Positions 1-60,266 of a DNA stretch of 60,266 nt are shown piece by piece. The position numbers and the translations under genes were made by a program. The notes below the pieces were generated by a model. It worked only from the letters and a program-made list of their open reading frames with translations, was not told the DNA's origin and did not search any database. Source of the DNA: an uncultured Planctomycetia bacterium (GTDB lineage: Bacteria > Omnitrophota > Gorgyraeia > VGKH01 > JBHPFN01); the NCBI GenBank assembly GCA_964406665.1, contig CAYOSQ010000011.1, positions 1-60,266 of the forward strand, read 5' to 3'. Numbering within the stretch: position 1 is the first letter of the stretch; each line of letters starts with the position of its first letter.

Positions 1-254
1 GTATTAGTCCTTTTAGTAGAAATAGATTCGTAGGCGAACAAATCGGAAAAGGCAGAAAATTAAAAGATATTCTTATAAAAATGGAAATGGTTTCTGAGGG
101 CATTCCGACGGCGAAATCAGCTTATCTTCTGAGTCTTAAGCATAAAGTTGATATGCCGATTACAACAGAGATTTATTCAGTTCTTTACAAAAACAAAAAT
201 CCTTTAAAAGCCGTTGATGATCTTATGCTTCGTAAGAAAAGGAATGAGTTTTAG
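1..254 (+). CDS. gpsA: NAD(P)H-dependent glycerol-3-phosphate dehydrogenase, C-terminal fragment (5' end outside window)
   Basis: The frame is open from the window edge (codon phase of position 3) to TAG at 252-254. The translation SRNRFVGEQIGKG...EGIPTAKSAY...DMPITTEIYSVLY matches the conserved GpsA C-terminus by eye. Confidence 0.75.
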   Translation, partial: ISPFSRNRFVGEQIGKGRKLKDILIKMEMVSEGIPTAKSAYLLSLKHKVDMPITTEIYSVLYKNKNPLKAVDDLMLRKKRNEF

Positions 255-258
255 AACA

Positions 259-334
259 CGGGGCGTGGCGCAGTTTGGCTTAGCGCGCTTGAATGGGGTT
301 CAAGAGGTCCTGGGTTCAAGTCCCAGCGCCCCGA
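259..334 (+). tRNA. tRNA-Pro (anticodon GGG)
   Basis: Cloverleaf read by hand. Acceptor is CGGGGCG/CGCCCCG, D arm GCGC-AGTTTGGCTTA-GCGC, anticodon stem CTTGA/TCAAG with loop ATGGGGT (GGG at 34-36), T arm CTGGG-TTCAAGT-CCCAG, discriminator A. CCA is not encoded. Confidence 0.9.
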
Positions 335-352
335 CATATCGAGGAGGTAAAG

Positions 353-694
353 TTGACTAGAAGAATAATTATAGCATTGTGTTTAACATGTTTTTTGTTT
401 GGATGCGCTTCTTTTAGGGAAAAACGAGAAGAAGAAAGAGAGAAACGCGAATTGCAGGAAGAGAATTACCAGAAGTTAAGGACTGATTCAAAAGAAAAAA
501 ATCTTTTTTTAGGACAAACCTGTGAGAATATCGTAACGTTATATGGAGAGCCAGAAGATGTTTTTAGATCTTCATCTGATGTAAGTAGTTTGGAAATCTG
601 GACGTATGATACTGTGCTTGGAGAAAATCAACTTTTTGATAGACCAATTCGTTTATATTTTAGCAATTGCGAATTAACATCGTGGACAAATTAA
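353..694 (+). CDS. small lipoprotein (possibly BamE/SmpA-OmlA-like)
   Basis: GAGGAGG at 341-347 precedes TTG 353. The N-terminus LTRRIIIALCLTCFLFGC has a lipobox. The longer ORF-track start at 293 would overlap tRNA-Pro. Confidence 0.6.
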   Translation: MTRRIIIALCLTCFLFGCASFREKREEEREKRELQEENYQKLRTDSKEKNLFLGQTCENIVTLYGEPEDVFRSSSDVSSLEIWTYDTVLGENQLFDRPIRLYFSNCELTSWTN

Positions 695-728
695 CTTGTT
701 GTATAGGTTTTGAAAAAGGAGAAAACCT

Positions 729-1070
729 ATGGAAGAGAGAAGAAAGCATAAGAGATTAAAGAGAAAGTTTATCGTTTCTTTTAGGCCGTATGGAAAGAAC
801 ACTGCTTTTGATGTTTCTCAAATGAAAGATATTAGTGTCGGCGGTGTGCGATTCATGACTTCAAAGCCGTATGCTGAGGGGACAACTTTGATTCTTCAGT
901 TTAAAACTCCAATTTCCGCTTTTAAGTTTGAAGTCACCGGAAATGTTATAGAGTCTAAGAAGGTTGTAGAGAATCTTATTTATGATACTCATGTGAGTTT
1001 TATGGATGTAGATAAAGATAGTGCAAAGGTGATTAAAGAGACGGTTGATTATTTTTCAAAGAATATTTGA
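729..1070 (+). CDS. stand-alone PilZ domain protein (c-di-GMP receptor family)
   Basis: RxxxR motif (RKHKR) near the N-terminus and DxSxxG motif (DISVGG). The protein is 113 aa with a single domain. Confidence 0.8.
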   Translation: MEERRKHKRLKRKFIVSFRPYGKNTAFDVSQMKDISVGGVRFMTSKPYAEGTTLILQFKTPISAFKFEVTGNVIESKKVVENLIYDTHVSFMDVDKDSAKVIKETVDYFSKNI

Positions 1071-1084
1071 GGAGAAGAGTGTAA

Positions 1085-2374
1085 ATGAAAAAGTTGCAAA
1101 TAGGTTTAATTGGATTTGGAAATGTTGGTGAAGGATTTATCAAGATTCTAAAAGAAAGAAGAAGCCTTATTAAAGAGAAAGCAGGTTTAGAATTTTGCAT
1201 AAAAAGGATTTGCGATAAAGATCTTAGGAGGAAAAGAAAGCTTAAGGTTGATAGAGGTATATTGACTAGCAATCCCCAGGATATCTTATCTGACCCTGAG
1301 ATAGAGATTATTGTTGAGTTAATTGGAGGGGTACACCCGGCAAAAGAATTTATCATGCAGGCACTTAAGTCAGGTAAGCATATTGTAACTGCAAACAAAG
1401 CACTCTTAGCCGAGGAAGGAAAAGATGTTTTAAAGCTTGCTGAAAAACTGAAGCGTAGCATTTATTTTGAGGCTTCGGTTGGTGCAGGAATTCCTGTAAT
1501 CAAAATTTTAAAAGAAGGATTATTGACTAATCGCATCAATGCGATTTATGGGATTATCAACGGTACCTCTAATTATGTGCTTTCAAAAATGTCTCAAGAG
1601 CACTGTTCTTTTTCTGATGCGTTGGCAGAAGCAAAACGAAACGGATTTGCTGAGGCTAAGCCTCATTTAGATATTGAAGGTATTGATAGCGCTCACAAAA
1701 TTGCTATCTTGAATTATTTAGCTTTTGGTCAGATGTTTAATTTTAAAGATATTTATACTGAGGGCATTTCTAAAATTTCACTTGCTGATATAAAATATGC
1801 GCACGGTATGGGATTTGAAGTAAAGCTTCTGGCAATAACAAAGAAAAAGAATGAATTTATTGAGACCAGGATTCAGCCAACTTTAATTCCCAAGAATCAT
1901 CTTTTGGCTTCGGTTAACGGGATATTTAATGCGATATATATCAATTCTGATTTAGTTGGTGATTTATTGTTTTATGGTGAGGGAGCAGGCCAAATGACTG
2001 CAGCTTCAGCTGTGGTTAGCGATTTAATTAATTTAGCTAATAATCTTGGGATGAATGGGTATGGGATTTCAAGATCCCGTAGAAAAAAGTTAAAGTTGCG
2101 TAAGCTTGATGACATCCAGTCTAAATATTATATTCGGTTTATGGCTATTGATAAGCCTGGGGTGTTAGCTAGAATTTCTGGAGTGTTGGGAAAATATAAA
2201 ATTAGTATTGCTTCTGTAAGTCAAAAGGGTAGGCGTCGTGCAAAGGTGGTGCCATTGGTAATGTTGACTCATGAAGCAAGCGAAAAGAATATGCGCATGG
2301 CACTTGCAAAGATCTACAAGTTAGCAATTATAAAAGAAGCTCCTGTGGCCATACGCATGGAAAGGGAAATTTAA
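1085..2374 (+). CDS. hom: homoserine dehydrogenase
   Basis: N-terminal GLIGFGNVG Rossmann motif, conserved core, and a C-terminal ACT-like region (YYIRF...DKPGVLA). Confidence 0.93.
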
Positions 2375-3447
2375 TGTCCTGGGAAGGTGTAATAAAAAAA
2401 TATAAGAAGTTTTTACCGGTAAGTAGAAAAACTCCGATAATTACATTGCAGGAGGGCAATACTCCGCTGATATATTCTAAAACTTTATCGGAGCTGGCAG
2501 GTTCCAGCACTTATGAAGTATATCTTAAATACGAAGGGTTAAATCCCACTGGTTCTTTTAAAGACCGCGGAATGACTATGGCAATTTCCAAGGCTAAAGA
2601 AGAAAAATCAAAAGCAGTTATGTGCGCATCAACTGGAAATACTTCTGCTTCCGCTGCTGCTTATTCTGCGAAGTCAGGATTAAAGTGTATAGTGGTTATT
2701 CCTAAAGGTGCCATTGCTTTAGGAAAATTAGCGCAAGCATTAATTCATGGGGCTCAGGTTTTGGCCGTTGATGGTAATTTTGACGATGCTTTACGTATTG
2801 TAAGAGATATAACTTCAAATTATCCGATAACTTTAGTTAATTCTCTCAACCCTTATAGAATTGAAGGTCAAAAGACAGGTTCTTTTGAAATATGTGACTA
2901 TTTACATGGGGCACCAAATTATCATTTTATTCCTGTAGGTAACGCTGGAAACATAACTGCTTATTGGAAGGGATACAAAGAATATAAAAAAGCTGGACGC
3001 ATTAAAAGTCTTCCTAAGATGATGGGTTTTCAGGCTGCTGGTGCTGCACCGATTGTAAAAAAGCGCATTGTAAGAAAGCCTGAGACCATAGCTACAGCAA
3101 TTCGAATCGGTAATCCGGCAAGTTGGAGAAAGGCAGAAGAGGCCAGAGATGAATCTCGTGGACTGATTGATCTTGTAACTGATAAATCAATTTTAGACGC
3201 GTATAGACTTCTTGCTTCTAGAGAAGGGGTATTTGTTGAACCTGCCTCTGCTGCATCTGTTGCTGGATTATTAAAGTTGGTAAAAAAAGGATTCTTTAGA
3301 AAAAATAGATCTAAGACTAAAAAGAAGATAGTATGTGTTTTAACTGGTCATGGCTTAAAGGATCCTGACAGAGCCATAAAATCGGTTAAACCTCCTAGAG
3401 TTATCAAAGCGGACGCTAAAGCAGTTTTAAAAGAAATTGGGTTTTGA
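2374..3447 (+). CDS. thrC: threonine synthase
   Basis: PLP-lysine motif [10 protein letters not shown]. The start shares 1 nt with the hom stop (TAATG). Confidence 0.93.
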
Positions 3448-3450
3448 TCA

Positions 3451-4095
3451 TTGAGCGAACTAAAAGGTAAAAAAATTCTCATTACTTCTGGACCAACCTG
3501 GGTTGCAATTGATAAGGTTAGAGTTATAAGTAATATTGCTACAGGGAAAGTGGGTGGCTTAATCGCAGATGAGGCAAAAAAAGCAGGAGCCCAAGTAACA
3601 TTATTGCAAGGTCAGGTAAAGGAAAGATTAAATAGAAAAAATATTAGAGTAATAAAATTTAAATATTTTTCTGATTTTTATATGCAACTCAGGAAAGAAT
3701 TAACATCTAAAAAGTACGATATTGTAATTCATTCAGCAGCAGTTTCGGATTATAGTGTAAAGAAATTTTTCTCTGGGAAGATACGTTCAGGTTTGTCTGG
3801 TTTTAAGTTGGAACTTAAGCCAACAATTAAAATAGTTAACAGAATAAAGAAAATTAGCAATAAAAGTATTTTAGTTGCATTTAAGTTAGGTATAGGTATT
3901 TCTAGGGCTAGCTTAATTAAAAATGCCGTGAAGCTGTTGAAATCATCCAAGGCAGATTTAGTAGTAGCAAATAGAATAAGTGGAGACAAGTATACTGCTT
4001 TTATCATTGATAAAAAAAGCAATATTTTAAATTCCGCTAGCAATAAGAAACAGCTTTCTGTTAAATTGATAAACATGCTCAATAGAAAAATATGA
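3451..4095 (+). CDS. coaB: phosphopantothenate-cysteine ligase, stand-alone CoaB domain
   Basis: LKGKKILITSGPT...ISN.ATGK matches the CoaB half of Dfp/CoaBC. No CoaC flavoprotein half is attached. TTG start. Confidence 0.8.
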   Translation: MSELKGKKILITSGPTWVAIDKVRVISNIATGKVGGLIADEAKKAGAQVTLLQGQVKERLNRKNIRVIKFKYFSDFYMQLRKELTSKKYDIVIHSAAVSDYSVKKFFSGKIRSGLSGFKLELKPTIKIVNRIKKISNKSILVAFKLGIGISRASLIKNAVKLLKSSKADLVVANRISGDKYTAFIIDKKSNILNSASNKKQLSVKLINMLNRKI

Positions 4096-5294
4096 AATAT
4101 GTAATTTTAATACCTGATGGAATGTCTGATTATCCTGTTGAAGAGCTAATGGGCAGAACTCCTTTAGAGGTTGCCAATACTCCTAATATGGATTCGATTG
4201 CTAGAGAAGGCATTGTAGGACTGGTTAACACAATTCCTAAGGGGATGGTTCCGGGATCTGATGTTGCCAACTTAGCAATTTTAGGATATGACCCAAAACA
4301 ATATTATGCAGGTAGAGGTCCTTTAGAGGCTGCTAATTTAGGTGTAGAGTTAAAAGAGGGGGAAGTTGCTTTCAGGTGTAATCTAATAACTGCTGAGAGC
4401 GATAAACTTATAGATTATAGCGCCGGTCATATTAGTACTAAGGAGTCTTCCATATTAATTAAATTTCTTGATAAACAACTCGGTGGTGAAAACTTGAAGT
4501 TTTATTCAGGGATAAGCTATAGACATCTTGCTGTAATAAAAACTGATAATGTTGATGGTTTGTTGCAGGTTAAGTGTTTGCCTCCACATGATATTATGGG
4601 GGGAAAAATTTCCAAGAATCTACCTAAAGGAAAAGAAGCTTCTCTTTTGAGTGATTTGATTCAGCGCTCCAGAGAGGTTTTGACTAAACATGAAATTAAT
4701 CAGGTTAGAATTGATCTTAAAGAAAATCCTGCTAATATGATTTGGCTTTGGGGTCAGGGAATAAAGCCTCAGATGCCAAAATTCATGGATAAGTTTGGTT
4801 TAAGTGGTTCAGTAATCTCTGCAGTGGATTTGATAAAAGGCATTGCAAAAATTATTGGCCTTGAGGTAATAAAAGTTCCTGGGGCAACTGGGTATTATGA
4901 TACTAATTATAAAGGTAAAGCTGAGCATGCTATTGAAGCCTTAAAAAAGGATGATTTTGTTTTTGTGCATGTAGAGGCTACTGATGAAGCGGGACATAAT
5001 GGTGATTTGAGGATGAAAATATCTTGCATTGAAAAATTTGATCAAGAGATCGTTGGTAGAATATTAGAATACTTGAAAGTAAATGGTGACTTCAGGATTT
5101 TAGTTAGTCCTGATCATGCAACCCCTGTTAGTATTCGTACGCATGCGAGCGATCCTGTTTGTTTTACAATGTGTGGAAAAGGCATTGATGCTTCTGGTGT
5201 TGAAGAATTCTCTGAAAAAACTGCAAAAGAGGCTAATTTCGTCATAGAAAAGGGCCATGAGTTAATGAATTATCTTGTTAAAGAATCTCTATGA
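4092..5294 (+). CDS. cofactor-independent phosphoglycerate mutase family protein (ApgM type); proposed non-orthologous homoserine kinase
   Basis: Archaeal-type iPGM / alkaline-phosphatase-superfamily signature (PDGMSD, HVEATDEAGH, SPDHATP). It is embedded in the hom-thrC cluster, which has no thrB. Confidence 0.75.
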   Translation: MKYVILIPDGMSDYPVEELMGRTPLEVANTPNMDSIAREGIVGLVNTIPKGMVPGSDVANLAILGYDPKQYYAGRGPLEAANLGVELKEGEVAFRCNLITAESDKLIDYSAGHISTKESSILIKFLDKQLGGENLKFYSGISYRHLAVIKTDNVDGLLQVKCLPPHDIMGGKISKNLPKGKEASLLSDLIQRSREVLTKHEINQVRIDLKENPANMIWLWGQGIKPQMPKFMDKFGLSGSVISAVDLIKGIAKIIGLEVIKVPGATGYYDTNYKGKAEHAIEALKKDDFVFVHVEATDEAGHNGDLRMKISCIEKFDQEIVGRILEYLKVNGDFRILVSPDHATPVSIRTHASDPVCFTMCGKGIDASGVEEFSEKTAKEANFVIEKGHELMNYLVKESL

Positions 5295-6901
5295 ATTCAT
5301 TAATAGTCGTTGCTATAGCTGTTGTATGTTTTTGGTTGGGATATAAATTTTATGCAAAAAAGCTGGAAGATCTTTGGGGCGTTGATTGCAAAAGAACTAC
5401 TCCGGCAGTAGATAAGTATGACGGCGTTGATTATGTTCCAGCAAAACATTGGTTAGTCCTTTTCGGTCATCATTTTGCTTCGATTGCAGGAGCTGGTCCA
5501 ATAATCGGTCCTGTAATAGCTGTTACTCTCTGGGGATGGCTGCCTGCGCTTATCTGGGTAATTGTTGGAACGATATTCATCGGAGGTGTTCACGATTTTG
5601 GAACTCTCTTAACTTCTGTTAAGGAGGATGGGAATTCCATAGCAGATATTGCATCAGGGGCAATTTCTAGAAACGCAAAGATTGTTTTTTCGTTATTTAT
5701 TTGGTTGGCTTTGATTTTAGTTATTGCTGTATTCGCTTATCTTTGCGCTGATACATTTATAAAGAATCCCAAGATAGTAATTCCGTCTTTAGGTTTAATC
5801 CCTACAGCAATCTTTGTAGGTTTTATGCTTTACAATGTAAAAGCAAATCCTGTTTTTACAACAGTTCTTGGTTTAGCTATTCTAGTTGGCTTAGTGGCTT
5901 TGGGGCAGAATTATCCAGTTACTGCTATTGATAATCAGTCAACCTGGATTCTGATTTTACTTGGTTATGCGTTCTTTGCTTCGATAATACCAGTTAATAT
6001 ACTTTTACAGCCTCGTGATTATTTGTCTAGTTTTCTTTTGTTCTTTGGTTTATTGTTTGGTTTTTTGGGATTGATAGTTACGCGTCCGTTGATCCAGACC
6101 CCGGCATTTACCCAGTTTGCTTCAGAGGGCGGAAATCTTTGGCCGATGTTAAGTGTGATTGTTGCTTGTGGAGCTATCTCTGGGTTTCATTCATTGATTG
6201 CATCAGGTACAACCTCAAAACAATTATCTAGTGAAGGAGTTGCCAAGAGAATTGGTTACGGCGGTATGGTTACTGAAGGATTACTCGCTGTTATGGTAAT
6301 TTTAGCAGTAAGCGCTGGATTAAATTTTAAAGAACTATCTGTTTGTATCGCTGATAAATCCAGCCCCATTGTAATTTATGGCCAGGGTTATGGGAATATT
6401 ACAAAGACCGTGCTCGGTGGATTTGGTGGCTTTATCGGAGTGATAATTTTGAATGCTTTTATTTTGACGACTCTTGATTCAGCTACGAGGATTACTAGAT
6501 ATATTACAGAAGAATTTTTTAAGATTAAAAATCGTTTTTTGTCAACGTCGTTTGTTGTGGTTGCTGGAGGCTATCTTGCTTTAGGTAAGGATAAGCTGAA
6601 TAATCCTTTGTGGAAGAAGATGTGGCCGGCTTTTGGTGCATCTAATCAATTGGTTGCAGCCTTAGCTTTATTGGTTTTAAGTTGTTGGTTGCTGGCAAGA
6701 AAAAAGCCGACCAGATATACATTGTTGCCTGCTATTTTTATGCTGGTTACTACTGTGGCTGCGTTAGTTTATCAAATGGTTCAATATTATCAGGGAGGCG
6801 ATTATCCACTTCTTACTGTATCTATGGTTTTATTAGGTTTGACATTTTTTATGGTGAAAGAAACAATATCGGCATTCAGGAGGATGGTTGCTTATGCCTA
6901 G
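5291..6901 (+). CDS. cstA: carbon starvation protein CstA family transporter
   Basis: Polytopic membrane protein with the CstA signature HFASIAGAGPIIGPV. Confidence 0.88.
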   Translation: MNSLIVVAIAVVCFWLGYKFYAKKLEDLWGVDCKRTTPAVDKYDGVDYVPAKHWLVLFGHHFASIAGAGPIIGPVIAVTLWGWLPALIWVIVGTIFIGGVHDFGTLLTSVKEDGNSIADIASGAISRNAKIVFSLFIWLALILVIAVFAYLCADTFIKNPKIVIPSLGLIPTAIFVGFMLYNVKANPVFTTVLGLAILVGLVALGQNYPVTAIDNQSTWILILLGYAFFASIIPVNILLQPRDYLSSFLLFFGLLFGFLGLIVTRPLIQTPAFTQFASEGGNLWPMLSVIVACGAISGFHSLIASGTTSKQLSSEGVAKRIGYGGMVTEGLLAVMVILAVSAGLNFKELSVCIADKSSPIVIYGQGYGNITKTVLGGFGGFIGVIILNAFILTTLDSATRITRYITEEFFKIKNRFLSTSFVVVAGGYLALGKDKLNNPLWKKMWPAFGASNQLVAALALLVLSCWLLARKKPTRYTLLPAIFMLVTTVAALVYQMVQYYQGGDYPLLTVSMVLLGLTFFMVKETISAFRRMVAYA

Positions 6902-8117
6902 AGAGTTAGTTGTGCAAAAATTTGGTGGCTCGTCCGTGGCTAATCCAGATAGAATTAAAGAGGTGGCGCGGCGAGTTGTTGCCTGTAAAAACAAAGGCTG
7001 TGATTTAGTCGTTGTGGTTTCTGCCTTGGGGGACACTACTGATAATTTGGTTAAACTTGCTGAGGATATTACCAAGAATCCTCCGGAGAGAGAAATGGAT
7101 ATGCTTATGGCTACCGGAGAGCAGATTTCTTGTGCTTTATTAGCTATGGCCATAGAAGAATTAGGATTTGATGCTATTGCTTTTACCGGTGGTCAGGTAG
7201 GAATAATCACGGATACTATTCATACCAAAGCCAGAATAGTAAGGATTGATGCTAGGCGCATACACAAAGCGATTAATAAAAATAAAGTTGTTATTGTAGC
7301 TGGTTTTCAGGGAGTAACTAGAAATGATGATATTACCACTCTTGGTAGAGGAGGGTCTGATTTAACTGCTGTTGCTTTAGCGAAAACTTTAAACGCAGAT
7401 ATGTGTGAAATTTATACTGACGTAGAGGGGATATTTACTGCTGATCCTAGAGTTGTAAAAAAAGCAAAGAAAATAAACTATATAACTTATGATGAGATGC
7501 TTGAAATGGCTTCTTTAGGTGCGCAGGTGATGCAGTCGCGCTCTATCGAATTAGCTAAAAAGTTTAATATTCCAATACATGTGAGATCTTCTTTTTCCGC
7601 TAAGGAGGGAACAATGATTGTTAAAGAATCTAAGAAAATGGAGGAAGTTGTTGTTAGGGGAGTTACTTTGAATAAAGCAGAAGCTAAAGTTACTATTTGC
7701 AGCGTCCCCGATAAACCGGGCATTGCTGGAAAGATTTTCGGTGAGATATCTAAAGCAGGTGTAAATGTTGACATGATTGTTCAAAATGTCAGCCATACCC
7801 GTCAGACTGATATTTCTTTTACAGTTCCCAAGAGTCACTTGAGTAAAGCTATAAAAATCGCAAGAAAAGTTGCAAAACAGATTAAGGCTGGGAGTGTTTT
7901 AAAAGATGCAAATGTTGCACGCGTATCTGTAGTTGGTGTAGGAATGAAATCTCATCCAGGTATTGCTGCAAAGATGTTTAAGTCTTTGGCTGAAAATAAA
8001 GTTAATATAGAAATGATTTCAACTTCAGAAATAAGTATATCTTGTTTGATTCAGAGAAAATTTGCTAATCTTGCAATGAAATCATTGGCTAAAAAATTTA
8101 ACTTAACAAAGAGGTGA
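6894..8117 (+). CDS. lysC: aspartate kinase
   Basis: VQKFGGSSV N-terminus and two C-terminal ACT domains. ATG 6894 sits 8 nt after CAGGAGGA; the ORF-track TTG start at 6888 is also possible. Confidence 0.93.
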   Translation: MPRELVVQKFGGSSVANPDRIKEVARRVVACKNKGCDLVVVVSALGDTTDNLVKLAEDITKNPPEREMDMLMATGEQISCALLAMAIEELGFDAIAFTGGQVGIITDTIHTKARIVRIDARRIHKAINKNKVVIVAGFQGVTRNDDITTLGRGGSDLTAVALAKTLNADMCEIYTDVEGIFTADPRVVKKAKKINYITYDEMLEMASLGAQVMQSRSIELAKKFNIPIHVRSSFSAKEGTMIVKESKKMEEVVVRGVTLNKAEAKVTICSVPDKPGIAGKIFGEISKAGVNVDMIVQNVSHTRQTDISFTVPKSHLSKAIKIARKVAKQIKAGSVLKDANVARVSVVGVGMKSHPGIAAKMFKSLAENKVNIEMISTSEISISCLIQRKFANLAMKSLAKKFNLTKR

Positions 8118-8123
8118 AAATAA

Positions 8124-9689
8124 ATGGTTAAACTATATGATACGACTTTACGTGACGGAGCACAGACAGAGGGTATTTCTTATTCTGCTCACGATAAGAT
8201 TCGTATTGCACAAAAACTAGATGATTTAGGCATTCATTTTATCGAAGGTGGCTGGCCAGGGTCTAATCCTAAGGATAAGGAATTTTTCAAACAGATGAAG
8301 AAGGTTAAGTTGAAGAATTCTAAGCTTGCTGCTTTTGGTTCAACGCGTCGCTTGGGAATTTCTGCTAATAAAGATAAAAACCTAAAAGAATTGGCATCGT
8401 CCGGAGCTAAAGTTGCTACTATTTTTGGAAAAAGCTGGGATTTGCATGTTAAGAATGTTATTAAGACATCTTTAGAAGAAAATCTTAAGATGATTTCAGA
8501 TTCTATTAAATTTTTGAAATCTAAAGGTATAACTGTATTTTATGATGCTGAACACTTTTTTGATGCGTATAAATCAAATTCAAAATATGCTATTGAGACT
8601 TTATTGTCAGCTCAAGATGCTGGTGCGAAAGTAATCGTTCTTTGCGATACCAATGGGGGAACGCTAACCAGTGAAATAGTAAAAATTATAACTAAAGTTA
8701 AGAAATCAGTAAAAGCTCCTTTGGGGATTCATGTGCACAATGATTTGGGTTTAGCTGTTGCCAATAGTATTGCTGCTGTAGAGATGGGCTGTGTCCAGGT
8801 TCAGGGTACTTTTAATGGATACGGAGAACGTTGCGGCAATGCTGATCTTTGTACTATTATCGGAATCCTCAAAACAAAAATGCAGGTTGATTGTTTGTCT
8901 ACAAAAAATCTGCAAGAATTAACAGAAGCATCTTATTTTGTTAGTGAGATTAGCAATCTGAAGCATCGTGATAACCAACCTTTTGTGGGTTATTCAGCTT
9001 TTGCACATAAAGGTGGCGTGCATATCGATGCCATGAAAAAGGAACCAAAAAGCTATGAGCACATTGATCCTCATGTTGTGGGAAATCGGCGCAGATTTTT
9101 GGTTTCTGAATTGGCTGGTAAGATTCCGATTGTGTTAAAAGCTAAAGAAATGCAACTCGATCTAGATAAAAAATCTCCCAAGGCTAAAAAAGTCTTAAAG
9201 CTTCTGCAGAATTTAGAACATCAAGGGTATCAGTTTGAAGCTGCCGATGCTTCGTTTGAGCTTTTTATGAAAAGAGAATTCAAAAAATATAAAAAGTTTT
9301 TTGAACTTGAAGGTTTTAAGGTTTTGGTTGAGAAAAGACTTGATAACAGGGTGTTGGCCGAGGCGACTATTCGCGTTAAGGTTAATAAAAAAGAACGCTA
9401 TATGGCAGCTGAAGGTGATGGTCCTGTAAATGCCTTGGATAATGCTTTAAGGACGGCCCTTAATGAATTTTATCCTAGTTTGGCAAAGATGCACCTGTCT
9501 GACTTTAAGGTACGTGTTTTAGATGCAAAATCCGGAACTGCCGCTAAAGTACGTGTATTAATTGAATCTCAAGATGAGACTGATTCATGGACTACTGTAG
9601 GTGTTCATGAAAATATAATTGAGGCTTCATGGCATGCTTTGGTAGATTCTATTGAATATAAGTTGTTAAAGGATCAGAAAAACAAATAA
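8124..9689 (+). CDS. cimA: citramalate synthase / 2-isopropylmalate synthase family protein
   Basis: [14 protein letters not shown] start, HxH metal site (IHVHNDLG) and a LeuA-dimer-like C-terminal domain. The length and N-terminus fit the CimA-type clade. Confidence 0.8.
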
Positions 9690-9702
9690 TTTATTTAAAT
9701 CT

Positions 9703-10500
9703 ATGAACAAAAGCTCAAGTAAAAATATTCTAGCAGTTTTTTTTATAGTGTCTGTTCTTTTCTATTATGGTTGCGGAGTAAAGAGTGAGACTCGCTATCA
9801 AAAAGGGCTAAAGTTTGCTGCTTCTGGAAAATTTGAAAAGGCGCAGAGAGAATTTGCATTAATTGTGTCCGATAAAGATTATGGTCAAGATGTTAAAGAA
9901 TGGATAATTCGGTTTGGTAAAGTGGCCGAGGGAAAGATGGAAAAAGATGGACTAATTTATCTTTTTAGGGGAATCTTGCAAGGCAATGATGAGAACTGGG
10001 TGCAGGGTTTAGTAGAGTTAAAGAAAGCCCGGGAAATAATTCCTGGGGATGCTAAGGTTTATGAGAATCTAGGCTTGACTTATATGGAGTTAGGCATGTG
10101 GGATGAGGCTTTATATGAATGGAAAGAAGCTATCGATATAAATCCAAGAAATAGCGACACCTACGATAAGATAGGGCTTTATTATTGTCAGATGGGATTG
10201 AATGGTTTGGCAATAGAACAACATAAGAGGGCTTTAAGTATTGATTCAAGCAATGTAAATGCCTTATTGAATTTAGGTACAGCATTAAAGAAAGCTGATA
10301 GGATTGATGAAGCTATTAGAGTTTATAAAAAGGTTGCATCAGTTGAACCAGACAACGTTGAGGTGCATAAGAGATTGACTGAAACTTTTTATGAAATAGA
10401 TAAAATGCATCATGCGGCAATATATTATAGTAAATTACTTAGGCTTAAAGGAGATGTTGATCCTGAGATTAAGGAAGCGCTGAAACCTTACACGAATTAA
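9703..10500 (+). CDS. TPR-repeat lipoprotein
   Basis: Signal peptide plus lipobox (FYYGC), followed by several TPR-like repeats (YENLGLTYMELGMWDEALYEWKEAIDINP and others). Confidence 0.7.
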   Translation: MNKSSSKNILAVFFIVSVLFYYGCGVKSETRYQKGLKFAASGKFEKAQREFALIVSDKDYGQDVKEWIIRFGKVAEGKMEKDGLIYLFRGILQGNDENWVQGLVELKKAREIIPGDAKVYENLGLTYMELGMWDEALYEWKEAIDINPRNSDTYDKIGLYYCQMGLNGLAIEQHKRALSIDSSNVNALLNLGTALKKADRIDEAIRVYKKVASVEPDNVEVHKRLTETFYEIDKMHHAAIYYSKLLRLKGDVDPEIKEALKPYTN

Positions 10501-10509
10501 TTTTTTGCT

Positions 10510-13152
10510 ATGACTGAAATATCAACAAGATATAATCCTAAAGAAGTCGAAGATAGAATATTTTCTTTTTGGTTGAAGAAAAATCTATTTGAAGCAAATT
10601 CCAACTCTGATAAAAAGCCATTTTGCATAGTTATCCCACCTCCGAATATTACAGGAATTCTTCATATGGGTCACGCCCTTAATAATACTATTCAAGATAT
10701 TTTGATTAGATATAGACGGATGCAAGGATTCGAATCTTTATGGATGCCGGGAACCGATCATGCTGGGATAGCAACGCAAAATGTCGTTGAGCGTAAACTT
10801 GCAAAAGAAGGAAAGAAAAGAGATGATGTCGGCCGGGAGGAATTTATTTCTCAACTCTGGGATTGGAAAAAAGAGTATGGGGATACAATAATTCATCAGC
10901 TTAAGAAATTGGGCTCCAGTTGTGATTGGTCGAGGACTCGCTTTACAATGGATGAACATTATAGCAAGGTTGTCAAAGAGGTTTTCATCCGGCTTTATGA
11001 AAAGGGATTGATTTATCGAGGCAAGTACATAATTAATTGGTGTCCAAGATGTCATACTGCGTTATCTGATGAAGAGTCTCAACATAAAGAGACCAATGGA
11101 AAACTTTATTCTATCCGCTATCCATTGAAGCATAGCTTGAAAAAATTTGTTGTGGTTGCCACAACAAGACCGGAAACAATGTTAGGAGATACTGCTGTAG
11201 CTGTTAACCCTAAAGATAAACGCTACAAGGATTTAGTAGGTAAAAAATTAGTTTTGCCTTTAGTTAATCGTGAAATATCTATCATTGCAGATAGCGCAGT
11301 TGATCCTGAATTTGGAACCGGTTGTGTTAAGGTGACTCCAGCCCATGACCCAAACGATTTTGGAATAGGGAAACGTCATAGCTTAGAATTTATTAACATT
11401 ATGCATCCGGATGGTGTTTTGAATGAAAATGCCGGTGAATATGATGGCATGGATAGATTTGAAGCGCGCCAAGCTATCTTAGAGGTTTTAGAAGAAAAGC
11501 AGTTGTTGGTAAAGACTGAAGAACATGTGCATGCTGTGGGGCATTGCTATAGATGTCATACAGTAGTTGAACCTTATTTGTCAAAGCAGTGGTTTGTAAA
11601 AATGAAGCCTTTGGCAAAGCCAGCCATTGAAGTTGTAAAAAAAGGGAAAGTTAAATTTATTCCTCATAGATGGACAAAAGTATATTTAAACTGGATGGAA
11701 AATATCCGTGATTGGTGTATTTCTAGGCAGATTTGGTGGGGTCATAGAATTCCTGTGTGGTATTGCGGTGATTGTTCTGAAGAAGATGCGATTATTGTCT
11801 CCAGAGATGTTCCTGAGAGATGTCCAAAATGCGGCAGCGCAAATTTAAGGCAAGACGAAGATGTATTGGATACATGGTTTTCTTCTTGGTTGTGGCCTTT
11901 TGCAACTTTATATTGGCCGGAGAAATCAGATGACCTGAAATCTTTTTACCCTACTTCAGTCTTGGTTACCGCACCAGAAATTATTTTTTTCTGGGTAGCC
12001 CGTATGATTATGGCAGGTTTGGAGTTTACCGGGGATATTCCCTTTAAAGATGTATATATCCATGGAACAGTGCGCGATCAAACCGGAGTAAAGATGTCTA
12101 AATCTTTAGGAAACACCATTGATCCTTTGGAGATAATCAGTGAGTTTGGTACCGACGCTTTAAGGTTCAGCCTAATGGCGATTACAGCAACCGGTACGGA
12201 TGTCTTTTTATCAAAAGACAAATTTGAAATCGGGAGAAACTTTGCCAATAAGATTTGGAACGCATCTCGTTTGATTATAATGAATCTTAAAGAAAAAGGT
12301 TCTGAGTTTGACCTGTGCCAAGTTTACAAAAGTGAATATTTACCTTTGCCTGAACGGTGGATTTTAAGTAGGCTTTTTAGAATGATTGAAAAGGTTAATA
12401 AGGAAATTGATAGTTATCGATTCAACGAGGCAGAAAATGCTTTATATGAGTTTTTTTGGCATGAATTCTGCGATTGGTATTTAGAAATTATCAAAGATAG
12501 GTTTGATGATAAAAATACTCAAATAATTGTTTATAAGATTTTGGAGAAGTTTTTGAGAGTGTTGCATCCATTTATGCCTTTTATTACTGAGGAAATATGG
12601 CAAAAAATTAATCCTGATTCGGGTTCTATTATGAATCAAAAGTTGCCTCTTATCCAGAAGCAAATTATAGATAAGAAATCTGAAGACTCAATGCAGATGA
12701 TTATTGATTTTATTACGTCGATTAGGAATATCCGAGCCCAGTGGAAAGTTGATTTGCAGAAGAAAGTTGATGTGTTAATCAAGGTTGGTGATTCCAAGAT
12801 TTCTAAGTTAATCCAGGAAAATTCTGCAATCATTAAAAGGCTATCCAAAGTTGAAGATATTGCTATAAAGAAATCTGTTAAAAAGCCTGAAAATTCTGCT
12901 GTAGGAATTGTTGGAAAAATCGAGTTTTACATTCCTCTTGTTGGTATAATTGATATTGAGAAAGAAAAAAATCGCATAGAAAATCAGATTAATCAAAGCA
13001 AGAAGATTGTTGAGGCAATTGAGGCTAGGTTAAAAAATAAGCAGTTTGTTAAAAAAGCACCTAAGGACGTTGTTGTTAAGGAGCAGAGTAGGCAGAAAGA
13101 AGTTGCAGAGGAGCTTATGGCGTTGGGTAAACTACGTAAAGAATTAAAATAA
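10510..13152 (+). CDS. valS: valyl-tRNA synthetase
   Basis: HMGH and KMSKS motifs, an editing domain and a C-terminal coiled coil; 880 aa. Confidence 0.95.
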   Translation: MTEISTRYNPKEVEDRIFSFWLKKNLFEANSNSDKKPFCIVIPPPNITGILHMGHALNNTIQDILIRYRRMQGFESLWMPGTDHAGIATQNVVERKLAKEGKKRDDVGREEFISQLWDWKKEYGDTIIHQLKKLGSSCDWSRTRFTMDEHYSKVVKEVFIRLYEKGLIYRGKYIINWCPRCHTALSDEESQHKETNGKLYSIRYPLKHSLKKFVVVATTRPETMLGDTAVAVNPKDKRYKDLVGKKLVLPLVNREISIIADSAVDPEFGTGCVKVTPAHDPNDFGIGKRHSLEFINIMHPDGVLNENAGEYDGMDRFEARQAILEVLEEKQLLVKTEEHVHAVGHCYRCHTVVEPYLSKQWFVKMKPLAKPAIEVVKKGKVKFIPHRWTKVYLNWMENIRDWCISRQIWWGHRIPVWYCGDCSEEDAIIVSRDVPERCPKCGSANLRQDEDVLDTWFSSWLWPFATLYWPEKSDDLKSFYPTSVLVTAPEIIFFWVARMIMAGLEFTGDIPFKDVYIHGTVRDQTGVKMSKSLGNTIDPLEIISEFGTDALRFSLMAITATGTDVFLSKDKFEIGRNFANKIWNASRLIIMNLKEKGSEFDLCQVYKSEYLPLPERWILSRLFRMIEKVNKEIDSYRFNEAENALYEFFWHEFCDWYLEIIKDRFDDKNTQIIVYKILEKFLRVLHPFMPFITEEIWQKINPDSGSIMNQKLPLIQKQIIDKKSEDSMQMIIDFITSIRNIRAQWKVDLQKKVDVLIKVGDSKISKLIQENSAIIKRLSKVEDIAIKKSVKKPENSAVGIVGKIEFYIPLVGIIDIEKEKNRIENQINQSKKIVEAIEARLKNKQFVKKAPKDVVVKEQSRQKEVAEELMALGKLRKELK

Positions 13153-13164
13153 AGGAGGTGTTGT

Positions 13165-13539
13165 ATGGATAATTTTTCAGAAAGAAGAAAGTTTCCAAGA
13201 TTTGTTTGTCCTAAGGATAAGTTTTGTACGGTAACATCAAAAAGTGGTGGGGGTTTTTTAGGCAGTTTGAAAAATATTTCTCGTGAAGGAGTTGCACTTT
13301 CATCAACAAGTGAGCTAGAAAAAGACGGGGTCTATGATTTTACTATCAATTATGCAGGGATAGAAAGACACATTCCTGCAGTTTTGAGGGTTGTATGGTC
13401 TTATCCGGGAAATGTTTTGAATACTTACGGCGCTGAATTCTCTAATGTTCGCCCCGAAGATAAGTTTGATTTGTTGGAGTCTTTTTATGAACATTGGAAG
13501 CAAGATATTGTTGAAAGAAAAAAGTGGGATAAAGATTAA
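13165..13539 (+). CDS. stand-alone PilZ domain protein
   Basis: RxxxR (RKFPR) and NxSxxG (NISREG) motifs; 124 aa. Confidence 0.75.
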   Translation: MDNFSERRKFPRFVCPKDKFCTVTSKSGGGFLGSLKNISREGVALSSTSELEKDGVYDFTINYAGIERHIPAVLRVVWSYPGNVLNTYGAEFSNVRPEDKFDLLESFYEHWKQDIVERKKWDKD

Positions 13540-13557
13540 CTTTAGGAGAGTCAAAAT

Positions 13558-14010
13558 ATGTTGGATGAGAAAATTTTAAATGATTATAAAGAAGCTTTAA
13601 AGTCTAAGGATTCAGCCCGGGCATCTGTTTTGAATTTTTTGCGATCGAATTTACTGAATTCTGCCAAGGAGAAAAAGAAAGAAAGGCTTGAAGATCCAGA
13701 AGTTATTGCTGTGCTTAAGAAACAAGTTAAGCAAATACAAGATTCTATCGAGCAATTCAAAAAAGGTGGCCGTCAGGATTTGGTGGATAAAGAGGCTAAT
13801 GAGTTGGAGATTTTAAAAGAGTATTTACCAGAACAATTGAGCCAGGATAAGATACAGTCGATAGTTGATGAAGTAATTGGCGAGCTTTCCGCAACATCCA
13901 TGAAAGATATGGGTGCAGTAATGAAAGAGGTTACACAAAGAACTTCTGGTGCAGCAGATGGAAAAGTCGTTAGTGGATTAGTAAAGTCAAGATTATCACC
14001 AGAGAAATAG
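13558..14010 (+). CDS. GatB/YqeY domain protein
   Basis: Typical YqeY sequence (L..D.K.A.K..D.......L....A.KE; EL.IL..YLP). Confidence 0.85.
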   Translation: MLDEKILNDYKEALKSKDSARASVLNFLRSNLLNSAKEKKKERLEDPEVIAVLKKQVKQIQDSIEQFKKGGRQDLVDKEANELEILKEYLPEQLSQDKIQSIVDEVIGELSATSMKDMGAVMKEVTQRTSGAADGKVVSGLVKSRLSPEK

Positions 14011-14018
14011 AAATCATA

Positions 14019-14423
14019 ATGCCAAAACTAAAATTGCAAGACGATCAACATTGTTTTGCCTGTGGTTCTAACAACCCAGCTGGACTAAAACTTCAATTTA
14101 CATTAGAGGATGACTGTCTTAAAACTACTTTTGTACCAGATAAGATTTATCAAGGATATACGAATGTTGTTCACGGAGGAATTATCGGCTTAGTGTTGGA
14201 TGAAGTCATGGTGAATTTACTTTGGAAAACCGGTAAGCCTGCGGTTACTGCTGAACTAAAGCTAAATCTTAAGATACCGGCAAAAGTGGGGCAATCTATT
14301 CAGTTTATTGGAAAATTGGTTAAAGAGACCCCTAGAATAATATATACTAGTGCTCAAGCAAGGGATAACCAAGGTAATCTTATTGCTGAGGCAACAGCAA
14401 AATGCGCAAGAATAGAGATCTAA
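14019..14423 (+). CDS. PaaI/4HBT-type hotdog-fold thioesterase
   Basis: CFACG...NP.GL.L.F N-terminus followed by a hotdog core (HGGIIGLVLDE). Confidence 0.75.
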   Translation: MPKLKLQDDQHCFACGSNNPAGLKLQFTLEDDCLKTTFVPDKIYQGYTNVVHGGIIGLVLDEVMVNLLWKTGKPAVTAELKLNLKIPAKVGQSIQFIGKLVKETPRIIYTSAQARDNQGNLIAEATAKCARIEI

Positions 14424-15262
14424 TTAAAAATATCATAATAAAAGCTTTAAAAGAAGATATCGGTAGTGGGGATATCACTACTAATCTATTTGTGGCTAGA
14501 ACTAAGATTATTAATGCTGAAATTATATGTAAAGAAAATGCAGTACTTTGTGGTTTAGATGTTGTAAAAGAAGTTTTTAGAGCGTGTGATAAAAATATTA
14601 AATTTTCTTCACTTGTCAAAGATGGAGTTTTAGTTAAATCAAACACTGTAGTTGCCAAAATTAAAGGTAGGGCTAGTTCTGTTTTAAAAGCCGAGAGAAC
14701 AGCTTTAAATTTCTTGGGACGACTTTGCGGTATTTCAACTGAGACAAAAAAATATGCCAACAAAATAAAGCAATATAAAGCAAAAATAATTGATACTCGT
14801 AAAACTACTCCAGTGTTGCGGATTCTGGAGAAGTATGCTGTTAGTTGCGGCGGAGGTATAAATCATCGTATGGGTTTATATGATATGGTTTTAATAAAAG
14901 ATAATCATAAGAAAATCATTGACTCAAATGAAAATATCATAGATTATATTTTAAAGGCAAAGAGCCGTTATGGAAGTTCAAAAAAGATTGAAGTAGAGGT
15001 GGAGAATCTGATTGAGTTTAAAAATGTTCTCAAAGCTATTCCTGATATAATAATGCTTGATAATATGAGTTTGCGAGAAATTAAGCTTGCAGTTAATCTG
15101 AACTCACTTGAATCTAAAAAAACAAGGCCGAAAATCGAAGCCTCTGGAAATATTTCTTTGAAAAATGTTAGGGAAATTGCAAAAACAGGCGTTGATTTGA
15201 TTTCAGTCGGTAGGATTATACATTCTGTTTCATCAATTGATTTTAGTTTGGAGATTTGCTGA
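14402..15262 (+). CDS. nadC: nicotinate-nucleotide pyrophosphorylase (carboxylating)
   Basis: The EDIGSGDITT motif and the TIM-barrel C-terminal half (IMLDNM...EASGNI) are conserved. Confidence 0.9.
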   Translation: MRKNRDLIKNIIIKALKEDIGSGDITTNLFVARTKIINAEIICKENAVLCGLDVVKEVFRACDKNIKFSSLVKDGVLVKSNTVVAKIKGRASSVLKAERTALNFLGRLCGISTETKKYANKIKQYKAKIIDTRKTTPVLRILEKYAVSCGGGINHRMGLYDMVLIKDNHKKIIDSNENIIDYILKAKSRYGSSKKIEVEVENLIEFKNVLKAIPDIIMLDNMSLREIKLAVNLNSLESKKTRPKIEASGNISLKNVREIAKTGVDLISVGRIIHSVSSIDFSLEIC

Positions 15263-15263
15263 T

Positions 15264-16046
15264 ATGATCGCTTTATTTACAACTATGGAAAAAAAGATTT
15301 GGCATCTTTTAAATATTACAGGGAAGATTTTTTATTTTTCTTTAGAAACGTTTATTTTATTGTTAAAAGGTAAAATTCGTTTTAGATCTACTGTGCGTCA
15401 GATATATGAACTTGGTGTTGAGGCATTTCCTATTATCTCAATTGCTTCTTTTGCGACTGGGATGGTAATGGCTGTCCAGGCTGCAGTGATTTTATCTCGT
15501 TTTGGAGCTAGGCAATATATTTCTAGTTTTGTTGCTCTTTCACTTGTAAGAGAGCTCAGTCCAGTTTTGGGTAGTATTATATTCGTAGGTAAATCTGGTG
15601 CAAAGATTTCTGCTGAGATTGGAGCAATGAACGTGAATGAACAGCTTTTGGCTACCAGAGCCTTAGGTATTGATCCTATGGATTTTTTTACTTCAAGTCG
15701 CGTATTGGCTTGTATGGTAGTTTTGCCAATTCTTGTTTGCTGGTCGGAAGTAATTGGTATCTCTGGGGGTTTATTGATTTCAGTTTTTCAAGAGAACATT
15801 TCTTTTCAATCATATGTGCATCATACGTTTAATTCTTTACGACTCGTTGATTACGTAGGGGGTATGATAAAAACTTTATTTTTCTCAATGATTATTGGTA
15901 TAGTTTGTTGCTATAAAGGTTTTCAAACTAAGGGTGGCTCTACTGGTGTTGGTTGTTATACTACCGAAGCTGTTGCGCTTAGCACGATATTGATTATTAT
16001 TTCAAATTTCGTTTTGACAAAATTAATTTTAACAATATGGGGGTAA
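15264..16046 (+). CDS. mlaE: phospholipid/Mla-type ABC transporter permease
   Basis: MlaE/Ttg2B-like polytopic permease. ATG 15264 follows the nadC stop directly; the ORF-track start at 15237 overlaps nadC. Confidence 0.85.
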   Translation: MIALFTTMEKKIWHLLNITGKIFYFSLETFILLLKGKIRFRSTVRQIYELGVEAFPIISIASFATGMVMAVQAAVILSRFGARQYISSFVALSLVRELSPVLGSIIFVGKSGAKISAEIGAMNVNEQLLATRALGIDPMDFFTSSRVLACMVVLPILVCWSEVIGISGGLLISVFQENISFQSYVHHTFNSLRLVDYVGGMIKTLFFSMIIGIVCCYKGFQTKGGSTGVGCYTTEAVALSTILIIISNFVLTKLILTIWG

Positions 16047-16048
16047 AT

Positions 16049-16378
16049 ATGTTCAAAAATCTTTTTTTAATTGTTTTGTTAATTTTTATCTTTTCGTTTA
16101 CAGCGGCCTGTTCAACTGGAACTCGATATCGAGGAGATTATCCTTTTAAGGAATCTAATTGGATTCGTGAAGGAAAGCCGTTGGTATTTGAAGATACAAA
16201 GTGGTATCCTACTGATGATGTAGAAAATCTCCTTGATAGAGAAATGGAATATATGGGAGAGTATGAAAGTGTACCGTTTTATATAGAGAAAAGAGACGTA
16301 CGCCCATTTCAAAGACTTTATACCAAATTTGGATATCATAAATTTAGAGTTTTTTCAAAAAGAAAACCTAATGATTAA
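16049..16378 (+). CDS. small lipoprotein of unknown function, inserted between mlaE and mlaF
   Basis: MFKNLFLIVLLIFIFSFTAAC signal peptide plus lipobox. No family recognised. Confidence 0.6.
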   Translation: MFKNLFLIVLLIFIFSFTAACSTGTRYRGDYPFKESNWIREGKPLVFEDTKWYPTDDVENLLDREMEYMGEYESVPFYIEKRDVRPFQRLYTKFGYHKFRVFSKRKPND

Positions 16379-17096
16379 AGTTGAAGGATTAAATAAGTAT
16401 TTCAAGGATCATAAGGTTCTTGATGAAATAAGTTTAGAGATAAAAAAAGGTGAATTCTTTTGCTTGATGGGAAAAAGCGGTCAAGGAAAAAGCGTTTTTC
16501 TTCAACATCTCAACGGGCTTATTAAACCAGATAGCGGAACTGTAAAAATTGATGATATCGAAATAAATAAACTTAGTGAACATAAGCTGCTCTCTTTAAG
16601 AAGTAGATTTGGTTATTTGTTTCAGGAGGGAGCATTATTTGATTACATGGATGTTTATGATAATCTGGCACTTCCAATAAGAGAGCATACTCATAAAAAA
16701 GAAAAAGAGATTTCTCTGCTTATTAAGCAGGTTTTAAATGAAGTAGATCTACATGGGATTGAATTGAAATATCCTGTTGAGCTAAGTGGAGGAATGAGAA
16801 AAAGAGTAGGGCTTGCTCGAGCAATTATTCTTAATCCTAGTATATTTTTCTGTGATGAACCGACTTCAGGGTTAGATCCTTCTACGGGAAGATCGATTTC
16901 TCGTCTTATTTTTAAATTGTGTAGAGAATTACATGTTACGACTGTTGTGGTGTCTCATGATGTAGGGAATTTTCTGCCGCTAGCTGATAGAGCGGCGATT
17001 ATAGATGAAGGTAGAATTATTGCAGTGGGTACGAAAGATGAGATAGAAGCATCTAAAGACCCTAAGGTAAGAGATTTTCTTTTGAAAGATTTATGA
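16371..17096 (+). CDS. mlaF: Mla-type ABC transporter ATP-binding protein
   Basis: Walker A GKSGQGKS, signature LSGGMRKR, Walker B FFCDEP. ATG 16371 gives the canonical MIKVEGL start. Confidence 0.88.
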   Translation: MIKVEGLNKYFKDHKVLDEISLEIKKGEFFCLMGKSGQGKSVFLQHLNGLIKPDSGTVKIDDIEINKLSEHKLLSLRSRFGYLFQEGALFDYMDVYDNLALPIREHTHKKEKEISLLIKQVLNEVDLHGIELKYPVELSGGMRKRVGLARAIILNPSIFFCDEPTSGLDPSTGRSISRLIFKLCRELHVTTVVVSHDVGNFLPLADRAAIIDEGRIIAVGTKDEIEASKDPKVRDFLLKDL

Positions 17097-17111
17097 TGGA
17101 GGGTAAAAGAT

Positions 17112-17741
17112 ATGAAATACGAATTTAGTAAAGAGATATTGGCGGGATTATTCTTTTTGATTGGGATTGTTGTTATCGTAGTCTTGATTCTATCTCTTGG
17201 TTCTAAGACCGGAATCGCCGCACCGAAATATTATTTAGATGTTGCTTTTAGTGATATTGGTGGTTTAAGAGTTGGTGCTCCGGTACGCGTAGCCGGAGTT
17301 GGTGTAGGTACGGTTGTGGATATTGGTTTTATTGATAGCCCTGCACTGGGAGATAAGCGAGTAAAGGCGACTCTAGGAATTTTGAAGAAGTATAAAAAAC
17401 AGGTTGATTCAAGCACTATTTTTTCAATTAAAACTGAAGGGCTGCTGGGAGATAAACTTATCGACATTGAACTGCCTTCTTATGGAGATGATTATGAAAG
17501 TCCAGTAAAGGATGGATATGTTATTGGTCAAGATGCTTTGGATATCAAAAATCTTGCCGATGATTTTAGTGAAACTACAAAATACTTCATTTATCTAACT
17601 AAAAAGATGTCTACCCTAGTGGATAATCTTCAAGTAACCTTGAGAACCTCAAAGAGGATTATGGATAGGATAGAAGAGAAAATAATTGATGGTGGATTAA
17701 TTAATGTTTTAATGGGAAAAGAGAATAGGCCAGAGCAGTAG
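17112..17741 (+). CDS. mlaD: MCE-domain substrate-binding protein
   Basis: N-terminal TM helix followed by an MCE domain (GLRVGAPVRVAGVGVGTV). Confidence 0.85.
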   Translation: MKYEFSKEILAGLFFLIGIVVIVVLILSLGSKTGIAAPKYYLDVAFSDIGGLRVGAPVRVAGVGVGTVVDIGFIDSPALGDKRVKATLGILKKYKKQVDSSTIFSIKTEGLLGDKLIDIELPSYGDDYESPVKDGYVIGQDALDIKNLADDFSETTKYFIYLTKKMSTLVDNLQVTLRTSKRIMDRIEEKIIDGGLINVLMGKENRPEQ

Positions 17742-17781
17742 AGTTTAAAACAAGAATTTTTTTCTTTAAGGAGATTAATTA

Positions 17782-18684
17782 GTGAAGATTGCAGTTTTAG
17801 GTACAGTAGCATTGGATACAGTAGTTACGCCTACAGGAAAAAGGAATAATTTGCTGGGAGGTTCAGCAGTCCATTTCGCTTTGAGTGCTAGGTTCTTCGC
17901 GAAAACACATATTGTTGCAGTGGTGGGAAAAGATTTTCCTATAAAGCACGTTTCTTTCCTCAAAAACAAGGGGATTATTGTTGATTCTTTATCAAAAACA
18001 TCGGGTGAAACATTTCGTTGGTCCGGAGACTATTGCAGTGATTTAAATGCCGCCCAAACACTAGATACTAAGCTAGGAGTTCTTTTAACTTTTGAACCTT
18101 CACTTACTGAGGAAGAAAAAAGAATAGAAAATGTGTTTCTGGCTAATGTTGATCCTGATATACAGTATTATCTTTTGAAAAAAATTCGTAGCCCTAAGTT
18201 GGTTGGATTAGACAGTATGAATTTTTGGATAGACAATAAGCTTAAATCATTAAAGCGTATTTTAAAAAAGGTTAATTTCTTTGTCGTAAATGATGCCGAG
18301 GCTCGGCAGCTATCAGGTGAAAAAAATTTAGTAAGGGCAGCGCGTGCTTTGCGTAAACTAGGGCCCAAGATGATAATAATCAAAAAAGGTGAACATGGTG
18401 TTATGTTCTATTCTGATAAAATTACATTTTGCCTTCCCGCTTTTCCTATAGATTCTGTAGTTGATCCTACTGGAGCTGGAGATTCCTTCGCAGGTGGTTT
18501 TATGGGTTCTTTATCAAAATCACGCAATATTAATGGAGAAGCTATTAAGAAAGCTCTTATTTATGGTACTATGCTGGCTTCTTTTAATGTTGAAGGGTTT
18601 GGACCTGATAAGGTATCTGGTATTTCAAGTAAGCTTATAAATAAGAGATTGTCCTCTTTTAAAAAAACCACTAGCTGGAAATAA
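17782..18684 (+). CDS. PfkB-family carbohydrate kinase
   Basis: DPTGAGDSFAGGF ATP-site motif; GTG start. Confidence 0.85.
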   Translation: MKIAVLGTVALDTVVTPTGKRNNLLGGSAVHFALSARFFAKTHIVAVVGKDFPIKHVSFLKNKGIIVDSLSKTSGETFRWSGDYCSDLNAAQTLDTKLGVLLTFEPSLTEEEKRIENVFLANVDPDIQYYLLKKIRSPKLVGLDSMNFWIDNKLKSLKRILKKVNFFVVNDAEARQLSGEKNLVRAARALRKLGPKMIIIKKGEHGVMFYSDKITFCLPAFPIDSVVDPTGAGDSFAGGFMGSLSKSRNINGEAIKKALIYGTMLASFNVEGFGPDKVSGISSKLINKRLSSFKKTTSWK

Positions 18685-18693
18685 ACCTTCAAA

Positions 18694-20658
18694 ATGTTTA
18701 AGCTAAAGAGTAAATTCCAACCTTGCGGTGATCAACCCAAAGCTATTAAAGATCTAAGTTCCAGAGTGCAAGCAAGCAAAAGGTATTCTACCTTGCTTGG
18801 TGTCACAGGCAGTGGTAAAACATTCACGTTGGCAAATGTGATTAACCAAGTAAAAAAGCCCACATTAATAATATCTCATAATAAGACTTTGGCGGCACAG
18901 CTCTACAGTGAGTTTAAGGAATTCTTTCCTGAAAATGCGGTTGAGTATTTTGTTAGTTATTATGATTATTATCAACCCGAGGCTTACATTCCTCAGACGG
19001 ATACCTATATTGAAAAAGATGCATCTATTAATGACCGACTTGATAGATTGAGACTTTCTTCAACAAGTTCTTTAATGAGCAGACAGGATGTTATAATAGT
19101 TTCTTCAGTTTCTTGTATTTATAATTTAGGTTCACCTAAGGAGTATGAGGCTTTACTTGTTTTTTTTGAGGCTGGTCAAGAAGTATCAAGAGATGATGCA
19201 TTATTAAAACTTATTGAGATTCAGTATGAGAGGAATGACTTTGAGTTTATTCGGGGTAAAATTAGGGTAAGGGGGGATGTGCTTGAAATTTTTCCTTCCT
19301 ATAAAGAGACTGGGATCAGAGTTGAGTTTTATGGTGATAACATAGAAAAGATTGCCGAAATCGACCCAATTACAGGAAAGGTTTTGCAGAAGTTGGAGAA
19401 AATCGCAATTTATCCGGCAAAACATTTTATTATTTCACAGGACAAGATTACAACAGCTCTAAGTTTCATTGAGAGTGAATTAACCCAACATTTAAAGCTT
19501 TTAAGAAAGAATAATCAACTTCTTGAAGCCCAGAGGTTAGAATCCAGGACTAAATTTGATATGGAAATGCTTAAAGAAACAGGCTACTGTCATGGAGTGG
19601 AAAATTATTCCAGACATTTATCCGCAAGGCCGCCGGGTTCTCGACCATATTGTTTGATAGATTATTTTCCCAAAGACTTCTTGTGTATAATTGATGAATC
19701 TCATGTTACTAATCCTCAGATTCGTGGTATGTTTGAGGGAGATAAGGCTAGAAAAGAAGTATTGGTAAGGCATGGTTTTAGGTTACCTTCTTGCTTAGAT
19801 AACAGGCCGCTTAGATTTGATGAGCTTAATAAGCTTATTGAACAAACTATCTTTGTTTCGGCCACACCTGCAAGTTACGAACTAAAAAAGAGTACTGGAG
19901 ACGTGGTTGAGCAGGTCATTAGGCCTACCGGGCTTTTGGATCCTGAGGTAATTATAAAACCCACTGATGGTCAAGTTCAGGATTTAATTACACAAATTGA
20001 AGAGCGTTCCAAAAGAAAAGAACGTGTTTTGGTTACAACTTTAACAAAGCGCATGTCAGAAGACTTATCAAAATATTTGAAAGATGCAGGTCTTAAAGTT
20101 GAATATCTTCATTCAGACATCGAAACTATTGAGAGAATAAGAATTCTCAAAGAATTGCGCCAAAGGAAGTTTGATTGCTTGGTTGGAGTAAATCTTTTAA
20201 GAGAAGGATTAGACTTGCCTGAGGTATCATTAGTTGCTATATTGGATGCTGATAAGGAAGGATTTTTAAGATCGGCTACTTCGTTGATTCAGGTTGCAGG
20301 AAGAGCAGCAAGAAATATAAATGGAACGGTAATTATGTATGCTGAGCGAATTACAGATTCCATGAAAAAAGCCATTGCCGAAAGCAAGAGAAGGAGAAAG
20401 AAGCAGGCGGAGTTTAATAAAAATAATAATATTACACCTAGGTCTATTAAAAAAGCTATTAAAGATGGCATAGAGCAGCTGGAAGATTCCAAGGAGCTAT
20501 CTCGCGAAGTAACAGGTCAAGGAGAAGAACAATTTGAGTTAAATGAGATTATTTCACAGCTAGAGCATGAAATGGAGATAGCTGCTAAGAATCTCATGTT
20601 TGAGAAAGCCGCTGTTTTACGAGACAAAATACAAGAGCTTAAAGATTTAAAAAAATAA
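18694..20658 (+). CDS. uvrB: excinuclease ABC subunit B
   Basis: GVTGSGKT Walker A, DESH box, C-terminal UVR domain. Confidence 0.95.
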   Translation: MFKLKSKFQPCGDQPKAIKDLSSRVQASKRYSTLLGVTGSGKTFTLANVINQVKKPTLIISHNKTLAAQLYSEFKEFFPENAVEYFVSYYDYYQPEAYIPQTDTYIEKDASINDRLDRLRLSSTSSLMSRQDVIIVSSVSCIYNLGSPKEYEALLVFFEAGQEVSRDDALLKLIEIQYERNDFEFIRGKIRVRGDVLEIFPSYKETGIRVEFYGDNIEKIAEIDPITGKVLQKLEKIAIYPAKHFIISQDKITTALSFIESELTQHLKLLRKNNQLLEAQRLESRTKFDMEMLKETGYCHGVENYSRHLSARPPGSRPYCLIDYFPKDFLCIIDESHVTNPQIRGMFEGDKARKEVLVRHGFRLPSCLDNRPLRFDELNKLIEQTIFVSATPASYELKKSTGDVVEQVIRPTGLLDPEVIIKPTDGQVQDLITQIEERSKRKERVLVTTLTKRMSEDLSKYLKDAGLKVEYLHSDIETIERIRILKELRQRKFDCLVGVNLLREGLDLPEVSLVAILDADKEGFLRSATSLIQVAGRAARNINGTVIMYAERITDSMKKAIAESKRRRKKQAEFNKNNNITPRSIKKAIKDGIEQLEDSKELSREVTGQGEEQFELNEIISQLEHEMEIAAKNLMFEKAAVLRDKIQELKDLKK

Positions 20659-20675
20659 TTATTTAGGAGGTTGGA

Positions 20676-21422
20676 TTGATTTTAGCGATTGATATAGGCA
20701 ATACAAAAATTGTCTGTGGTATATTTAGAGGAAAAACTTTAATAAAAACATTTAGTTTTTCTTCAAAAATAAAGAAAATAAGCTACCGTTCTAAATTTCA
20801 TCTTTTTTTAAAAGGTTATAATATAGATAGTATTGTTATTTCTAGTGTTGTTCCTGATGTAACCAAAAATGTTGAAGCGGTTTTTAAGAAAACAAAAGCA
20901 AAGGTTTTTGTTGTGGGGAAAAATATGAAGGTTCCTATAAAAAACCTTTATAGAAAACCTAAGCAGGTGGGAAAAGATCGTTTGGTTGGTGCTTATGCAG
21001 CATATTTATTTTATGGTGCACCGTTAATTGTTGTTGATTTTGGTACTGCGACAACATTTGATGTTGTGACAAAACAAGGTAATTATGCTGGTGGTATCAT
21101 CGCTCCCGGAATAGGTATATCAATTGAATCATTATTCAATAAAGCTGCTCTTTTGCCTTGGGTGGAGATGAAAAAACCAAAAAACCTTGTTGGAAAAGAT
21201 ACTGTTGAAAGTCTAAGAAGTGGACTTTTTTATGGTTTTATAAGTTTATGTGATGGAATCATTGCAAAGTTAAAAAAGGACGTTAAGGGTAATCCTAAGG
21301 TTATTGCAACAGGCGGTTATTCAAAGCTTCTGTCAAAATTCTGCAAGAGAATAGATGTAGTTGAGCCAACCTTAATTCTAAGAGGGTTGAATCTTTTAGT
21401 GTCCCAATCTGTTAAAAAATAA
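20676..21422 (+). CDS. coaX: type III pantothenate kinase
   Basis: ILAIDIGNT start and the VDFGTATTFD motif; TTG start. Confidence 0.88.
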   Translation: MILAIDIGNTKIVCGIFRGKTLIKTFSFSSKIKKISYRSKFHLFLKGYNIDSIVISSVVPDVTKNVEAVFKKTKAKVFVVGKNMKVPIKNLYRKPKQVGKDRLVGAYAAYLFYGAPLIVVDFGTATTFDVVTKQGNYAGGIIAPGIGISIESLFNKAALLPWVEMKKPKNLVGKDTVESLRSGLFYGFISLCDGIIAKLKKDVKGNPKVIATGGYSKLLSKFCKRIDVVEPTLILRGLNLLVSQSVKK

Positions 21423-21438
21423 TTCTATTAAAAAACAC

Positions 21439-21467
21439 TTGACAGGAAATGAGCTTTGTTGTATGAT
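21439..21467 (+). promoter_or_regulatory. sigma-70-type promoter of groESL
   Basis: TTGACA (21439-21444), 17-nt spacer, TATGAT (21462-21467). Confidence 0.75.
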
Positions 21468-21493
21468 TAGCACTCATTCAAAATGAGTGCTAA
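21467..21493 (+). promoter_or_regulatory. CIRCE operator (HrcA binding site)
   Basis: TTAGCACTC-N9-GAGTGCTAA is a perfect match to the CIRCE consensus. It overlaps the -10 box, 25 nt upstream of groES. Confidence 0.92.
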
Positions 21494-21517
21494 TAAAAAA
21501 AGAGGAGGTGGAGTTGC

Positions 21518-21811
21518 ATGAGCATTCAACCATTAGGTGATCGTATTTTGATAAAGCCTTTAGAAGCTGAAGAAACAACTAAAGGTGGTATTGTTTTACC
21601 AGATACTGTTAAAGAGAAACCACAGGAAGGTAAGGTAGTTGCTGTGGGTTCTGGAAAAGTATCTGATGGCGGCAAGGTTCAGCCAGTTTCAGTAAAAGTT
21701 GGTGAAGTGGTATTGTACGGAAAATATTCAGGAACTGAAGTTACTTCTAAAGATGGAGAAGAACTTTTAATAGTTAGAGAAGAAGATATATTGGCAATTA
21801 TTAAGAAGTAA
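21518..21811 (+). CDS. groES: co-chaperonin GroES
   Basis: Canonical GroES sequence; 97 aa. Confidence 0.96.
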
Positions 21812-21835
21812 GTAAGTTTTTAAAGGAGGTTAAAT

Positions 21836-23482
21836 ATGGCGAAGCAGTTAGTGTTTCAGGATGAAGCCAGGAGAAAAATACTTAGCGGTGTTGAACAACT
21901 TTCAAAGGCCGTCAAAGTAACTCTTGGTCCAAAGGGAAGAAATGTTGTTATAGATAAGAAGTTTGGCTCACCTACTATTACAAAAGACGGTGTTACAGTT
22001 GCAAAAGAGATTGATTTAGAGGATGCCTATGAAAACATGGGCGCTCAGATGGTAAAGGAAGTTTCTGAGAAAACATCTGATAATGCCGGCGATGGTACTA
22101 CTACAGCAACGATTTTAGCTGAAGCGATATATCGCGAAGGTTTAAAAAACGTTACTGCTGGTGCTAATCCCATGGCTCTTAAAAGAGGTGTTGAGCAGGC
22201 AGTTGTAAAGGTTATTGAGGATTTAGAAAAACTTTCCAAGCCAATTAAAGAAAAAAAAGAAGTTGCTCAGGTTGGATCAATTGCAGCTAATTCTGATGAG
22301 ACGATTGGTAATTTGATTTCAGAAGCTATGGAAAAAGTAGGAAAAGACGGTGTTATTACCGTTGAAGAAGCAAAATCCATGGCAACTACATTAGATGTTG
22401 TTGAAGGTATGCAGTTTGATCAGGGATATCTTTCTCCATATTTCTCTACAGATGCTGAAAGAATGGAATGTACCTTAGAAGATGTCTACATTTTGATTTA
22501 CGAGAAGAAAATATCTAATTTAAAAGATATACTTCCTCTTTTGGAAAAAATTGCTAAAACAAGTAAGCCAATTTTGTTCATTACCGAAGAAGTTGAGGGT
22601 GAAGCGTTAGCAACTTTAGTTGTTAATAAAATTAGAGGGACACTTACTTGTTGTGCTGTTAAGGCTCCTGGTTACGGCGATAGACGTAAAGCTATGCTTG
22701 ATGATATTGCTGTGCTTACAGGTGGCAAGGCAATTACCGAAGATTTAGGTTTAAAGCTGGAAAGTATTGACCTAGATGATCTCGGTCGGGCCAAAAAAGT
22801 AAAGATTGATAAAGAAAATACCACTATCGTTGAAGGTGCAGGAAAAACAAATGCTATCAACGGTAGAATAGCTCAGATCAGAAAACAGATTGAAGATTCA
22901 GATTCTGATTATGACAGAGAAAAACTTCAAGAAAGGCTTGCTAAGCTTTCAGGCGGAGTTGCTGTAATTAACGTTGGCGCTGCTACTGAAACAGAAATGA
23001 AGGAGAAGAAAGCAAGAGTAGAAGATGCTCTTCATGCAACTAGAGCTGCTGTTGAAGAAGGTATTATTCCTGGCGGTGGAGTTGGCTTGATTCGTGCAAT
23101 TTCATCTCTGGAAAAAATGAAATTAGGAAATGAAGATGAGCAGACCGGTGTTGATATTGTAAGACGCGCTCTTCAAGAACCTATAAGACAATTGGCTGAA
23201 AATGCCGGCTTAGAAGGTTCTGTTGTGGTTCAAAATGTAATGAAAGAGAAATCAACCGTAGGATACGATGTAAATCAAGATAAATATGTTGATTTAATCG
23301 ATGCCGGAGTAGTTGACCCTACCAAAGTTACTAGAACCGCTTTGCAGAATGCTTCAAGCATTGCTTCTCTTATGCTTACAACAGAGGCTTTAATTACTGA
23401 TAAGCCTGAGCAAGATAAAGGTCCTGCAATGCCTCCTATGCCACCTGGTGGCATGGGTGGTATGGGCGGTGGAATGTATTAA
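21836..23482 (+). CDS. groEL: chaperonin GroEL
   Basis: Canonical GroEL sequence with a GGM-repeat tail. Confidence 0.97.
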
Positions 23483-23515
23483 TATTGCCGCTAGGCAGCT
23501 AATCATTAAACACTA

Positions 23516-23555
23516 TAGCCCCTTACAAAATCATGTAAGGGGCTATTAATTATTT
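23516..23555 (+). terminator. probable intrinsic terminator after groEL
   Basis: 10-bp stem TAGCCCCTTA (23516-25) / TAAGGGGCTA (23536-45) with a 10-nt loop, followed by the T-rich TTAATTATTT. Confidence 0.6.
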
Positions 23556-23567
23556 GTGATAATCCTA

Positions 23568-23595
23568 TTGACAATATTAATGTTTACCTTATAAT
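23568..23595 (+). promoter_or_regulatory. sigma-70-type promoter of the IMPDH-family/guaA pair
   Basis: TTGACA (23568-73), 16-nt spacer, TATAAT (23590-95). Confidence 0.7.
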
Positions 23596-23621
23596 ATAGA
23601 AACATTAAAAAGGAGAGGTAA

Positions 23622-24782
23622 ATGGCAGAATGGATAGGCATAGGTAGACGCGCAAGGCGTTGTTATGGTTTTGATGAAGTTGCTCTTGTCCCAGGTAGAG
23701 AGACGATAAACCCCGCCGAAGTTGATACAAGCTGGAAAATTGCAGGTAAAAAATTTAGAGTGCCCATAATGGCTGCAGCTATGGATGGTGTTGTGGATGT
23801 GAAATTTGCCATAGAAATGGGCAAATTGGGCGGTCTGGCAGTATTAAATTTAGATGGTGTCCAAACTCGTTATGATAATCCTTCTGAAGTATTAAACAAA
23901 ATTTCTAAGGCGACTCCTGAAGAAGCAACAAAACTAGTTCAAAGTGTTTATGTTAAGCCAATTAAAGAAAAACTTATTGCCGAAAGAGTAAAACAGATAA
24001 AGGCTAAAAAAGTTCCTGCTGCAGTAAGTTGTATTCCTTCAAATGCTGAAAGATTTTCTCAGATCGCACGTGAAGCAGGTTGCGATTTTTTTGTTGTACA
24101 ATCTACAGTTACTACTGCAAAGCACATTGCCAAAGAATATAAATCTCTTGATTTGTTTAAGTTTTGCAAGAAGGCAAAGCTTCCTATTATTGTCGGTAAT
24201 TGCGTTACTTATGATGTTACTTTAGAGTTGATGGAAACAGGTGTAGCTGGTCTTTTGATAGGTATTGGTCCCGGTGCTGCATGTACCACTAGAGGTGTTT
24301 TAGGTATCGGCGTTCCCCAAGTTACTTCAACTGTTGATGCAGCAGCTGCAAGAGATCATTATCATAAAAAGACAGGAAAATATGTTTCCATCATAACTGA
24401 TGGTGGCATGCAGTCTGGCGGAGATGTCTGCAAGGCTTTTGCGTCTGGAGCAGATGCTGTTATGGTTGGTTCTTCTTTTGCCAGAGCAAAGGAAGCTCCT
24501 GGTAGAGGATATCATTGGGGTATGGCAACGTCACATATGAATTTACCCAGAGGTACCAGGATACGTGTTAACACTACGGGTACTCTTGAAGAAATTCTTT
24601 TTGGACCTGCAAAAGTTGATGACGGTTCTCAGAACTTAGTTGGTGCCCTAGCTACTTCCATGGGTTCTTTAGGGTCTAGAAATATTCAAGAGATGCATGA
24701 TGTGGAAATGATTATTGCACCTTCGATAAAAACAGAGGGTAAAATTTTACAAACAGTTCAAAGAGTTGGGATGGGTAAATAA
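23622..24782 (+). CDS. IMP dehydrogenase family protein, short CBS-less (GuaB3-like) form
   Basis: IMPDH TIM-barrel with the catalytic-loop Cys ([11 protein letters not shown]). At 386 aa there is no room for the Bateman/CBS pair. The stop overlaps the guaA start (TAATG). Confidence 0.8.
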
Positions 24783-26326
24783 TGCGTCCAAAAAACATAA
24801 TTTTGATATTAGATTTTGGTTCACAGTATACACAGTTAATTGCTCGTAGAGTACGGGAAAATAAAGTTTTTAGTCAGATAGTACCTTACAATATTTCTGC
24901 AAGAGAAATAGAGAAGATAAATCCTAAGGGTTTGATTCTCTCCGGTGGTCCGGCAAGTGTATACGATAAGAAGAGTCCTATTCCTGAAAAAGCTATTTTT
25001 AAATTGGGAATTCCTATTCTAGGTATTTGTTATGGAATGCAGGTTATTACTCATATATTTCAGGGAAAGGTTAAGCAGACTAAAGAAAGAGAGTATGGTA
25101 GGGCTGAGCTTTTTATAGATAGCCATAAAGATTTATTTTCAAACTTGCCTTCTAACCTCACTTGTTGGATGAGTCACGGAGACTGTCTCAAAAAACTTCC
25201 AGCTGGTTTTGTAAGAATTGCACATACCCTCAATTCTCCTATTGCCGCAATTGCAAATAGACATAGAAAGATTTTTGGAGTACAGTTTCATCCTGAGGTA
25301 GCTCATACCCAAAGGGGTAATCAGGTATTGATGAACTTCTTGTTTACAATATGTAAATGTTTCCCTCGTTGGACTATGCAATCTTTTATCCAGGATTCGA
25401 TAAAAAATATTAAAGAACAGGTTGGGGATAAAAGAGTTGTCTGTGGTTTAAGCGGAGGAGTGGATTCTTCAGTAACTGCTGTTTTAATACATAAGGCTAT
25501 AAAGAATCAACTAAAATGTATTTTTATCGATAACGGGGTTCTGCGAAAAAATGAAGCTTTGTCAGTTAAGCGAACATTCAGAGGAAATTTTCATATTCCT
25601 CTAGTTTGCGTTGATGCTTCTAGGAGATTTTTGACCAAGTTAAAGGAAGTTGTTGACCCTGAAGAAAAGAGAAAGGTCATCGGTGCCGAGTTTATAAAAG
25701 CATTTGAACTTGAGGCTGCTAAGGTAAGAAAGGTTAAGTTTTTAGCTCAAGGGACTCTTTATCCTGATGTTATCGAATCAATTTCAGTGACTGGTTCACC
25801 TACAGCAAAGATTAAGAGCCATCATAATGTGGGAGGGCTTCCTAAAAAACTCAAACTTCAACTTATTGAACCTTTGAGAGATTTATTTAAAGATGAAGTT
25901 AGGCAAATAGGAAAAGAACTTGAAATTCCTGATCATATCTTGCAGCGACAACCTTTTCCTGGTCCTGGTCTAGCAATTCGCATTATCGGAGATATCACCA
26001 AAGAACGTTTAGAGATTTTAAAAGAAGCTGACGAAAGAGTTTTAGAGGAAATCAAGAGAGCCGGGCTTTATGAAGAAATCTGGCAAGCTTTTGCTGTATT
26101 GTTGCCCATTAAGACAGTTGGCATTATGGGAGATAAGCGCTCTTATGAAAATGTAGTTGCCCTTCGCTGCGTTACTAGCAGAGATGGCATGACTGCGGAT
26201 TGGGCAAAAATACCAAATGATATATTAGAAAAAATCTCTAGCCGCATCATTAACGAAGTAAAAGGTGTAAATAGAGTAGTTTACGATATAAGCTCCAAGC
26301 CCCCTGCCACGATCGAGTGGGAGTAA
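24782..26326 (+). CDS. guaA: GMP synthase (glutamine-hydrolysing)
   Basis: GATase domain (GICYGMQ), ATP-PPase motif SGGVDSS, C-terminal IEWE. Confidence 0.95.
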
Positions 26327-26333
26327 TTTTACA

Positions 26334-29300
26334 ATGTTGTCACATTCCGATTTTGTGCACCTTCACGTGCACAGCCAATATAGTTTATTAGATGGCGCAT
26401 GTCGCATTAAAGATTTATGCGCAACTGCAAGTCAGCAAAAAATGCCCGCCTTGGCAATTACCGACCACGGTAATCTTTTCGGTGCCATAGAATTCTATCA
26501 AACCGCCGTTAAATATGGAGTTAAACCGATAATTGGTTGCGAGATGTATATTGCACCAGAAAGTCGGTTTAATAAATCTCCAGGAATTAATCGACAGCCA
26601 AATTTTCATATAGTAATTTTGGCTAAAGATGAAACTGGCTACAAAAATTTACTTAAGCTGGTTTCTGCTGGATACCTGGAAGGTTTTTACTATAAACCAA
26701 GAATCGATAAGGATATTCTGGCTCAGCATTCAAAGGGTTTGCTGGGATTAAGCGCTTGTCTTAAAGGTGAAATTTCATGGTTAATTCAAGCGGAACAAAT
26801 GAAAGAAGCTGTAAAGGCAGCAGATGATTATGCTCAGATATTTGGTAAGGATAATTTCTATTTAGAAATTCAGGATAATTTTATTCCTGAGCAACGCACA
26901 ACCAGAAAAGCTTTGCTAAAAATTTCCAAAGATTTGGGACTTCCTTTGGTTGCTACCAATGACGTTCATTATTTGACTAAAGATATGGCAAAGTCTCATG
27001 AAGCACTTCTGTGCATCCAAACTCAGACTACTTTAGATGACCCTAACCATATGCGCTTACAGACCGAGGAATTTTATCTTAAGACTGCTGATGAAATGAA
27101 GGAATTGTTTAAAGAAATTCCTGAGGCAATAAAGAATACAATAAAAATAGCTGAAAAATGTAATTTAGAGCTTAGCTTTGGTGAAACTCATCTGCCACAT
27201 TATAGTCTTCCTCCAGGAAAAACCCAGGAACAGCTTTTGATAGAACTGTGCGATAAAGGTCTGGGTGGAAGGTATTCTAGCGTTACAGATGAGATCAAGG
27301 AAAGATTAAGACATGAGCTGAAGATCATTAAGCAGATGGGTTTTACCAGTTACTTTTTAATCGTCTGGGATTTTATCCGCTATGCTAAAGAGCATAATAT
27401 TCCCGTAGGTCCTGGCAGGGGTTCTGCAGCTGGTAGCTTGGTAAGTTATTTATTAGGAATAACAGATATTGATCCGCTGAAATATGGGCTGATCTTTGAA
27501 AGATTCCTTAATCCTGAGAGGCTAGGGCTTCCTGATATTGATATTGATTTTTGCTATGAGCGTCGACCGGAAGTAATCGAATATGTTACTGAAAAATTCG
27601 GAAAAGGAAATGTTGCTCAGATAATGACCTTTGGAACTATGCAGGCTCGTGCTGCTATCAGAGATGTTGGAAGAGTAATGAATGTTCCTTATGCTGATGT
27701 TGATAGAATTGCTAAGATGATTCCTCCCGAACCCAATATAAAGTTAAGTGAGGCATTAAAGATAGAGCCTAAATTAAATGATCTGGCTAAAAGCGACCCT
27801 AAGGTAAGACAGATAATTGATACTGCTCAGCACCTTGAGGGGCTCACCCGTCATGCCTCTGTTCATGCTGCAGGAGTTGTTATTTCTGACGAGCCGCTTA
27901 CTAATTATTTGCCATTGTTTAAAACATCTGACGATCAAATTACTACCGGATGTGATATGAATTCTTTGGCAAAGATTGGATTGTTAAAGATGGACTTTTT
28001 GGGCCTTAGGACTCTTACGGTAATTAGTCAGACTTTAGAAATTATAAAAGATACTCAAGGTAAAGAAATTAGAATAGAGGATTTATCTTTGGAGGATAAT
28101 AAAACTTTTGAACTTTTAAGCGCTGCTAAAACTATGGGCGTTTTTCAGTTGGAAAGTGCTGGTATGCGCGAACTCTTAAAAAAGTTAAATCCAAGCAAGT
28201 TCGAGGAGTTGATAGCTCTTTTGGCATTATATAGACCTGGTCCTATAGGAAGTGGCATGCTTGATGATTTTATAAATAGGAAAAAAGGTATTACTCCTAT
28301 TCGTTACGACCATCCTAAATTAGAGCCAATTTTAAAAGAGACATACGGAATTATTGTTTTTCAAGAACAGGTTATGCAGATTCCATCCCAACTTGCAGGT
28401 TTTAGCATGACTCAGTCGGACCATTTAAGAAGAGCTATGAGTAAAAAGATTCCGGAGGTAATGGAACAGCAAAGAAAGGCTTTTGCCGACGGCTGTGCAA
28501 AAAATGATATTTCTAAAGGTTTGGCTGAGCGGATATTTGATCTTATAGAATATTTTTCTGGATATGGATTTAACAGAAGTCATTCTGCTGCATACGCAAT
28601 GATTTCTTATCGGACTGCATATCTTAAGGCAAATTATCCTATTGAATTTATGTGTGCATTGTTGACTTCAGAAAAAGATAATACCGATAAGGTTGTTGAA
28701 TATGTTAATGAATCTGAAAAGATGGGTATCGAAGTTTTGCCCCCTAACGTTAATCAGGGTTTTTCTAGATTTAAGGTTATTGATGCAAAGACTATTTCTT
28801 ACGGTTTATTAGCTGTTAAAAATGTTGGTTCGACAGCGATAGATTCGATTGTACGGGTAAGAAAATCCGGTAATTTTACTTCTCTGTTTGATTTTTGTGA
28901 AAGAGTAGATTTGCGCTTGGCAAATAGGAAGGTTATTGAAAGTTTGATTAAATGCGGCGCTTTTGATTTTCTTGGATTACACAGGTCTCAATTGATGGCA
29001 ATTTTGGATTCTGCGATTGATTCTGGAAATAGATTTCAGAAAGAAAGAAGCAGGGGGCAGATTTCTCTTTTCGACACCACTGAAGAATTTAACGGTTTTA
29101 AGAGAAAGCTTGAGGATGTACCTCGGATAAAAGAATGGCCAGAGCCGCAAATATTGGCTTTTGAAAAAGAAATATTAGGTTTATATGTAACTGGTCATCC
29201 TTTGGCAAGGTATGAAACCCAGGTCAGGAAGTTTTCTTCTGTAAATGTAGATAGCATTCCTCAATGTTATGAGGGACAAGAGGTTAAGATGGCTGGTCTT

Positions 29301-29771
29301 TTGGTTAAGGTAAAGCATCTAACAACAAGAAGAACTAACGAGAGAATGGCTATTGCTAAACTTGAAGACTTAAACGGAATAGTGGAAATATTAGTATTTC
29401 CTAAAACTTTTCAGCTTGTTGAAAAGTATGTTAAGCCTAACATGGTTGTTTTTGTTAAAGGAAAAGCTAATTTAAGAGAAGACATTCCTAAAATAGTTGT
29501 TGATGATATTGTTTTTATTGACGAGGTTTATAAGTCTGTATCAGCTATAAGGATAGAGCTTTCTGGAGTAAAAGAAGGGTTGCTCAGAGTTCTTAAGGAA
29601 AAACTAGCTGATTATCCTGGGAAAGTCCCTGTTTATTTAGATTTAGATACAAGTGATTCCAGAAGAATTCAACTTGTTGTGGGTGAAGAGTTTTTTGTGC
29701 AGCCTAATGAGGCATTAGTGCAGGATTTAGAGAAAATTGTTGGGGCGGAGAAGTTTTCCTTGACACTGTAA
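26334..29771 (+). CDS. dnaE: DNA polymerase III alpha subunit
   Basis: PHP domain (HLHVHSQYSLLDG), polymerase core and OB fold; 1145 aa. Confidence 0.95.
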   Translation: MLSHSDFVHLHVHSQYSLLDGACRIKDLCATASQQKMPALAITDHGNLFGAIEFYQTAVKYGVKPIIGCEMYIAPESRFNKSPGINRQPNFHIVILAKDETGYKNLLKLVSAGYLEGFYYKPRIDKDILAQHSKGLLGLSACLKGEISWLIQAEQMKEAVKAADDYAQIFGKDNFYLEIQDNFIPEQRTTRKALLKISKDLGLPLVATNDVHYLTKDMAKSHEALLCIQTQTTLDDPNHMRLQTEEFYLKTADEMKELFKEIPEAIKNTIKIAEKCNLELSFGETHLPHYSLPPGKTQEQLLIELCDKGLGGRYSSVTDEIKERLRHELKIIKQMGFTSYFLIVWDFIRYAKEHNIPVGPGRGSAAGSLVSYLLGITDIDPLKYGLIFERFLNPERLGLPDIDIDFCYERRPEVIEYVTEKFGKGNVAQIMTFGTMQARAAIRDVGRVMNVPYADVDRIAKMIPPEPNIKLSEALKIEPKLNDLAKSDPKVRQIIDTAQHLEGLTRHASVHAAGVVISDEPLTNYLPLFKTSDDQITTGCDMNSLAKIGLLKMDFLGLRTLTVISQTLEIIKDTQGKEIRIEDLSLEDNKTFELLSAAKTMGVFQLESAGMRELLKKLNPSKFEELIALLALYRPGPIGSGMLDDFINRKKGITPIRYDHPKLEPILKETYGIIVFQEQVMQIPSQLAGFSMTQSDHLRRAMSKKIPEVMEQQRKAFADGCAKNDISKGLAERIFDLIEYFSGYGFNRSHSAAYAMISYRTAYLKANYPIEFMCALLTSEKDNTDKVVEYVNESEKMGIEVLPPNVNQGFSRFKVIDAKTISYGLLAVKNVGSTAIDSIVRVRKSGNFTSLFDFCERVDLRLANRKVIESLIKCGAFDFLGLHRSQLMAILDSAIDSGNRFQKERSRGQISLFDTTEEFNGFKRKLEDVPRIKEWPEPQILAFEKEILGLYVTGHPLARYETQVRKFSSVNVDSIPQCYEGQEVKMAGLLVKVKHLTTRRTNERMAIAKLEDLNGIVEILVFPKTFQLVEKYVKPNMVVFVKGKANLREDIPKIVVDDIVFIDEVYKSVSAIRIELSGVKEGLLRVLKEKLADYPGKVPVYLDLDTSDSRRIQLVVGEEFFVQPNEALVQDLEKIVGAEKFSLTL

Positions 29772-29814
29772 GTTTATGTTGGTATTATATTTATACATTT
29801 AAGGAGGTGCCTCG

Positions 29815-30087
29815 ATGACAAAAAAAGACATAGTCTTGAAGATTTCTGATGAAACAGGCATTAAGCAGGTAGATGTTAAGAAAGTTGTTCAGAAGACATT
29901 CGATCAAATCGTTGATAGCCTCGTTCGTTCAGAAAAGGTTGAGCTGCGTAACTTTGGAGTGTTTAAGGTAAAAGAAAGGAAGGCGCGAACAGGAAGAAAT
30001 CCTCGCACCGGACAGACCGTACCAGTTCCACCTAGAAAAGTAGCAGTCTTCAAGCCTGGCTTAGAGATGAAGAAGAAAATCGTATAA
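29815..30087 (+). CDS. HU/IHF-family DNA-binding protein
   Basis: The 90-aa protein carries the R.GRNP.TG arm motif. Confidence 0.9.
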   Translation: MTKKDIVLKISDETGIKQVDVKKVVQKTFDQIVDSLVRSEKVELRNFGVFKVKERKARTGRNPRTGQTVPVPPRKVAVFKPGLEMKKKIV

Positions 30088-30148
30088 TTATCTTCTTAAT
30101 TAATTGTTTAGAAAAATAACTGTAACTATTAGTAAATAAATAAGTATG

Positions 30149-30193
30149 AAGGGCGAAGGTGCAAGAAAGATAATGAAATGCACCTTCGCCCTT
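30149..30193 (+). terminator. perfect 15-bp GC-rich hairpin between hup and hisS (terminator-like, no clean U-tract)
   Basis: AAGGGCGAAGGTGCA (30149-63) pairs perfectly with TGCACCTTCGCCCTT (30179-93) across a 15-nt loop. It is followed by AAGATTATACTTTT and then the hisS ATG at 30211. Confidence 0.5.
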
Positions 30194-30210
30194 AAGATTA
30201 TACTTTTAAT

Positions 30211-31470
30211 ATGAAAATAATAGCACCTCGAGGTACAAAAGATATCCTTCCAGAAGATTCTTCTGTTGTAAGAAACATAGAAAAGAAGGCTCATGAACTT
30301 TTCAATTCCTATAATTATAAAGAAATTCGTACTCCAATCTTTGAACAACAAACTCTTTTCGAACGTTCTTTAGGCGCAACCACAGATATTATTCAGAAAC
30401 AATTACTTGCTTTGCAGCCAGCTGGAGAGTCTGAAAATAAGTTTGCTCTTCGTCCTGAAGCAACTGCTTCAATTGTACGTGCCTATATAGAGCATAGTTT
30501 AGATAAAAAAGAAAGCTACAGTAAGTGTTATTATATTGGTTCGATGTTCAGAGGAGAGAGGCCTCAGAAAGGGCGCCTGCGTCAGTTTAATCATATTGGA
30601 GTTGAAGTAATAGGCAATAAAAATCCATATGTTGATGTTGAGGTAATTTCTTTAGCAAGTAATCTTTTAACTAGTTTTGGAGTAAATGATTATAAGATAC
30701 GCATTAATAATTTAGGGTGCGCTAAGGATAGGTTGGCTTGGTCTAAGCTCTTGAAGAAATATCTTGAATCTAAAAAAGATAAACTTTGCGGTCTTTGTCA
30801 GCAGAGGTTTGATAGGAACGTTTTTCGAATTCTTGATTGTAAAAATAAAGATTGTATTTCTTTGGTAAAAGGTTTAAAAGTAAAAGAACAGCATATATGT
30901 AAAGAATGTACCAGTTTTTCTGATCTTGTCCTAAAAGGTTTAAAACAGTTGAATATTGCTTTTGAAGTTGATCCTTTGCTGGTCCGAGGATTGGATTATT
31001 ATACGAAAACCGTATTTGAAATTTCTCATAGCGCCTTAGGAAGTCAAGATGCTATAGGTGCTGGTGGCAGGTATGATAATCTTGTTAAAGAATTAGGCGG
31101 TCCTGATAAGGCTGCTGTTGGTTTTGCGCTTGGGTTTGAAAGAGTGATGCTTGCTTGTGCAGAAAAGAAAAGAACTGATTCTAGTCTTGATATTTTTGTT
31201 GTTTTGCTTGGAGATGCAGCATTTAAGTCAGGGTTTTCTTTAATGGATGATTTGCGGAAAGTTGGCATTTCTTGTGACCTTGATTATGATAATCCTTCTT
31301 TAAAAAGTCAGATGAGAAAAGCTAATAAACAAAAATCTAAATTTGTTGCCATAATTGGTGATGATGAAATAAAGAAAAAAGCTGTAATGTTAAAAAATAT
31401 GTCTACCGGTGATCAGGAAGAAATTAGTCTAGAAAAAATTAGTGTAGAAATAAAGGCAAGATTATGCTAA
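30211..31470 (+). CDS. hisS: histidyl-tRNA synthetase
   Basis: Class II motifs (FRGERPQKGRLRQF, GGRYD) and an anticodon-binding C-terminal domain. Confidence 0.94.
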   Translation: MKIIAPRGTKDILPEDSSVVRNIEKKAHELFNSYNYKEIRTPIFEQQTLFERSLGATTDIIQKQLLALQPAGESENKFALRPEATASIVRAYIEHSLDKKESYSKCYYIGSMFRGERPQKGRLRQFNHIGVEVIGNKNPYVDVEVISLASNLLTSFGVNDYKIRINNLGCAKDRLAWSKLLKKYLESKKDKLCGLCQQRFDRNVFRILDCKNKDCISLVKGLKVKEQHICKECTSFSDLVLKGLKQLNIAFEVDPLLVRGLDYYTKTVFEISHSALGSQDAIGAGGRYDNLVKELGGPDKAAVGFALGFERVMLACAEKKRTDSSLDIFVVLLGDAAFKSGFSLMDDLRKVGISCDLDYDNPSLKSQMRKANKQKSKFVAIIGDDEIKKKAVMLKNMSTGDQEEISLEKISVEIKARLC

Positions 31471-32858
31471 GAACTCATACGTGTGGAGAACTTAACGAAA
31501 GCAACATTGGAAAAGAAGCCGTGTTGTGTGGTTGGGTACACCGCAGAAGGGATCATGGAAAGTTAATATTTATTGACCTAAGAGATCGATATGGTATGAC
31601 TCAGGTTACTTTTTATTTAAAGGGCTCTGAGAAGCTTCTACAGGCCGACCAGTTGCGCTCGGAGTTTGTTGTTTCGGTAAAGGGAAAGATTGCCAAAAGA
31701 CCAAAGGGAACAGAAAATCCAAAGATGCCTACTGGTTTTATTGAAATCCAAGTTGAAGATTTTCAGATTATAAATCCTTCAGAGGTTCCCCCGTTTGAAA
31801 TCGGAGAAGAGCAAGATGTATCAGAAGAAATTAAACTCGCTTATCGCTACCTTGATTTAAGAAATCCTTTAGTACTGGACAAATTTATCTTGCGTCATAA
31901 GATTTGTAAATTTATGAGAGATGTTCTTGATTCAGAAAAGTTTCTTGAGGTGGAAACACCAGTTCTTACTAAGTCAACTCCTGAGGGAGCACGCGATTAT
32001 CTTGTGCCTTCAAGGGTAAGCCCAGGTTATTTTTATGCACTTCCGCAATCACCTCAACTGTTCAAGCAGATTCTAATGGTTTCCGGCTTTGATAAGTATT
32101 TTCAAATTGCGAAATGTTTTCGTGATGAAGATTTGCGTGCCGACAGACAGCCGGAGTTTACTCAGTTAGATATCGAGATGTCTTTTGTTGAAGAAGATGA
32201 TATTTTTACTTTAGTTGAAAAATTATTAAAAAAGATATTTAAGGAACTTTTGGATCAAGATCTTTCTGTTCCATTTGAGAGAATTACTTATAAAGAGGCA
32301 ATCGAGAAATACAAAAGTGATAAGCCTGATTTAAGGAAGACCGAGAAGAACAAATTTGTTTGGGTTGTTGATTTCCCTCTCTTTACTTATAACGATGAAG
32401 AGAAACGCTGGGATAGTGAGCACCATCCATTTACTGCTCCTAAAGAAGATGATTTGAAACTTATCGATTCTGATGATTTATCCAAAGTCAGGGCGCGGTC
32501 TTATGATTTGGTATTAAATGGGGTAGAGATTGGCAGTGGTTCTATCAGAATACACAATAAAGATGTTCAGTCTAAGATTTTTAAAATAATCGGCCTAGGC
32601 GAGGATGAGATTAAAAAACGCTTTGGTTTCTTATTAAAGGCTTTTCAGTATGGCGCTCCACCTCACGGAGGTATTGCATTGGGTTTAGATAGGTTGATTG
32701 CGATAGTTACAGGTTCACAAAGCATTCGCGATGTCATTGCTTTTCCTAAAACACAGAGGGCAGTTTGTCCTTTGACAGATGCTCCTTCAGAGGTTAGGGG
32801 TAATCAGTTAAAAGATTTAGGGATTGATGTTAAAAAAAAGGAGGGTGGTAATGTTTAA
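31464..32858 (+). CDS. aspS: aspartyl-tRNA synthetase, bacterial type but lacking the GAD insertion domain
   Basis: The OB-fold N-terminus and catalytic core are near-identical in motifs to bacterial AspRS (PEGARDYLVPSR, QSPQLFKQ, FRDEDLRADRQPEFTQLD). SDKPDLRKTEKNKFVWVVDFPLF joins directly where E. coli AspRS carries about 130 aa. Confidence 0.9.
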   Translation: MLRTHTCGELNESNIGKEAVLCGWVHRRRDHGKLIFIDLRDRYGMTQVTFYLKGSEKLLQADQLRSEFVVSVKGKIAKRPKGTENPKMPTGFIEIQVEDFQIINPSEVPPFEIGEEQDVSEEIKLAYRYLDLRNPLVLDKFILRHKICKFMRDVLDSEKFLEVETPVLTKSTPEGARDYLVPSRVSPGYFYALPQSPQLFKQILMVSGFDKYFQIAKCFRDEDLRADRQPEFTQLDIEMSFVEEDDIFTLVEKLLKKIFKELLDQDLSVPFERITYKEAIEKYKSDKPDLRKTEKNKFVWVVDFPLFTYNDEEKRWDSEHHPFTAPKEDDLKLIDSDDLSKVRARSYDLVLNGVEIGSGSIRIHNKDVQSKIFKIIGLGEDEIKKRFGFLLKAFQYGAPPHGGIALGLDRLIAIVTGSQSIRDVIAFPKTQRAVCPLTDAPSEVRGNQLKDLGIDVKKKEGGNV

Positions 32859-33405
32859 ACGAATTTTTCATTGTCTGCTTATTTTATGTTTGGCCTTTGT
32901 TTTTTCAGGATGTCTTATTCGTACCTATTCTGTAAGAAAGGATAGAGTTGACCAGGAAGTTTCCGGCAATAGAGGATATCTTCAAGGAGCATCTCCGGCT
33001 GATGAAGAAGTTCAACCTCAAAAAAAGAGAAAGACTTTCGTAATTGAGTTTGAGATGTCTTCTCCGTTTAGAGAGAAAGAGGAAAAGAAAGGAATGGAGA
33101 CCGACGAAATTATCGAAGAAAGCGGTAATCTTGGTTATGTAACAGGTGGGCCACAGGAAGATTATTCTGAGGCAGTTTATCCATATGAACGGGAAGAAGT
33201 TAATTTAGAGGTAGAAGATAATTTAGTCGCTGAACTTGGTTTTGTAGAATACGAAGTTCAGGAGGGCGACACTCTACAAAAGATATCAAAGAAATTTTAC
33301 GGAACTTATAGAAAATGGAAGAAGATTTATGATGCCAACGAAGGCGCTATTAAAGATCCTAACAGGATTAAACCTGGTATGATTATTTTAGTTCCTGAGG
33401 AATAG
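32851..33405 (+). CDS. LysM-domain lipoprotein
   Basis: AGGAGGG RBS precedes ATG 32851. MFKRIFHCLLILCLAFVFSGC carries a lipobox. C-terminal LysM domain (YEVQEGDTLQKISKKFYG...IKPGMIILVP). Confidence 0.8.
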   Translation: MFKRIFHCLLILCLAFVFSGCLIRTYSVRKDRVDQEVSGNRGYLQGASPADEEVQPQKKRKTFVIEFEMSSPFREKEEKKGMETDEIIEESGNLGYVTGGPQEDYSEAVYPYEREEVNLEVEDNLVAELGFVEYEVQEGDTLQKISKKFYGTYRKWKKIYDANEGAIKDPNRIKPGMIILVPEE

Positions 33406-33410
33406 GATAA

Positions 33411-34361
33411 ATGGAGAAGTTATTACGCGTTAAAAATAATGAAGAGCTTCAGGTTCTCATTGGAAATTTTGATGAGAATATAAAATTAGTTGAGGCTGAA
33501 TTAGACGTTAAGATATTTCCTAAACATGGAGGCCTTAAGATTTCCGGTACTCAAGAACAGGTTGATAAAGCGCTGTGCGTTTTAGAGTCCCTTCAAGAAA
33601 AAAGAAGAAGGACGCGTTTAATCGACAGGCAAGATGTTACTACAATTATTAGAGCAACTAAATTAGGCAAATCTGTTGATATAAATTCATTACTGGACGG
33701 CTCTATTGATGTTCCGCTGAAAGATATCACCATAGTTCCTAAGACCAAGGGTCAAAATGAATATATAGAAGCGATTAAGCATTATGATATCGTATTTTGT
33801 ATTGGTCCCGCTGGTACTGGAAAAACATATTTAGCAATGGCTATGGCGGTAGCTGCTTTGAAAAAAGGAATCGTTAAAAGAATTGTTTTGACTCGGCCAG
33901 CAATAGAAGCCGGAGAAAGCCTTGGTTTCTTGCCGGGAAATCTAACTGATAAGATCTCTCCTTATTTAATACCGCTTTACGATGCTTTATATGACATGAT
34001 GGAGGTTGAGCGGATTGAGAAATATCGGGAGACGGGAATTATTGAGGCTGCACCAATTGCTTACATGCGAGGAAGAACCCTTAATGATGCATTTGTGGTA
34101 TTGGATGAAGCTCAGAATTGTACGTCAGATCAAATGAAGATGTTCTTAACTCGTCTGGGATTTGATTCTAAAACTGTAATAACCGGAGATATCACCCAGA
34201 GTGATCTTACCGGAGGAAAGCCTGATGGGTTGCTTCAGGCTGAGAAGTTGTTTAAAGACATTCAGGGAATAAAGTTTTCTTATTTGACAGGTGCAGACGT
34301 AGTGCGCCATCATTTAGTGCAAGAAATTATAAAGGCTTACGATGCTGCAGAACATAAATAA
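33411..34361 (+). CDS. ybeZ: PhoH-like ATPase
   Basis: GPAGTGKTYLAMA Walker A and VLDEAQN. Confidence 0.92.
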   Translation: MEKLLRVKNNEELQVLIGNFDENIKLVEAELDVKIFPKHGGLKISGTQEQVDKALCVLESLQEKRRRTRLIDRQDVTTIIRATKLGKSVDINSLLDGSIDVPLKDITIVPKTKGQNEYIEAIKHYDIVFCIGPAGTGKTYLAMAMAVAALKKGIVKRIVLTRPAIEAGESLGFLPGNLTDKISPYLIPLYDALYDMMEVERIEKYRETGIIEAAPIAYMRGRTLNDAFVVLDEAQNCTSDQMKMFLTRLGFDSKTVITGDITQSDLTGGKPDGLLQAEKLFKDIQGIKFSYLTGADVVRHHLVQEIIKAYDAAEHK

Positions 34362-35853
34362 TAATTCTTTGTTATCTCAACCAGTTATTCTTATCTTAAT
34401 TGTGCTAGCACTGTTTATTATTGCCTATTTGATAGATATCTCTTTAGCTATTCCAGTTCTACTCATAGTAATTTTAGGCTACTTAAGAATGTCGTATAAA
34501 AAGCTCGCAGGAAAGATTTTACAGTTAGCGCTTTTAGCTGTTTCTATTATTGTTGCTGGAAAAATCATTATTAATTTTTTTGATATATCTGCTTATTATA
34601 TACCTGTTGTTGCTTTAGCCATGTTGACTGTAATACTTTTTGAGAGCCTGGAATTGGCTTTGGCCATGACTGTTTTCTCAAGTCTTACAATAGGAATTAT
34701 GGCCGGTAATGATTTTGTGCTTACTTTCATTTTAATGATCGGCGGGATAGTCGCATCATTTTTTGCCCATGGTTCTCGCAGGAGAGCCCAAATTTATAAA
34801 GCAGCTATGTTTGCAAGCATAATTCAGCTGTTTTGTATTGTACTTTTTTCATATCATTTTGACACCCCTATCTACGAGATCATCAAAGTAGATGTTGAGC
34901 CGATAATCAGAAGCGGAATATTCTTCTCTTCAGATACTCTTTCAGGTTTACACATTATGCTTAGCGGAATAATATCATCATTTTTGGCTCTTTCTAGCTT
35001 GATAATTTTCGAAAATCCTTTCAAGGTTGCAACAAGCTTTACTTTATTGGAAATGTCTGATTTCAATCATCCCCTGTTGAGAAAAATGATTCTAGAAGCT
35101 CCGGGTACTTATCAACATAGTTTGATAGTAGGAAATCTTGCGGAAGCTGCTGCTGAAACTATTGGCGCTAACTCACTTCTTGCAAGGGTGGGCTCCTATT
35201 ATCACGATATAGGTAAGATTGACAAGGCAGAGTATTTTAGTGAAAATCAGCTTCATTCAGGAAGTAAGCATGATAAACTACAACCTTCCATGAGCAGTTT
35301 GTTGATTATTAATCATGTAAAAGAAGGAGTTGAATTAGCAAAAAAACATAGACTGAAACCTTCGATTATAGATTTTATCTCCCAGCATCATGGGACAAGC
35401 TTAGTATTTTATTTTTACCGGAGGGCTTTAGAAAGTAAAGCTGAAGAAAATGAAAAACATTCAGTGGAAGAGGAAAGATTTCGCTATCCTGGGCCTAAGC
35501 CACAGAAGAAAGAAACAGCCATTGTTCTTTTAGCTGATTCTGTCGAAGCTGCCTGCAGGACGCTTGCGGAGCCAATTCCTGGCAAGATAGAAGAGCTGGT
35601 GAGAAAGATCATAAATAATAAGTTTATCGACGGACAGCTTGATGAGTGTGAGCTAACATTAAAAGAGATTGAGAAAATTTCTACAACATTTATTAAAATC
35701 TTAAGTGCGATTTATCATAGCAGGGTTGCCTATCCTGCAGATTCTGATGAGATAAAAGATGAGAATAAGCGTAATAAATCTTCAAAAGAAAATTCCTATA
35801 AAGGAAAGCAGAATAAGAAGAATAGTCAAACAGATTCTGCTCCTTCAAAATAG
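34342..35853 (+). CDS. 7TM-receptor HD/HDIG phosphohydrolase (YqfF family)
   Basis: Multi-TM N-terminal half followed by an HD domain (HSLIVGNL...YYHDIGK). The low-complexity Lys/Asn tail overlaps ybeY. Confidence 0.85.
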   Translation: MLQNINNNSLLSQPVILILIVLALFIIAYLIDISLAIPVLLIVILGYLRMSYKKLAGKILQLALLAVSIIVAGKIIINFFDISAYYIPVVALAMLTVILFESLELALAMTVFSSLTIGIMAGNDFVLTFILMIGGIVASFFAHGSRRRAQIYKAAMFASIIQLFCIVLFSYHFDTPIYEIIKVDVEPIIRSGIFFSSDTLSGLHIMLSGIISSFLALSSLIIFENPFKVATSFTLLEMSDFNHPLLRKMILEAPGTYQHSLIVGNLAEAAAETIGANSLLARVGSYYHDIGKIDKAEYFSENQLHSGSKHDKLQPSMSSLLIINHVKEGVELAKKHRLKPSIIDFISQHHGTSLVFYFYRRALESKAEENEKHSVEEERFRYPGPKPQKKETAIVLLADSVEAACRTLAEPIPGKIEELVRKIINNKFIDGQLDECELTLKEIEKISTTFIKILSAIYHSRVAYPADSDEIKDENKRNKSSKENSYKGKQNKKNSQTDSAPSK

Positions 35854-36187
35854 ATCCGAAGCAGAACTTTCCCTTGTTTTTGTTAATGACTCCGCTATAA
35901 AAAAATTAAACAAAACATACCTTAAGAAAAATCACACTACAGATGTTTTGTCATTTGATTTTAAGGAAAAAAACCAGTCAAAACGATTGTTGAATGCTGA
36001 AATAATAATTTCATTGGAAACGGCTTTAAGAAATTCAAATGTTTTTGATGTTTTATTATGGGATGAAATTGTATTGTATCTTATTCACGGAATATTGCAT
36101 CTTTGTGGTTATGATGATAGAGCTGTAAAAGATAAACAGCGCATGGATAAAAGACAGAAATACATTTTAAGTAAAATAAAGAAATGA
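35759..36187 (+). CDS. ybeY: rRNA maturation endoribonuclease YbeY
   Basis: HGILHLCGYDD zinc motif; the N-terminus is canonical from ATG 35759. Confidence 0.92.
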   Translation: MRISVINLQKKIPIKESRIRRIVKQILLLQNRSEAELSLVFVNDSAIKKLNKTYLKKNHTTDVLSFDFKEKNQSKRLLNAEIIISLETALRNSNVFDVLLWDEIVLYLIHGILHLCGYDDRAVKDKQRMDKRQKYILSKIKK

Positions 36188-36924
36188 TAAGAAAAGCAAC
36201 CGGAATATTGATAAAGAGGGTTAATTTCAGAGAAACCAGTTTGTTAGTTACTTTTTTTACAAAAGAGTTTGGTAAGATTAAGGGAATAATAAAAGGAGTG
36301 AGGAAGGATCCTAAAAAGATTTCCAGCAATCTTAGCTTATGTTCGTTAAACGAAGTTGTTTTCTATGAAAAAAGAAATAGTGAGCTTAATCTTATTAGTC
36401 AGTGTGATTTGATGAAAGATTTTAGTTTTTTAAGAACCGATATGCAAAAAGTTTCATTGGCTAGCTATATTTTAGAGCTTGTTGATACGGTGATGCCTTT
36501 GCATGATCCAAATATAGAAATTTTCAATTTGATAATAAGTAGTTTAAAAAGTATGAAAACTGGTGATCTTGAGAAAGTTTTGTACTGTTTTCAAGTAAAA
36601 GTATTATCACTTTCTGGATTTAAACCTCATTTAGATGCATGTATAACCTGCAAAAATAAAATTCATGGAGAGGCACATTTTAGCATCTATCTTGGTGGTC
36701 TGATATGCTCTGATTGTAAAAGCAAGGATATGAACGCAAGTCCAGTCTTGAAAGGGACAATAAACTCTTTAATTCATTTAGAAACTTTTTCTTGGGTGAA
36801 AGCTTTAAATCTAGGTATAAGTAAACAAATGCGCCTTGAACTTCGAAGTGTATTATATAATTTTCTTTCTTTTCATCTTGATAAGAGAATGAAATCTTTC
36901 CGTTTCCTCTGTAACACCGTATAA
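36184..36924 (+). CDS. recO: DNA repair protein RecO
   Basis: OB-fold N-terminus and a C.C...C.DC zinc motif. Confidence 0.88.
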   Translation: MIRKATGILIKRVNFRETSLLVTFFTKEFGKIKGIIKGVRKDPKKISSNLSLCSLNEVVFYEKRNSELNLISQCDLMKDFSFLRTDMQKVSLASYILELVDTVMPLHDPNIEIFNLIISSLKSMKTGDLEKVLYCFQVKVLSLSGFKPHLDACITCKNKIHGEAHFSIYLGGLICSDCKSKDMNASPVLKGTINSLIHLETFSWVKALNLGISKQMRLELRSVLYNFLSFHLDKRMKSFRFLCNTV

Positions 36925-37034
36925 GAGAACCTAAAAATCCCTAAAATTACACTAAAAAAGCGTTATTTTTGAAATAAATAATTAATTTAACCTGTTGCTA
37001 ATAAGCAAGTTATGAACATTTTTTCTTGCCTGAC

Positions 37035-37062
37035 TTGACATTTTGCATTTTTGTATTATACT
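37035..37062 (+). promoter_or_regulatory. sigma-70-type promoter driving the riboswitch leader
   Basis: TTGACA (37035-40), 16-nt spacer, TATACT (37057-62). Confidence 0.7.
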
Positions 37063-37078
37063 TTTATAGACAATTTGA

Positions 37079-37177
37079 TTCTCGTTTGATAAAGGCAAAC
37101 CATTCGAAAGAATGGGGCGCAAAGCTTAAGAGCCTTAATTCTTAAAAAGAAAAAGGCAGTCAGCTACCGGGTGAGAA
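37079..37177 (+). promoter_or_regulatory. c-di-GMP-I (GEMM-I) riboswitch aptamer
   Basis: The core GGCAAACCATTCGAAAGAATGGGGCGCAAAGC (37094-37125) is almost identical to the Vc2 aptamer core. Other elements are a CCATTC-GAAA-GAATGG tetraloop helix, a second helix AGCT/GCCTT...AAGGC/AGCT with a CUUAAG receptor-like bulge, and a closing P1 TTCTC (37079-83) / GAGAA (37173-77). Confidence 0.8.
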
Positions 37178-37186
37178 TTTTTTTAT

Positions 37187-37225
37187 TACACCCATTCTTC
37201 AAATGAGATTGGGTGTATTTTTTTT
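37187..37225 (+). terminator. intrinsic terminator (riboswitch expression platform)
   Basis: TACACCCA (37187-94) pairs with TGGGTGTA (37210-17). T8 (37218-25) follows, then GGAG and ATG 37236. Confidence 0.8.
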
Positions 37226-37235
37226 GGAGATTACA

Positions 37236-37967
37236 ATGAACAAAATATTGAAAACATTATCTGTTTTTGCAATGCTGGCAATAGTGTTTTTATTTTCCAG
37301 CGAAGCATTTGCTGAAGTTAAAATTGCTGTTATTGATTCAGGGTCAACAGAACAGCATTTTAAATCTATAAGTTTTTCTTCAATTCCAGCAAGCGAAGAT
37401 CCCATCAGCCACGGGACAAAGATCGCCGGGATTATAAGGGATTATAATCCCGGCGCAAAGCTCTTCGTGTTGCAGGTATGCGAAGAAGAAAATGGCCATT
37501 ACAATCCTTCGAAGAAAAGCGTTCTTAATGCAATAAGATGGTGCATGGAAAACGACATTGACATAGTCAATCTTTCGCTGGTAATTGAATACAATAAGGA
37601 AATAGAAAAGGCAATAAAGCAAGCATATCTTGAAAAAGGCATTATCTTTGTTGCAGCTGCTGGAAATAAGACAGCTTTTAGCCAATTCGCAGTTAATTCT
37701 GATGGATATGTATGTTTCAACAAGAAAGATAGTGGTCCTAAGTTTCCTGCATCTGGTGATTATGTAATTTCAGTTGGAGCAAAGGATATTAGAGGAAGAG
37801 TTACGGGTTACTCAACCAAAGATGTGGACGTTTTCTCTAATGGAGATTATGCTAAACTTGAAGGAACTTCATTCGCATGTGCCAGAGTTACAGGTAAAGT
37901 ATCTAAATTATTAGCATTCAAGGAAGATATTTCCATCAAAGATTTAAAGCTCGCCTTAAAGAAATAG
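37236..37967 (+). CDS. secreted minimal subtilisin-family (S8) serine protease, no propeptide
   Basis: Signal peptide MNKILKTLSVFAMLAIVFLFSSEAFA. Catalytic Asp (AVIDSG), His (HGTKIAG), oxyanion Asn (AAAGN) and Ser (GTSFACA). The start is placed after the terminator at the GGAG-proximal ATG. Confidence 0.8.
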   Translation: MNKILKTLSVFAMLAIVFLFSSEAFAEVKIAVIDSGSTEQHFKSISFSSIPASEDPISHGTKIAGIIRDYNPGAKLFVLQVCEEENGHYNPSKKSVLNAIRWCMENDIDIVNLSLVIEYNKEIEKAIKQAYLEKGIIFVAAAGNKTAFSQFAVNSDGYVCFNKKDSGPKFPASGDYVISVGAKDIRGRVTGYSTKDVDVFSNGDYAKLEGTSFACARVTGKVSKLLAFKEDISIKDLKLALKK

Positions 37968-38125
37968 ACTAACCATTTAACAAAACCAATCACAACCAGC
38001 ACTTTTTTCCACTTTTTTTATTTTTTTGTGCTAAATTTTGTTTTGATATTTAAAAAACTGCATTTATCTATGTTAAGTCTTTATTTTATAGTTAGTTACA
38101 TATAAATATAAAAGAAAGCGCTTCC

Positions 38126-38154
38126 TTGACACTTAAATTTCCACGTGCTACACT
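38126..38154 (+). promoter_or_regulatory. sigma-70-type promoter of the FecR-domain gene
   Basis: TTGACA (38126-31), 17-nt spacer, TGcTACACT extended -10 (TACACT 38149-54). Confidence 0.65.
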
Positions 38155-38245
38155 TTAATAACACGCCACGGTAAATTGCATTAGAAAATCAAAAACATTT
38201 TTTTAAAAAAGCTACAATAACTTCCAAATAAAAGGAGCAAAAATT

Positions 38246-39124
38246 ATGAAAAGAATCTTTTTAGTTGTGTTTTGTTTAGTTGTTGTATTTTCTTTTTCTG
38301 CTTCAGCCTATTGTCAAGATGCTGGCTTTGCAAAAGTTATTTATGTTGAAGGCAGTGTTTCTTCAAAAGCTTCAGTGGATGACGATTGGACAAGTATTGA
38401 GGTGGGCATGCTTCTTGCTGAAGGTACAATCGTTAAGGCAGAGGCGGCTTCTTCCTGTGAAGTTGCTTTTGACGGAAGTTTGGATAATGTAATCGGAATT
38501 AAGGAAAATACGGAAATAGTGCTTGAATCTCCTATAAAACTATATTTATCTAAAGGAAGAGTTTTCACTTTAATTAATTTAGATGAAGGTTCTACTTTTG
38601 AAGTTCATACTCCAACTGCTATTGGTGGTGCAAGAGGAACAGGTTGGCTTACTGATTTTTTAAATGGCGTTACAACATTTAAGCAATTTGAAGGAAGTAT
38701 TTATGCTTCCGGTAAAGATAGAGACGGTAATCCTTTGGGAAAAATTGATCTTCCTGCTGGTTTTTCAGTAGAGGTAGAAGATTCACAGGAGCCAGGTGAC
38801 ACTGCTGAATTGGGCGAAAATGACTTTGTAGATTGGAATATTTGGAGGAGAGATTTACATCTTCGCGGCCTGCCATCACTTGCTGAGGCAATCCAAGATG
38901 AAATGGGAGATGTCTTTGATCCTGAAAGCGGTTTTGCTGCCGGTGGAAGAGATTTTGTTTATATCCCACCTGGTTCTGGCGCAGCCGGTCCAGATGGAGG
39001 AGTAAGCAGTGGTGATATTACTTTAACCGAGGAACCTCCACCTCCTGATTGTCCTCCTTGGGATAAAAGATGCTGGACGCAGCCTGAGGAGCCAGATTAT
39101 CCATCTTTGAGCAATCATCGATAA
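38246..39124 (+). CDS. secreted FecR-domain protein with Pro-rich, Cys-containing C-terminal tail
   Basis: Signal peptide, then a FecR-like beta-sandwich signature (EGSV...W..I..G..L..G..V......S.EV and TPTAIGGARGTGW). The tail reads EEPPPPDCPPWDKRCW. Confidence 0.7.
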   Translation: MKRIFLVVFCLVVVFSFSASAYCQDAGFAKVIYVEGSVSSKASVDDDWTSIEVGMLLAEGTIVKAEAASSCEVAFDGSLDNVIGIKENTEIVLESPIKLYLSKGRVFTLINLDEGSTFEVHTPTAIGGARGTGWLTDFLNGVTTFKQFEGSIYASGKDRDGNPLGKIDLPAGFSVEVEDSQEPGDTAELGENDFVDWNIWRRDLHLRGLPSLAEAIQDEMGDVFDPESGFAAGGRDFVYIPPGSGAAGPDGGVSSGDITLTEEPPPPDCPPWDKRCWTQPEEPDYPSLSNHR

Positions 39125-39189
39125 GAATAACAAGCCTGCCGCATCTTCATTGTCAAGTTTGCATCTTTGTATTATAGATTCAAAATAAC

Positions 39190-39218
39190 TTGACACACAT
39201 CTTCATATAACTTATAAT
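39190..39218 (+). promoter_or_regulatory. consensus sigma-70 promoter of the beta-barrel gene
   Basis: TTGACA (39190-95), 17-nt spacer, TATAAT (39213-18); both hexamers are perfect. Confidence 0.75.
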
Positions 39219-39259
39219 TCTTTCAGTTATTGGTATTTCTTAAATAATTGAATATTATT

Positions 39260-39658
39260 ATGAAAAAGAGAATATTTTTATTTACATTAGTCATTATATT
39301 TTCTACAGTTTATTTTATTCAACCTGTTCTTGCTGCTGATGATGTTGAATATCCTGCCTTTATTAAGTTCCTAAGAAGCATTCTTCAGAAGGTTGATTTT
39401 ACCACTGGTGTAACCTCAGAGTATGAAACAAATATTTTTCTTACTGAAGATGCAGAATCTTCTGATTTTAAAAATACATTAACTCAAGAAGTTTCTCTAG
39501 AGATTCCTGAGGATCCGTTTTATTTAAAGGTGGATTATCTGGGAAATCTTTCCTATTATATGGGAGAAGGTGATCATCTGCATGATCATTTGGCCAGTTT
39601 CCTTTTTGCATACAGGCCTTATGAGGATATTTCTGTCGGCATATCTAATAATTTTTAA
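39260..39658 (+). CDS. outer-membrane beta-barrel protein, N-terminal part ending at an in-frame TAA
   Basis: ATG 39260 gives the signal peptide MKKRIFLFTLVIIFSTVYFIQPVLA. The reading frame continues unbroken past TAA 39656-58 into the next ORF. Confidence 0.6.
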   Translation: MKKRIFLFTLVIIFSTVYFIQPVLAADDVEYPAFIKFLRSILQKVDFTTGVTSEYETNIFLTEDAESSDFKNTLTQEVSLEIPEDPFYLKVDYLGNLSYYMGEGDHLHDHLASFLFAYRPYEDISVGISNNF

Positions 39659-39766
39659 AAGGTTTTTTCAAAAAGTATTGTTACTCCTTTTGGTGATCGA
39701 CTTCTTACCAGAGGTTATAAAGAAGATTATCCTTCTTTTGAAGTAAAATGGGAACCGATTGATAAT

Positions 39767-40468
39767 TTGGTAGTTGATGCTGCTTATTCACATTATTGGA
39801 TTGATGCAGATGCGACTAACGATGACTTTATTGATAGAGATGATAACATTGGAACATTCTCTTTAACTTATGATCTGTGGCCTGATGTTGCTTTATTCCT
39901 TGGTCATAGATATTATGATGCGCATTTTCCCAAGGTTGCTGAAAAAGATGCTTTAAGCTCTAGGGTTTTTTACGGAGCGACTAAAAAATTTCCTGGGCTG
40001 CTTAATGTGTCTACGGAAGTTGGGCATGAGCATAAACATACAAATTATTTGAGAGATGATTCAAATACAGATGCAAGATTAGTGATTAATTCGACCTTTT
40101 CAGTTTATACAGTCTTGAATTTTGTTTATACATTTAACCGGGTGCTACCTTCGGCGAGAAGAGAGTATTTTCAATATTTCTCAAACTCCATAGATTTAAG
40201 CGTTGAGCATCTTATAAATCCGAAGACTTCTATTTTTGCCGCAGCTAGTGTTGAAAAACAATATTTTGATTCTTCTGATGCTTTGCCAGGGCAATCTACA
40301 ATAGATAGGGCAACAGAGATTGTTTCATTTGGGACATCCCTAAAAAGAAGCCTTAACGATTATTTGGATCTTCATTTAGGATATGAATTTACAAAACGAA
40401 ATACAGATTTTACCAAAGAAGGTTATTCCGATAACAAAGTAAGTTTAAGCTTAACAGCAAATTATTGA
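39767..40468 (+). CDS. outer-membrane beta-barrel protein, C-terminal part (the frame is already open from 39659, same phase as the upstream part)
   Basis: Alternating hydrophobic beta-strand pattern and a terminal aromatic beta-signal (VSLSLTANY). There is no RBS or ATG of its own; the ORF-track start is a TTG. Confidence 0.6.
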   Translation: MVVDAAYSHYWIDADATNDDFIDRDDNIGTFSLTYDLWPDVALFLGHRYYDAHFPKVAEKDALSSRVFYGATKKFPGLLNVSTEVGHEHKHTNYLRDDSNTDARLVINSTFSVYTVLNFVYTFNRVLPSARREYFQYFSNSIDLSVEHLINPKTSIFAAASVEKQYFDSSDALPGQSTIDRATEIVSFGTSLKRSLNDYLDLHLGYEFTKRNTDFTKEGYSDNKVSLSLTANY

Positions 40469-40472
40469 TATT

Positions 40473-40976
40473 ATGAAAAGAGCAATTATATTAACTTTGA
40501 TAGTTCTGGGCTTAATCGGCCTGTTGAATAAAACAGTGTTTTCTCAAGAAGGCCCGATTACTCAGGAGCAGTTTGCTGTTGAATTAGTTAAAAGTATGGA
40601 GATTTCAGATCATCTTCCACTTGCGGCGTTACCAAGAGATTGTGTTATGCTTCTTGAAACTATAGGTATTTCTCCTTTAAAGGGTTGGGATAGAAAAGCT
40701 TTACTCACAGATGATGACTATACAGTTATTGTTGCCAAATCTGTAGGGAAGGAAAAGCTGGTTCATACAAAAGCCACAGAAGTATGTCTTCGTACTATCG
40801 CTGTTATAAATGCTAGGTGGCAGAAAAAACCTAACCTATCTTTGCATGAGTTGCTTAATGATTTAAGTATCTTTCCAGAAGGCCCTCCAAAATGTCCTTA
40901 TGGTTTAAAGTATGAGGATAAAAATTCAGATACTGTAGTGGATCCTCATTATCATTCAGTCCTATTATCCAAATAA
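40473..40976 (+). CDS. small secreted protein of unknown function (weak SLH-like N-terminal motif)
   Basis: Signal peptide MKRAIILTLIVLGLIGLLNKTVFSQ. ITQEQFAVELVKSM resembles SLH-type motifs. No family is firmly recognised. Confidence 0.55.
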   Translation: MKRAIILTLIVLGLIGLLNKTVFSQEGPITQEQFAVELVKSMEISDHLPLAALPRDCVMLLETIGISPLKGWDRKALLTDDDYTVIVAKSVGKEKLVHTKATEVCLRTIAVINARWQKKPNLSLHELLNDLSIFPEGPPKCPYGLKYEDKNSDTVVDPHYHSVLLSK

Positions 40977-40988
40977 AAAATATTATTT

Positions 40989-43187
40989 TTAGACTTTAAG
41001 TTTAGCTATTTGTTGTTTTATGTTTTCAGCTAAGTTTTCTGCAATTCTGGGGATTTTGGAGAGGTCTTTAATCGGGGCTTCTTTAATGTCGCGAAGTTTT
41101 TTAAAGCCTTTTTTAAAGAGGTTTCTTGCTCTGACTCTGCCGATTCCTTTTAGGTATACTAGATCAATCAGCTCTTCCTTGATTCCATACCTAATTCTTT
41201 GTTGAAGCATTTCTAGTGGTTCGATTACTTTGTCAAATTTAAATAGTTTAGAAATTGATACAGCGCTATAAAGAAGCCACTGCGCAGTGTCGATGATTCG
41301 TCTTATATCTCCTGGACCCACGTTAAACTTATCACACATGGCTTCTTCTTTTTCTTCATTCATCCAGTCTAAAAGCATCCAGCCGGTTTTAATCATTGAA
41401 AGCCGTGTTGAATGATCGAAGGAATAGAGTTCATCTTCTTCACAGTTAAAGATTTCTTCTTCATTTACATCTTGAAATAATTCTAATTTTTCCAAGTCAG
41501 ACTTATTGACCATTAGCAGCTCCATATCTGCACAGGAACAAATAATGAATAATAGATGGAAGTCTGAAATGGAACTCTGTGATTCTGACAATTTTTTTAA
41601 ACCATCTCTTAATACGATACCTGTTAGAGGATCAATATAAAGTCTGTTAACACAGCTGCCAAATGCAGTTGGGTAAAAGCGGAACCCTGCGCGCTTTATT
41701 AGATTTTCTGTTTCAAGGAATTCAAATAATCTACTTATAAGCTCTATGAGATTTTGCGTGTTTCTCTGATGCGCGAGAAATGTATGTGAGATAAATTCAA
41801 ACATGCCATTAATATCGTAAACGTATCCGCTAGCTATGGAAGATAGAATGTGTGTTCTAAGCGCATTTTCAGAGCCTAGTTTTGAGCTTATGGGTTCTGG
41901 GGTCGAATGTATATAATCACTAAAGACGGCCTTATATTCTGATAGAGACTTTACCAGGATAACCGATTCTCCAAATTTATCATACTTAGGTCTACCAGCA
42001 CGTCCGGCGCATTGCTTATATTCAAAAACAGGAATAGAGACAGAGCCTAAACCAGGACGATATCTTTTATAGTCTCGGATTATTACTCTTCTTGCAGGTA
42101 GGTTTACTCCGGCAGCCAGTGTTGGGGTTGCGCATATTGTTTTGATAAGCCCCTCTTTAAAATTATTTTCTATGAGTTTTCTTTGGGCATGATGAAGACC
42201 GGCATGATGGAAGGCAACGCCGAATCTTATAGAGCTGGCTAGCTGATTACAAATTTTGGTTGGTTCTCCCAACGTGCCTTCAATTTTCGCAGCGACTTTA
42301 TCTAAAAGCTGTTTTTCATTATCAGACAGATACGCAGCGATTTTTTTTCCAATATTTCTTGTAACTGCTTGAGTTGAGCGGCGGCTATTTACAAAAATAA
42401 GATTTTGTCCTTTTTTCTTAATTGTATCTAAGCAAAGTGCAGTTAATTCATCAATGCCAAAGGCTTTTATATGTTTGCTTGTGCCATCTGCAAAGTCTAT
42501 GCTTTCCAGATAGTAAACTCCTTCTTTAAGAGGGATAGGACGCCAGTCGCTGAAAATTAATTCAGCATCAAGCCAGCCTGCGATTTCATCGGCATTTTTT
42601 ATAGTTGCACTTAGTGCAAGAAATTGGATTTCTTTATTAAGTTGTTTTAGTCTAGCAGTCAGTATTTCAAGGGTTGGTCCGCGGCGTTCATCATCAATAA
42701 AATGTATTTCATCTAGAACAACGACTTGCAAAAGTTTGGTAAGCCATTTGGCACGAAATCTAAGCAAGGAGTCTACTTTTTCGGATGTTGCTATTAGAAT
42801 ATTGTAGTTTGCAAGGTTGTTGCTGTTTAGATCGAAATCTCCTGTTGCGATACCAACTTTAATACCTAGGCGTTCATATCTTGATTTAAAATCATCATAT
42901 TTTTCACTGGCTAGAGCTTTTAGGGGAACGATATATAGACAAAGCCCGTCACCTTTATTTTCAAGTATGGATTTTACCATGCACATTTCAGCTATCAGAG
43001 TTTTTCCTGAAGCAGTGGGTAGTGCAAGAACCAGGTTTCTTGAGGTCAGGATACCTTTTTTAAGCGCTGATACCTGAAATGGGTATAGCTTTTCTATTCC
43101 AGAGTCTTCTAGCGTAGAAACTAATTCTTTGGGAAGGGAGAATTTCTTAGCGAGTTTTTTGTCAAACATACTATATTCTTTTAGCAT
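40989..43187 (-). CDS. Ski2/Hel308-family superfamily-2 DNA helicase (archaeal type)
   Basis: Motifs I PTASGKT, Ia PLKALASEK, II DEIH, III SAT, V TPTLAAGVNLPA and VI QCAGRAGRP. It also has a winged-helix/ratchet region and a C-terminal helix-hairpin-helix (LKGIGRVRARNL). It is the only complete minus-strand gene in the window. Confidence 0.85.
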   Translation of the reverse strand: MLKEYSMFDKKLAKKFSLPKELVSTLEDSGIEKLYPFQVSALKKGILTSRNLVLALPTASGKTLIAEMCMVKSILENKGDGLCLYIVPLKALASEKYDDFKSRYERLGIKVGIATGDFDLNSNNLANYNILIATSEKVDSLLRFRAKWLTKLLQVVVLDEIHFIDDERRGPTLEILTARLKQLNKEIQFLALSATIKNADEIAGWLDAELIFSDWRPIPLKEGVYYLESIDFADGTSKHIKAFGIDELTALCLDTIKKKGQNLIFVNSRRSTQAVTRNIGKKIAAYLSDNEKQLLDKVAAKIEGTLGEPTKICNQLASSIRFGVAFHHAGLHHAQRKLIENNFKEGLIKTICATPTLAAGVNLPARRVIIRDYKRYRPGLGSVSIPVFEYKQCAGRAGRPKYDKFGESVILVKSLSEYKAVFSDYIHSTPEPISSKLGSENALRTHILSSIASGYVYDINGMFEFISHTFLAHQRNTQNLIELISRLFEFLETENLIKRAGFRFYPTAFGSCVNRLYIDPLTGIVLRDGLKKLSESQSSISDFHLLFIICSCADMELLMVNKSDLEKLELFQDVNEEEIFNCEEDELYSFDHSTRLSMIKTGWMLLDWMNEEKEEAMCDKFNVGPGDIRRIIDTAQWLLYSAVSISKLFKFDKVIEPLEMLQQRIRYGIKEELIDLVYLKGIGRVRARNLFKKGFKKLRDIKEAPIKDLSKIPRIAENLAENIKQQIAKLKV

Positions 43188-43232
43188 ATGGGTATTTTTT
43201 TGTCAAACTTATCCAAGCATTTTTAATTTTCG

Positions 43233-43261
43233 TTGACCGACATCGCAATTGCAGATATAAT
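43233..43261 (+). promoter_or_regulatory. sigma-70-type promoter of panE
   Basis: TTGACC (43233-38), 17-nt spacer, TATAAT (43256-61). Confidence 0.7.
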
Positions 43262-43289
43262 CCTAAACAGGACTATTTAAGGGGGAAAA

Positions 43290-44216
43290 ATGAAGATTGC
43301 TATTATAGGGCCAGGAGCAATGGGCTGCTTATTTGCTGCTCATTTAGCAAAAAAAAACGAAGTCGTTTTATTCGATAAAAGCTCTAAGCGTGCTCAGGTA
43401 ATAAGCAAGCAGGGTATAAAGGTTGAGGGTATCTCTGGCAAATGGAGTGCAAAGGTAGATGCAACGGTTGACCTTAAAAAGATTGAGGGATGTGAGGTTA
43501 TCCTCATCTGTGTTAAGTCTTACGATACGAAAGATGCAATCAGTAAAATAAAAGATTCAATTAATGATTCTGCTATTGTGATAACTTTGCAGAATGGTGT
43601 AGGTAATATTGAGGTTATAGGAGAATTGATTGGTCAGCAAAGAGTTGTTGGTGGAGTAACTAACCTTGGAGCTACTTTATTGGGTGATGGTTATATTCGT
43701 CATGCCGGTAAGGGAGAAACAGTTCTAGGCAGAATTGACGGAAAAATCCCTGCTGAGATGAGAGGTATAAGAGAAACATTTAATAAGGCTAAGCTTGAGA
43801 CAAGGATTTCTCGAGACATAAAAGGTTTGCTGTGGTCGAAGCTTATTGTTAATGTTGGTATTAATGCTTTAACCGCTATAACCAGATTGAACAATGGAAG
43901 ACTTGTTGAGTTTGATGGGGTTAGGCAAATAATGAGTAAAGCTGTAGCTGAGGCTGTAAGAGTTGCTAAAAGAAAGAGGATCAAGCTTTTGTATGATGAT
44001 CCGTTAACAAAGGTAGAGGCAGTATGTGAAGCAACTTCTTCAAACGTTGCTTCGATGCTTCAGGATGTATTAAAAAAGAAAAAGACAGAAATAAATTTTA
44101 TAAATGGGGTAATTGTCAGAGAAGGTCAAAGCTTAGGTATCCCCACACCTGTTAATTCAATATTGGTTGATTTGGTTAAGACAATCGAAAAGACTCACAA
44201 TATAAGAGTTAGTTAA
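43290..44216 (+). CDS. panE: 2-dehydropantoate 2-reductase
   Basis: IAIIGPGAMG Rossmann motif and an ApbA/PanE C-terminal domain. Confidence 0.85.
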   Translation: MKIAIIGPGAMGCLFAAHLAKKNEVVLFDKSSKRAQVISKQGIKVEGISGKWSAKVDATVDLKKIEGCEVILICVKSYDTKDAISKIKDSINDSAIVITLQNGVGNIEVIGELIGQQRVVGGVTNLGATLLGDGYIRHAGKGETVLGRIDGKIPAEMRGIRETFNKAKLETRISRDIKGLLWSKLIVNVGINALTAITRLNNGRLVEFDGVRQIMSKAVAEAVRVAKRKRIKLLYDDPLTKVEAVCEATSSNVASMLQDVLKKKKTEINFINGVIVREGQSLGIPTPVNSILVDLVKTIEKTHNIRVS

Positions 44217-44221
44217 AATTA

Positions 44222-44662
44222 ATGAAGACAGTAATTCAGCGGGTAAGTGAATCAGAAGTTTTTATTGATAAAAAAACATCAGGTAAAATCTCCAAAGGTA
44301 TTTTGATTTTACTTTGTGTTGAGCGCGGTGATAAAGAATCTGATGCCGACTACATTGCGGGGAAAATTCTAAATCTTAGAATCTTTGATGATTCTCAGAG
44401 TAAAATGAATTTATCCGCCCTAGAAGTACAAGCCGAATTACTCGTGATTTCTCAATTTACTCTAAGTGCAGATTGCAAAAAAGGTAGAAGGCCTTCATTT
44501 GATAGTTCTGCCGAGCCTAAGGAAGCAGAAAAGCTGTATAAGTATTTTATAAATAAGTTAAGAGATAGTTCTTTAAGGGTGGAATCCGGTATTTTTGGTG
44601 CAATGATGGATATTCATTTAATAAACGACGGCCCAGTTACATTTATTATCAATAGTAAATGA
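44222..44662 (+). CDS. dtd: D-aminoacyl-tRNA deacylase
   Basis: SQFTL and NDGPVT motifs. Confidence 0.93.
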   Translation: MKTVIQRVSESEVFIDKKTSGKISKGILILLCVERGDKESDADYIAGKILNLRIFDDSQSKMNLSALEVQAELLVISQFTLSADCKKGRRPSFDSSAEPKEAEKLYKYFINKLRDSSLRVESGIFGAMMDIHLINDGPVTFIINSK

Positions 44663-45432
44663 TTTCAAATATAATCGATACTCACGCCCATTTAGATCAG
44701 ATAGAAGATATCGATGGTGCTATAGACAGAGCTGCGCAGGTAGGTATTGAAGCAGTGATTGCGGCCGGCATTGATTATCAATCCAGTCTAAAAATATTAG
44801 AGATTAGCCGAAAGGTAACTAGTTTAAGAGTATATTCTGCTTTGGGCTTTCATCCGGGCGAAATAGAGCAGTTACCTCAAGATGAAATTTTACAACTCAT
44901 AGAAGATAACAAAGATTATATTATCGCGGTTGGAGAAATTGGTTTAGATTATTGGTATAGACCGGTTAAAAAAGATAAATCCAAAAGAGAAGAGCAGAAA
45001 GATATATTCTTAAAGCAGCTGACTTTGGCTAAAAAGATTAATCTTCCTGTTGTTATACATAGTAGAGGAGCTTGGAAAGATTGTTTTGAAATGTGTAAAC
45101 AGTCAGGAATAGAAAGAGCTGTTTTTCATTGGTACAGTGGGCCACTTGATATCTTAAGAGAAATTATTGAGAGTGGATATTTAATTTCTGCTACACCATC
45201 TCTGTATTATAGTCCTCAACATCAAGATGCAGTTAAGGGTGTTCCGCTGGATAAGCTTTTAGTCGAAACTGATTCCCCGGTTTTTTTTCGGGATGATCAA
45301 GCTGGTTTTAGGTCTGAGCCTAAAGACGTATTGAAAACTATTAATTTGGTTGCTGGTTTAAAGTCAGAACAAGAGGATATAGTTGCATCCGTTACGCGTG
45401 ATACGGCGAAGAAATTTTTTAATTTAAATTAG
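44659..45432 (+). CDS. TatD-family metal-dependent hydrolase
   Basis: IDTHAHLD start and conserved His/Asp positions. Confidence 0.88.
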   Translation: MISNIIDTHAHLDQIEDIDGAIDRAAQVGIEAVIAAGIDYQSSLKILEISRKVTSLRVYSALGFHPGEIEQLPQDEILQLIEDNKDYIIAVGEIGLDYWYRPVKKDKSKREEQKDIFLKQLTLAKKINLPVVIHSRGAWKDCFEMCKQSGIERAVFHWYSGPLDILREIIESGYLISATPSLYYSPQHQDAVKGVPLDKLLVETDSPVFFRDDQAGFRSEPKDVLKTINLVAGLKSEQEDIVASVTRDTAKKFFNLN

Positions 45433-45445
45433 TTGTTATTCAAAT

Positions 45446-46666
45446 ATGGATAAATTTCCTAAAGATTTTCTCTGGGGTGCGGCAACATCTAGCCATCAGG
45501 TAGAAGGCTCTAACACCAATAATGATTGGTGTTTTTGGGAAGAAGAGGGCAATGTAAGAGAGCGCTCCGGAAAGGCATGTAATCATTATGCATTATTTGA
45601 ACAAGACTTTGATTTAGCTCAAGAATTAGGACATAATGCGCATCGTTTTTCAATTGAGTGGAGTCGCATTGAGCCAGAAGAGAATTCTTGGGATGAAAAA
45701 GAACTAGATCATTATAAAAAAGTAATTACTGCGCTTAAGTCAAGAAACATCGAGCCGATAATAACTTTGCACCATTTTACTAATCCATTATGGTTTTTTC
45801 AAAAAGGTGGCTGGCTAAATAAAGAAGCAGCTTTTTATTTCAATAGATATGTTGAGAAAGTAGTAAGTTATTTAGGCGCTGAAGTAAAATATTGGATTAC
45901 TATTAATGAACCAGTGGTTTTTGCCTATCATTCTTATTTGATAGAAAAATGGCCACCGGGTGGAAAGTCTTTAAAGAGTACGTTCGCATGTATTAATAAT
46001 TTTGTTGCGGCCCACAAGCTAGCATATAAAAGAATCCACGAGATTTATAATTATAATTCTTGGCCTTTTCCCATGGTTAGTTTCAGTAAGAATTTTGAGG
46101 TTTTTTCTCCTTGTGATAATTTTCCGTCTTTTCTTAACAGAATTCCTTCTTTTTTAAGGAGCAAGTTGTACAATGATTACTTTTTAAATAGAGTTAATGG
46201 TTTTCTTGATTTTATCGGTCTTAACTATTATACTCGAGAGGTAGTTAAGTGTTCTTTTGAAAAAGACAAATTCATTTTTGGGGAAAACTGTAACAGCGTT
46301 CATCAGCATTTCAAAAAGACAAATTTTATGGGATGGATTGTGTCTGCAGAAGGGCTTTTACAAGCTTTGCTTAAATTGAATAAATTCAGGCTACCTATTC
46401 TAATCACAGAAAATGGTACTTGTAATGACAGCGATGATAATCGTTGGGTATATATAAAAGAACATTTAGCCAAAATCAAAGAAGCTGTAGATGAAAACGT
46501 TCCTGTTTTTGGATATTTATATTGGTCGCTTTTAGATAATTTTGAATGGGACAGCGGATATAGCCCTCGTTTTGGACTTATTGATGTTGACTATAATACT
46601 TTTGAAAGAAGAATAAGGGGAAGCGCTTTAAAATTGAAGGATTTTATCGAAAAAAATACTAAGTGA
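45446..46666 (+). CDS. glycoside hydrolase family 1 beta-glucosidase-like enzyme
   Basis: Acid/base TINEP, nucleophile ITENG, and the F.WG.ATS..Q.EG N-terminus. Confidence 0.88.
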   Translation: MDKFPKDFLWGAATSSHQVEGSNTNNDWCFWEEEGNVRERSGKACNHYALFEQDFDLAQELGHNAHRFSIEWSRIEPEENSWDEKELDHYKKVITALKSRNIEPIITLHHFTNPLWFFQKGGWLNKEAAFYFNRYVEKVVSYLGAEVKYWITINEPVVFAYHSYLIEKWPPGGKSLKSTFACINNFVAAHKLAYKRIHEIYNYNSWPFPMVSFSKNFEVFSPCDNFPSFLNRIPSFLRSKLYNDYFLNRVNGFLDFIGLNYYTREVVKCSFEKDKFIFGENCNSVHQHFKKTNFMGWIVSAEGLLQALLKLNKFRLPILITENGTCNDSDDNRWVYIKEHLAKIKEAVDENVPVFGYLYWSLLDNFEWDSGYSPRFGLIDVDYNTFERRIRGSALKLKDFIEKNTK

Positions 46667-46667
46667 G

Positions 46668-47240
46668 GTGGTTATGTCTATTCAATCATTAGTTGATACA
46701 ATCATAGCTTATGATCATGAGTTCTTTTTGCGTGTTAATATAGGCTTGAATAATAGCTTTTGCGATTTTTTATTTTCTAATGTATTGTTTTTTATCAAAA
46801 TTCCAGGTTTAATAGCTATTTGTATTATTTTCTTTCTATTAGGAAAAAACAGAGGAAGGATTGCAGCTGTTTTATCAATGGCTTGTTTGTTTTTTACGTG
46901 GTTAATTGTTTCAGGGATTAAAGATTTGTTCACCAGGCCTCTTCCCATGGAAACTTTTGAGAATGTTAATCTTATGGGGTCATCATCTTCTTCGTTTTTT
47001 CCTTCATGGCAAGCAATAGCTGTGACTGTGGTCGCTACGATTATCTCACGCAAGTTTAAAGTTATTAGTCCAATTTTTATTATATTAGTTTTATTGGTTG
47101 GTTTGGCGAGTGTTTATTCAGGAAGGTGTTATCCGCTAGATATTGTTGCGGGAATTATTTTCGGATATTTCATGGGAGTTATGTTTTTGGGTGTTGATGA
47201 TTTATTTCATAAGATTTTCTCTAGAGGTCAGGATTATTAG
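46668..47240 (+). CDS. PAP2-like integral membrane protein with degenerate catalytic motifs
   Basis: About 5 TM segments. PAP2-like blocks are IKDLFTRP, PSWQ (in place of PSGH) and GRCYPLDIVAG (in place of SR....H...D). Confidence 0.55.
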   Translation: MVMSIQSLVDTIIAYDHEFFLRVNIGLNNSFCDFLFSNVLFFIKIPGLIAICIIFFLLGKNRGRIAAVLSMACLFFTWLIVSGIKDLFTRPLPMETFENVNLMGSSSSSFFPSWQAIAVTVVATIISRKFKVISPIFIILVLLVGLASVYSGRCYPLDIVAGIIFGYFMGVMFLGVDDLFHKIFSRGQDY

Positions 47241-47256
47241 TTGAAGCTTGTAAAAA

Positions 47257-48216
47257 TTGATTATGAATAAAAATATATTTAATAGACAGATAATTTTTTA
47301 CCCGGTTTTGTTAGTACTGACTTTATCATTTTTTGGTTGCGGGAGAGAGAAGCCTTATGCTAGAGAAAGTAGATTCTTAATGGGTACAGTTATTGAGATT
47401 ACCTGTCAAGATGAAGAAGCTATACATGCGGCTTTTCAGCAGATTGAGATTGTAGAAAATCTTTTAAATAAGTTTGATGAAAATAGTGAAATTAGCCAAA
47501 TAAATAGTCATAGAAAATCAGAAGTTTCCTGGAAGACGTTACAGATAATAAAGAAAGCAAAGTTTTTTCATAGTGTTTCCGGAGGAGTTTTTGATATTAG
47601 CATAGCACCTTTGTCTGAAATATGGAAAAAAGCAATCAAAGATGAAGTTTTGCCGAAAGACCGTGATATAAGGCGAGCGAAAAACTTGGTTAATTCAAAT
47701 AAAATATTAATTGATGAAATTGCCTCATCTGTCAAATTGGCAAAGAGGGGTATGAAATTAGACTTAGGTGCTATTGCAAAAGGATTTGCTGTGGATGTCG
47801 CGGTAAAAAAGTTGAAAGAATTAGGTGTTAACTCTTGTCTTATAAATGCCGGAGGGGAAATTTACTGCTTAGGTAGAAAGCACGGTAAGCCATGGAAGGT
47901 TGGGGTTAAGCATCCGCGTAGTTCTGATATGATAGAATATCTAGAGTTGGAGAATAAAGCCGTTGCAACCTCTGGAGATTATGAACAATTTTTTCTTTTG
48001 CAAGATACGCATTATTCACATATAATTGATCCACGCACAGGTTGTCCGGCTGATTCCGGAATTGTTTCTGTTACGGTTATTGCAGATGATTGCTTAACAG
48101 CCGATGCCCTAGCAACTTCAATTTTCATTTTAGGGAAAACAGATTCTAGGGAATTGATAAAAAACTTTTCTAATATTAAGACAATTATTTTTAACGAGGT
48201 TGATTTAAATGTTTGA
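47257..48216 (+). CDS. apbE: FAD:protein FMN transferase (ApbE family) lipoprotein
   Basis: Lipobox FFGC and ApbE core motifs (MGT...I, LDLGAIAKG, SGDYE). The start is TTG 47257 or ATG 47263. Confidence 0.88.
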   Translation: MIMNKNIFNRQIIFYPVLLVLTLSFFGCGREKPYARESRFLMGTVIEITCQDEEAIHAAFQQIEIVENLLNKFDENSEISQINSHRKSEVSWKTLQIIKKAKFFHSVSGGVFDISIAPLSEIWKKAIKDEVLPKDRDIRRAKNLVNSNKILIDEIASSVKLAKRGMKLDLGAIAKGFAVDVAVKKLKELGVNSCLINAGGEIYCLGRKHGKPWKVGVKHPRSSDMIEYLELENKAVATSGDYEQFFLLQDTHYSHIIDPRTGCPADSGIVSVTVIADDCLTADALATSIFILGKTDSRELIKNFSNIKTIIFNEVDLNV

Positions 48217-49018
48217 AATAATCAAAAAAGAAGTTATTGCTGTAGGAATAAAAAAAATCGAACTGAGAGCTGAACATATTGCAAAAAAAGCAGCAGCTGG
48301 TCAGTTTGTTGTGGTAATCCCTGATAAAAAAGGAGAAAGGATTCCTCTTACCTTGGCCGGTTGGGATAAAGTTGAAGGCACTATTACAATTATCTTTCAA
48401 GAAGTCGGTTTTACTACTAAGAAGTTGGGTAAGCTGGGTGTTGGGGATAAGATTTTTTCTCTTTTGGGGCCTTTAGGAAATCCCACGGATGTTAAGAAAA
48501 TTGGTACTGTTGTTTGTGTTGGTGGTGGTGTTGGTATTGCCGAGGTCCTGCCAATTAGCAATGCTTTTAAGGCCGCAGGAAACGAAGTAATCGGGATTAT
48601 CGGTTCAAGAAGTAAAGAGTTGATTATCTTAAAAGACGAGATGTCTGAAATCTGTGATCAGCTCTACATTGCAACTGATGATGGTTCTCTTGGTGATAAG
48701 GGTTTTGTCACAGAGATTTTAGGCCGTTTGTTCGAGGCAAAAAAACATGTTGACCTTGTTTATGCAATTGGTCCTGTTCCAATGATGAAAGCTATTGTAG
48801 AAGTAACCCGTGCGGCTAAAGTTAAAACCATTGTAAATTTAAACCCTATTATGGTTGATGCTACAGGAATGTGTGGTGCTTGCAGATGTAAAGTTGGTGA
48901 AAAAACAGTTTTTGGCTGTGTTGACGGTCCGGAGTTTGATGGTCATCTTGTAGATTTTGAAGAATTAACGATTAGGCTAAACACTTTTAAGCAACAGGAG
49001 CTAAGAATAGATAAATGA
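48209..49018 (+). CDS. NfnA/SudB-type ferredoxin-NADP reductase-like FAD/[2Fe-2S] subunit
   Basis: PyrK/SudB-like fold with a C-terminal Cys cluster (GMCGACRC...FGCVDGPEF). Confidence 0.8.
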
Positions 49019-49434
49019 AAAGTTTAACAAGACATCTTTGGTTCAATACAAAAACAAAAAGAGCTTATATAAATATCACTCCTCAAGTTGAGGAGCTTGT
49101 AAAGGAATCAAGAGTAAAAGAAGGGCTATGCCTTGTTAATGCTATGCATATTACAGCAAGTGTGTTTATTAATGATGATGAAGATGGATTGATTCATGAT
49201 TTAGATGATTTTCTAGAAAGACTTGCTCCGCATGAGCCTTTGACAAGATATCGTCATAACTTAACTGGTGAAGATAATGCTGATGCTCACATTAAAAGAA
49301 CTATTATGGGAAGAGAAGTGATTGTTGCTATAACAAATGGGAAACTCGATTTTGGTCCTTGGGAGCAAATTTTTTACGGAGAATTTGACGGCCAGCGTAG
49401 GAAAAGAGTGATGGTGAAGATTATCGGTGAATAG
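49015..49434 (+). CDS. YjbQ/UPF0047 family protein (secondary thiamine-phosphate synthase-like)
   Basis: [19 protein letters not shown] and [16 protein letters not shown] motifs. Confidence 0.85.
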
Positions 49435-50815
49435 TATGCGCAATAAAGTAAGACAACAAGATTCAGAAAAAAGAATAGAGAATTTTAGTGAAGTATCTCT
49501 TGGATTTTCTGATGAACAGGCTTTGCAAGAGGCTAAGCGCTGTTTGCAATGCAAGAAACCTAAGTGTGTCGAAGGCTGTCCGGTTAATATAGATATCCCT
49601 GCATTTATCAAACTTATTGTTGAAAACTCGCGCGAGAAATCTCTAAGTAAAATAAAAGAGAAAAATAATCTTCCTGCGGTATGCGGCAGAGTTTGTCCAC
49701 AAGAAGATCAATGTGAGAAGCTGTGTATTTTAAGCAATAAAGGCAACCCAATAAATATTGGTGCCCTAGAGCGGTATGCTGCAGATTACGAACTTAATAA
49801 GAGCTTAAAGAAGCAAAGTAAGGTACTTGCAAAAGATGATTTAGAAAGAATAGCTGTTGTGGGTTCCGGGCCAGCTGGATTGACTACCGCTGCTGATCTT
49901 GTTAGGTTGGGATATCGTGTTACCTTATTTGAATCTTTACATGTTTCAGGGGGTGTATTAGTTTATGGGATCCCTGAATTCAGATTACCTAAAGATATAG
50001 TTTCATCGGAAGTAGAGTATATAGCTTCGTTAGGAGTGGAAATAAAAACAAACTTTCTAGTTGGCAAAACCTGTTCTCTTGATGATCTATTCAAAGATGG
50101 TTTTAAAGCTGTGTTTTTGGGGTTGGGGGCAGGCTTACCTCAGTTTCTAGGTATTGTTGGAGAGAATTTTTCCGGAGTATATTCTGCTAATGAATTTTTA
50201 ACCCGAGTTAATTTGATGAAGGCATATCTCTTTCCTGAATATGCAACTCCCGTTGATGTTGGAAAGAAAGTTGTTGTTATAGGAGGTGGTAATGTAGCAT
50301 TGGATTGTGCTAGGGCAGCGCTGCGTTTGCATAGGGAAGTTACGCTTGTTTATAGAAGAACAGAAGCGCAGATGCCAGCACGCTTAGAAGAGATAGAGAA
50401 TGCTAAAGAAGAGGGATTCGCATTTAAGCTTTTGACTCAGCCAGTTGAAATTTTAGCAAATGAAAAAGGTAGGGTTAGGGGACTTAAGTGTATTAAGATG
50501 GAACTGGGAGAACCTGATGATTCAGGAAGACGCAGACCTTTACCAATTGAGAATTCAGATTTCATTATTGAGGCAGATACTGTTATCGAAGCTATTGGAC
50601 AGAAACCAAATCCTCTAGTGGTAAAAGTTACTCCAGATCTTAAAGTTAATGATAGTGGAACTATTAAAGTTGATGAAAATTATATGACTTCAATCGATGG
50701 AGTTTTTGCCGGAGGTGATATAATTACTGGAGCTGACACTGTAATTTCTGCAATGGGCGCTGGTAAAAAAGCAGCCGCTGCTATTAATAGCTATATTAAG
50801 AAACAAAGGGGTTAA
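49427..50815 (+). CDS. NfnB/GltD-type NADPH-dependent glutamate synthase small-chain-like oxidoreductase
   Basis: N-terminal 2x[4Fe-4S] Cys motifs (CLQC..P.C...CP), followed by two dinucleotide-binding motifs ([16 protein letters not shown]). Confidence 0.85.
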
Positions 50816-50817
50816 AA

Positions 50818-51651
50818 ATGGAAGGTAAAAAAATAACCATAAATGATATCTTGCAAATGAAAAAAGACGGTAAGAAAATTACCATGCTTACGGCATATGA
50901 TTTTCCTCTGGCGTCTTTAGTGGATCAAGCAGGAATAGATATGATTCTTGTGGGAGATTCTGTTGCTAATGTTGTCTTAGGTCTTGAATCAACAACAGAA
51001 GTAGGTATGACAGAGATGATACATCACGCCAAGGCAGTAAGAAGAGGTGTTAAGAATGCCTTAATTATTGGTGATATGCCTTATGAATCTTATCAGGTTA
51101 ATCCTGAGGAATCAGTCAAAAACGCAAAGCGTTTTATTGAAGAGGCTGGTTGCGATGCAATAAAGCTTGAATGGTTTGATAAGTGTTTAGAAGTTACTGA
51201 GGCGATAGTTAAATCTGGTATTGCTGCAATGGGGCATGTTGGTTTAACTCCGCAGACGGCAGCGCAGCTTGGTGGTTTCAAGGTTCAAGGAAAAGACGCC
51301 GAGGCTGCAAAGAAAATTATTAAACAGGCTAAAGATCTTGAGAAAGTCGGTTGTTTCAGCATTGTTTTAGAGTGTGTTCCAGACAAGGTTGCTGAGATGG
51401 TTACAGAGGAACTTTCCATTCCGACTATAGGAATAGGTGCTGGCATCAGCTGTGATGGGCAGGTATTGGTTACTCCGGATATGTTGGGTTTATTTGAAAG
51501 ATTTACTCCCAAGTTTGTAAAGAAATATGTTAATCTTTCATCAACTATTTTGGGTGTTATCAAACAGTATAAGCAGGAAGTCGTAGAGAAAAAATTTCCT
51601 GCTAAAGAACATAGTTTTTCAATCAAAAAAGAAGAAGTAGAAAAACTTTAA
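50818..51651 (+). CDS. panB: 3-methyl-2-oxobutanoate hydroxymethyltransferase
   Basis: MLTAYD, LVGDS and GHVGLTPQ motifs. Confidence 0.93.
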   Translation: MEGKKITINDILQMKKDGKKITMLTAYDFPLASLVDQAGIDMILVGDSVANVVLGLESTTEVGMTEMIHHAKAVRRGVKNALIIGDMPYESYQVNPEESVKNAKRFIEEAGCDAIKLEWFDKCLEVTEAIVKSGIAAMGHVGLTPQTAAQLGGFKVQGKDAEAAKKIIKQAKDLEKVGCFSIVLECVPDKVAEMVTEELSIPTIGIGAGISCDGQVLVTPDMLGLFERFTPKFVKKYVNLSSTILGVIKQYKQEVVEKKFPAKEHSFSIKKEEVEKL

Positions 51652-51675
51652 TTTTTTTTAAAGGAGGAGGTGATA

Positions 51676-52005
51676 ATGGCAAAGAAATTTAATATGCAGA
51701 AAGAGCTGGAGAAGCTTTGGCCTAAGACCAAAAAGCAGTTGGATAGAGTGGCTAAGGATGCAATGGTACTTGCTAAAAAAAGTGAAAAGCAGCTTATTGA
51801 ATTATCTGAAAAAGGTAAGATTCAGTTTGAGCTTACGATGTTGCAGGTTAAGAAAGAACAGTTGTTTTACAAGATAGGGAAAGCCGTTGCGAAGAATTTA
51901 AAAAGAATGAAAAAAACAGTCACTTTAGCAAAGCTAGATAAAGAATTAAAATCTATTAACAGTCAAATATCTTCTTGCAAGAAGGATTTAGGCAATAAAA
52001 AATAA
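51676..52005 (+). CDS. small Lys-rich coiled-coil protein, unknown function
   Basis: AAAGGAGGAGG RBS precedes ATG 51676. The protein is predicted helical and charged; no family recognised. Confidence 0.5.
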   Translation: MAKKFNMQKELEKLWPKTKKQLDRVAKDAMVLAKKSEKQLIELSEKGKIQFELTMLQVKKEQLFYKIGKAVAKNLKRMKKTVTLAKLDKELKSINSQISSCKKDLGNKK

Positions 52006-52026
52006 TCTTTTTAGAAAGGGGCTTTA

Positions 52027-52422
52027 ATGTCAGCAAATATAGTAAAGCAATTAGAAATAGTAACCGTAGATAAGCCAGGTATGCTTGCAGAAGTTTCGAA
52101 CACTATAGCATCTGAGGGCATCAATATGGAGGCCGTTTGTGCATATAGCATGGAAGGTAACGCAGTATTCTATATTGTTACCAGTGACAATGATAAATCA
52201 ATAGCCGCTTTAAAAGATAAAGGCTGGAGAGTAAAAGAAGATGAAGTTGTTACAGTTGATTTAACCAATAAGCCTGGTGCTTTAGAAGAATTGTCTGAGA
52301 AGCTAAAAGCAAAGAACGTTAATCTGGTTTATTGCTATGGCAGTACCTGCGGGGGAAGTTGTGCAAGCAGGATAATCATGAAGGCTGAAGATAATAGTAA
52401 GATTATCAAAGCACTTTTATAA
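52027..52422 (+). CDS. tandem ACT-domain protein
   Basis: Two ACT-like repeats (VDKPGMLAEV and NKPGALEEL). Confidence 0.75.
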   Translation: MSANIVKQLEIVTVDKPGMLAEVSNTIASEGINMEAVCAYSMEGNAVFYIVTSDNDKSIAALKDKGWRVKEDEVVTVDLTNKPGALEELSEKLKAKNVNLVYCYGSTCGGSCASRIIMKAEDNSKIIKALL

Positions 52423-52595
52423 AGATTGATTAAGAATTTATAATTTTTTGAAATAAGCTTAGAACCGTATTTGCCTAGCCCGATCTTCTTTTAAAATCTG
52501 ATGAGGCAAAATTCCTAAAAGAGTTTTAAGTTGAATATGCTATTTTCTTAAATGTATATTTTAGGAAAACAGGAATAAAGGAAAGTTGAATTTTT

Positions 52596-53333
52596 ATGAG
52601 CAGGAAGAAAATTGCTGATAAAATAAACCAGGATGTGTTGAAGTATTTTATCAACAACCCGATTTTTGTAAGGTTCTCAGCTAGGTTTAGCCTAGAGTGT
52701 TTTAAATGGGTTAAATGTTTAAGAACCGTTTCTGTCAACGAGAGAATCGTAGAGATTCCGTTTGCTATTCAGTGTTTATCCAACTTAGAAAAAGGGAAAA
52801 AAGTTTTAGATTTAGGCTGTATGGAGAGTGCTCTGGCACTTTATTTAGCAGGTCTGGGATATTTTGTTACAGGAGTTGATTTTCGATATTTTCCATATTA
52901 TCATCCTAATTTTTCTTTTGTTCAGGGAGATATATTAAATCTTTCTTTTGAAGATGAAAGCTACGATGCTGTTTTAGGAATTTCTACATTTGAACATATT
53001 GGCATAGGTGTATATGGTAAGGCTGAGGGAAATAATAATGATGATGAAAAGGCAGTTGCTGAGGCATGTAGGGTTTTGAAAAAAGATGGAATATTTTGCC
53101 TCACCGCTCCTTATGGCGTTGCTAGTATAGGTGCTTCTCAGAGAGCTTATTCCAAAGATTCACTTGAGAGGCTTTTGAAAGATTTCAAAGTGCAAGAAAT
53201 TAAGTATCATGCTAGTTTTAAAGATGATAGAAGTAAGGCGAATTATTGGAAAGAAATTGATCAAAAGGAAGCAGCAAATATAAAGTCTAAACATTATACT
53301 AATTGTATTTGTCTGGTTAAGGCATTAAAGTAA
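52596..53333 (+). CDS. class I SAM-dependent methyltransferase
   Basis: Motif I VLDLGCMES...G and a post-I acidic residue (VTGVD). Confidence 0.75.
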   Translation: MSRKKIADKINQDVLKYFINNPIFVRFSARFSLECFKWVKCLRTVSVNERIVEIPFAIQCLSNLEKGKKVLDLGCMESALALYLAGLGYFVTGVDFRYFPYYHPNFSFVQGDILNLSFEDESYDAVLGISTFEHIGIGVYGKAEGNNNDDEKAVAEACRVLKKDGIFCLTAPYGVASIGASQRAYSKDSLERLLKDFKVQEIKYHASFKDDRSKANYWKEIDQKEAANIKSKHYTNCICLVKALK

Positions 53334-53343
53334 TTAATTATTC

Positions 53344-53372
53344 TTGATTTTTTTAAAGAAGTTCGCTAGAAT
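53344..53372 (+). promoter_or_regulatory. sigma-70-type promoter immediately upstream of glyQS
   Basis: TTGATT (53344-49), 17-nt spacer, TAGAAT (53367-72). The ATG at 53385 lies only 12 nt after the -10 box and has no Shine-Dalgarno sequence. Confidence 0.55.
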
Positions 53373-53384
53373 AAATACTCTCTT

Positions 53385-54710
53385 ATGAATAATTCAGGAT
53401 TAATGGACAAGATTACCTCTTTATGTAAACGTCGTGGATTTATCTTCCAATCTTCGGAGGTTTACGGTGGCCTAGGAAGTGTCTGGGATTATGGGCCATT
53501 GGGCGTTGAGCTTAAGCGTAATATTAAGAACTCTTGGTGGGAGAGCAATGTTCACCGACGTGAGGATATGGTAGGTTTGGATGCAGGTATCTTGATGCAT
53601 TCAAAAATTTGGGAAGCATCTGGCCATATCAAGAACTTTTTTGACACTTATCTTGATTGCAAGTCTTGCAAAAAGAGAGTCAGAACTGATGACCCGGTTT
53701 TAAAAGACGCCGAGGCTGGAGTTTGCCCTTTCTGCGGAGATAAGAAGCTTACTGACCCGAGAGACTTTAATTTAATGTTTAAAACTTTTATCGGGGCTCT
53801 TGATGATGATAAGAGTGAGGTTTATCTTCGTCCGGAAACGGCCCAGGGTATATTTGTTAATTTCTCTAATGTTTTAAATACTTCCAGAAAGAAACTTCCC
53901 TTTGGCATAGCTCAGATGGGTAAGGTATTCCGCAATGAAGTTACACCAGGGAATTTCACTTTTCGCACTCGCGAATTTGAACAAATGGAAATTGAGTATT
54001 TTGTAGATCCTAAAGAAGCCGATAAGCAGTATTCGCAGTGGATCGATGAAAGATTTAACTGGTATACGCAGCTGGGAATTAAGAAAGAAAATCTTAGGAA
54101 GAAAGCTCATGCTAAGGATAAGCTAGCCCATTATGCAGCAGCCTGTACTGATATCGAATATAATTTTCCTTTTGGCTGGTCAGAGCTTGAAGGAATTGCA
54201 AATAGAACAGACTTTGATTTAAAACAACATTCTGAATTTTCCGGAAAAGAATTGAAATACCATGACAAAATTACTAATGAAAAGTTTTTCCCGTATATTA
54301 TTGAGCCATCAGGGGGGATAGATAGAGCCCTGCTGGCTTTTTTGGTTGATGCATATCATGAAGAAAAGGTAAAGGATGAAACTAGAGCTCTGCTTAAATT
54401 TCATAAAGATTTAGCTCCAATAAAGGTTGCGGTTTTACCTTTATTAAAAAAGAACGAAGGCATAGTTAAATTGGCAAAACAAATTAAACGAGAAATGCAG
54501 AAGGAGGTTGTGACAGTTTATGATGATACTGCGGCTATAGGAAAGTTATACAGAAGACAAGACGAGGTTGGTACTCCTTTTTGCGTTACCGTTGATGTTC
54601 AGTCTCTGGAAGATAACCAGGTTACCGTAAGAGACAGAGACACAATGGGGCAAGAGAGGATTTCTGTAGATAAGTTAAAAGATTATTTCTTAGATAAGTT
54701 TTCAAAATAA
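53385..54710 (+). CDS. glyQS: glycyl-tRNA synthetase, alpha2 dimeric type
   Basis: Class II motifs (FRNE..P..G..R.REF.Q.E.E.F, GIDR) and an anticodon-binding C-terminal domain. Confidence 0.93.
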   Translation: MNNSGLMDKITSLCKRRGFIFQSSEVYGGLGSVWDYGPLGVELKRNIKNSWWESNVHRREDMVGLDAGILMHSKIWEASGHIKNFFDTYLDCKSCKKRVRTDDPVLKDAEAGVCPFCGDKKLTDPRDFNLMFKTFIGALDDDKSEVYLRPETAQGIFVNFSNVLNTSRKKLPFGIAQMGKVFRNEVTPGNFTFRTREFEQMEIEYFVDPKEADKQYSQWIDERFNWYTQLGIKKENLRKKAHAKDKLAHYAAACTDIEYNFPFGWSELEGIANRTDFDLKQHSEFSGKELKYHDKITNEKFFPYIIEPSGGIDRALLAFLVDAYHEEKVKDETRALLKFHKDLAPIKVAVLPLLKKNEGIVKLAKQIKREMQKEVVTVYDDTAAIGKLYRRQDEVGTPFCVTVDVQSLEDNQVTVRDRDTMGQERISVDKLKDYFLDKFSK

Positions 54711-54727
54711 TAAGGAGGATTTTCAAA

Positions 54728-57448
54728 ATGGCAAAGTATGTTTATTCTTTCGGAGGCGGTAAGGCAGATGGCAATGGTTCTATGAAGAACCTACTTGGTG
54801 GAAAAGGTGCTAATTTAGCAGAGATGGCAGGACACAAAGATCTAAAGCTACCTGTACCTCCGGGATTTACTATAACAACAGATGTATGTACTCATTATTA
54901 TAAAAGTAAAAAGAAGTATCCTTCTGGACTAAAAGTTCAAGTTGAAAAAGCTTTAAAGAAGGTTGAAAATTTAATGGGAAAGGATTTCGGCTGTGAAGAT
55001 AATCCTCTTTTGGTTTCTGTGCGTTCCGGCGCAAGGCAATCTATGCCAGGGATGATGGAGACAGTTTTAAATGTTGGTCTTACGAAAAAAACAATTCCTG
55101 GGCTTATTGAGCAATCTGGTGGCAATGAAAGATTTGTTTATGATGCATATCGTCGTTTGATTACTATGTATTCTGATGTTGTTATGGAGAAGTCTGCAGG
55201 CATAGAGCCAGAAGAAGACATGGGTATCAGAAAGCAGCTTGAGAGAATCATGGATGGGGTCAAAGAAGAAAAGGATATTAAGGATGATACTGATCTTGAT
55301 GCCGAAGATCTTAAAAAGATATGTGATTTATATAAGAAAAGAGTTAAAGAAGTTTTGAAGAAAGATTTTCCTGATAATGCTATGGATCAGCTCTGGGGTG
55401 GTATCGGAGCAGTTTTTCAATCCTGGAATGGAAAAAGAGCTATAAGCTATAGAAATATTGAAAACATTCCTCATGAATGGGGCACAGCTGTTAATGTTCA
55501 AACTATGGTTTTCGGAAATATGGGTGAAGGTTCTGCAACAGGTGTTGCTTTTACGAGGAATCCAGGTAACGGTGAAAATAAATTCTACGGAGAGTACTTA
55601 ATGGATGCTCAGGGAGAAGATGTTGTAGCTGGGCTGCGTACTCCGGCACCTATTAATTCATATTCTCAGAGTGATCATAATAAAGATCTCGTTACCTTGG
55701 AAAAAGGAATGAGTTCAATATACAAGCAGCTTTTTAGTATACAGAGGCGTTTAGAAAAACATTATCATGATATGCAGGATTTAGAGTTTACTATTGAAAA
55801 AGGTAAGCTTTTTATGCTTCAGACTCGAACAGGAAAGCGTAACGGTCCTGCAGCTGTGAAGATGGCTATGGACATGTTCAAGCAGAAGCAAATCAAAAAA
55901 GAAGATGTGATAAAAAGAGTAACTCCTGCACAGTTGGATGAGCTTTTGCATCCTATTATTGATCCTATTGCAGAAAAAGCCAAGAAATCTTTGGCCAAAG
56001 GTTTACCTGCAGGTCCCGGTGGGGCAAGTGGTCAGGTGGTATTCTCTGCTGAAGATGCAGTTGCTTGGCATAAGTCAGGTAAAAAAGTTATATTAGTTCG
56101 TGAAGAAACCAATCCGGAAGATGTTGAGGGTATGAGGGCAGCAGAGGCGATTCTTACTGCTAGAGGAGGCATGACTTCCCACGCAGCATTAGTTGCCAGA
56201 GGTTGGGGTAAATGCTGCATAGTTGGCTGCAGCGTTTTAAATATTGACCTTAGAAATAAAACTATTACTGTTGATGGAGAAACAGTAAATGAAGGTGATT
56301 GGATTACTCTTAATGGAACCAAGGGTAATATCTATGTTGGTGAGCTTCCCATGATTGATGCTTCAGAAAATAAGGCATTGGATGATTTCTTAAAGGTTTG
56401 TGATTTGATTCGCAGGTTGAAGATTCGCACTAATGCAGATACGCCTGAAGATGCACAGCGTGCTCGTAACTTTGGTGCAGAAGGTATTGGACTTTTTAGA
56501 ACAGAACATATGTTTTACGGAAAAGGTTCTGAGCAGGCTTTGTTTCTTTTAAGAAAGATGATAATGTCTAAGACTGTGGAAGAAAGATGCGTTGCTTTAG
56601 AAGAGTTATTTCCTTATGTAAAGAAAGATATTAAGGGAACTCTTGAGGCAATGAAAGGTTTACCTGTTACATTCAGATTGCTTGATCCACCTCTGCACGA
56701 ATTTGTTCCTCATCAAAAAGAGCAGCTTGAGAATTTAGGCAAGAGTTTAAATATTTCTCAAGAAGAGTTAGAGAAGAGAGCATCTGCACTGCGTGAGAGC
56801 AATCCAATGATGGGGCATCGAGGAGTTAGGTTAGGCATTACTTATCCTGAGGTTGCTGAAATGCAGATTCGTGCAATCTTAGAGGCTGCGGCAGAGCTAA
56901 CCAAAGAAGGTAAAAAGGTTTATCCTGAAATAATGATTCCTGTTCTCTGTGATGTCAATGAGCTAAAGAAGCAAAAGCAGATTGTGGAGAGAGTATATAA
57001 AGAGGTTCTTGCAAAGTACAAAATGAAAAAACTTTCTTACATGTTCGGGACTATGATAGAAATTCCTCGTGCTGCTTTAACAGCAGGTAAAATCGCTGAT
57101 ACTGCAGAGTTTTTCTCATATGGAACTAATGATTTGACTCAGATGGGATTTGGATTCTCCAGAGATGATATCGGTGGATTTTTGCCGGAGTATATCAGCG
57201 AGGGAATTTTAGATGACGATCCGTTTCAGACCATAGATCAAGATGGTATCGGTGAGTTAATCAAGATTGGTATCGAGAGAGGAAGAAAAGCTCGCAAAAA
57301 ATTAAAAATCGGTATTTGTGGTGAACATGGTGGAGAACCACGTTCAGTTGAGTTCTGTAATGAAATAGGAATGGATTATGTAAGCTGTTCTCCATTTAGA
57401 GTTCCTATTGCTCGTTTAGCAGCAGCTCAGGCAGTTCTAAAGAAATAA
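54728..57448 (+). CDS. ppdK: pyruvate, phosphate dikinase
   Basis: Phosphohistidine swivel motif GGMTSHAALVARG and a PEP-utilising TIM barrel; 906 aa. Confidence 0.95.
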   Translation: MAKYVYSFGGGKADGNGSMKNLLGGKGANLAEMAGHKDLKLPVPPGFTITTDVCTHYYKSKKKYPSGLKVQVEKALKKVENLMGKDFGCEDNPLLVSVRSGARQSMPGMMETVLNVGLTKKTIPGLIEQSGGNERFVYDAYRRLITMYSDVVMEKSAGIEPEEDMGIRKQLERIMDGVKEEKDIKDDTDLDAEDLKKICDLYKKRVKEVLKKDFPDNAMDQLWGGIGAVFQSWNGKRAISYRNIENIPHEWGTAVNVQTMVFGNMGEGSATGVAFTRNPGNGENKFYGEYLMDAQGEDVVAGLRTPAPINSYSQSDHNKDLVTLEKGMSSIYKQLFSIQRRLEKHYHDMQDLEFTIEKGKLFMLQTRTGKRNGPAAVKMAMDMFKQKQIKKEDVIKRVTPAQLDELLHPIIDPIAEKAKKSLAKGLPAGPGGASGQVVFSAEDAVAWHKSGKKVILVREETNPEDVEGMRAAEAILTARGGMTSHAALVARGWGKCCIVGCSVLNIDLRNKTITVDGETVNEGDWITLNGTKGNIYVGELPMIDASENKALDDFLKVCDLIRRLKIRTNADTPEDAQRARNFGAEGIGLFRTEHMFYGKGSEQALFLLRKMIMSKTVEERCVALEELFPYVKKDIKGTLEAMKGLPVTFRLLDPPLHEFVPHQKEQLENLGKSLNISQEELEKRASALRESNPMMGHRGVRLGITYPEVAEMQIRAILEAAAELTKEGKKVYPEIMIPVLCDVNELKKQKQIVERVYKEVLAKYKMKKLSYMFGTMIEIPRAALTAGKIADTAEFFSYGTNDLTQMGFGFSRDDIGGFLPEYISEGILDDDPFQTIDQDGIGELIKIGIERGRKARKKLKIGICGEHGGEPRSVEFCNEIGMDYVSCSPFRVPIARLAAAQAVLKK

Positions 57449-57457
57449 AGGGAGCCT

Positions 57458-58303
57458 ATGGAATCAATAAAAGCGTATATAAAAGAAATACGGGGTATTC
57501 CGCTATTAAAGGCCGAGGAGGAAATTTCTCTTTCGAAATTGATTAAAAAGGGAAATGAGCCTGCACGAAAAAAGATGATTCGTTCAAATTTGCGCTTGGT
57601 AATTAGTATTGCCAAGCGCTATATGCATTTAGGTATCCCCTTGATGGATTTGATAGAAGAGGGGAATATCGGTCTTATGCGTGCAGTAGATAAATTTAAT
57701 CCTAAAAAGGGATATCGATTTTCTACATATGGTGCTTGGTGGATTAAACAAAGTATTTCCCGGGCAATAGTCGAACAGGGAAAAATTATCCGCATACCTG
57801 TTTATATGAATGAAGAAATCGTTAAGTGGAAAAAAGCTACTGATCAACTTACTCAGAAGTTTGGTAGAAAGCCTACAGATGCGGAGGTTGCTAAGAAAAT
57901 GCGGCTACCTATTGCTAAGGTCAGAAGTATTGGTAAATGGATTACAAAAACATCTAGCCTAGAGGCTCCTATAGGAGATAATAAAGAAGGTCAGGTTAAG
58001 GATTTGATCGAAGATGAAAGTTTGGTTTCTCCCGATAAAGAATTGGAGAATTTTCTTAATCGTGAAAGGGCAATTGATTTATTGGGTATTATGAATAAAA
58101 AAGAACAAAATGTTCTTAATTTGCGATTTGGTTTATCTGATGGAGATTCTCGAACACTTGCTCAGATTGCTAATAAGATGAATATTTCCAGAGAACGCGT
58201 CCGTCAGATTGAAGAAGCGGCACTGAAAAAGCTGCGCAAAATTATTACCGAAGAAGAAAAAGGAATTATGGAAGGTAAGGAAGAAAATAAAAATAATGAA
58301 TAA
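57458..58303 (+). CDS. RNA polymerase sigma-70 family factor (RpoD/RpoS-like, regions 1.2-4, no region 1.1)
   Basis: Region 2 (DLIEEGNIGLMRAVDKFNP..GYRFSTYGAWWIKQ), region 3 and region 4 (LAQIANKMNISRERVRQIE). Confidence 0.9.
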   Translation: MESIKAYIKEIRGIPLLKAEEEISLSKLIKKGNEPARKKMIRSNLRLVISIAKRYMHLGIPLMDLIEEGNIGLMRAVDKFNPKKGYRFSTYGAWWIKQSISRAIVEQGKIIRIPVYMNEEIVKWKKATDQLTQKFGRKPTDAEVAKKMRLPIAKVRSIGKWITKTSSLEAPIGDNKEGQVKDLIEDESLVSPDKELENFLNRERAIDLLGIMNKKEQNVLNLRFGLSDGDSRTLAQIANKMNISRERVRQIEEAALKKLRKIITEEEKGIMEGKEENKNNE

Positions 58304-59168
58304 AATCTTTATTTTAATTATTCCCCGTTTCGAAGATATATTCCACTCATATTATTCCTCAGAGATTATTAAAGGTGTTAGCCTTGCTGCCAGTCGTCTA
58401 AAAGTTGATTTATTGATTCATATAACCGATAGACATAAGCATGAAGACTGGCTTTCGCACCCCATGCTTAATCCTAAGATAGTGGATGGAGTTATTTTTG
58501 GCGATATCAATGGCGATAGAGCAACATTGAAAAAGGTAGTAGCTAAAAATATTCCCTATATTGTAATGAATAATTATTTCGATGAACCCTTCAACTGCAT
58601 AGCTATTAATAATCTAGATTCATCAAAGGATGCTGTCAATTATCTTGTAGGATTAGGCCACAGAAGAATAGCTACGATAGCTGGAGATTTAACAACCCAA
58701 GCGGGTAAATATAGGTTAAGAGGATACAAGGAAGCTTTGAATAGTCATAAGATACCGATAAATGACAAGTATATTAAAGTTGGTTCTTTTATGAGAACTC
58801 CTGCACGTGAAGCAGCAGAAAAGCTATTAAGGTTAAAAGACAGGCCTACGGCAGTATTCGCCGCATCAGATGTAATGGCTCTTGAGTTGATGGATCTAGC
58901 TAAAAAACAGGCATTAAGAATTCCTCAGGATCTTTCTGTTGTTGGTTTTGATGACAACCCTATTCACACATACAGCAGTGTTGAGTTGACCACTATCGGG
59001 CAGCCTTTGATGGAAATGGGTCGGCTGGCTCTGGAAAACTTAAATCAGATAGTTCTGCGCAAAGCAAATATTCCGTTTAAGATGCTCTTGCCTACAAAAT
59101 TGATTAAACGTGATTCTTGTGCCATGCTTAAGAGCAAGTCAAAAAATACAAGAAAGGCTAAGTCATGA
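58296..59168 (+). CDS. LacI/PurR-type periplasmic-binding-fold sensor domain protein without the N-terminal HTH
   Basis: It aligns by eye with the LacI core from about residue 60 onward ([31 protein letters not shown]). The protein starts directly at the core, and its ATG overlaps the sigma-factor stop by 8 nt. Confidence 0.75.
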
Positions 59169-59686
59169 AAAAAGCTGATCTAAAAAAATTCATAAGAGAT
59201 GTTCCTGATTTTCCTAAAGAAGGGATACTGTTTAAAGATATAACTACTTTATTGCAAGATAAAGTTGCTTTTAAAGAAGCTATGAATAAATTAACAAAAA
59301 AATTCAAGAAAGAGAACATTGATACTGTTGTTGCTGTGGAGGCAAGAGGTTTTATTTTTGGTGGTGCTTTAGCTTATAAGCTTAATGCCGGTTTTGTTCC
59401 CATAAGAAAAAAAGGAAAGCTTCCCTACAAGACGCATAGCATAACTTATGATTTGGAGTATGGCACTGATACATTGGAAATTCATGAAGATGCTATTAAG
59501 CCGGGTTCTAGAGTTTTGATTGTCGATGATCTTTTGGCAACTGGTGGAACTGTTAAAGCAACATCTGATTTGATAAAAAAGATTGATGGTAACATTGTTG
59601 GGATTTTGTTTTTGATTGAGTTGAAGTTTTTAAAAGGAATCAAGAAGTTAAAAGATTATCCGGTTTATTCTCTACTTAAGTATTAG
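59165..59686 (+). CDS. apt: adenine phosphoribosyltransferase
   Basis: PRPP motif [13 protein letters not shown] and the FKDIT N-terminus. Confidence 0.93.
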
Positions 59687-59716
59687 TTCACTCCAAAAAA
59701 CATTCAAAGAATTTTT

Positions 59717-59792
59717 GCGCCTGTAGCTCATTTGGATAGAGCGGGGCCCTCCTAAGGCCCGTCTGTGGGAGGTTCGAATCCTCCCAGGCGCA
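59717..59792 (+). tRNA. tRNA-Arg (anticodon CCT)
   Basis: Acceptor GCGCCTG/CAGGCGC, D arm GCTC-ATTTGGATA-GAGC, anticodon stem GGGCC/GGCCC with loop CTCCTAA, T arm GGAGG-TTCGAAT-CCTCC, discriminator A. The variable region appears to be 7 nt. Confidence 0.85.
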
Positions 59793-59949
59793 TTTTTTTG
59801 CGCCAGTACTCTCTAGTTTTTCATGCTGAGTGCAGGTGCATTTTTTTGCGCCAGTACTCTCTAGTTTTTCATGCTGAGTGCAGGTGCATTTTTTTTGCGC
59901 CAGTACTCTCTAGTTTTTCATGCTGAGTGCAGGCGCATTTTTTTGCGCC
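59785..59949 (+). repeat. 3.3-copy tandem repeat (48/48/49 nt) starting inside the tRNA-Arg 3' end; each unit is a hairpin plus T7-8
   Basis: The unit is CAGGYGCA-T7/8-GCGCCAGTACTCTCTAGTTTTTCATGCTGAGTG, with copies starting at 59785, 59833, 59881 and (partial) 59930. The copies are near-identical. Confidence 0.9.
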
Positions 59950-59984
59950 TGTCCCAACTTATTCGGGGTAGACGTAGTTTACTT

Positions 59985-60266
59985 TTAGAGCTCTTCGAAA
60001 TCCTCGCTTAGCTTTTTTTCTATTTTATGGAACAACAACAATGTTTGAGGTTGGGTTAAATCCATTTCCGTAGCTATTTGTATAAGGCTGAGTTTTTGGT
60101 TATATAGTCGAAGTATTTTTGTTTCTTGTTCTGATAGCCTTTGGAGTTTTGTGTCTTCAGCTTGATCTGTAATTGCTTCATTATTCTTACAGAGAGAACC
60201 TCCGATTCCTTTGCAGTGTTGACAAAGACTTCCTAAGAATTTTCCTCTTCCGCCACAAATCGGACA
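59985..60266 (-). CDS. partial gene (C-terminal 93 aa): CxxCxGxG zinc-finger repeats followed by a LuxR/sigma-region-4-like HTH
   Basis: The minus-strand frame is open from the window edge to TAA (complement of 59985-87). Translation: CPICGGRGKFLGSLCQHCKGIGGSLC...LSEQETKILRLYNQKLSLIQIATEMDLTQPQTLLLFHKIEKKL. Confidence 0.5.
   Translation of the reverse strand, partial: CPICGGRGKFLGSLCQHCKGIGGSLCKNNEAITDQAEDTKLQRLSEQETKILRLYNQKLSLIQIATEMDLTQPQTLLLFHKIEKKLSEDFEEL

Follow-up and report, generated by a model that had tools for sequence, protein, structure and literature searches.

A class I c-di-GMP riboswitch, most likely an OFF switch, ahead of a small exported subtilase gene in Candidatus Omnitrophota

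The gene for a small exported subtilase on an Omnitrophota contig is led by a canonical class I cyclic di-GMP (c-di-GMP) riboswitch, which is most likely an OFF switch of transcription, a reading to which we give a probability of roughly three in four. The stretch of DNA that was analysed, 60,266 nt in length and called the window throughout, carries recO at 36184-36924 (RecO_N and RecO_C domains), and the 311-nt gap between recO and the next ORF holds a promoter, the aptamer, an intrinsic terminator, a GGAG and the ATG (Table 1). The identity of the aptamer, its ligand-contacting residues, the terminator and the conserved arrangement of the locus were all computed, and are described here together with what they suggest about the direction of the switch.

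Table 1. Features of the subtilase leader and of the genes that follow it, in window positions
Feature	Position	Strand	Basis or remark
Sigma-70-type promoter, TTGACA / 16-nt spacer / TATACT	37035-37062 (-35 at 37035-40; -10 at 37057-62)	+	11/12 consensus match
Leader box AGACAATTT ((T)TGACAATTT in relatives)	37068-37076	+	conserved between -10 hexamer and P1
P1, 5' strand	37077-37088	+	MFE fold; kept in 14-sequence alignment
c-di-GMP-I aptamer, RF01051	37084-37171	+	covariance-model match, full model
P1b	37100-37115 (37100-05 / 37110-15; GAAA loop 37106-09)	+	MFE fold
P1, 3' strand; includes GGGUG 37169-73, able to pair with 37189-93 instead	37168-37179	+	MFE fold
Intrinsic terminator: hairpin 37187-37217 and U8 37218-37225	37187-37225	+	-15.7 kcal/mol, z = -4.4 against shuffles
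UCAAAUGAGA, terminator loop and inner 3' arm, candidate antiterminator strand	37200-37209	+	complementary to UCUCGUUUGA 37080-89 (P1 5' strand)
Shine-Dalgarno GGAG	37226-37229	+	read from sequence; unpaired in MFE fold
Regulated gene: 243-aa exported minimal S8 (subtilase) peptidase	37236-37967	+	Peptidase_S8, predicted Sec signal peptide
FecR-like / Lsa33-like protein	38246-39124		
Beta-barrel protein resembling BBP2_2 and PEP-CTERM-associated outer-membrane proteins	39248-40468		
167-aa protein	40473-40976		

A preliminary description of this DNA had proposed a c-di-GMP-I (GEMM-I) riboswitch and named a match to Rfam RF01051 as the check. The match is found over the complete model (positions 1-87 of 87) with 77 bits and an E value of 2.1e-13, against a gathering score of 35, and it is the sole riboswitch match in an Rfam scan of the 60-kb window. 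With this match, the comparison with the Vc2 core made in the preliminary description can be dispensed with. The MFE fold of 37069-37240 (-44.4 kcal/mol, z = -3.2) has the class I architecture, with P1, a P1b capped by GAAA, and P1c, and the leader fold energy beats that of 200 out of 200 shuffles. The GAAA-capped helix that had been recognized by eye is P1b in this fold, and the 5-bp P1 drawn at the same time makes up part of a longer predicted P1 of 12 bp (37077-88 / 37168-79) that contains many G-U pairs. The CUUAAG that had been read as a tetraloop-receptor-like bulge, by contrast, falls at 37125-30 in the lower P1c helix; in the Rfam alignment the bulge equivalent to the receptor consists of UUAA (37136-39) facing AAA, and since the consensus is CUAA/uAu the window departs from it here. 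The consensus fold of 14 aligned orthologous leaders keeps P1, P1b and P1c, with at least one double pair-preserving change in 10 of the 22 predicted pairs, and P1 across the 14 sequences shows G-U/A-U exchanges and some double changes.

Searches of genome and metagenome contigs with the protease alignment gave at least four useful loci (L087-L090, all from metagenomes) and otherwise generic subtilases. Fourteen loci encoding homologues with 43-62% identity were fetched and scanned with Rfam, and in 13 of these an aptamer of the c-di-GMP-I clan (56-79 bits) lies directly 5' of the protease gene. The gene 5' of this aptamer-protease unit varies, and may encode RecO, an Rnf subunit, hemerythrin or other proteins; the exceptional locus, L176, encodes the most divergent homologue and has a different gene context. 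Because riboswitch, terminator and protease stay together while the upstream neighbour differs, their link is independent of local synteny, and this conserved link is the strongest argument for cis regulation of the protease gene. Those homologues that carry a source name (43-62% identity) come from Candidatus Omnitrophota genomes, and several contigs from a single metagenome series encode the same protein.

Two of the loci hold a further match to the c-di-GMP-I clan, at 4167-4226 (+) of L174, 5' of a 633-aa protein without Pfam matches, and at 621-698 (-) of L176, 5' of a 145-aa ORF. Omnitrophota seem to use several riboswitches of this clan.

The near-consensus promoter of the preliminary description (TTGACA, 16-nt spacer, TATACT) is present and is the top-ranked site of a promoter scan, which overall returned 7 sites against 5.9 expected from shuffles and so shows no enrichment. 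Its credibility comes from conservation, since each of the 14 orthologous leaders is preceded by a -35/-10 pair of this layout in which the -10 is TATACT or TATATT. Transcription would begin about 7 nt downstream of TATACT, which puts the inferred start near 37069. A short conserved box follows; it reads TTGACAAT(T) in half of the leaders (7/14), and the window and L169 have a form of it that ends in GACAATTT. The box was located in the window and in L167, L169, L172, L175, L088, L089 and L090, always 5' of P1 and at a variable distance of roughly 4-25 nt from the -10 hexamer, and no conserved partner for it was found. A role of the TTGACAATTT box as the -35 hexamer of another promoter was weighed too and discarded, as its spacing to any -10-like hexamer is inconsistent when judged by eye, and a transcript from such a promoter would be without the P1 5' strand.

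At the other end of the leader, the hairpin and T8 that had been described at 37187-37225 form an intrinsic terminator, in which 8 and 4 bp flank one mismatch. The GGAG and the ATG at 37236 are likewise both present, the ATG 10 nt from the terminator, and there is no sign of translational control, the GGAG being unpaired in the predicted folds. In all 13 relatives a hairpin and U-tract also follow the aptamer, starting 4-14 nt past P1 and sharing no nucleotide with it. Many of the leaders (among L087, L088, L089, L090, L170, L172 and L175) have one or two extra hairpins past the first terminator and ahead of the S8 gene, most of them with a U-tract, and those of the more distant relatives often share a GCCTACyCTTAT-like 5' arm. 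These extra hairpins could be terminators in tandem or copies of a repeat.

Switch direction and antiterminator identity are what we infer from these elements and their folds. At high c-di-GMP the ligand would lock the aptamer, including the 12-bp P1, while the terminator hairpin and its U8 form and transcription stops before the GGAG and ATG. At low c-di-GMP P1 would be unlocked, and strands of the aptamer would pair with the 5' arm and loop of the terminator, so that no terminator forms and the protease mRNA is made. The MFE fold of the window leader holds aptamer and terminator at once, and in the window and in 13 of 13 relatives both terminator arms lie 3' of P1 with no nucleotides in common with the aptamer. 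Since a self-contained terminator coexists with the folded aptamer, the ligand cannot prevent termination and could only keep aptamer strands from pairing elsewhere; the logic is that of an OFF switch, a polarity that is reasonably well supported. Class I riboswitches of both polarities exist, as a general statement (PMC6366702), and the same aptamer might in principle serve as an ON switch in which bound c-di-GMP prevents termination and induces the protease. This is unlikely in the present leaders: a folded, liganded aptamer cannot sequester a terminator strand when the terminator arms share no nucleotides with it, and every alternative pairing that was found uses up aptamer strands.

The pairing that would operate in the unliganded state of the OFF switch was sought in the folds of the growing transcript and in the relatives. 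For transcripts ending at 37200, 37205 and 37210, antiterminated folds beat the P1-closed form by 1.5, 4.2 and 10.9 kcal/mol, the last being the difference between -40.0 and -29.1 kcal/mol. The best alternative fold of the window moves both P1 strands onto the terminator, as UCUCGUUUGA:UCAAAUGAGA and GGGUG:CACCC, and the best-scoring antiterminator candidate would pair 37080-89 with 37200-09 and 37169-73 with 37189-93. A second candidate in the window would join AAGAAUGGG (37108-16, P1b 3' strand) to CCCAUUCUU (37191-99), a duplex of -13.9 kcal/mol with z = -3.95. When the P1b 3' strand and junction are set against the terminator 5' arm, z lies between -3.9 and -5.9 in the six closest leaders, including the window, and L174 has two compensatory changes in this pairing. 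Over all 14 leaders the 5' P1/junction segment against the terminator 5' arm and loop has a mean z of -1.6, with six leaders below -2, and the P1c control against the same arm and loop has a mean z of -0.01. A conserved antiterminator of the usual design, P1 3' strand with terminator 5' arm, was rejected, as over the set of 14 leaders this pairing does not outperform shuffled sequences (mean z = -0.07). The competition of GGGUG (37169-73) for CACCC (37189-93) that had been suggested earlier is accordingly a feature of the window's best alternative fold, but one that is not conserved in relatives. In a whole-leader test, where the terminator 5' arm and loop are added and compared with shuffled arms, p is at or below 0.005 in 5 of the 14 leaders, and the value for the window is not significant (z = -1.3, p = 0.09). 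The predicted partner segment differs among leaders, with three segments in all, and the identity of the antiterminator may differ between lineages.

As the MFE fold of the complete leader contains the terminator every time, any regulation would have to act kinetically. In all of the full-length leaders the terminator prevails thermodynamically, with a margin of 6-18 kcal/mol to the best fold found when its 3' arm is blocked, and such dominance would also suit an aptamer and terminator that act mainly as a stand-alone, constitutively terminated c-di-GMP-binding small RNA of about 155 nt, exerting no control over the protease. Bdellovibrio has a riboswitch-derived RNA of this stand-alone kind. 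The two or three tandem terminator-like hairpins of several relatives, and the weakness of the antiterminator test in about half of the leaders, point in the same direction. We nevertheless consider a free-standing RNA improbable, as the element remains with the protease gene while the upstream gene changes in all but one of the 14 loci, the stretch from the terminator to the ATG shows no promoter of its own, and several leaders have significant complementarity between aptamer and terminator.

Binding of c-di-GMP itself we infer from the ligand-contacting positions, which are canonical in Vc2 numbering: G20 (37094), A47 (37121) and C92 (37167) align to invariant consensus columns, A47 having been placed from the single-column difference between RF01051 and RF03167. 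G20 and C92 have described roles in ligand contact, and an A at position 20 is the criterion for cGAMP riboswitches (PMC6140456). It would be very surprising if the aptamer sensed another cyclic dinucleotide, whether the 3'3'-cGAMP of GEMM-Ib or whatever the "GGC" variant binds. With cmscan, six orthologous aptamers fell into RF03167 (c-di-GMP-I-GGC), at 59-64 bits and so barely over its gathering score of 59, but position 47 is A (GCAAA) in 14 of 14 sequences where RF03167 has G (GCGAA), and membership of the six in RF03167 was rejected since the defining G47 is missing in all of them. These calls are most readily put down to the models of the clan competing with one another; P1 is included in RF03167 as well. 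The cGAMP type is excluded by sequence because position 20 is G throughout the 14 leaders. Fold and Rfam clan (CL00126) are common to the window aptamer, RF03167 and GEMM-Ib, and some orthologous leaders score marginally higher with RF03167, whereas the window has neither the G47 of the GGC variant nor the A20 of GEMM-Ib.

On the side of the second messenger, no GGDEF, EAL or HD-GYP gene was found with Pfam among the 30 scanned ORFs of the window, only housekeeping genes, and synthesis of c-di-GMP in this organism is therefore assumed. A protein with 7TM-7TMR_HD and HD domains is encoded just upstream at 34342-35853 (+) in the phoH-ybeY-recO cluster; we take this architecture to be PgpH-like, that is, of the c-di-AMP phosphodiesterase type. 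The cluster is a housekeeping one and is unconnected to the c-di-GMP element.

The regulated gene encodes a subtilase, as had been proposed, with a match to Pfam PF00082 (Peptidase_S8) of 69.5 bits against a cut-off of 21.8. D34, H59, N144 and S212, which make up the Asp/His/Ser triad and the oxyanion-hole Asn, are invariant in 29 homologues. The accompanying proposal that the protease is secreted holds as far as the N-terminus, a typical Sec signal peptide (…SSEAFA/EVK). The protein is without a propeptide, the catalytic Asp being the eighth residue past the predicted cleavage site, and alignments to subtilisin BPN' start at BPN' residue 24. The best NCBIfam match is QhpE (NF049966), at 83.2 bits and so under the equivalog cut-off of 165. 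QhpE is a cytoplasmic single-turnover protease dedicated to a leader peptide (PMC7876137), and like the window protein it is small and has no propeptide; it is encoded in qhp operons, whereas the window protein has a signal peptide and its gene adjoins FecR-like and outer-membrane beta-barrel genes. The window protein is therefore like QhpE in size and fold but does not belong to its family.

In function, the nearest precedent is the class I riboswitch 5' of zmpI (PPEP-1/Zmp1) in Clostridioides difficile, which is negatively regulated by c-di-GMP (PMC6366702), and the mention of this system in the preliminary description is confirmed by that paper. In zmpI, as in Cd1 (5' of flgB), a class I aptamer is followed by an intrinsic terminator and control by c-di-GMP is negative (PMC6366702), as we propose for the window, and the product of zmpI is an exported protease, which for the window is predicted from the signal peptide. 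However, ZmpI is a zinc metalloprotease of a Gram-positive host with known adhesin substrates, while the window encodes a putative serine protease in a diderm candidate phylum. Set beside RF01051 and Vibrio cholerae Vc2, the window leader has the same P1, P1b (GAAA) and P1c, the same G20, A47 and C92 and the same 5'-leader position, and differs in its Omnitrophota host, in the UUAA/AAA bulge in place of CUAA/uAu, and in the minimal S8 peptidase downstream.

The riboswitch class, the terminator platform and the OFF control of an exported protease are therefore already known, and the understanding of the riboswitch class is unchanged by this leader. What is new is the phylum of the host, the control of a minimal S8 peptidase family and the conservation of the pairing across Omnitrophota, none of which we found described in any paper. 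In keeping with the earlier impression that the subtilase pairing had not been described, our literature searches turned up no c-di-GMP riboswitch linked to a subtilisin or a serine protease, and nothing relevant on Omnitrophota and riboswitches. By its sequence, a c-di-GMP-sensing RNA is in use in Candidatus Omnitrophota, for which no model organism is in culture, and where its conserved regulatory target would be a minimal exported subtilase encoded beside surface and outer-membrane genes. The pairing provides a testable handle on what c-di-GMP controls in these bacteria, and would bring a serine protease into the small group of proteases controlled by riboswitches.

Downstream of the protease gene, the cluster of FecR-like, beta-barrel and 167-aa genes is kept in most relatives. 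A separate conserved promoter, AAAGAAAGCGCTTyC-TTGACA-N17-TAyACT (38112-38154 in the window; also in L167, L168 and L169), serves the FecR-like gene, and for this reason only the protease gene is confidently assigned to the riboswitch. The AAAGAAAGCGCTTyC motif directly before this promoter could be an UP element or an operator. In relatives the beta-barrel protein is encoded by one ORF of about 400-420 aa, to which the window aligns in one frame with 53-57% identity; in the window the gene is broken by a single in-frame TAA (39656-39658), and the same split is seen on a contig from another sample (L001). The split gene could be a pseudogene, or else a nonsense allele shared across the population.

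The leader, the propeptide-less subtilase and the FecR-like, beta-barrel and 167-aa genes might together constitute an Omnitrophota-specific surface module that is shut off by c-di-GMP, in which the protease, much like ZmpI with its adhesins, would be dedicated to processing or releasing the surface proteins encoded next to it. We offer this as a tentative and rather doubtful reading. Were it true, second-messenger signalling would be tied to attachment or host interaction in these very small bacteria, and a protease dedicated to processing its neighbours under c-di-GMP control would raise the interest of the locus somewhat.

Beyond this cluster, a 732-aa Ski2/Hel308-like helicase is encoded at 40989-43187 (-), one of two minus-strand ORFs of at least 200 aa in the 60-kb window, the other large ORFs being housekeeping genes on the plus strand. 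Its homologue at locus L169 has DEAD, Helicase_C, archaeal-type helicase domain 4 and HHH_5 domains.
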